28,902 nt of DNA from Candidatus Zixiibacteriota bacterium (lineage in GTDB: Bacteria; Zixibacteria; MSB-5A5; UBA10806; 4484-95). The notes under the pieces were generated by a model that searched no databases, was not told the origin of the DNA, and saw only the letters and a program-made list of their open reading frames with translations. Positions 1 to 28,902 of this stretch are shown one piece after another. The position numbers were made by a program, and so were the translations under genes. The stretch spans positions 1-28,902 of the forward strand of contig JAOZPT010000031.1 of NCBI GenBank assembly GCA_029932605.1, in the 5' to 3' direction. The number at the start of each line of letters is the position of its first letter. The first letter of the stretch is position 1.

Positions 1-381
1 ACCGGCAGACTCCGGTATATCTAAATCAGCAAAGCTGAAGCTTGCGGGATTAATGACCGGTGGGTCAATATCGACGACTCCAAGAGAATCAGAATGAGTA
101 TGATTGGCGCCGGGTGCGCTAAGATTATCGTCGACCGAGACTGTATCAAACTCCTGGGTGATAGTAAAACCGGGGTTGCCAAGGCTGTCAAATGTGATAA
201 GGCTGTCTTCCATTTCGTCAATTAGATCCTGAATGGTGTGATTTTTTGAGGTTAATGGAAGATCCCAGGTTGTTTCCCAACTGGGTGCCTCGGGTTTTTT
301 AACCGAGCACCCTACAAGAAATGCTATCAACAACAACATCAAAGTTGGCAAAAACATGCTTTTTGATTGAGTTAATTTCAC
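1..381 (-). CDS. Hypothetical lipoprotein (3' end outside the window; absent from ORF track)
   Basis: Manual translation from GTG at 381: MKLTQSKSMFLPTLMLLLIAFLVGC-SVKKPEAPSWETTWDLPL..., open to position 1 (127 codons). Lipobox LVGC; SD AGGAGG at 396-391. Confidence 0.85.
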   Translation of the reverse strand, partial: MKLTQSKSMFLPTLMLLLIAFLVGCSVKKPEAPSWETTWDLPLTSKNHTIQDLIDEMEDSLITFDSLGNPGFTITQEFDTVSVDDNLSAPGANHTHSDSLGVVDIDPPVINPASFSFADLDIPESAG

Positions 382-452
382 TTTGATACCCCTCCTTGCT
401 TAGCTTATTGTGATGTTTAACTTTCTTTGTGAATATGCTGTGTAAAATTTAT

Positions 453-468
453 GGCAAGCTATGTGCCA
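453..468 (-). promoter_or_regulatory. sigma54 (-24/-12) promoter for the lipoprotein gene
   Basis: Minus strand reads TGGCAC-ATAGC-TTGCC, matching TGGCAC-N5-TTGC. Predicted start ~442, about 60 nt upstream of GTG 381. Confidence 0.7.
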
Positions 469-621
469 TAAATATCAAACTTCATAAAAACTGTTTCAAG
501 CCGTGTATTATGTTGGAATATATATAGTTATGGATATGTTCGTATAGCGGTTATATTGACGGATATTTAGATTTTTCTGTTTTGTGTTGGACTCATCCCA
601 TAATGTTTGGGTTAAACTCTA

Positions 622-650
622 TTGACTTTTCCACTTGGTTAAAATAAATT
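622..650 (+). promoter_or_regulatory. sigma70-type promoter of the WYL gene (probably leaderless)
   Basis: TTGACT (622-627), 17-nt spacer, TAAATT (645-650). ATG begins at 657 with no SD. Confidence 0.6.
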
Positions 651-656
651 TGTACT

Positions 657-1577
657 ATGAATAAATCATCACGGTTATTGTACTTAATTACAATTATATT
701 GAACAATCCAGGTGTTGATGTTAGCCAGTTGGCTGAGAAATCTGGTGTATCGGAGAGGACTATTTACAGGGATATAATAGCGATATCGGAAGCTCATATT
801 CCCATCTATTATGATAACGGTTATCGTATTCTCGATACCACTCGAATGCCACCGTTAAATTTCTCCAACGATGAACTTATTTATTTATATAACATCTTAA
901 AAAGTACCTCTCACGCCGCTGGCTTGGGGGTTGTGGCCAGCAGATTGGCTGATAAGTTGAGAAGGCATTTACCGGGTGTTTTGAACAAACCCCATATCGA
1001 TTTTCAACCACAGGCTACCGATACTCCAGTTATTGCCAGAAACTTTGAGAAAATTGAGAGGGCGATTGAAAGTTCAAGGGTTATCAGCTTAAAATACAAG
1101 TCCTTGAATGGCCGCTCGTCCCGCCGAAAAATTCATCCCTACGGACTGGCTTTTCGAAAGCATGGCTGGTACCTGATAGGGTTTTGCGAGAAAAGAGGTG
1201 AGATAAGATTATTTCGTTTAGCCAGAATATCTTTTATAAGGTTGACCGAAAAAGGGTATGTTAGACCGGTTGATTTTTCAGTAAGCGATTTTCTCGATGA
1301 AAGCTGGGGTGTATTTAGGGGGCCTTTAAGGCATTATAAAGTAAAATTTACCGGTCCTGCGGCAATAGCGGTGTCTTCTACACGTCATCATAAAGACGAG
1401 TCAATTGAGAAAATAAACCGCTATACGATAATGTACAGCGTTAAGGCACGTGGTGAGGAAGAGTTTTTAAATTGGCTGTTATCATATGGTAGATATGCTG
1501 AACTGATTGAACCTGAGGACTTGCGGAAAGAGATGAAAAAACGTTTGCAAAACACCCTCAAGAAATATTCAAAGTGA
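657..1577 (+). CDS. HTH-WYL-WCX transcriptional regulator (YafY/PafC-like)
   Basis: N-terminal wHTH 'LAEKSGVSERTIYRDI'; WYL core 'RKIHPYGLAFRKHGWYLIGFCEKRGEIRLFRLARI'; WCX end 'WLLSYGRYAELIEPEDLR'. Confidence 0.93.
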   Translation: MNKSSRLLYLITIILNNPGVDVSQLAEKSGVSERTIYRDIIAISEAHIPIYYDNGYRILDTTRMPPLNFSNDELIYLYNILKSTSHAAGLGVVASRLADKLRRHLPGVLNKPHIDFQPQATDTPVIARNFEKIERAIESSRVISLKYKSLNGRSSRRKIHPYGLAFRKHGWYLIGFCEKRGEIRLFRLARISFIRLTEKGYVRPVDFSVSDFLDESWGVFRGPLRHYKVKFTGPAAIAVSSTRHHKDESIEKINRYTIMYSVKARGEEEFLNWLLSYGRYAELIEPEDLRKEMKKRLQNTLKKYSK

Positions 1578-1608
1578 ACATATTCTCCAAGTAGGATTAT
1601 AAACCGGA

Positions 1609-1953
1609 ATGGCAAAACGTTACTGCAAAATATGCGGTGCTGAATGGGAGGAGAATTTCGACGAATGTTGGAACTGCGGTATGCCGGCTGATCCCGATGA
1701 GCAGTTATGGTTTGATAAAGATGTCCGCCGTCGTCTCGAGCGAAAAAGAAGAATAGCTAAAAAAAAGCGAATAAAACCGATCTCTAAATTAAATCGGGGG
1801 ATTTTCATACCATTGATATTGGGCTGTGCCGCGGTTATAAAGATCATTGCCCAGGGCGGCTTTTCAATCAGGTCAGGATTGGTTTATGAGGTTGTGGGTT
1901 TATTGATGTTTGTCTTTAGCGTGATTTATATTGTTAAATCAAAAATAAAATAG
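1609..1953 (+). CDS. Small Zn-ribbon membrane protein
   Basis: CKIC...CWNC Zn-ribbon, basic linker and two C-terminal hydrophobic helices. Starts 31 nt after the WYL stop. Confidence 0.75.
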   Translation: MAKRYCKICGAEWEENFDECWNCGMPADPDEQLWFDKDVRRRLERKRRIAKKKRIKPISKLNRGIFIPLILGCAAVIKIIAQGGFSIRSGLVYEVVGLLMFVFSVIYIVKSKIK

Positions 1954-1977
1954 TCTATCTTAATCAGTTCGTTCGAT

Positions 1978-2010
1978 GTAGGGAGCGAATATCAATTCGC
2001 CCTTTTTGTT
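1978..2010 (+). terminator. Hairpin plus T-tract (also resembles a GTAG-type REP)
   Basis: GTAGGGAGCGAAT-ATCA-ATTCGCCCT followed by TTTTGTT. Confidence 0.55.
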
Positions 2011-2163
2011 TGGTCAATGTTATTCTTTTAGTAAAACTGATTTTGCCTGCGTTTAAATTTAACTTATGTTTCCTTCATAGAATAGCCAGGATTGTTGTTA
2101 AGGTTTTCTATCTAGCCTTAATAAGCTGGTATTAGTAAATATAAAATAAATTCATAAAATATC

Positions 2164-2192
2164 TTGCTTTTAATGGATTTTTAGTATATATT
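2164..2192 (+). promoter_or_regulatory. sigma70-type promoter
   Basis: TTGCTT, 17-nt spacer, TATATT; 14 nt between the -10 box and ATG 2207. Confidence 0.45.
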
Positions 2193-2206
2193 ATATATGG
2201 GGTATT

Positions 2207-4090
2207 ATGGCCAGGGTATTTAAAATAGCGGTTTCAATATTCTTTTTAATTGTTTCCTGCTACGCCAGTTCTATTAATGACAATTCACCAATAATATTAA
2301 ACGATGGTGGTTGCATTCGGGGCACAGTCTATTCCGACCAAGGACAGTTTTTACCACTGGCCGAAGTTGTTGTTTATTCTACCGATTATGATGTTATAGA
2401 TTCTGTCGTTACGTCCTCTGACGGCAAATTCAGCATATCCTTGAGCAGTGGTTCATACTTTATCTCAGCCGAGGCATCCGATTATATTAAAGAGTACTTC
2501 CCCTGTGTATATAAGATTTCAGAGTCACAGCAGATTACAATATTTCCCTCCCGGATTGTGGATATAGATTTCAGGCTTGACATAGGTGGAACCGTAAGCG
2601 GACAAATAGTAACTGGCAGTGATGAATCATCGGATTTCATGGTTAGCGCTGTGAAGATAGATTATCCATATGAAGGCTGGCAACTTGATAGATATTTTCA
2701 GATAGTTAACAGTGGTAGTTACTATCTTGATGGTATCCTGCCAGGTTATTACAAAGTCTTTGTTAGGGGAAAAGGATATCGAACGATTTTCTACATGCAA
2801 TCTGAGACGTTTGATGGTGCCCAGACAGTAGCGATAAACAAGGGTGAAATCGTAGATGGTATTGATTTCTTTTTAGAGCAACCGGGTAGCGGTCTTTTAT
2901 CCGGATATATAAATGACATAAGTTCTCATAGTCCTGTTAACGGGGCTGTGGTTTGTGCTTACCAGTGGTCTATATCGGGTGATGACCCAAATATGGAAAG
3001 TACTATAACCGGAGCTGATGGATATTATGAGCTGGAGGTTACCGCTGGATACTATTATGTATCTGCAATCTTTGAAAATGACGAACACAACAGGAGCGCT
3101 TTTCAGGTATATTATAATAACCATTATGATAACAGATTAGCTGATTTAATTCAGGTTGATCCCATGCAAAACATACCCGGAATAGATTTTGCGGTTGATT
3201 TGTCGATTTCGCATAATAAGGCAATTTCTGGAACAATGATTAATCCTGAAACCAATGCACCTCTGGAGGGAGTAAAAATAACTGCTACTGATTATTATAA
3301 TGGATGGCCGATATCTTTAGGATTTAGTGATTATGATGGTAACTTTGTTATTGAAAATCTTATAAGCGGAGTATACATACTTCAGCTTGGTGGTAATAAT
3401 ATTATACCGAGTTTCTGGAAAAATAAATTGGGTTGGCAGGATGCTGAACAGATTGTTTTGATTACCAATAACATTGAACTTTATGATGGAGGAGCAATAA
3501 CTCAGGATTACGGTACTCCCGGTTTGTCTATTTCTGGTCAGGTCGAGGGACCTGATGGGGTATTGGCAGATGTAAGAGTATATGCAATTAACCTGGATAA
3601 TGGAATTATTGCCTTCGATAAATCAGATCAATCTGGATATTTTTGTATATCCTGTGGTTTGCAGGAAGGGGATTATAATTTATTTGCTGATCTGTACGGA
3701 TACAATGGTTGTTTTTATCCTGAAATACTTAATCTGCATCTAATAAATAATCCTCGTATTGAGAATATAGATTTTTATCTTAGTCCGGCTTCGGTGGCGA
3801 TTCCCGTTGACGCTAAGCCAGATAATTATCGGTTGGCGGGAAATTTTCCTAATCCGTTTAATAGAGGGACACTTATAAAATTCTATTCGGAGAAACAATC
3901 TAAATCTGAACTTGTAATTTATGATATCATAGGCCGTCGCATAAATACTATATCTTTGATGATTGACCAAGGGGTTAATACAATTTACTGGGATGGTTTA
4001 TCCTCTGATGGCCAGCCTGTGGCAAGCGGTATTTATTTTTATGATGTTGAAGGTATAGTTGATCCACATAAGATGTTATTATTAAGATAA
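2207..4090 (+). CDS. Secreted protein with repeated carboxypeptidase-regulatory-like beta-sandwich domains and T9SS/FlgD-Ig-type C-terminal tail
   Basis: Signal peptide; repeated 'I.GTV...P...A.V...TD..G.[FY].....L..G.Y' units; tail 'GNFPNPFN...WDGLSSDGQPVASGIYFY...KMLLLR'. Confidence 0.85.
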   Translation: MARVFKIAVSIFFLIVSCYASSINDNSPIILNDGGCIRGTVYSDQGQFLPLAEVVVYSTDYDVIDSVVTSSDGKFSISLSSGSYFISAEASDYIKEYFPCVYKISESQQITIFPSRIVDIDFRLDIGGTVSGQIVTGSDESSDFMVSAVKIDYPYEGWQLDRYFQIVNSGSYYLDGILPGYYKVFVRGKGYRTIFYMQSETFDGAQTVAINKGEIVDGIDFFLEQPGSGLLSGYINDISSHSPVNGAVVCAYQWSISGDDPNMESTITGADGYYELEVTAGYYYVSAIFENDEHNRSAFQVYYNNHYDNRLADLIQVDPMQNIPGIDFAVDLSISHNKAISGTMINPETNAPLEGVKITATDYYNGWPISLGFSDYDGNFVIENLISGVYILQLGGNNIIPSFWKNKLGWQDAEQIVLITNNIELYDGGAITQDYGTPGLSISGQVEGPDGVLADVRVYAINLDNGIIAFDKSDQSGYFCISCGLQEGDYNLFADLYGYNGCFYPEILNLHLINNPRIENIDFYLSPASVAIPVDAKPDNYRLAGNFPNPFNRGTLIKFYSEKQSKSELVIYDIIGRRINTISLMIDQGVNTIYWDGLSSDGQPVASGIYFYDVEGIVDPHKMLLLR

Positions 4091-4189
4091 ATAAATAAAT
4101 AATAAAAGGTAGCAATAAAAACATCTTGACTATATTTCATTTATTATTAAATTATTACTGGTATATTAGGATAGGGGGAAAATTTAAAA

Positions 4190-4228
4190 TTGCACAGAGT
4201 GTGAAGCATTTTGCACAATAATGGTGTT
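4190..4228 (+). promoter_or_regulatory. Possible enhancer (UAS) for an NtrC-family activator
   Basis: TTGCACA repeated at 4190 and 4211 (21 bp apart). 4212-4228 TGCACAATAATGGTGTT resembles the NtrC site TGCACCA-N3-TGGTGCA; lies ~150 bp upstream of a sigma54 start. Confidence 0.35.
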
Positions 4229-4352
4229 AATTTTTGTTCTTTTATAGGAGGAGTTGTAAAAGCTGGATTAAGTTTTTTCTTAAATTGAATGTTATCGTCA
4301 ATTCGCCTTATTTATATCGTGTTGTTATGATGGTAACTGTGTGGGATTGTAA

Positions 4353-4368
4353 GGGCATAGTATTTGCT
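4353..4368 (+). promoter_or_regulatory. sigma54 promoter of the lipoate ligase-family gene
   Basis: GGGCAT-AGTAT-TTGCT with GG-N10-GC spacing; predicted start ~4379, ATG at 4399. Confidence 0.55.
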
Positions 4369-4398
4369 AAATTATAAAGGGGCATTGGTCTTTGGCAA

Positions 4399-5196
4399 AT
4401 GAATATTTTAAGATTTATCGATGATTTACCCAGACATGGGGCATTGAACATGGCATTGGACAACGCACTCGCTTTTTATACCGGAAAACAAAACTCGTTA
4501 GTGGTGTTGCGTCTTTATAGCTGGATCAAACCTACGTTAAGTTGTGGCTTTCATCAAAAGGTTGAAAAGAGGGTCGATTTTGAAAGTTGTCAGCGGTATG
4601 GAGTTGACGTTGTTAGGCGTCCTACTGGAGGAAGAGAGCTTTTACATAATGGGGATTTGAGTTTCAGCGTTTCCAGTCAACTAAGGGATGTTGATTTTCG
4701 TGTTGGAGAGATTTTTTTTAATGTTTGCCATGTCATTACCCAATCTCTGAAGGAACTGGGAATCAAGGTGTTGATAAAATCGGGGGAAAAAAAGGGGAGA
4801 AGCAATAGATTAATGCCTTGTTTAGCCAGCCCTTCTCAATATGAAATTTTGTGTAATGGTAAAAAAATAGTACCAATGGCACAGAGGATTTTTCAACATT
4901 CTGTTTTAGTGCATGGCTCGATACCTCTTAGCGATTCCAAAATTCCCGTTGCCAGGTTGTTGAGAGTATCAGATACCGAGTGGTTGCAGCGGCAAATCGA
5001 CGAATCATCCACTAGTCTGAATCGGATTCTAAATAAAGATGTTGATATTAGAAAATTAAAAATGCACCTGTGGCAAAATTTCCAGAATATATACGGAGGC
5101 ACTATAAAAAATCAGCCTTTTTCTGAAGGTGAGGTAACTGAGGCTAAAGCGATGGCTAGAAGATGGGAATGTAGAATGTTGGAGAAAGCTCCATAG
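4399..5196 (+). CDS. Lipoate-protein ligase A family protein (LipM-like octanoyltransferase)
   Basis: 'GALNMALDNAL', 'LRLYSWIKPTLSCG', 'VVRRPTGGRELLH', 'CLASPSQYEI...GKKI..AQR...VLVHGSIPL'. Catalytic domain only. Confidence 0.88.
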   Translation: MNILRFIDDLPRHGALNMALDNALAFYTGKQNSLVVLRLYSWIKPTLSCGFHQKVEKRVDFESCQRYGVDVVRRPTGGRELLHNGDLSFSVSSQLRDVDFRVGEIFFNVCHVITQSLKELGIKVLIKSGEKKGRSNRLMPCLASPSQYEILCNGKKIVPMAQRIFQHSVLVHGSIPLSDSKIPVARLLRVSDTEWLQRQIDESSTSLNRILNKDVDIRKLKMHLWQNFQNIYGGTIKNQPFSEGEVTEAKAMARRWECRMLEKAP

Positions 5197-5336
5197 AGGC
5201 AAGGATATTAAATGAAAGATTTTATTCTAAATCTAAAGTTAAAATTAATTAACCAGAAAGAAAAGGAAATAGGGAGGTGATATTTGACAAAAAGTTGGTA
5301 AGTTTGTAAAAGTTGTAAAGTCAAAAGGAGATTAAG

Positions 5337-7106
5337 ATGAAAAAGAAGATTTTAGTATTTGTTGTTATGGCGGCTCTGTTAATTACTGCGAGTGTCTTTG
5401 CAGAGGTTGCAAAAACACATATTTCTGAAACCGAGAGAGCTCTTACAGGAAATGAACCGCTTCCCAATGTTCCAGCCTATCCATATAATCCCGATCTTGC
5501 CACAGATTCTCCGGGCATTATAATGGGGACGACCTGGTATGATTACCAAACTAACGGTTCCACTGGCAATCGGGTTGCCATAACTGATAGTAACACCATT
5601 TACGTTGCTTGGATGAATGCTTATACTTACCCCCCACCCCCCAGGCATATTTTCCATAACTGGCGGGATTCTTATGGCAACTGGAATTTTGAAATGGGCT
5701 TAAAGGTTGACGACCGACCGGATGGTAGCGCAGCTGCCGGCTACACAACTCTTGATATCTATCAGGGGTATCGTGGGGCTGTTGCTTATCATTACACTGT
5801 TCCGGCTTACGTTGGCAGGCTGGCTGTAGATGCAGCTGATTATCCCGGTTACGGTTATTTTGAACGTTTCAACATACCAAATATGTTTAGTGGCAATGAG
5901 CACATATGGCCATATATAGCGGTCGATAGGAATGATAGGGTACATATCTTGATGACCTATCCTGCTCCTGCTGCCGGCGACCCTCAGGACTTCATTTATG
6001 TCCGTTCTGCTGATGGTGGTCAAACCTGGACGACAGAAACAGTAGTTGATACAATTATGACTATCAGCGCTGTCATCGACGCTTCGCCAGTGTCGGATAA
6101 AGTGGTTATGGGTTATTGCCATCCTACTACTTTCGAAAACCAGTGGGAAAATGATATTTATTATATTCTCTCCGAGGATGGTATAAGCTGGGATTTCCGC
6201 ACCGGTAAGGTAAATGTCACTCAATATGAAAGGGACGATGATTCGCTTTGGGCTTATACTGATATGGATATCATCTTCGATTACAACGATAATTTCCATA
6301 TAATCTGGGAAGCCCAGACAATAGATACCGAAGGTTACATCCAATGGAATACCCGTCTATTCCATTACAACAGCGAAACAGAGGAAATTAACCTGATACA
6401 TATGTGGCCCTTGACGGATTATTGGATCGTCGGCTGTGATTGTGGCGCTTGGAATCGTCCTATATGTAAGATGAACCTTGGTGTTCACTCTTCAAATACA
6501 TTATTTGCTACTTGGACACAATTTGATACGCTCGATTGTTCCAATGCCGGATACGCCAATGGTGAAATCTATATGTCTTATACTTATGACGGTACAAACT
6601 GGCAGGAGCCCATAAACCTTACCAATTCAGCAACTCCTGGTTGTTATCCGGAAGAGTGTGACAGCGACCACTGGTCATCGTTAGCTGATGCGGTTAATGA
6701 TACCCTTCATATTTTATACATCAACGATAAAGATGCCGGTGGTATTCCTCAGACCGAGGGTGTTGCTACAGAAAATCCAGTGATGTATCTGGCATATCCA
6801 GTGGATGACCTTGTTGGTGTTGATGAAGAAGTCAACAGACCAACTAACTTCAACTTAAATCAAAACTATCCCAATCCTTTCAATGCCAAGACCAATATCG
6901 CGTTTGAGCTGAAAGAGGCCTCACCGGTGTTACTGGAGGTATTTGATTTAACAGGTGCCAAGGTTACAACACTTGTCGATGAATTCATGTCAGCTGGTTC
7001 TCATTCGATTACTTGGAATGCTGAGAACGTTGCCTCTGGTGTTTACTTCTACAAGCTGGAAGCTGGTACTTCTCAAGAGACCAGACAGGCGGTGTTGATT
7101 AAATAA
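5337..7106 (+). CDS. Secreted BNR/Asp-box (sialidase-like propeller) protein with T9SS-type C-terminal tail
   Basis: SD AGGAG; signal peptide ending VFA; Asp-boxes 'RSADGGQTW', 'SEDGISW', 'TYDGTNW'; tail 'QNYPNPFN...SGVYFYKL'. Confidence 0.85.
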   Translation: MKKKILVFVVMAALLITASVFAEVAKTHISETERALTGNEPLPNVPAYPYNPDLATDSPGIIMGTTWYDYQTNGSTGNRVAITDSNTIYVAWMNAYTYPPPPRHIFHNWRDSYGNWNFEMGLKVDDRPDGSAAAGYTTLDIYQGYRGAVAYHYTVPAYVGRLAVDAADYPGYGYFERFNIPNMFSGNEHIWPYIAVDRNDRVHILMTYPAPAAGDPQDFIYVRSADGGQTWTTETVVDTIMTISAVIDASPVSDKVVMGYCHPTTFENQWENDIYYILSEDGISWDFRTGKVNVTQYERDDDSLWAYTDMDIIFDYNDNFHIIWEAQTIDTEGYIQWNTRLFHYNSETEEINLIHMWPLTDYWIVGCDCGAWNRPICKMNLGVHSSNTLFATWTQFDTLDCSNAGYANGEIYMSYTYDGTNWQEPINLTNSATPGCYPEECDSDHWSSLADAVNDTLHILYINDKDAGGIPQTEGVATENPVMYLAYPVDDLVGVDEEVNRPTNFNLNQNYPNPFNAKTNIAFELKEASPVLLEVFDLTGAKVTTLVDEFMSAGSHSITWNAENVASGVYFYKLEAGTSQETRQAVLIK

Positions 7107-7134
7107 GTTCAACTCTATTTTCAGATGAGTTGTT

Positions 7135-7170
7135 AACGGTCGGGTTTTAAAGCCCGACCGTTTTTTTCTT
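7135..7170 (+). terminator. Rho-independent terminator
   Basis: AACGGTCGGG-TTTTAAAG-CCCGACCGTT followed by TTTTTCTT, 28 nt after the stop at 7106. Confidence 0.9.
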
Positions 7171-7301
7171 TTGATTAACTATAAATCCAATCATAATTAT
7201 TGCATTTGGGGTTATTTAAATTATGAATTAGATTGCATATCACATTAAAAACCGTCTTATATTTTTTGTTAGAAATAATTCATACATTGATAATAATTTG
7301 T

Positions 7302-7314
7302 TAACCTTTTGATA
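7302..7314 (-). promoter_or_regulatory. IHF binding site
   Basis: Minus strand TATCAA-AAGG-TTA matches the consensus WATCARNNNNTTR, ~60 bp upstream of a sigma54 -24 box. Confidence 0.45.
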
Positions 7315-7373
7315 TAAAAACATATGAAGGGTCTTACATGTTACTTTGCATGCTTAGAACAAATTGATTGTTC

Positions 7374-7389
7374 TGGCATACATATTGCA
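7374..7389 (+). promoter_or_regulatory. sigma54 (-24/-12) promoter
   Basis: TGGCAT-ACATA-TTGCA; predicted start ~7400. Confidence 0.7.
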
Positions 7390-7424
7390 ATTTATAATCA
7401 GTGGTTTTTAGGGTTAAGTAAATT

Positions 7425-7501
7425 GCATGGGAGTGGTGAGTGCTGGAAATATCCAGCCACCCCGAATGATTCGGGGCATCCCCCCTCCGCCACTCCCGTG
7501 C
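7425..7501 (+). ncRNA. Unidentified structured RNA (three-way junction); sRNA or 5' leader
   Basis: 14-bp closing stem 7425-7438/7488-7501 with two U-G wobbles (plus-strand specific). Inner hairpins GCTGGA-AATA-TCCAGC (7442-7457) and CCCCGAA-TGA-TTCGGGG (7460-7476). GC-rich island in an AT-rich spacer. Confidence 0.65.
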
Positions 7502-7520
7502 TAAATCTGATGAGGGAACG

Positions 7521-7625
7521 ATGGTCAGTTTTAATGAAGACAAAATAGTCAAACCAAGGCCAATTTTTTTATATGCTTTTGTTTTGATTGCATTATTAGC
7601 TGCGATTGTTTTAATCCCGATATAA
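7521..7625 (+). CDS. Small single-pass membrane protein, 34 aa (not in ORF track)
   Basis: MVSFNEDKIVKPRPIFLYAFVLIALLAAIVLIPI*; GAGG at 7512-7515, 5 nt before ATG; charged N-terminus then ~20 apolar residues. Confidence 0.6.
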   Translation: MVSFNEDKIVKPRPIFLYAFVLIALLAAIVLIPI

Positions 7626-7755
7626 AGTTTATCTCTTGTATTTTTGCGTAATTTGGTATAATAATTACAATCGATTACACACAGCACATTATAACCAAAA
7701 AATCACCACATTGGTAACTAAAATATGATGGTGAAGTTTCTTCTTACTATCAGGC

Positions 7756-7784
7756 TTGACATTTTATGGCTTTATAAGTTTAAT
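7756..7784 (+). promoter_or_regulatory. sigma70-type promoter of uvrC
   Basis: TTGACA (7756-7761), 17-nt spacer, imperfect -10 TTTAAT (7779-7784); ATG at 7792. Confidence 0.5.
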
Positions 7785-7791
7785 ATTATAT

Positions 7792-9642
7792 ATGAAAAAA
7801 GCTAAAAAGGTTGAGCGAGAGATTGATTTTTCCACAAAGCTGAAAAACCTCCCCGATTCTACGGGTGTATATCTTTTCAGGGATTCGTCCGGTAGGGTTA
7901 TTTATGTCGGCAAGGCGAAATCATTGAAGAACCGTGTGAGGTCTTATTTTACAACACCTTCAGACCATCCTCGTATAATAAAATTAGTGTCCTCCATAAG
8001 AGACCTTGAAATGCTTGTCACCGATTCCGAACTTGAAGCATTGATACTTGAATCAAATCTTATTAAGGAATATCAACCACGTTATAACGTGAACCTCAAG
8101 GATGATAAAAGATACCCCCATATAAAGATCACAGACGAGGTATATCCAAGGGTTCTCGTTGTACGAAGGATTATCGACGATAAAGCCAAGTATTTCGGGC
8201 CTTACACCAATGTCAGAGCCATGCGTCAAACCTTGAAGTTTTTACGAAAGGTTTTTCCGGTGCGTTCATGCAATCTTGTTATACCCTCCAAACGTAAATA
8301 CCGTGTCTGCTTGGACTATTATATCGGTCGATGTCCTGGATGTTGTGAACCAGGAAAAACCTCACCACAGGAATATGCTGAGATAATAGAGGGAGTTGTT
8401 TTATTTCTCTCCGGCCGATCAGAGGAGGTTATTGAGAAATTAGAAGTCAGGATGAATAAGCTTTCCAAGGCGGAGGAATTTGAAAAGGCTGCCAATGTGC
8501 GTGACCAGATTGCTGCAATAAAGTCGATGATTCAAAAACAGAAAGTGGTTTCGAACGACTTAATAGACCGGGACATAATTGCCATGGCTCGGTCGGTTGA
8601 GGATATTTGCATTGTAGTTCTGCAAATTCGTAAAGGGGTTCTTATCGGCAGGCAACATTTTTACCTTACCGCCGGTGAGGAGATTTCTGACAGTAAAGTG
8701 CTTTCATCGTTTATCCTAAGGTATTATAAAAGCGCATTTTTTTTGCCCTCAGAGATTTTTTTAACTTTGGAACCTGATGAACGATCTTTGATAAGTCAAT
8801 GGTTTATCTCCCAAAAGGCTAAATCTCTAAAACTGTATTACCCTAAAAAGGGGGAGAAACATAAACTTGTAGGTTTGGCTGAGAAGAATGCTCATCTACT
8901 TTTGGGAGAGCTTTTAGCAGAAAAAAGTCTAACCAAGAAGAAACCATCAGCAGTGCTTATTAATTTGCAGAGAAGCCTTTACTTGAAATCAATACCTCTG
9001 ACAATCGCCGCTTGCGATATATCAAATCTCGGCGGAACAGATGCTGTTGGTTCGATTGTTTTTTTCTCCGAAGCTAAACCTTTAAAAAAAGGATATCGCA
9101 GATTCAAGATTAAAACAGTCGAAGGACAGGATGATTGTTCTATGATGGCAGAGGTGATAACACGTTATTTCAACCACCTAATTGAGAACCGCGAGGATTT
9201 TCCAGACCTGCTTTTAATCGATGGTGGTAAGGGTCAGCTTGGAGCGACCTTGAAAGCATTAAAGGCGCTCGGAATCGAATCTCAGCAATGTGTCGCTTTG
9301 GCCAAGCGATTTGATGAAATTTATCTTCCAAACAGGTCCCAGCCTATTGGGATTCCCAGAACATCATCGGTCTTAAAACTTCTCCAACGGGTACGTAACG
9401 AAGCTCACAGATTTGCCATAAATTATCATCGTAAATTACGTACTCAAAAAATCGATATATCTGAACTTGACAAAATTCCCGGAATTGGAGATAAACGCAA
9501 ATACATCCTTCTGGGAGCTTTTGGCTCAGTGGAGGGAATAAAAAAGGCTAAACTTCAGGAACTTTTGAGCACCAGCGGAGTTCCCAGAAAAGTGGCTGTG
9601 AAAGTTTACGAACATTTCCACCAGAGAAAGCAAGATGGTTGA
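7792..9642 (+). CDS. uvrC: Excinuclease ABC subunit C
   Basis: GIY-YIG 'GVYLFRD...IYVGKAKSLKNRVRSYF'; Cys cluster; UVR 'EEFEKAANVRDQI'; RNase H-like 'DISN...DLLLIDGGKGQL'; 'RNEAHRFA'; HhH 'IPGIGDKR'. Start moved from TTG 7756 (the -35 box) to ATG 7792. Confidence 0.97.
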   Translation: MKKAKKVEREIDFSTKLKNLPDSTGVYLFRDSSGRVIYVGKAKSLKNRVRSYFTTPSDHPRIIKLVSSIRDLEMLVTDSELEALILESNLIKEYQPRYNVNLKDDKRYPHIKITDEVYPRVLVVRRIIDDKAKYFGPYTNVRAMRQTLKFLRKVFPVRSCNLVIPSKRKYRVCLDYYIGRCPGCCEPGKTSPQEYAEIIEGVVLFLSGRSEEVIEKLEVRMNKLSKAEEFEKAANVRDQIAAIKSMIQKQKVVSNDLIDRDIIAMARSVEDICIVVLQIRKGVLIGRQHFYLTAGEEISDSKVLSSFILRYYKSAFFLPSEIFLTLEPDERSLISQWFISQKAKSLKLYYPKKGEKHKLVGLAEKNAHLLLGELLAEKSLTKKKPSAVLINLQRSLYLKSIPLTIAACDISNLGGTDAVGSIVFFSEAKPLKKGYRRFKIKTVEGQDDCSMMAEVITRYFNHLIENREDFPDLLLIDGGKGQLGATLKALKALGIESQQCVALAKRFDEIYLPNRSQPIGIPRTSSVLKLLQRVRNEAHRFAINYHRKLRTQKIDISELDKIPGIGDKRKYILLGAFGSVEGIKKAKLQELLSTSGVPRKVAVKVYEHFHQRKQDG

Positions 9643-10261
9643 GAAATTGACTGTGGATATCCTCGAACTTGGCCCTTATGGCGTTAACTGTTATATCTTA
9701 AGCGATAACGGGCAGGCTGTGATAATCGACCCGGGATTTGACCCGGAAGCTATAGAGAAGTCCATAAATAGCAGAAAAATCGATATCAAACATATTATCA
9801 TTACCCATGGTCATATCGACCATATAATGGCTATACCCCAGATAAAAAAAATCACCGGAGCTTCAGTTTTAATTCACAAAAATGATGCTGTTATGCTCAC
9901 TGATCCCAAAACCAACCTTTCGGAATTTTTTACCTCTCCTTTTGCCGTTGATGTCGCTGACAGTTTTTTAGATGAGGGTGATGTTATCAATGTAGGACAG
10001 TTCCAGCTTAAAATTATCCATACTCCGGGGCATTCACCCGGAAGCATATCGTTGTTAACTGAGAAAATGGTTTTCACTGGTGATACGTTGTTTTTAGGTT
10101 CAATAGGCAGGACAGATATCCCGGGTGCGGATTATCAAACACTTATAAGTTCTATAAAGAATAAACTTTTCAAGTTGCCTGATAGTACTGTTGTTTATCC
10201 GGGTCATGGTCCTTATACCACTATCGGTAAAGAACGAACAAGTAACCCTTGGCTGACATGA
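9635..10261 (+). CDS. MBL-fold metallo-hydrolase (glyoxalase II/YcbL-like)
   Basis: 'THGHIDH', 'HTPGHSPGS', 'FTGDTLF', 'PGHG'; overlaps the uvrC end by 8 nt. Confidence 0.92.
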   Translation: MVEKLTVDILELGPYGVNCYILSDNGQAVIIDPGFDPEAIEKSINSRKIDIKHIIITHGHIDHIMAIPQIKKITGASVLIHKNDAVMLTDPKTNLSEFFTSPFAVDVADSFLDEGDVINVGQFQLKIIHTPGHSPGSISLLTEKMVFTGDTLFLGSIGRTDIPGADYQTLISSIKNKLFKLPDSTVVYPGHGPYTTIGKERTSNPWLT

Positions 10262-11082
10262 TTCCTTGTGACCTTCATGTCCATCCGGACTATTCGTTTG
10301 ATGCATATTCGAGCATCGAAGATTATTGTAAGAAAGCTCGACAGATTGGATTGCGGGTGATTGGTTTTACCCCTCATTATGATACTAATCCCAACAGGAA
10401 TGAAATAGATCCTTTTATGAATGTAGATGGTGAAAAAGTTAGAATTGATGATTACGCTATCGGTAGGTATTTCGATGATTGTTTTGAAGCTCGTAAAGAG
10501 TTTCCCGACCTGAATATTTTAATCGGGCTGGAGGTAGATTATTTTCGCGGTGTTGAGGCCGAAGTGATGAGATTAAAATCGGAGTTTCCATTCGATTATT
10601 TCATTGGTTCGATACATTGTCTTGATGATATTGCCATTTCTTCAAAAAAAGAGGCTCCCGATTATTTTAATTCGCATAGTCTTGAACAGATGGCTAACAG
10701 TTACTTCGGACTTTTATATGACCTTGCCAACTGTGGCCTTTTTGATGTCATCGGACATGCTGATTATTATTGGCGTTTTGGAATCCTTTATTATGGTGAG
10801 GAGATTTTCGAAATCTATAAGAGCAGGCTTGAGAAAGTGGCAAAAGCTGCTGTTCGCACCAATACCGGTTTTGAGATAAATACCGCCCAAAATAGGTATG
10901 GCAATGATGATTTCCATCCAAGATTGGATTTTCTCAAATGCGCGGTTGAGTATGGTGTAAAAATCAATGCTATCGGTTCAGATTCGCACCGTGATGATTA
11001 TCTCGGTTGCAATATCAATATGGTGCTTAAGTTGCTGGCCAAACACGCCATTCCTTTTAAGGTATTTTATGAAACCTGTTAA
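10258..11082 (+). CDS. PHP-family phosphatase (histidinol-phosphatase HisJ/HisK-like)
   Basis: 'DLHVH', 'GLEVDY', 'DYFIGSIH', 'GHADY', 'FEINT', 'GSDSH'; ATGA overlap at 10258-10261. Confidence 0.85.
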   Translation: MIPCDLHVHPDYSFDAYSSIEDYCKKARQIGLRVIGFTPHYDTNPNRNEIDPFMNVDGEKVRIDDYAIGRYFDDCFEARKEFPDLNILIGLEVDYFRGVEAEVMRLKSEFPFDYFIGSIHCLDDIAISSKKEAPDYFNSHSLEQMANSYFGLLYDLANCGLFDVIGHADYYWRFGILYYGEEIFEIYKSRLEKVAKAAVRTNTGFEINTAQNRYGNDDFHPRLDFLKCAVEYGVKINAIGSDSHRDDYLGCNINMVLKLLAKHAIPFKVFYETC

Positions 11083-11701
11083 GCTAAAGCGTTCGTTTTT
11101 CAATAGGCCAACGATTGATGTAGCGGTTGACCTTCTCGGCAAGATTTTTATCTACATGGATGGCTCAAAGAAGATTGGAGGACGGTTAGTTGAGGTTGAG
11201 GCTTATATTGGAAAAGACGACCCAGCTTGTCATGCCTGCCATGGTAAAACCCCCAGAAACGAGATTATGTTTGGTAAGCCGGGGTACCTTTATGTTTATT
11301 TTACCTATGGTAACCATCACATGCTAAATATAGTTACTGAAAAAGAGGGTTTTCCTGCGGCAGTATTATTAAGGGGCTTAGAACCGCTTTACGGAATAAA
11401 GCAGATGATGAAAAATCGCGGTGTAGATAAATTAACCGATGCTACCAACGGACCAGGGAAAATCGCTAAAGCCCAGGGGATAACCGTGAAACAGAAAGGG
11501 CTTGATGTTACTGGAGATAAAATATATGTCGTTGATGACATGACCCAACCGGGAGAGATATGGTGCTCGCCACGTATTGGTATAGGCGATAGAGGCGCTG
11601 ATAAGATGTGGCGTTTTTTTATCAAGGATAATCCGTATGTTTCAAAAGCACCACCATATATTGATAAGATGTCAAGAAGGTTTTGTAGGAAAACACATTG
11701 A
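11069..11701 (+). CDS. mpg: DNA-3-methyladenine glycosylase (AAG/MPG family)
   Basis: 'GRLVEVEAYIG..DPACHA', 'YVYFTYGNH..LNIV', 'AVLLRGLEP', 'NGPGK', 'PRIGI'. Start at ATG 11069, overlapping the PHP gene. Confidence 0.95.
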   Translation: MKPVKLKRSFFNRPTIDVAVDLLGKIFIYMDGSKKIGGRLVEVEAYIGKDDPACHACHGKTPRNEIMFGKPGYLYVYFTYGNHHMLNIVTEKEGFPAAVLLRGLEPLYGIKQMMKNRGVDKLTDATNGPGKIAKAQGITVKQKGLDVTGDKIYVVDDMTQPGEIWCSPRIGIGDRGADKMWRFFIKDNPYVSKAPPYIDKMSRRFCRKTH

Positions 11702-11757
11702 CTTATCTTAAAACAGATTTTCATATCAACACCCAGACTGTTAAGCTGTTTTAGTTC

Positions 11758-11785
11758 TTGCAATATCATCGCCAATATATATAAT
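11758..11785 (+). promoter_or_regulatory. sigma70-type promoter of the site-2 protease operon
   Basis: TTGCAA, 16-nt spacer, TATAAT; SD GGAGG before TTG 11823. Confidence 0.5.
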
Positions 11786-11822
11786 TCTGTTTGGGATATG
11801 AAATATCGATAGGGGAGGGAAA

Positions 11823-12464
11823 TTGCTCAACCCTGAGCAAATAATTTTACTTGCACCACCGTTTTTGTTAGCGATAACAGTGCATGAGTTTTCTCATGGT
11901 TATATTGCATATCGTTTAGGCGATTCTACTGCCAGGGATATGGGGCGGCTGACCTTTAACCCGATTGCCCATATTGATCTTTTTGGCCTTTTAGCATTGT
12001 TTTTTATAGGATTTGGGTGGGCAAAACCTGTACCGGTAAACCCACATAATCTCGCAAATCCTCGCCAGGACAACCTCTGGATATCTTTAGCTGGACCAGT
12101 CTCGAATTTCATAAGTGCTTTTTTATTCGGTTTGTTATTTCGATTGTTATATCCAATTCTACCTGATTCAGGGATAAGCGCTATTATATTGGGAATGATA
12201 TTCTTTGGTGTCTGGATAAATCTAATCCTCACCATATTTAATCTCTTGCCCATTCCCCCACTTGATGGATTTCATATCTTAGAGGGCCTTGTTTCAACTG
12301 ATACTTATGTAGCCCTTCAGCCTTTGAAACGTTTTGGACCGATGATTCTTTTGGGCTTGATAATAGTATCAAGTTTTACGGGTCTTGGAATTTTCAGAAT
12401 GATTTTTAACCCGTTTCTGGCTGTTTTTGGAAGTTTATTTACTGGACAAAGTCTTGCGTTTTAA
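11823..12464 (+). CDS. Site-2 protease (peptidase M50, YwhC-like)
   Basis: HEFSH, 'FGWAKPVPVN', 'LAGPVSN', 'FNLLPIPPLDG'; multiple TM segments. Confidence 0.95.
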   Translation: MLNPEQIILLAPPFLLAITVHEFSHGYIAYRLGDSTARDMGRLTFNPIAHIDLFGLLALFFIGFGWAKPVPVNPHNLANPRQDNLWISLAGPVSNFISAFLFGLLFRLLYPILPDSGISAIILGMIFFGVWINLILTIFNLLPIPPLDGFHILEGLVSTDTYVALQPLKRFGPMILLGLIIVSSFTGLGIFRMIFNPFLAVFGSLFTGQSLAF

Positions 12465-13170
12465 AATTTCGGTTTTTTCATTGCTTGTCATTTTGGCTTG
12501 TGGACCAAAACCCGAGGTCGAGGTCCAAATTAAACTGACACCGGAATATATAATGGATAGTTATCATAATATGTATCATAATATTAACTCGCTTGCCTTA
12601 AGTGGAACTTTAAGTATCATTTCAGATAGGGCTTATGATTGCAATTTACAATTAATGTACATTCAACCTGATAGTTTTGCATTTTTAGCCGAGGGGTCTT
12701 TCGGAATCGATATCGCCCGGGGAGCACTGGTTGCTGATTCCGGTTATTTCGAGGTGCCTAAAGAACGTTATCATCAAAACCTCTCAAGCGGGGATTATAT
12801 TTTTCTTGATGATATCAGGTTAGATATAAATAGCTTGATACAAGCAGTTATTTTTTTCCAGGTAAGCCATGATTTTAAATATATGGAGCGATCCGGTTCG
12901 AGATTTATATATTCATGTAACGATGGAGAGAATAAACGGATAATTGAGCTAAACAGTGATTCATTTACTCCTATCAGCCAGACTTTATACAATCTAACCG
13001 ATACTCTCACAGTTGATTATTATAAGTGGGAAATTTTTACAGACGATATTAGATTTCCCGAACGAATAATAATGAATTCAAAAGTTTCGGATACGGATAT
13101 TAATTATCAGATTAAAAAAGTAAAGGTCAATCCTATCATAAATAGGGCATTTTTTATGCCGGAGTTTTAA
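12454..13170 (+). CDS. Putative lipoprotein, possibly LolA/LolB-like or DUF4292-like fold
   Basis: Likely TTG start at 12454 (ORF track begins at 12427); 'RFKISVFSLLVILA-C' lipobox; C-terminal 'FPERI...KVNPIINRAFFMP' is typical of Lol-type folds (inference). Confidence 0.6.
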   Translation: MRFKISVFSLLVILACGPKPEVEVQIKLTPEYIMDSYHNMYHNINSLALSGTLSIISDRAYDCNLQLMYIQPDSFAFLAEGSFGIDIARGALVADSGYFEVPKERYHQNLSSGDYIFLDDIRLDINSLIQAVIFFQVSHDFKYMERSGSRFIYSCNDGENKRIIELNSDSFTPISQTLYNLTDTLTVDYYKWEIFTDDIRFPERIIMNSKVSDTDINYQIKKVKVNPIINRAFFMPEF

Positions 13171-13218
13171 TGGGTTGAGTTGTAATAAGTTAATGGTTTT
13201 AGTGCATAACGAATGAAC

Positions 13219-13246
13219 TTGACAAATCAAGATTATTTTGTATTAT
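13219..13246 (+). promoter_or_regulatory. sigma70-type promoter
   Basis: TTGACA, 16-nt spacer, TATTAT upstream of ATG 13391. Confidence 0.45.
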
Positions 13247-13390
13247 AAATATAATTGATATAATGTCTATTTCCGAAAGAGATAAGTCATTGGCGTTTTT
13301 ATTTGGTATCAGAAGAGATTTGAAAGCCGGAAGATATTAAGTGATAGCGATATTTAATTTGAGGCCTTATCGCATTTTTTTGGAGTTAAA

Positions 13391-16300
13391 ATGAGGTTTA
13401 AGATATTAACGTATACCAGTGCTTTTATCTTTGGGTTGTTTTTTATTGTTGTTATAGCAGGTGAATCCAGAGAAGGATGGCATGGGAGTGATTCAAAATC
13501 CGTTGAAAAACATGGCCTGCCGTTAATACTTGGCCATGGCGGTCCTGATGAGGGTGGATATTATTATATTGATAGCGATGATGATGCTTATAATGCACCA
13601 GTGTTTAACTGGATTGATATCACCGCCGTTGGTACTCCAGTTGATAGCTTGGGTGATGATGAGTATATGGGGAAATTTTATATCGGATTTGAATTTCCTT
13701 TTTATGGACACTCTTACGATTCTATCTTGATATGCTCTAACGGCTGGATATCTTTTACAAGCAGATCTACTAAATGTATTAACGATCCGATCCCTTGTAT
13801 TGTCAGTCCGAATAACCTTCTGGCGATATGGTGGGATGACCTTGTTGTACTTGATGATGATGATGTATTTTATTACTTCGACTTAAACAACATGCGGTTT
13901 ATCGTTTCCTATAATGGTATCTGTAATTATCCCAGCACCGGCAATTTGAACTTCCAGGTTATACTGTATGTGGATGGTACCATTATCTACCAGTATGGCG
14001 TTATGGATCCTGGTTCTGATTATGAGGGTTTAGAAAGCGCTACGGTTGGCATTGAGAATTATGATGGTACTATTGGCTCTCAATATCTTTATGATCAGGA
14101 GGGTATCCATGATAGTATGGCTGTATATTTCGGGCTTAACCCGCCTGTATATGGCGACTATAGCGTATGTCCAACGCGATTTATCTCGCCTGGTTTAATA
14201 GGCCAGGTAGATGACCCTATTTCACCAAAGGTTGTTTTTACCAACATAGGTGGAGAAACGGTATCTTTCGATACCCGTTTAATCATTATCTTAGATTCGA
14301 TTGAGCAATATAATTTTACTGTACCCGTTATTGATTTGCACACGGGCGACAGCATCACCGTCAACTTCCCTGAATTTACACCTTATGTTGAGGGTATATA
14401 TACTTTGACCGCAATCTCTGAACTTGATAACGATGAAATCCCCTCAGATGATACTCTTGGTTTTGAATATCAAGTATTTAACCTGGTTTATTACGAGGAT
14501 TTCGAAGCCAACGATGGTTATTATGTTGGTAGTGATGACTGGGAACATGGCATACCAACAACCGGTCCCGGTGAAGCTTATTCCGGGATTAATCTATGGG
14601 GCACTCTTATAAATGAGTATTATTCGAACGGTCCCTTGCTTTCAACGCTTGTAAGTCCCCCGATTGCCCTGGGAAGCAACCCTATTTTATCTTTTCGTCA
14701 TTGGTATTATACCGAACATCTATTTGATGGTGGCAATGTGAAGGTTTCCACAGATGAGGGGAATTCGTGGGAGATTTTAACTCCGGATGATGGATATGAT
14801 GGCATACTTTCTACCGAGTGGGGAAACCCTATTGGTGGCGAAGAGGCTTTTTTCGGACAGTCTAATGACTGGCTATACGAGACATTTGACCTGTTTGGTT
14901 ACGCGGGTAGTATTATCTTGCTCCGGTTTGACTTTGGCGCGGATAGTGCTGTGGTTACAGGTGATGGTTGGTATATAGACGATATTATGGTGTTGAACGG
15001 TGGAATATTAGACCCAGGTTGGATTAAAGGTTATATCAGCGATTTTTACTCCGGTTTACCTCTGGATAACGCTGTTGTTAATTCTCATTCGGTGGTTGAT
15101 ACTACCGGTGAAGATGGTCTTTACATACTTGAGATTTTTCCTGGAACGTATTCGGTGACAGCCTCTGCCGATTATTATAATCCTTTAACCATTTCTGGTA
15201 TATATGTTTTTGAGGCTGAGACAACTTATCAGGATTTTGCCTTGAGTGCCTACGGAATCGAGGTAGACACTACATCTATCGATATCGATATGCAAGCCGG
15301 TGAGATTGATACTTTTTCAAGGACAATCACTAACATAGGCGATGGAGATATTTATTTTCGGATTGATATTTCTTATGATGAACCTCTAAGAATTAACACA
15401 TTATCTAAACCTTCATTTACCGTTAATCCGATTATAGGTAAGGTGGATCCCTTAGTTGTTATGGCAAAAAAGCCCATCTCTACCGATAAGTCAATCACTG
15501 CTCCAAATGATAATCCAAATTATGAACCTCCTGTGATATTAGATTTTGGTGATGAAATTACATATTTTGATTTTGAGGTTTTAACAGGTGATCCCATGCT
15601 ACTGGGCGTTACCTATGGAGGGGGTTATTTCTGGGTTTCCGGGGGTAATGGTTTTGCTGATCCGAACTATCTTTATAAGTTCGACAATAATGGCCAGCTG
15701 GTTGATACTTATGAACAGGGAACGGCTGGGATCGGCTGGCTTGACCTAACCTGGGATGGCCAGTATGTATATGGCACTGATTATCAGTCTAATATCATAA
15801 ACCAGTTTGACCCAATATCCGGACAGGTGGTTGGTATCATACCCAACCCGCTTGCTGCAGGTTTAGGTCTTACCTATGACCCTGAAACTGACCATTTCTG
15901 GGGAGTGCATTTTTGGGGAAGTAATATTATTGAGTTTGACCGTAATGGTGAAATTATCAACTCATTTTCCCAGGAGCCTTATAATACAATTTTTGGGCTT
16001 GGTTGGGATAATGCTTCTTCAGATGGTCCTTGGTTATGGGTGTTTGCGCAGGAACCGGATGATATGCCATTGACCATTGCTCAGTTTAACCCTCGAGAGG
16101 GTTCATTCACCGGAATGCAATTTTTGGCGGTCAATCACAGCGGTGATCCTTTAAACCCGAATGTTGCCGGGGGTGCAAGTTTTACCACTGACTGGGATCC
16201 AACCCTGGGCGTCTTTATTTGTCTGCTTCAGGGAGAAGATAGCCATGATGGTGTAGGCATATACGAGATTACGTCATATTCAACCTGGTTGAGGGTATCT

Positions 16301-16753
16301 CCGATGTTTGGAACCATTGCTCCGGCAGAAAGCGAGAGCCTTGAGATCGTGTTAGATTTGTCAACTGCTGATATAGATACTATACTTGATGCTACTATAG
16401 CTGTTGAGAACAACACCTCTGACGAACCTGTTATCGGTGTCCATGTCGATGTGGTTACCGGTGTTGAAGATGAAAATAATATGCTGCCATCGGAGTATAG
16501 CCTGTCACAGAATTTTCCCAACCCGTTTAATACGACAACGGAAATAAATTTTGCCCTTCCCATTTCCTCTGATGTTGATATAAGTGTTTACAATGTGCTT
16601 GGCCAGAAAGTGGCTACTTTGGTTTCAAGCTATATGAATGCCGGTTACCACAAGATTCTATGGGATGCCTCCAGTGTTACTTCGGGAATTTATTTTTATA
16701 AGCTATCTGCAGGCGATTATACTGATGTCTGTAAGATGACCCTGCTCAAATAG
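13391..16753 (+). CDS. Large multidomain secreted/surface protein with T9SS-type C-terminal tail
   Basis: Signal peptide; nidogen-like 'IGFEFPFYG...SNGWISF...IWWDDL'; CARDB-like Ig; MAM/immune-inhibitor-like jelly roll 'DGGNVKVSTDEGNSW...GWYIDDI'; carboxypeptidase-regulatory-like domain; propeller region; tail 'QNFPNPFN...SGIYFYKL...KMTLLK'. Confidence 0.85.
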   Translation: MRFKILTYTSAFIFGLFFIVVIAGESREGWHGSDSKSVEKHGLPLILGHGGPDEGGYYYIDSDDDAYNAPVFNWIDITAVGTPVDSLGDDEYMGKFYIGFEFPFYGHSYDSILICSNGWISFTSRSTKCINDPIPCIVSPNNLLAIWWDDLVVLDDDDVFYYFDLNNMRFIVSYNGICNYPSTGNLNFQVILYVDGTIIYQYGVMDPGSDYEGLESATVGIENYDGTIGSQYLYDQEGIHDSMAVYFGLNPPVYGDYSVCPTRFISPGLIGQVDDPISPKVVFTNIGGETVSFDTRLIIILDSIEQYNFTVPVIDLHTGDSITVNFPEFTPYVEGIYTLTAISELDNDEIPSDDTLGFEYQVFNLVYYEDFEANDGYYVGSDDWEHGIPTTGPGEAYSGINLWGTLINEYYSNGPLLSTLVSPPIALGSNPILSFRHWYYTEHLFDGGNVKVSTDEGNSWEILTPDDGYDGILSTEWGNPIGGEEAFFGQSNDWLYETFDLFGYAGSIILLRFDFGADSAVVTGDGWYIDDIMVLNGGILDPGWIKGYISDFYSGLPLDNAVVNSHSVVDTTGEDGLYILEIFPGTYSVTASADYYNPLTISGIYVFEAETTYQDFALSAYGIEVDTTSIDIDMQAGEIDTFSRTITNIGDGDIYFRIDISYDEPLRINTLSKPSFTVNPIIGKVDPLVVMAKKPISTDKSITAPNDNPNYEPPVILDFGDEITYFDFEVLTGDPMLLGVTYGGGYFWVSGGNGFADPNYLYKFDNNGQLVDTYEQGTAGIGWLDLTWDGQYVYGTDYQSNIINQFDPISGQVVGIIPNPLAAGLGLTYDPETDHFWGVHFWGSNIIEFDRNGEIINSFSQEPYNTIFGLGWDNASSDGPWLWVFAQEPDDMPLTIAQFNPREGSFTGMQFLAVNHSGDPLNPNVAGGASFTTDWDPTLGVFICLLQGEDSHDGVGIYEITSYSTWLRVSPMFGTIAPAESESLEIVLDLSTADIDTILDATIAVENNTSDEPVIGVHVDVVTGVEDENNMLPSEYSLSQNFPNPFNTTTEINFALPISSDVDISVYNVLGQKVATLVSSYMNAGYHKILWDASSVTSGIYFYKLSAGDYTDVCKMTLLK

Positions 16754-16765
16754 AAGGTGTTTTCT

Positions 16766-16834
16766 GTAGGATTTAAAATCCTATTAAACGAGTGTTTCAG
16801 AACCTCTGTAGAGGCGTATTGTAATACACTCCTA
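16766..16834 (+). repeat. Two degenerate GTAG-headed palindromes (REP-like)
   Basis: G-TAGGATTT-A-AAATCCTA (16766-16783) and GTAGAGGCGTATTGTAATACACTCCTA (16808-16834). Confidence 0.45.
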
Positions 16835-16934
16835 TTTTAGAATTAAAGTGAGGTTACACATAAGGAGATTTCTCTTTTATCATCAACATAAGATAATCTT
16901 AAACGAGGGTTTTTTTATTTTCCTGCCGATATAA

Positions 16935-16964
16935 TTGACTGTGGAATGGGTTATTCAATATAAT
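16935..16964 (+). promoter_or_regulatory. sigma70-type promoter of xerD (probably leaderless)
   Basis: TTGACT, 18-nt spacer, TATAAT (16959-16964); in-frame GTG begins at 16971. Confidence 0.65.
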
Positions 16965-16970
16965 ATATAT

Positions 16971-17864
16971 GTGAAGAATTTAATTGAGCTATATCTTGAG
17001 GGTTTAAGGTTGGAGAAGGGGGCCTCGTTAAATAGCATCGAGGCTTATGATCATGACCTGAAACGTTTTGCTATGCATTTTAGGAACAAGAGAATTACAG
17101 AAATATCATCGGTGGATCTTACAGATTATCTGATTACACTTCAGCAAAAAGGTTTATCCTCTGGAACAATTTCTCGGAATCTCAGTGCTATTAAAGGCTT
17201 ATTTCGTTTTGCTGTGCGCAATGGTATTGTTAAATCGAGTCCTGCTGATGTTATAGTTGGACCGAAAATTTACCGACCATTGCCCGAAACTTTAACTGTG
17301 GAGCAAATTGTTAAGGTGCTATCAATGCCGGACCAGACCACGACTCTTGGACTTCGCGATAAGGCTTTCCTTGAATTTCTTTATGGCTCAGGCGCCAGGG
17401 TATCAGAGGCTTTAAACTGCAAAAGAGCTGATTTGATGCCCGAAATGATGCTTGTAAGATTATATGGAAAAGGTCGAAAAGAAAGAGTGGTTCCTCTGGG
17501 AAAAGTTGGCTGGCTGGTGATTGAAATGTATCTAAAGAAATCAAGGCCGGTTTTAACCAATGAAAAAAGCGCTGATTATCTTTTCCTTGGCAAACGTGGC
17601 AATCCACTCAGGCGAATGGCTGGTTGGAGGATAGTGAAAAAATACTGTATGCTTGCCGGTATCACTAAAAATGTTTCACCACATACATTCCGTCACAGTT
17701 TTGCCAGCCATCTTTTAATGGGTGGTGCTGATTTATTAGCAGTGCAGGAATTACTTGGACATGCCGATATATCGACAACGGAGATATATACTCACCTTGA
17801 TCGTGATTTTGTTATCTCCGAGCACCGGGAGTTCCATCCGAGGGAGAAATGGAGCAACATTTAA
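16971..17864 (+). CDS. xerD: Site-specific tyrosine recombinase XerD
   Basis: 'LRLEKGASLNSIEAY..DL', 'ARVSE', 'GKGRKERVVP', 'SPHTFRHSFASHLL.GGADL..VQELLGHADISTTEIYTH', C-terminal 'HPR'. Start moved to GTG 16971. Confidence 0.92.
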   Translation: MKNLIELYLEGLRLEKGASLNSIEAYDHDLKRFAMHFRNKRITEISSVDLTDYLITLQQKGLSSGTISRNLSAIKGLFRFAVRNGIVKSSPADVIVGPKIYRPLPETLTVEQIVKVLSMPDQTTTLGLRDKAFLEFLYGSGARVSEALNCKRADLMPEMMLVRLYGKGRKERVVPLGKVGWLVIEMYLKKSRPVLTNEKSADYLFLGKRGNPLRRMAGWRIVKKYCMLAGITKNVSPHTFRHSFASHLLMGGADLLAVQELLGHADISTTEIYTHLDRDFVISEHREFHPREKWSNI

Positions 17865-18838
17865 GCGTTGAAAAAGCCGAAGCATCTCGGCGAAAAACCA
17901 TAGGAACAACGAGGTTTCACTGCGCCTTAATTCAGGTGGGAACAGCAGTGGAGGAAAGGATACTTCGCTCAATAAAGTCGCATGATGTTGTAATCCATCA
18001 TTTTAAAACCTTTTCAGAACTATACACGCACTCCCAGAGGGTGATTTTGGATATGATAGTCATTGCCAGCAGTGGCTCTACAGATTGGATAATGGAGCTT
18101 ATTCCACTTATAAAACGTGACTCTACGCTACAGTTTATACCAATTGTGCTTTTCCACCCGTCACCGGAGAAGCAGATGGTTATTGAGGCTTATAGAAACG
18201 GGGTTGATGAATTTATCACTAACTTCTGGGATTACGAACTTGTCAGGGCCAAGATGGAAATGCTTGTTAACCGTTCAAGGCGGGACCTTGGTGTAAATCC
18301 CACCACCAAACTCCCTGGCCCAGCTGCCATCGAACGAGAAATAGAAATGAGATTTAAAGGCGGTGAAGACTTTGCCGTATGTTACGCTGACCTTGATAAT
18401 TTTAAGGCATTCAACGATTATTATGGATATATATATGGTGATAAAATAATTTTTATGACATCTCATATAATACGTAACACCGTGCACGACCTTGTTGAAA
18501 ATGGTTTTGTTGGACATATAGGTGGCGATGATTTTGTATTTATCATCCCTTTTACCAAGGTTGATATAGTTTGCAGTAATATAATTTCAACATTTGATAA
18601 GATGATACCTTTCCGCTATGAAGAAAAGGACCGCGAACGAGGATATATCGATGTAGCCAACAGGCGTGGCCAGATGGAGCGATTTCCAATAATGACCATT
18701 TCGATAGCTGTATTGTTGAATCATAGGCATACATTTACACATGTGGGGGAGATGTCGCACATGATGGCCGATTTGAAGAAATATACTAAGACCCTTCCCG
18801 GTTCTAATTACATGATTGAGCGACGTAAGAAGTATTAG
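17849..18838 (+). CDS. Receiver-like plus GGDEF-domain protein (putative diguanylate cyclase)
   Basis: 'NPTTKLPG', 'YADLDNFKAFNDYYG...GD', 'GHIGGDDF', 'TISIA'; degenerate REC N-terminus; overlaps xerD by 16 nt. Confidence 0.88.
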   Translation: MEQHLSVEKAEASRRKTIGTTRFHCALIQVGTAVEERILRSIKSHDVVIHHFKTFSELYTHSQRVILDMIVIASSGSTDWIMELIPLIKRDSTLQFIPIVLFHPSPEKQMVIEAYRNGVDEFITNFWDYELVRAKMEMLVNRSRRDLGVNPTTKLPGPAAIEREIEMRFKGGEDFAVCYADLDNFKAFNDYYGYIYGDKIIFMTSHIIRNTVHDLVENGFVGHIGGDDFVFIIPFTKVDIVCSNIISTFDKMIPFRYEEKDRERGYIDVANRRGQMERFPIMTISIAVLLNHRHTFTHVGEMSHMMADLKKYTKTLPGSNYMIERRKKY

Positions 18839-18876
18839 GGATATACTATTATCATTTTTTAAAAGATTCAGGATTT

Positions 18877-19356
18877 TTAATTTTCAAACTGATTTATAAC
18901 AGTATAATCTTTGGTTCTTTTGTAATAGTCATCTAGGATCGGTGGTTGATGAGATGATAACAGTGTTACTTTCATCACTGTTTCAAGTTTTGATGAGTAG
19001 CTTTTGCCACCATCACCATCATAAAAACCGGTAGATATAATATGGACTGTGGAATCTGAAAGGTTGAGATTCTCCCAGGTGACCTCAAATTTACCGCCAT
19101 TGACATAAAACTGACGGGGAAGAGAACCGCTCTGGGTGCGGCCATGGCACTCGATATGCCCCTTGGCAGCCTGTATGCCGGCATAAGCTGCCTGTTCGGC
19201 CTTGGTGATGGGATTGTTATCAAAAGCAACCTCAGTATTACGCCCTGTAGTTATTGTGGCAATCGAGATTCCGCCAGCTAAAAATATGGCGAAAAGGGCG
19301 AAAATCATCACGATACTATCGCTTCGATTTTTTGTTCTGTCAACAATTCGTGGCAT
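18877..19356 (-). CDS. PilX-N-like (minor pilin/pseudopilin-like) membrane-anchored protein
   Basis: Basic N-terminus, one TM helix, 'KAEQAAYAGIQAA' (cf. PilX A..AAE.G[LI]) and later 'IISTG'. Confidence 0.6.
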   Translation of the reverse strand: MPRIVDRTKNRSDSIVMIFALFAIFLAGGISIATITTGRNTEVAFDNNPITKAEQAAYAGIQAAKGHIECHGRTQSGSLPRQFYVNGGKFEVTWENLNLSDSTVHIISTGFYDGDGGKSYSSKLETVMKVTLLSSHQPPILDDYYKRTKDYTVINQFEN

Positions 19357-19482
19357 AAAACACTGAATTCCTTGTGCAATATTGTGAATATTTTTGCATC
19401 AGGGCTTAACTGCTTTAAGGCATACAACCGTTTGTGGCACAACCTTAAAGCTAAAGCCTTTGTATTTCCGTATGGTATAATA

Positions 19483-19498
19483 GGCAAAGTCGATGCCT
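19483..19498 (-). promoter_or_regulatory. sigma54 promoter of the PilX-like gene
   Basis: Minus strand AGGCAT-CGACT-TTGCC with GG-N10-GC spacing; predicted start ~19472. Confidence 0.55.
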
Positions 19499-19595
19499 GA
19501 TAATGCGAATATTTGAGTGATTTTTTAACGATAAAATCTGGTTTTTAGACTAAAACTGCTACATCGAATTCAAAGAATAAATTAGAAGATTTATC

Positions 19596-19625
19596 TTGAC
19601 ATTTTTTTTGCTCAGTCAGTATTTT
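19596..19625 (+). promoter_or_regulatory. sigma70-type promoter
   Basis: TTGACA, 18-nt spacer, TATTTT upstream of 19772. Confidence 0.4.
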
Positions 19626-19771
19626 TAAAACGAGAAATAGTATTAGTGTTTAGCATGATATCGTTTTACTAAAGATTCATAAGCGGGGCTATGGGATGTT
19701 GTGTTAAATATCCAGTATGTTCACCTGATTTAATTAGGTTTAAATAAGCTATCAAACAGGAGGTTTTGAAT

Positions 19772-20614
19772 ATGAGAAGGTATTCATGGATGGTTGTTTT
19801 AGTGTTTTTATTATCATCAATTAATGTCGTTGCTCAGGATCCGGGTGAGCCGGATACAGTTTTTGTCCAGTCCGACATCTATGTCGATTACAATCCGGGT
19901 GAGTGGACCTATGTTTATGTAGATATTGATTTTTCTCTCGATAATGTCATAGGGTTTTTAAATATTCCTCTAACATGGAACAGTTCAGATGGCAATATTT
20001 GGCCAGACAGTGTAATATGGCGTGATTGGTTTATTTATTGGATAACATATGATACAATTCTTTTTGAGGAACAGTTAATCAGGATAGTAGCTTGGTTCGA
20101 TATTGGTGGGCATCCTGTTTATTGTGAACGAGTAAATGTCATCGATTTACGTTTTCTTATATCTCCTTATGCCGAAGAGCAGTATGTTTTAATTGATACT
20201 ACATTTGATCCAAGACATGGTAGCCTGATTTTTGGTGATACATTGGGAGAGGTTGAATATACTCCCATATTTTATTCCGGTGGATTTACTTATGGCGAAC
20301 TAACCGGAACAGATGAAAATGACTTGCCAATTCCCAAGAGTTATAATCTATACCAGAACCATCCCAACCCATTCAACACCAACACATTAATAAGATATGA
20401 CCTGCCCCAAGACTGTTTTGTCAGAATAGAAGTGTATGACATTCTCGGACAACGAGTTAGAACGCTTGTGAAAGATTTTCAGCAGGCTGGAGCTTATAAT
20501 GTTGTTTGGGATGGAAAGACCGAGAGTGGTGATAACGTCCCATCGGGTATCTACTTCTACAGGTTGATATCGGATTTCTACGAAGATGCGAAAAAAATGG
20601 TGCTTGTGCGCTAA
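19772..20614 (+). CDS. Secreted cohesin-like beta-sandwich protein with T9SS/FlgD-Ig tail
   Basis: SD AGGAGG (19758-19763) favours ATG 19772; signal peptide ending VVA-QDPGEPD; tail 'QNHPNPFN...WDGKTESGDNVPSGIYFYRL...KKMVLVR'. Confidence 0.82.
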   Translation: MRRYSWMVVLVFLLSSINVVAQDPGEPDTVFVQSDIYVDYNPGEWTYVYVDIDFSLDNVIGFLNIPLTWNSSDGNIWPDSVIWRDWFIYWITYDTILFEEQLIRIVAWFDIGGHPVYCERVNVIDLRFLISPYAEEQYVLIDTTFDPRHGSLIFGDTLGEVEYTPIFYSGGFTYGELTGTDENDLPIPKSYNLYQNHPNPFNTNTLIRYDLPQDCFVRIEVYDILGQRVRTLVKDFQQAGAYNVVWDGKTESGDNVPSGIYFYRLISDFYEDAKKMVLVR

Positions 20615-20782
20615 AAGGCAAGCATATTACGTGAAAAAAATCCTTGTGTTTTATTTAGATATACATATATTTATTTAAAGGTGTAAAATTGGAAAAAACC
20701 TGAATTTGTGTTTTAGCAATTTTCATTTAATGGGGTGAGCTAACAGTTACTGAAATTTAGAATATTATAGGCCGGAGGAGAT

Positions 20783-21625
20783 ATGTATAAGATTATGAAG
20801 ATATCAATGGTTTTAGTGATATTTATGTCAGTGGTTATATTTGCACAGGATCCCGGCAACCCTGATAGTCTGATAATAGGTGTTGTTGAGGTTCCAGAGG
20901 GGGCTCCATCGGTTATGGTGCCTGTTTATGTTGTAACTGATGACTCGGTAGCTCAATTTATATTACCTATACAATGGAGTTCGACAGATGGCCAGGTTCA
21001 TCCGGCGGGAGTTTATTATTTCAATCAATTATTGCTCTGGGATGAGGTAAACGATTCAATCGATATCGATAATAACCATCTTTTAATTACCGGAGTCCAT
21101 GACACCGGTGGGGATGAAAACCCTGTGCTGTTAACGGATTACCAGCGTTTGGTGGTTATGAGAATTCGTATTGTTATTCATCCTGATGCAGTCGACCAAT
21201 TTGTGCCAATAAGCACATATGTTGACCCCTTTTATGGACCGGCTGTATTTGGCCTTGTAGATGGCAGCACAAGTTTCTCGCCAACCATTATAGATGGCGG
21301 TGTAACCTATGGACAGGTCGGGATTGACGATAAGCAAACGCTTCCCTCGGATTTTACTTTAAACCAGAACTATCCCAACCCGTTTAATATGGAAACCGAA
21401 ATAGGCTTTTCTGTACCCTCTCGAAGTTTTGTGACGCTTGAGATTTATGACCTTCTGGGAAGGAAAGTCAATACACTTGTCTTGGGCAATCTCGAGGCCG
21501 GCTATTACTCCGCCACCTGGGATGGCTCTGACCGGCAGGGGAACCCCGTATCATCCGGCTTATATTTCTATACCCTGAAATCCGGCGATGTCAAGCTCTC
21601 CCGGAAAATGGTGATGTTGAAGTAA
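20783..21625 (+). CDS. Secreted cohesin-like protein with T9SS/FlgD-Ig tail (paralog of the previous gene)
   Basis: SD GGAGGAG; IFA-QDPGNPD; 'PIQWSSTDGQVHP' vs 'PLTWNSSDGNIWP' in the paralog; tail 'QNYPNPFN...SGLYFY...RKMVMLK'. Confidence 0.85.
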   Translation: MYKIMKISMVLVIFMSVVIFAQDPGNPDSLIIGVVEVPEGAPSVMVPVYVVTDDSVAQFILPIQWSSTDGQVHPAGVYYFNQLLLWDEVNDSIDIDNNHLLITGVHDTGGDENPVLLTDYQRLVVMRIRIVIHPDAVDQFVPISTYVDPFYGPAVFGLVDGSTSFSPTIIDGGVTYGQVGIDDKQTLPSDFTLNQNYPNPFNMETEIGFSVPSRSFVTLEIYDLLGRKVNTLVLGNLEAGYYSATWDGSDRQGNPVSSGLYFYTLKSGDVKLSRKMVMLK

Positions 21626-21733
21626 GCTTTAGTTTTAGTTATATAAACCTACTATATCAAATCGGATTTACAAAATTATTTTATCTTAACCCCGAATTTG
21701 CTGTTTTGTAATTTAGCGATTGTTACATATCAC

Positions 21734-22462
21734 TTAAACCACAAATGCCGCCAGTATATCCTGCAGGGCGTGGGCGATGATGCATGGCACCAAAGAGCCA
21801 CGGGCAATAAACAACAATGAAAACAAAAGCCCATAAATACCGATTACAGCCACACCGGCCCAGCCCTGATAAAGATGTCCTAATCCGAAACTTACAGCTC
21901 CCAGAATAGCTCCGGGCCAGACCGAGCCTGTAAGTATGGCAAGCCTGGTGATGACAAAACCACGGAAACACAGCTCCTCGGTTACACCAGCAATAAGCGA
22001 TAACATAATCCAGAAAACCTTTTCTTCAGGCGAGCGGGGTAAAAGGTAGGTTATATCCTCCGCTCGGAATATGCCGTAGTAGTCGATTATGTTGGAGATG
22101 ATATTCAGTATAATAAGCGCTGTAAACAGGAACATGATACCGATAGCTAAATTAAGGAGGTTAAAATCTTTCGGCTTTATACCGATTCCGGCGATGTTGC
22201 TTAGATTAATCTGGCCATCTGCTGTTTTTGTCGTTGCCCAGATGATAACAAGAAAAACCAACGTCTGGATTAATATCGCTGGTATGTACACCTGGCTGAT
22301 GCGGGATTGGATAACCGTTTCTGAGGGTGGGTTGATATAATTTAACAACCACGATATAAGTGGATATCCGAATAGAATAACGGCCAATATCACTTGCTGT
22401 GCCTTGGGAAGCTTTCTATCATTTGGAGAAATAGTAGCCCGGGTTTCATTGTTGTATTGCAT
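21734..22462 (-). CDS. CPBP (CAAX/Abi) family intramembrane metalloprotease
   Basis: 'EELCFRG', 'FGLGHLYQG', 'HALQD'; multi-TM. Confidence 0.93.
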   Translation of the reverse strand: MQYNNETRATISPNDRKLPKAQQVILAVILFGYPLISWLLNYINPPSETVIQSRISQVYIPAILIQTLVFLVIIWATTKTADGQINLSNIAGIGIKPKDFNLLNLAIGIMFLFTALIILNIISNIIDYYGIFRAEDITYLLPRSPEEKVFWIMLSLIAGVTEELCFRGFVITRLAILTGSVWPGAILGAVSFGLGHLYQGWAGVAVIGIYGLLFSLLFIARGSLVPCIIAHALQDILAAFVV

Positions 22463-22508
22463 GATGGTTAATATTATATTCTGATTTGTTTATCGGAAAG
22501 GAGTTTTT

Positions 22509-23285
22509 GTGGTTTTACCGATAAAAAGGACGATTATTTACGGGCCGATCAACTCTCGCAGACTCGGTTTTTCTCTTGGCATAAACCTGACACCCCAGGG
22601 TAAAAAATATTGCGATTTCGACTGTCTTTACTGTCACTATGGAAAGACCGAATATCATAAGCTTAATCCTGACGATGATGATATTTTTCCTGAGATGGAG
22701 AATGTCCTGACCGAGATTGAGATGGCACTGAGATCGGATGTTGAGTTTAGTTATCTGACCTTTTCTGGTAACGGTGAACCGACTTTGTATCCGCGGTTTA
22801 AAGAGCTAACATATGAGGTAAACAGATTGGCTAGAAAAATAAGGCCATATGTAAAAGTGACACTTCTATCAAATTCCTCGACCTGCAGGAGGAATTCTTT
22901 TATCAAGTCTTTGGAATATATCGACCTGCCGATCATGAAGCTTGATGTGGGAAATCCGTCGCTGTTTAAGAGAATAAACAGGCCGGTTGAGGATCTCGAC
23001 TTTTATGAAATCGTCGATGGCCTTGTTGATTTACCGAATATCACGATCCAGAGTCTTTTTCTTGAGGGCGACCCTGATAACACTACTGATAAAGCATTAA
23101 ATGATTGGTTTACCTGCCTGCAGAAGATTAGACCGCAACATATACAAATTTATACACTCGATAGGCCGTTTGCCGACAAGGATAGGTATGGCCTTGTCCA
23201 GATAAAAAAGGCGCCAGAGGAAAAAATGGTTAAGGTAGTAGAAACCGGTAGAGAACGATTTGGGTTTAAGATGGATAGATATTGA
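22509..23285 (+). CDS. Radical SAM protein (COG0731/Tyw1-like Fe-S oxidoreductase family)
   Basis: 'IYGPINSRRLGFSLGINL', CxxxCxxC 'CDFDCLYC', 'TFSGNGEPTLYP'; SD AAGGAG before GTG. Confidence 0.9.
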   Translation: MVLPIKRTIIYGPINSRRLGFSLGINLTPQGKKYCDFDCLYCHYGKTEYHKLNPDDDDIFPEMENVLTEIEMALRSDVEFSYLTFSGNGEPTLYPRFKELTYEVNRLARKIRPYVKVTLLSNSSTCRRNSFIKSLEYIDLPIMKLDVGNPSLFKRINRPVEDLDFYEIVDGLVDLPNITIQSLFLEGDPDNTTDKALNDWFTCLQKIRPQHIQIYTLDRPFADKDRYGLVQIKKAPEEKMVKVVETGRERFGFKMDRY

Positions 23286-23570
23286 AGCTGAAGGGATAGA
23301 GATTACTTCTATCTCTATTGTGATATAATGACGTCGAGCTTCTTCCGTTGGTTGAGATCCGATTTCCTTTTTTGAAAACTTTTATAATATAGTAACTATA
23401 TTCTATCCTCGAATTCATACTAAAGTGTAAAAGGCCATTAACCATATCAAATATATTGCTAATTAGTCCTGAATATTTATATATTGTAACTTGATTTTAA
23501 TATTGCCTGTATTATAAGGGCAATTGTAAGATGGATACAATTATTTTCGATTAAAAAGAAAAGGATTTTA

Positions 23571-24410
23571 ATGAAACTGGGTGATGTTGAACTTATTTCG
23601 ATATTCGAAAATTACTTCAAGCTTGACGGCGGAGCCATGTTTGGAGTTGTTCCCAAAGTTTTGTGGAACAAGCTCTGTCCGTCTAATGATAACAACTTAA
23701 TCAGGCTCGACTTAAACCCGTTAATCATCAAAACGGGCAAGGAGATACTTGTTGTCGATTCTGGTTTCGGTGATGTTTTAAACGAGCGCCAGCTTAAGAT
23801 ATATAACCTCGGTGGACCAACTCGCTGGGATGGCGAGCTTAAGAAAAATGGCCTTAAACCTGAAGATATCACCGGTGTGATATTTAGCCATGCTCATGCC
23901 GACCATGCCATGGGTGCTTTGAAAAAGGGAAAGGATAATTCTCTCCAACTTCGCTTTCCCAATGCGAGATATTATATTCAGAAAAGGGAGTGGCAAGATG
24001 CGATGAATCCCAACGAGCGGACTGCCGCCACTTATCTGGTTGATAACCTTCATGTTTTAGAGGAGTCGGGGAAACTTGAGCTTTTAGATGGCGATACTGA
24101 ACTTTTCCATGGTATCAGTGTTAAGGTTATTGGTGGCCATACTCCTGGTATGCAGGCAGTAATTATAGATGCTGGCGGGCAGCGTGTTATTTATCCGGCT
24201 GACCTTATGCCAATGACGGCCCATATCAGAGTGGCTTATGTGCCGGCGGTAGACCTTGACCCGATTACAACGATGAAACAAAAGCGCTGGTTACATGAAA
24301 AGATGCTCAGAGAGGATTGGGTCCTAGCCTTCGACCATGATGTTGATATCAAGTTTGCCAAATTTAAAGAGGATGAAAAGGGGAAAGTTGTAGCGGTCAA
24401 GTTTGGATAG
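23571..24410 (+). CDS. MBL-fold metallo-hydrolase, YtnP-like
   Basis: 'FKLDGGAMFGVVPKVLW', 'SHAHADH', 'GGHTPG', 'ADLMP', 'FDHD'. Confidence 0.9.
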   Translation: MKLGDVELISIFENYFKLDGGAMFGVVPKVLWNKLCPSNDNNLIRLDLNPLIIKTGKEILVVDSGFGDVLNERQLKIYNLGGPTRWDGELKKNGLKPEDITGVIFSHAHADHAMGALKKGKDNSLQLRFPNARYYIQKREWQDAMNPNERTAATYLVDNLHVLEESGKLELLDGDTELFHGISVKVIGGHTPGMQAVIIDAGGQRVIYPADLMPMTAHIRVAYVPAVDLDPITTMKQKRWLHEKMLREDWVLAFDHDVDIKFAKFKEDEKGKVVAVKFG

Positions 24411-24502
24411 AAATATCAGGGTTTAAAAGCCAGTGTAATGTTGATTTGGTGATAAGTGTTTTTTAGAGGTGAAATAAATATAAGACTTAGCAGGGTATAG
24501 CC

Positions 24503-26053
24503 GTGAATATTGAAGAAAAACTTAAAAAGTTACAAGAGATGCGTAAAGCCGCTAAACTTGGTGGTGGTCAGAAAAGAATTGATGCTCAGCATAAAAAAGG
24601 TAAACTCACTGCACGTGAAAGGATTGACCTTCTTTTAGATGATAATTCATTTGAGGAGTTCGATATGTTTGTTACCCATCGGACTAAAGAATTTGGCCTT
24701 GAAAAGGAGAAATATCTTGGTGATGGTGTGGTTACCGGTTATGGTACAATAGACGGTCGGTTGATGTTTGTTTTCAGCCAGGATTTCACAGTTTTCGGTG
24801 GAACGCTTTCAGAGGCTTTTGCCGAGAAAATTTGCAAGATTATGGATATGGCTGCAAAAGTTGGTGCACCGGTAATAGGATTGAACGACTCAGGAGGTGC
24901 TCGTATTCAGGAGGGTGTTGTTTCTTTAGGTGGTTATGCCGATATCTTCCTGCGCAATACAATATTTTCGGGTGTTATTCCCCAGATATCGGTTGTTCTT
25001 GGACCATGTGCGGGAGGTGCCGTTTATTCACCAGCGATAACCGATTTTACTATTATGGTCAAGGGAACATCATTTATGTTTGTCACCGGACCTAATGTGG
25101 TGAAAACAGTCACTCACGAGGAAGTGTCGTTTGATGAACTGGGTGGCGCCAATGTGCATGCCTCGAAATCTGGAGTTTCCCATTTCGCTTGCGAAAACGA
25201 GGTGGAGGCTTTGCAGGTTACACGCAAGCTTTTAGGTTTTTTACCATTAAACAATCTCGATGACCCGCCGGTTGTTGAATGCACTGACCCGGTCGATAGG
25301 ACCGACAAAGCATTAAATACAGTCGTACCGGAAAATCCGAATAAGCCCTATGATATAAAGGATGTTATTTTGAAGGTTGCCGATGATGGCGACTTTCTGG
25401 AGGTTCATTCTGATTATGCCATGAATATAGTCGTTGGTTTTGCCCGACTTGGCGGGCAACCTGTGGGTATTGTCGCTAATCAACCAGCTTATCTGGCAGG
25501 GGTTCTTGATATCGATAGCTCTATCAAAGGCGCTCGATTCGTTCGATTTTGCGATTGTTTTAATATACCTCTTATTACCTTCGAGGACGTACCCGGATTT
25601 TTGCCAGGCACTATCCAAGAACATGGCGGTATTATCAAACATGGTGCCAAATTGCTATATGCTTTCTGTGAGGCTACTGTTCCCAAAATTACTGTCATTA
25701 CCCGCAAAGCTTACGGTGGAGCGTATGATGTTATGTCATCCAAACATATTCGTGGCGATATTAACTACGCCTGGCCTACTGCCGAGATAGCAGTCATGGG
25801 TCCCAAGGGCGCGGCTGAAATTATCTTCAAAAAAGAGATCGTTGCTGCCGAGGACCCGGAGGCTTATCTTAAACAAAAAGAGGAAGAGTACCGCCAGCTG
25901 TTCGCCTCGCCCTTTAAAGCGGCTGAAAGAGGATATATCGACGATGTAATAATACCGGAGAATACACGTCCGCGTTTGATAAAGGCATTAAGAATGCTTG
26001 ATACTAAAAAAGATACCAATCCGCCAAAGAAACATGGGAATATACCTCTGTAA
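24503..26053 (+). CDS. pccB: Acyl-CoA (propionyl/methylmalonyl-CoA) carboxylase, carboxyltransferase beta subunit
   Basis: 'GKLTARERI', 'QDFTVFGG', '[10 protein letters not shown]', '[12 protein letters not shown]', 'DVPGFLPG', 'RKAYGGAY', 'KKHGNIPL'. Confidence 0.93.
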
Positions 26054-26279
26054 GGATAATGGTCGTTACCAGTCAGAAATAACTTTTTACCGCACATGGT
26101 TTGGCTTCGTATTGCATCTGGTTATGTTTAAAGACGCACTTGGCTTATGATAATATTTGACTTCAGACATATTTTACCTAACCTGATTTTAATGGGGGTC
26201 ATTATATTTTCAGTTCGTTTTTTATTGCTCTATTCGAAATTCTATATATATTTTAGCATAATGGATAAGCAATCCGGAG

Positions 26280-26753
26280 ATGTTCTTTAGTATGTTATTT
26301 ACTGAGTTAATCGAGAAAGCAAACAAGATAGTTGATGATTTAATGGCGGTTATTGAGGAGATGGATAACAAAGAAATAACAGCTTCTAAAACCATAGGTG
26401 AGTGGTCAGTCAAGGATACTCTTGCCCATATCACTATATGGGAGGAAGAAGCGGCAAAGGCATTTGAGATATGGAAACTGGGTATAGAACCAGACTGGCT
26501 GCACATCAAAGACTTGGATGAATTTAATAACACAACCGTTAAAGAAAGAAGAAGATTATCGCTTTCTAAGATAAAAGAGCAATTACGGATGGTTCACAAT
26601 GGCGTAATAGAGAACATAAAATCTGTTTCAGAGGACGAATATCTCAACCGTGGAGGTATTCCCAAATGGTTAATTATATTGATAACAAGCCACATAGATG
26701 AACATACTGCAAAGATAAAGGCATATAAAAATTCCCTTAAGGGAAGAACGTAA
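26280..26753 (+). CDS. DinB-superfamily four-helix bundle protein (ClbS/DfsB/DUF1706-like)
   Basis: 'GEWSVKDTLAHITIWEEE', 'DEFN', C-terminal 'HIDEH'; start may be ATG 26292. Confidence 0.8.
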   Translation: MFFSMLFTELIEKANKIVDDLMAVIEEMDNKEITASKTIGEWSVKDTLAHITIWEEEAAKAFEIWKLGIEPDWLHIKDLDEFNNTTVKERRRLSLSKIKEQLRMVHNGVIENIKSVSEDEYLNRGGIPKWLIILITSHIDEHTAKIKAYKNSLKGRT

Positions 26754-26839
26754 CTTATGTTCTGTGTTAAGATTAAACACTATCTTTCAACGAAGAATTC
26801 AAAGTGTAATAAATTGTTACATAACGATAAAAAGTTAAG

Positions 26840-28348
26840 ATGTTTAAGAAGATACTGATTGCCAACAGAGGTGAAATCGCGGTTCGCCTTATTAGGGCTT
26901 GCAAAGATATGGGTATAAAGTCCGTGTCGATTTACTCAGATGCTGATCAATATGCCCAGCATGTCCGGTTAGCTGACGAGGCTTACAATGTAGGCCCGCC
27001 ACCTGCATCACAATCGTATCTCGATATAGATGAAATAATACAAATAGCCAAAAACTCCAAAGCAGAAGCAGTTCACCCCGGTTATGGATTTTTAGCGGAA
27101 AATCATAATTTTGCCCGAAAAATTGAAGAGGCGGGTCTGGTTTTTATAGGGCCACCACATGAAGCAATCGAAATGATGGGTGACAAAATGGCTGCTCGTA
27201 AAGCTATGGTTAAATCGGGCGTGCCGGTGGTTCCTGGAACAGAGAAACCAATTGATGACGAGATCGAAGCCATAGATATTGCTAATAAGATTGGTTTTCC
27301 TGTACTTATAAAAGCTGCCGCAGGTGGCGGTGGCAAGGGAATGAGAATCGTTAAATCCAATGGTGAAATGAAATCATCACTACGTGGAGCCCGTTCTGAG
27401 GCCAAATCCGCTTTTGGCGATGATCGAATCTATATCGAAAAATACCTTGAATCTCCAAGGCATATCGAGATACAGATCATCGCTGATAAACATGGAAATT
27501 ACGTTTATCTTGGTGAACGTGAGTGTTCTATCCAGCGCCGGCATCAGAAGGTTATAGAGGAAGCTCCCAGTCCGGCAGTTGACCCTACCATGCGGGAACA
27601 AATGGGGCAGGCAGCCATTGCTTGTGCTAAAGCTTGCAAATATTTTAACGCTGGCACCATTGAATTTTTAGTTGACGCCGATTTGAGATACTATTTTTTA
27701 GAGATGAATACACGTCTTCAGGTCGAACATCCTATTACCGAGTTGGTAACAGGTCTTGATCTGGCTGTTGAGCAGATAAAAATTGCCACTGGTGAGAAAT
27801 TATCTTTTAAGCAGGATGATATACATATAAAGGGTCATGCTATGGAATGTCGGATTTATGCTGAAGATCCGATTGATTTCTTGCCGGCAACGGGATTTAT
27901 TCACCGTTACCGTGAACCAGCTGGGCCGGGTGTGAGAGTTGATTCCGGAGTTTATGAGGGAATGGAGATATCGATGTATTATGACCCTCTTATAGCAAAA
28001 CTGGTTACCTATGGTAAAAATCGACTCGATGCCATTTCAAAGATGAAGCGGGCGCTCGATGAATATATCATAACGGGCGTAATCACGAATATAACTTTTC
28101 ATAGAAAGATTCTGGAACATCCGGCTTTCCTTAAAGGTGAACTTTCAACACATTTTATAGATGAATACTATAGTGAGCCTGATGGTTTTTCAGAGGATGA
28201 GAGTTTGGCAATGGCTGTGGCAACTGTAATTAATGATTATATGGATAAAAACAAAGCGAGCTCGTTTAAGATGGGCAATGGCTATAAGACAAGGCGGGGA
28301 AGTACCTGGAAAATGAAAGGGCGATTGCAGGCTCTCAGGAGCCGATAA
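26840..28348 (+). CDS. accC: Biotin carboxylase subunit of acyl-CoA carboxylase
   Basis: '[12 protein letters not shown]', '[10 protein letters not shown]', 'GGGGKGMR', '[12 protein letters not shown]', '[10 protein letters not shown]', 'RVDSG'. Confidence 0.95.
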
Positions 28349-28364
28349 GGGGTTATTTGAGGGT

Positions 28365-28902
28365 ATGATTTACAAAGTCAAAGTGGGTGAGAAGAATTAT
28401 AAAATTGAATTAATTATGGAGAGTAATTCTTTTAATATAAAACTCAACAATAAGGCAATAAAAATCGACAATTATCAAATTAGAGCGGGGCGGCATGAAA
28501 TTTCATCAACCGAACGAACCTGGCAATTCGTTACTTTCCTTAAAGATAATCAGCCTTACGAAATTGAACTTCTAAAAGATGACACAGCCTATTATTGCTG
28601 GTTGGGTTCGCGCCTGGCTCAGTGTGAAGTTGTTGATGAAAAAACAGCTCGCTATGCCAAGATTATGGGTGATAGCATCGGTTCGGGGAAAGCCCGTGTG
28701 TTGAGTGCACCTATGCCCGGTATGGTGGTAGGTATCGAGGTAAATGTAGGGCAGAATGTTAAAAAAGGCGACGGTTTGTTGATTGTTGAGGCTATGAAAA
28801 TGGAAAACGAATTGAAAGCTACTCATTCGGGAACTATAAAAGAAATTAAGGTGAAAGCTGGCCAATCAATTGAGAAAAACCAACCCCTTGTGGTTTTTGA
28901 AT
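28365..28902 (+). CDS. Biotin carboxyl carrier protein with N-terminal extension (stop codon just beyond or at the window edge; absent from ORF track)
   Basis: Manual translation from ATG 28365: MIYKVKVGEKNY...LSAPMPGMVV...VEAMKMENEL...QPLVVFE (179 codons); biotinylation motif EAMKM. Confidence 0.92.
   Translation, partial: MIYKVKVGEKNYKIELIMESNSFNIKLNNKAIKIDNYQIRAGRHEISSTERTWQFVTFLKDNQPYEIELLKDDTAYYCWLGSRLAQCEVVDEKTARYAKIMGDSIGSGKARVLSAPMPGMVVGIEVNVGQNVKKGDGLLIVEAMKMENELKATHSGTIKEIKVKAGQSIEKNQPLVVFE

Follow-up and report, generated by a model that had tools for sequence, protein, structure and literature searches.

A sigma-54-type RNA unit with a predicted exposed C-rich strand, conserved across most of an uncultured bacterial phylum

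The spacer upstream of uvrC in the stretch of DNA analysed here (28,902 nucleotides, hereafter the window) carries a structured RNA element behind sigma-54 promoter signals. A covariance model of the element matched 127 of the 151 genomes of the phylum, which is likely Zixibacteria, and true second copies were present in seven of them. By analogy with characterised RNAs, we give slightly better than even chances to the reading that it is an enhancer-activated, Hfq-independent trans-acting sRNA, the C-rich strand of which would pair with G-rich ribosome-binding sites. The initial annotation had proposed a self-contained sigma-54 unit of no known family, consisting of an IHF site, a promoter, a folded RNA and a small ORF behind a terminator; all of these were found at the positions given there, and the enhancer that such a promoter requires, absent from that annotation, was also present and conserved (7222-7239). 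The features of the unit are as follows.

7135..7170, plus strand: intrinsic terminator of the upstream secreted-protein gene, a 12-pair stem (7135-7162) plus U tail, insulating the RNA unit
7222..7239, no strand assigned: palindromic site resembling an enhancer, with the consensus TnTGCAA-N4-TTGCAnA; its centre lies 144 nt upstream of the GG of the -24 element
7302..7314, minus strand: IHF consensus site between enhancer and promoter, exact consensus match
7374..7389, plus strand: sigma-54 -24/-12 promoter motif TGGCAT-N5-TTGCA, predicted start at about 7400
7400..7424, plus strand: predicted 5' leader, varying in length and sequence across the phylum, its start deduced from the promoter
7425..7438, plus strand: closing helix P1, 5' strand, with 7 of 12 pairs invariant in 47 alignment rows
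7442..7457, plus strand: inner hairpin P2, with 3 of 5 pairs changed on both sides
7460..7476, plus strand: inner hairpin P3, with 4 of 7 pairs changed on both sides
7477..7487, plus strand: unpaired, anti-Shine-Dalgarno-like C-rich strand CAUCCCCCCUC, running on into the CC of P1
7488..7501, plus strand: closing helix P1, 3' strand, pairing with 7425-7438
7512..7516, plus strand: GAGGG resembling a Shine-Dalgarno sequence, in front of the small ORF; most homologous ORFs likewise follow a purine-rich stretch
7521..7625, plus strand: predicted 34-aa single-pass membrane protein, order-specific and of no known family

Fold and conserved core of the RNA

The segment 7425-7505 folds at a predicted -46.8 kcal/mol (z -7.62), and none of 200 shuffled sequences folded as well, bearing out the earlier description of a GC-rich folded element. 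The fold alignment of 47 rows had 92% of its cells paired, and 11 of the 24 pairs were changed on both sides, a count inflated by kinship among the rows. The covariation score was 0.276 compared with 0.144 in shuffled alignments and at most 0.05 when the partners were slid; lineages that differ in register may account for part of the covariation in P3. The plus strand was indicated by G-U pairs at two positions (in 14 and 26 rows).

The three-way junction that the initial annotation had described is the usual form of the RNA. It is not an essential one, because one family has exchanged P2 and P3 for a single long irregular hairpin while retaining P1 and the C-rich strand. As the inner hairpins are replaceable and these two parts stay, the functional core is the closing helix P1 with the C-rich bulge AUCCCCC(C)UCC. 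The mean predicted probability of being unpaired was 0.91-0.99 for the AUCCCCC(C)UC strand over 102 copies, with a C run of 5 or 6 nucleotides. Its invariance is circular for the copies from the genome-collection scan, which used the C-run pattern, and also holds in 30 loci found without that pattern. The predicted structure thereby displays the conserved unpaired C-rich motif of the C/U-rich, Hfq-independent sRNAs, and this strand is likely the working surface of the RNA. A run of at least four U followed P1 in 74 of the 102 copies; none occurs at this point in the window.

Several paralogous copies (L160, L161, L162, L163, L164, L168 and L169) lie behind other hairpin-rich sequence without a sigma-54 promoter, and in three of them (L160, L168 and L169) a second C-rich loop is borne by an extra long terminator hairpin. 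A tandem pair of paralogous copies was seen in one genome.

Distribution in the phylum

Of the 102 distinct copies, 47 went into the covariance model; the sister family's rows were largely excluded, as the aligner had shifted P2. Conservation in relatives, on which the initial annotation had made its proposal depend, was evident from the model matches and from a DNA search of 41 genomes, which detected the element in all nine genomes of the family, all 14 of the sister family and 10 of 17 others. A pattern scan of the genome collection returned at least 121 matching stretches. The model found no match in four families (0/11, 0/3, 0/2 and 0/1) and a few scattered genomes; in the 24 model-negative genomes, matches to the motif pattern were at chance level except for one divergent copy, in G039. 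Outside the phylum, among the hits listed, the model matched none of five genomes of other phyla with pattern hits, and one hit on a viral contig was, by eye, without the promoter and the inner hairpins.

The absence of a known family was upheld by Rfam 15, which gave no match in the window at the gathering score, none over 7425-7501 at E values up to 10 and none in 20 homologous loci at E values up to 0.5. A dispersed repeat was rejected, the element being single-copy in the genome. In the literature library searched, we found no paper on regulatory RNA, sRNAs or RpoN in Zixibacteria, although the RNA may be listed in the supplement of a motif screen. As a separate observation, a helical-repeat protein of 700-880 aa (G000:C24:16570; L304-L333), searched with one query, was not found in f10 (0/8), f14 and G079, all of which also lack the RNA; this may only reflect distance.

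Promoter, IHF site and enhancer

The sigma-54 promoter of the initial annotation is shared by most copies of the RNA. The motif GGY-N7-TTGC stood no more than 100 nt upstream in 88 of the 102 distinct copies, its background frequency being 0.014 per 100 nt, and the -24/-12 motif was present in 30 of 30 loci retrieved by plain DNA similarity. The rpoN gene was detected in 151 of 151 genomes of the phylum. The segment at 7302-7314 matches WATCAR-N4-TTR, which we take to be the IHF consensus, and is weak when taken alone (P 0.066 in the shuffled 203-nt spacer). The assignment gained support from the homologous promoters, 10 of 87 of which had exact IHF sites upstream compared with 0.9 expected. 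The genome encodes an IHF-like protein scoring below the NCBIfam cut-offs. The gene upstream of the unit, from which the terminator separates it, encodes a Por_Secre_tail domain.

The enhancer was detected by a spaced-word search of the upstream regions with no motif set beforehand. Its dyad GCA-N6-TGC occurred in 16 of 24 upstream regions of the own order and 34 of 65 others, where about one was expected, with the palindrome centre at a median of -146. A matrix trained only on the 65 loci of other orders placed all 24 own-order loci above the shuffle threshold. The site at 7222-7239 is thus predicted to bind a sigma-54 activator. Enhancers 80-150 bp upstream with IHF-assisted looping are described as the textbook sigma-54 layout (PMC4987338), and every part of such a unit could be recognised in the sequence: the -24/-12 motif, the enhancer, the IHF site, rpoN and the 11-12 sigma-54 activators encoded in the genome.

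Identification with an NtrC site was rejected, as the half-site spacing is unlike that of TGCACC-W4-TGGTGCA as given in the same account (PMC4987338). Membership of a flagellar regulon was likewise rejected, since 12 other sigma-54-like promoters, three of them in the flagellar cluster, did not exceed the enhancer threshold. A response regulator (G000:C59) was considered as the cognate activator; the palindrome lies upstream of its gene, but the protein is without a recognisable GAFTGA motif and a clear ortholog was not found in the G067 stretches searched. The window also encodes an HTH-WYL-WCX regulator (657-1577) and contains two more intergenic sigma-54-like motifs, both on the minus strand (453-468 and 19483-19498).

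Candidate genes sharing the enhancer

In this genome, a sigma-54 motif was located 100-190 nt downstream of 8 of 14 intergenic high-scoring palindromes and of none of five coding ones. Besides the RNA itself, the resulting set contains a second sRNA of the C/U-rich type, a lipoate-ligase-like gene (also in the window), a secreted subtilase, two paralogs of no Pfam family, a sugar-transferase region and one more gene; palindromes with slightly lower scores were found at a GGDEF-like gene and a polysaccharide export gene. This composition suggests an envelope or secretion programme; the set is drawn from this genome, and just one more ortholog pair has the palindrome in common with G067.

Some of these loci deserve description. 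The lipoate-ligase-like gene at 4399 of the window is preceded by a palindrome (4200-4217) and a sigma-54 motif (4353-4368). The paralogous proteins of no Pfam family (G000:C30:1389-1853 and C89:20069-20443; L453 and L454) appear RNase H-like by eye, and each of their genes follows an enhancer and a sigma-54 promoter. The second sigma-54 sRNA candidate (G000:C18:6256-6500; L334 and L336-L350) has the same enhancer as that at 7222-7239 and a terminator hairpin, the C/U-rich loop of which is almost invariant, in a RepG-like layout; it was present in all nine genomes of the family and, in the sister family, in 6 of 14, with no Rfam match. A third candidate of about 70 nt (G000:C13:26144, minus strand; L351) has a sigma-54 motif, a short C/U-rich single strand and a strong terminator, and is without the enhancer.

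Comparison with known RNAs

The closest parallels include sX13 of Xanthomonas, RepG of Helicobacter and CJnc190 of Campylobacter. By the cited accounts, sX13 and RepG have the UCCCCCU loop motif in common and sX13 works without Hfq (PMC3771888), and CJnc190 represses a ribosome-binding site that is rich in G in a host lacking Hfq (PMC8687705). The RNA described here resembles all three in its predicted size of about 100 nt, in the exposed UCCCCCU-type motif, in that Hfq is not needed or not found, and in the pairing with G-rich ribosome-binding sites, which is a prediction in our case (PMC3771888, PMC8687705). It differs in that the motif lies in a junction or bulge beside the closing helix, whereas theirs is in a hairpin loop in these descriptions, and in being without sequence or Rfam similarity to them, under sigma-54 enhancer control and phylum-wide.

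NfeR1 (alpha-r14, or cuckoo) is likewise a stand-alone, Hfq-independent gene with an ultraconserved unpaired anti-Shine-Dalgarno motif (PMC10746234). As described there, NfeR1 consists of three hairpins each with CCUCCUCCC, with variable stems and no sigma-54 signature (PMC10746234), whereas our RNA has one motif and a near-invariant helix. Membership of the Cuckoo/alpha-r14 family, requiring at least two hairpins with CCUCCUCCC loops, was rejected on account of the single junction motif and the lack of an Rfam match.

Among sigma-54-dependent sRNAs, GlmY/GlmZ are likewise stand-alone sRNAs expressed from a sigma-54 promoter with an IHF site and an enhancer, as described in PMC3045617; here, by comparison, neither an Rfam match nor RapZ nor Hfq was found. 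In Qrr1-5 of Vibrio, an activator at a TTGCA/TGCAA palindrome similarly turns on an sRNA as a repressing arm (PMC11443567). The LuxO site given there is TTGCA-W3-TGCAA, compared with which our half-sites stand 3 bp further apart, and the Qrr RNAs are stated to need Hfq (PMC11443567). CJnc230/FlmE of Campylobacter is an RpoN-dependent sRNA with a single-stranded anti-Shine-Dalgarno sequence between stems (PMC11187230). According to that source it is flagellar and processed from the flgE mRNA (PMC11187230), whereas the present RNA is a separate gene, the enhancer of which is absent from the flagellar-cluster promoters tested.

Search for targets and a possible role as a protein decoy

Hfq was not found in any of 101 genomes, and the 16S anti-Shine-Dalgarno sequence had the standard form GGAUCACCUCC in three of five genomes where it was found. 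The best target lead is cvpA, a lead with evidence against it. GGAGGGG precedes its start in nine of nine genomes of the order, compared with 10 of 2033 starts in this genome, and the C-rich strand is predicted to form a 7-8 bp duplex with the cvpA leader (-15 to -18 kcal/mol). The site does not track the RNA, however, being G-rich in only 9 of the 19 genomes of other orders that carry the RNA, and also in five of seven loci from RNA-negative genomes; it could be explained by other C-rich sRNAs or by simple tuning of translation. In the rpsU-yqeY-cvpA-mutS2 operon (L406-L449; genes named by sequence resemblance, and cvpA from Pfam), G-rich ribosome-binding sites are conserved at cvpA and often at rpsU.

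Broader screens gave no conserved target. A two-genome screen against G067, covering 2.0 of its 2.12 Mb and missing cvpA, shared three top-ranked targets where 2.4 were expected among 952 ortholog pairs. In the phylum scan for GGAGGGGG-N1-8-ATG, no gene save cvpA recurred across families by eye in about 150 of some 800 rows. The top of the single-genome ranking, yceD, was discarded as its site lies inside the coding region, a HEAT-repeat candidate as it was not conserved in 30 orthologous loci, and pairing with rRNA as the best G067 16S/23S sites were weaker than many chance sites.

Some bacterial sRNAs act by titrating proteins, as GlmY does with RapZ and CsrB with CsrA. The RNA may accordingly be read as a decoy or scaffold, in which the invariant P1 and the C-rich bulge bind a conserved protein, possibly mimicking the 3' end of 16S rRNA; we regard this as unlikely, although it is the alternative that survives best. 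Both strands of the near-invariant P1 are conserved phylum-wide, which fits protein recognition better than seed pairing. A swappable interior around 7 of 12 invariant P1 pairs, the lack of a conserved mRNA target in the screens and a hairpin followed by AUC-C-CCUCC that resembles the 16S end all point the same way, as does the presence of csrA in 151 of 151 genomes. Control by sigma-54 and IHF is the pattern reported for GlmY (PMC3045617). Against a decoy stand the C run, which varies between 5 and 6, and the C-rich loops of known sRNAs, which pair with RNA. A CsrA sponge is further opposed by the sole constant GGA, which lies inside P1 and not in a loop, the multiple loop GGA motifs of the CsrB/RsmZ type being absent from the alignment. 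RapZ was not found in this 99.96% complete genome (0/1) and there was no Rfam match, so a GlmY-type decoy was rejected; Ro60 (TROVE) was found in none of five genomes, which also disposed of a Y RNA. We know of no counterpart of the C-rich strand in GlmY/GlmZ. With csrA universal among these genomes and Hfq not found, it may be rewarding to look for an RNA or protein that antagonises CsrA.

An extended version appears improbable to us. It holds that the phylum-ancient sigma-54 RNA mimics the 16S 3' end with its helix and C-rich bulge as a general decoy, either sequestering a factor of ribosome biogenesis or of initiation or masking strong Shine-Dalgarno sequences wholesale, and would thus throttle translation while one conserved enhancer-binding protein drives an attached, secreting state; one order would then have recruited a membrane micro-protein onto the transcript.

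Genomic neighbours

The neighbours of the RNA, labelled partly by eye, vary by lineage and include uvrC, a membrane protein with a trxB-like gene upstream, others and convergent genes, and several loci finish in a separate terminator. In this order the RNA mostly keeps its place ahead of uvrC (22 loci). The association with uvrC appears to be one of position, because uvrC has its own sigma-70-like promoter (in 10 of 23 loci, compared with 0.8 expected) and the neighbours differ across the phylum. Promoter, enhancer, U run and changing neighbours together describe, at the sequence level, a stand-alone transcription unit. In many of the loci L031-L151, P1 is followed after 36-66 nt by a GCCGATA-like box, which precedes a conserved membrane-protein gene and resembles a sigma-28 -10 element.

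These surroundings bear on whether the RNA is a cis-acting attenuator or riboswitch-like leader, terminating at P1 and the U run unless a ligand or RNA opens it and so controlling the gene behind, here that of the peptide. The U run that directly follows P1 in most copies, and that in this order stands shortly before the Shine-Dalgarno sequence of the ORF (18 of 24 loci), would suit such a device. Yet the downstream genes are unrelated across lineages, sometimes convergent or past a separate terminator, and tend to have promoters of their own, either sigma-70-like as before uvrC or with the GCCGATA-like box elsewhere; no alternative fold was seen. We therefore hold little hope for this explanation.

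Descent from or mimicry of tRNA-Leu is less probable still. The idea stems from 10 nt on the 5' side and 12 nt on the 3' side that the RNA has in common, in the same order, with the tRNA-Leu(CAG) of the genome. Scored as the best of all tRNAs, such likeness barely stood out from dinucleotide shuffles or not at all (19, 200 and 9 of 300), and where tRNA-Leu(CAG) differs at these stretches, in G067, G120 and G052, the RNA does not follow. It has no T loop, its CCA lies in P1 and changes with its partner, and ARAGORN finds nothing. A tRNA or tmRNA was rejected in general, there being no cloverleaf with a T loop and a free 3' CCA and the genome having its own tmRNA, and a retron msr-msd since a linked reverse transcriptase was found in none of five genomes and the neighbours were likewise without one.

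A small membrane protein gene added in one order

The 34-aa ORF, with the translation originally reported, has homologues of 34-36 codons in its order, starting 22-54 nt past P1 (23 loci, one locus cut by N being excluded). They end in a hydrophobic helix with a conserved proline and a peak hydropathy of 2.3-3.2. The pN/pS ratio was 0.33 and 0.51 in two families, with changes mostly at third positions. This substitution pattern indicates that the ORF is under purifying selection and is a real, order-specific small membrane protein. In a profile search every one of the 24 genomes of the order had it, without exception at the RNA locus, and 17 genomes outside gave no significant match. Of 11 examined among 27 profile matches, 10 belonged to the same family and one was an unrelated repeat protein. 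The peptide has no Pfam or NCBIfam family at cut-off; its exact sequence was absent from the collection searched, and the Atlas matches were all below 0.9.

The RNA occurs without the ORF in every order except this one. As the ORF is confined to one order and the RNA is phylum-wide, the RNA is the older, stand-alone unit and not a toxin leader. The proposal that it is the structured leader of a peptide or type I toxin mRNA consequently found no support, and the Shine-Dalgarno sequence of the ORF was not specially complementary to the RNA either (median percentile 0.26). The dual-function sRNA suggested at the same time fits this one order, if both parts are expressed.

A type I toxin-antitoxin pair, in which the peptide is the toxin and the structure a translation-blocking leader, is the least credible of the alternatives. 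Membrane toxins of this type are described as small with one hydrophobic helix (PMC8309996), and the 34-aa peptide with its single hydrophobic helix has that form; one of 22 members matched PepG1 at a non-significant E value of 0.014. The RNA is, however, far wider and older than the ORF, single-copy, vertically inherited and mostly fixed before uvrC, and the peptide has no conserved cationic C-terminus. Motif scanning and folding revealed neither a sequestered Shine-Dalgarno sequence nor a sign of the antisense RNA that the initial annotation had thought worth seeking (no conserved antisense promoter; 2 of 23 loci compared with 0.6 expected); a trans-encoded antitoxin may exist.

Proposed function and significance

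We favour the enhancer-activated, trans-acting sRNA, drawing on the conservation of promoter, IHF site and enhancer, the covarying fold, the exposed C-rich strand, the independence from neighbours and the failure to find Hfq. The sigma-54 promoter, IHF site and palindromic enhancer would produce an RNA of about 100 nt. Acting in trans and without Hfq, it would pair through its unpaired C-rich strand with G-rich ribosome-binding sites and likely block translation of the messages bearing them. One enhancer-binding protein would switch it on along with the other palindrome genes, here the secreted subtilase, the sugar transferase, the second C/U-rich sRNA and, more weakly, the polysaccharide export protein. 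The RNA would give a repressing arm to an activator able only to switch genes on. P1 and the U run probably end most transcripts, and in this order read-through may also yield the small membrane protein, giving a dual-function transcript.

The RNA thus appears to work like the known kind of C/U-rich sRNA while being a member of no known family, from which its scaffold, its breadth and the added peptide set it apart. Base-pairing sRNAs seldom extend beyond a single family or order, and here an RNA, its promoter and its enhancer are kept across most of an uncultured phylum. The unit would place a C-rich seed on a new scaffold under an uncatalogued sigma-54 enhancer with its own regulon, and it is short enough to be amenable to E. 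coli reporters. It also offers a case in which a non-coding RNA gained a small-protein gene in one order.
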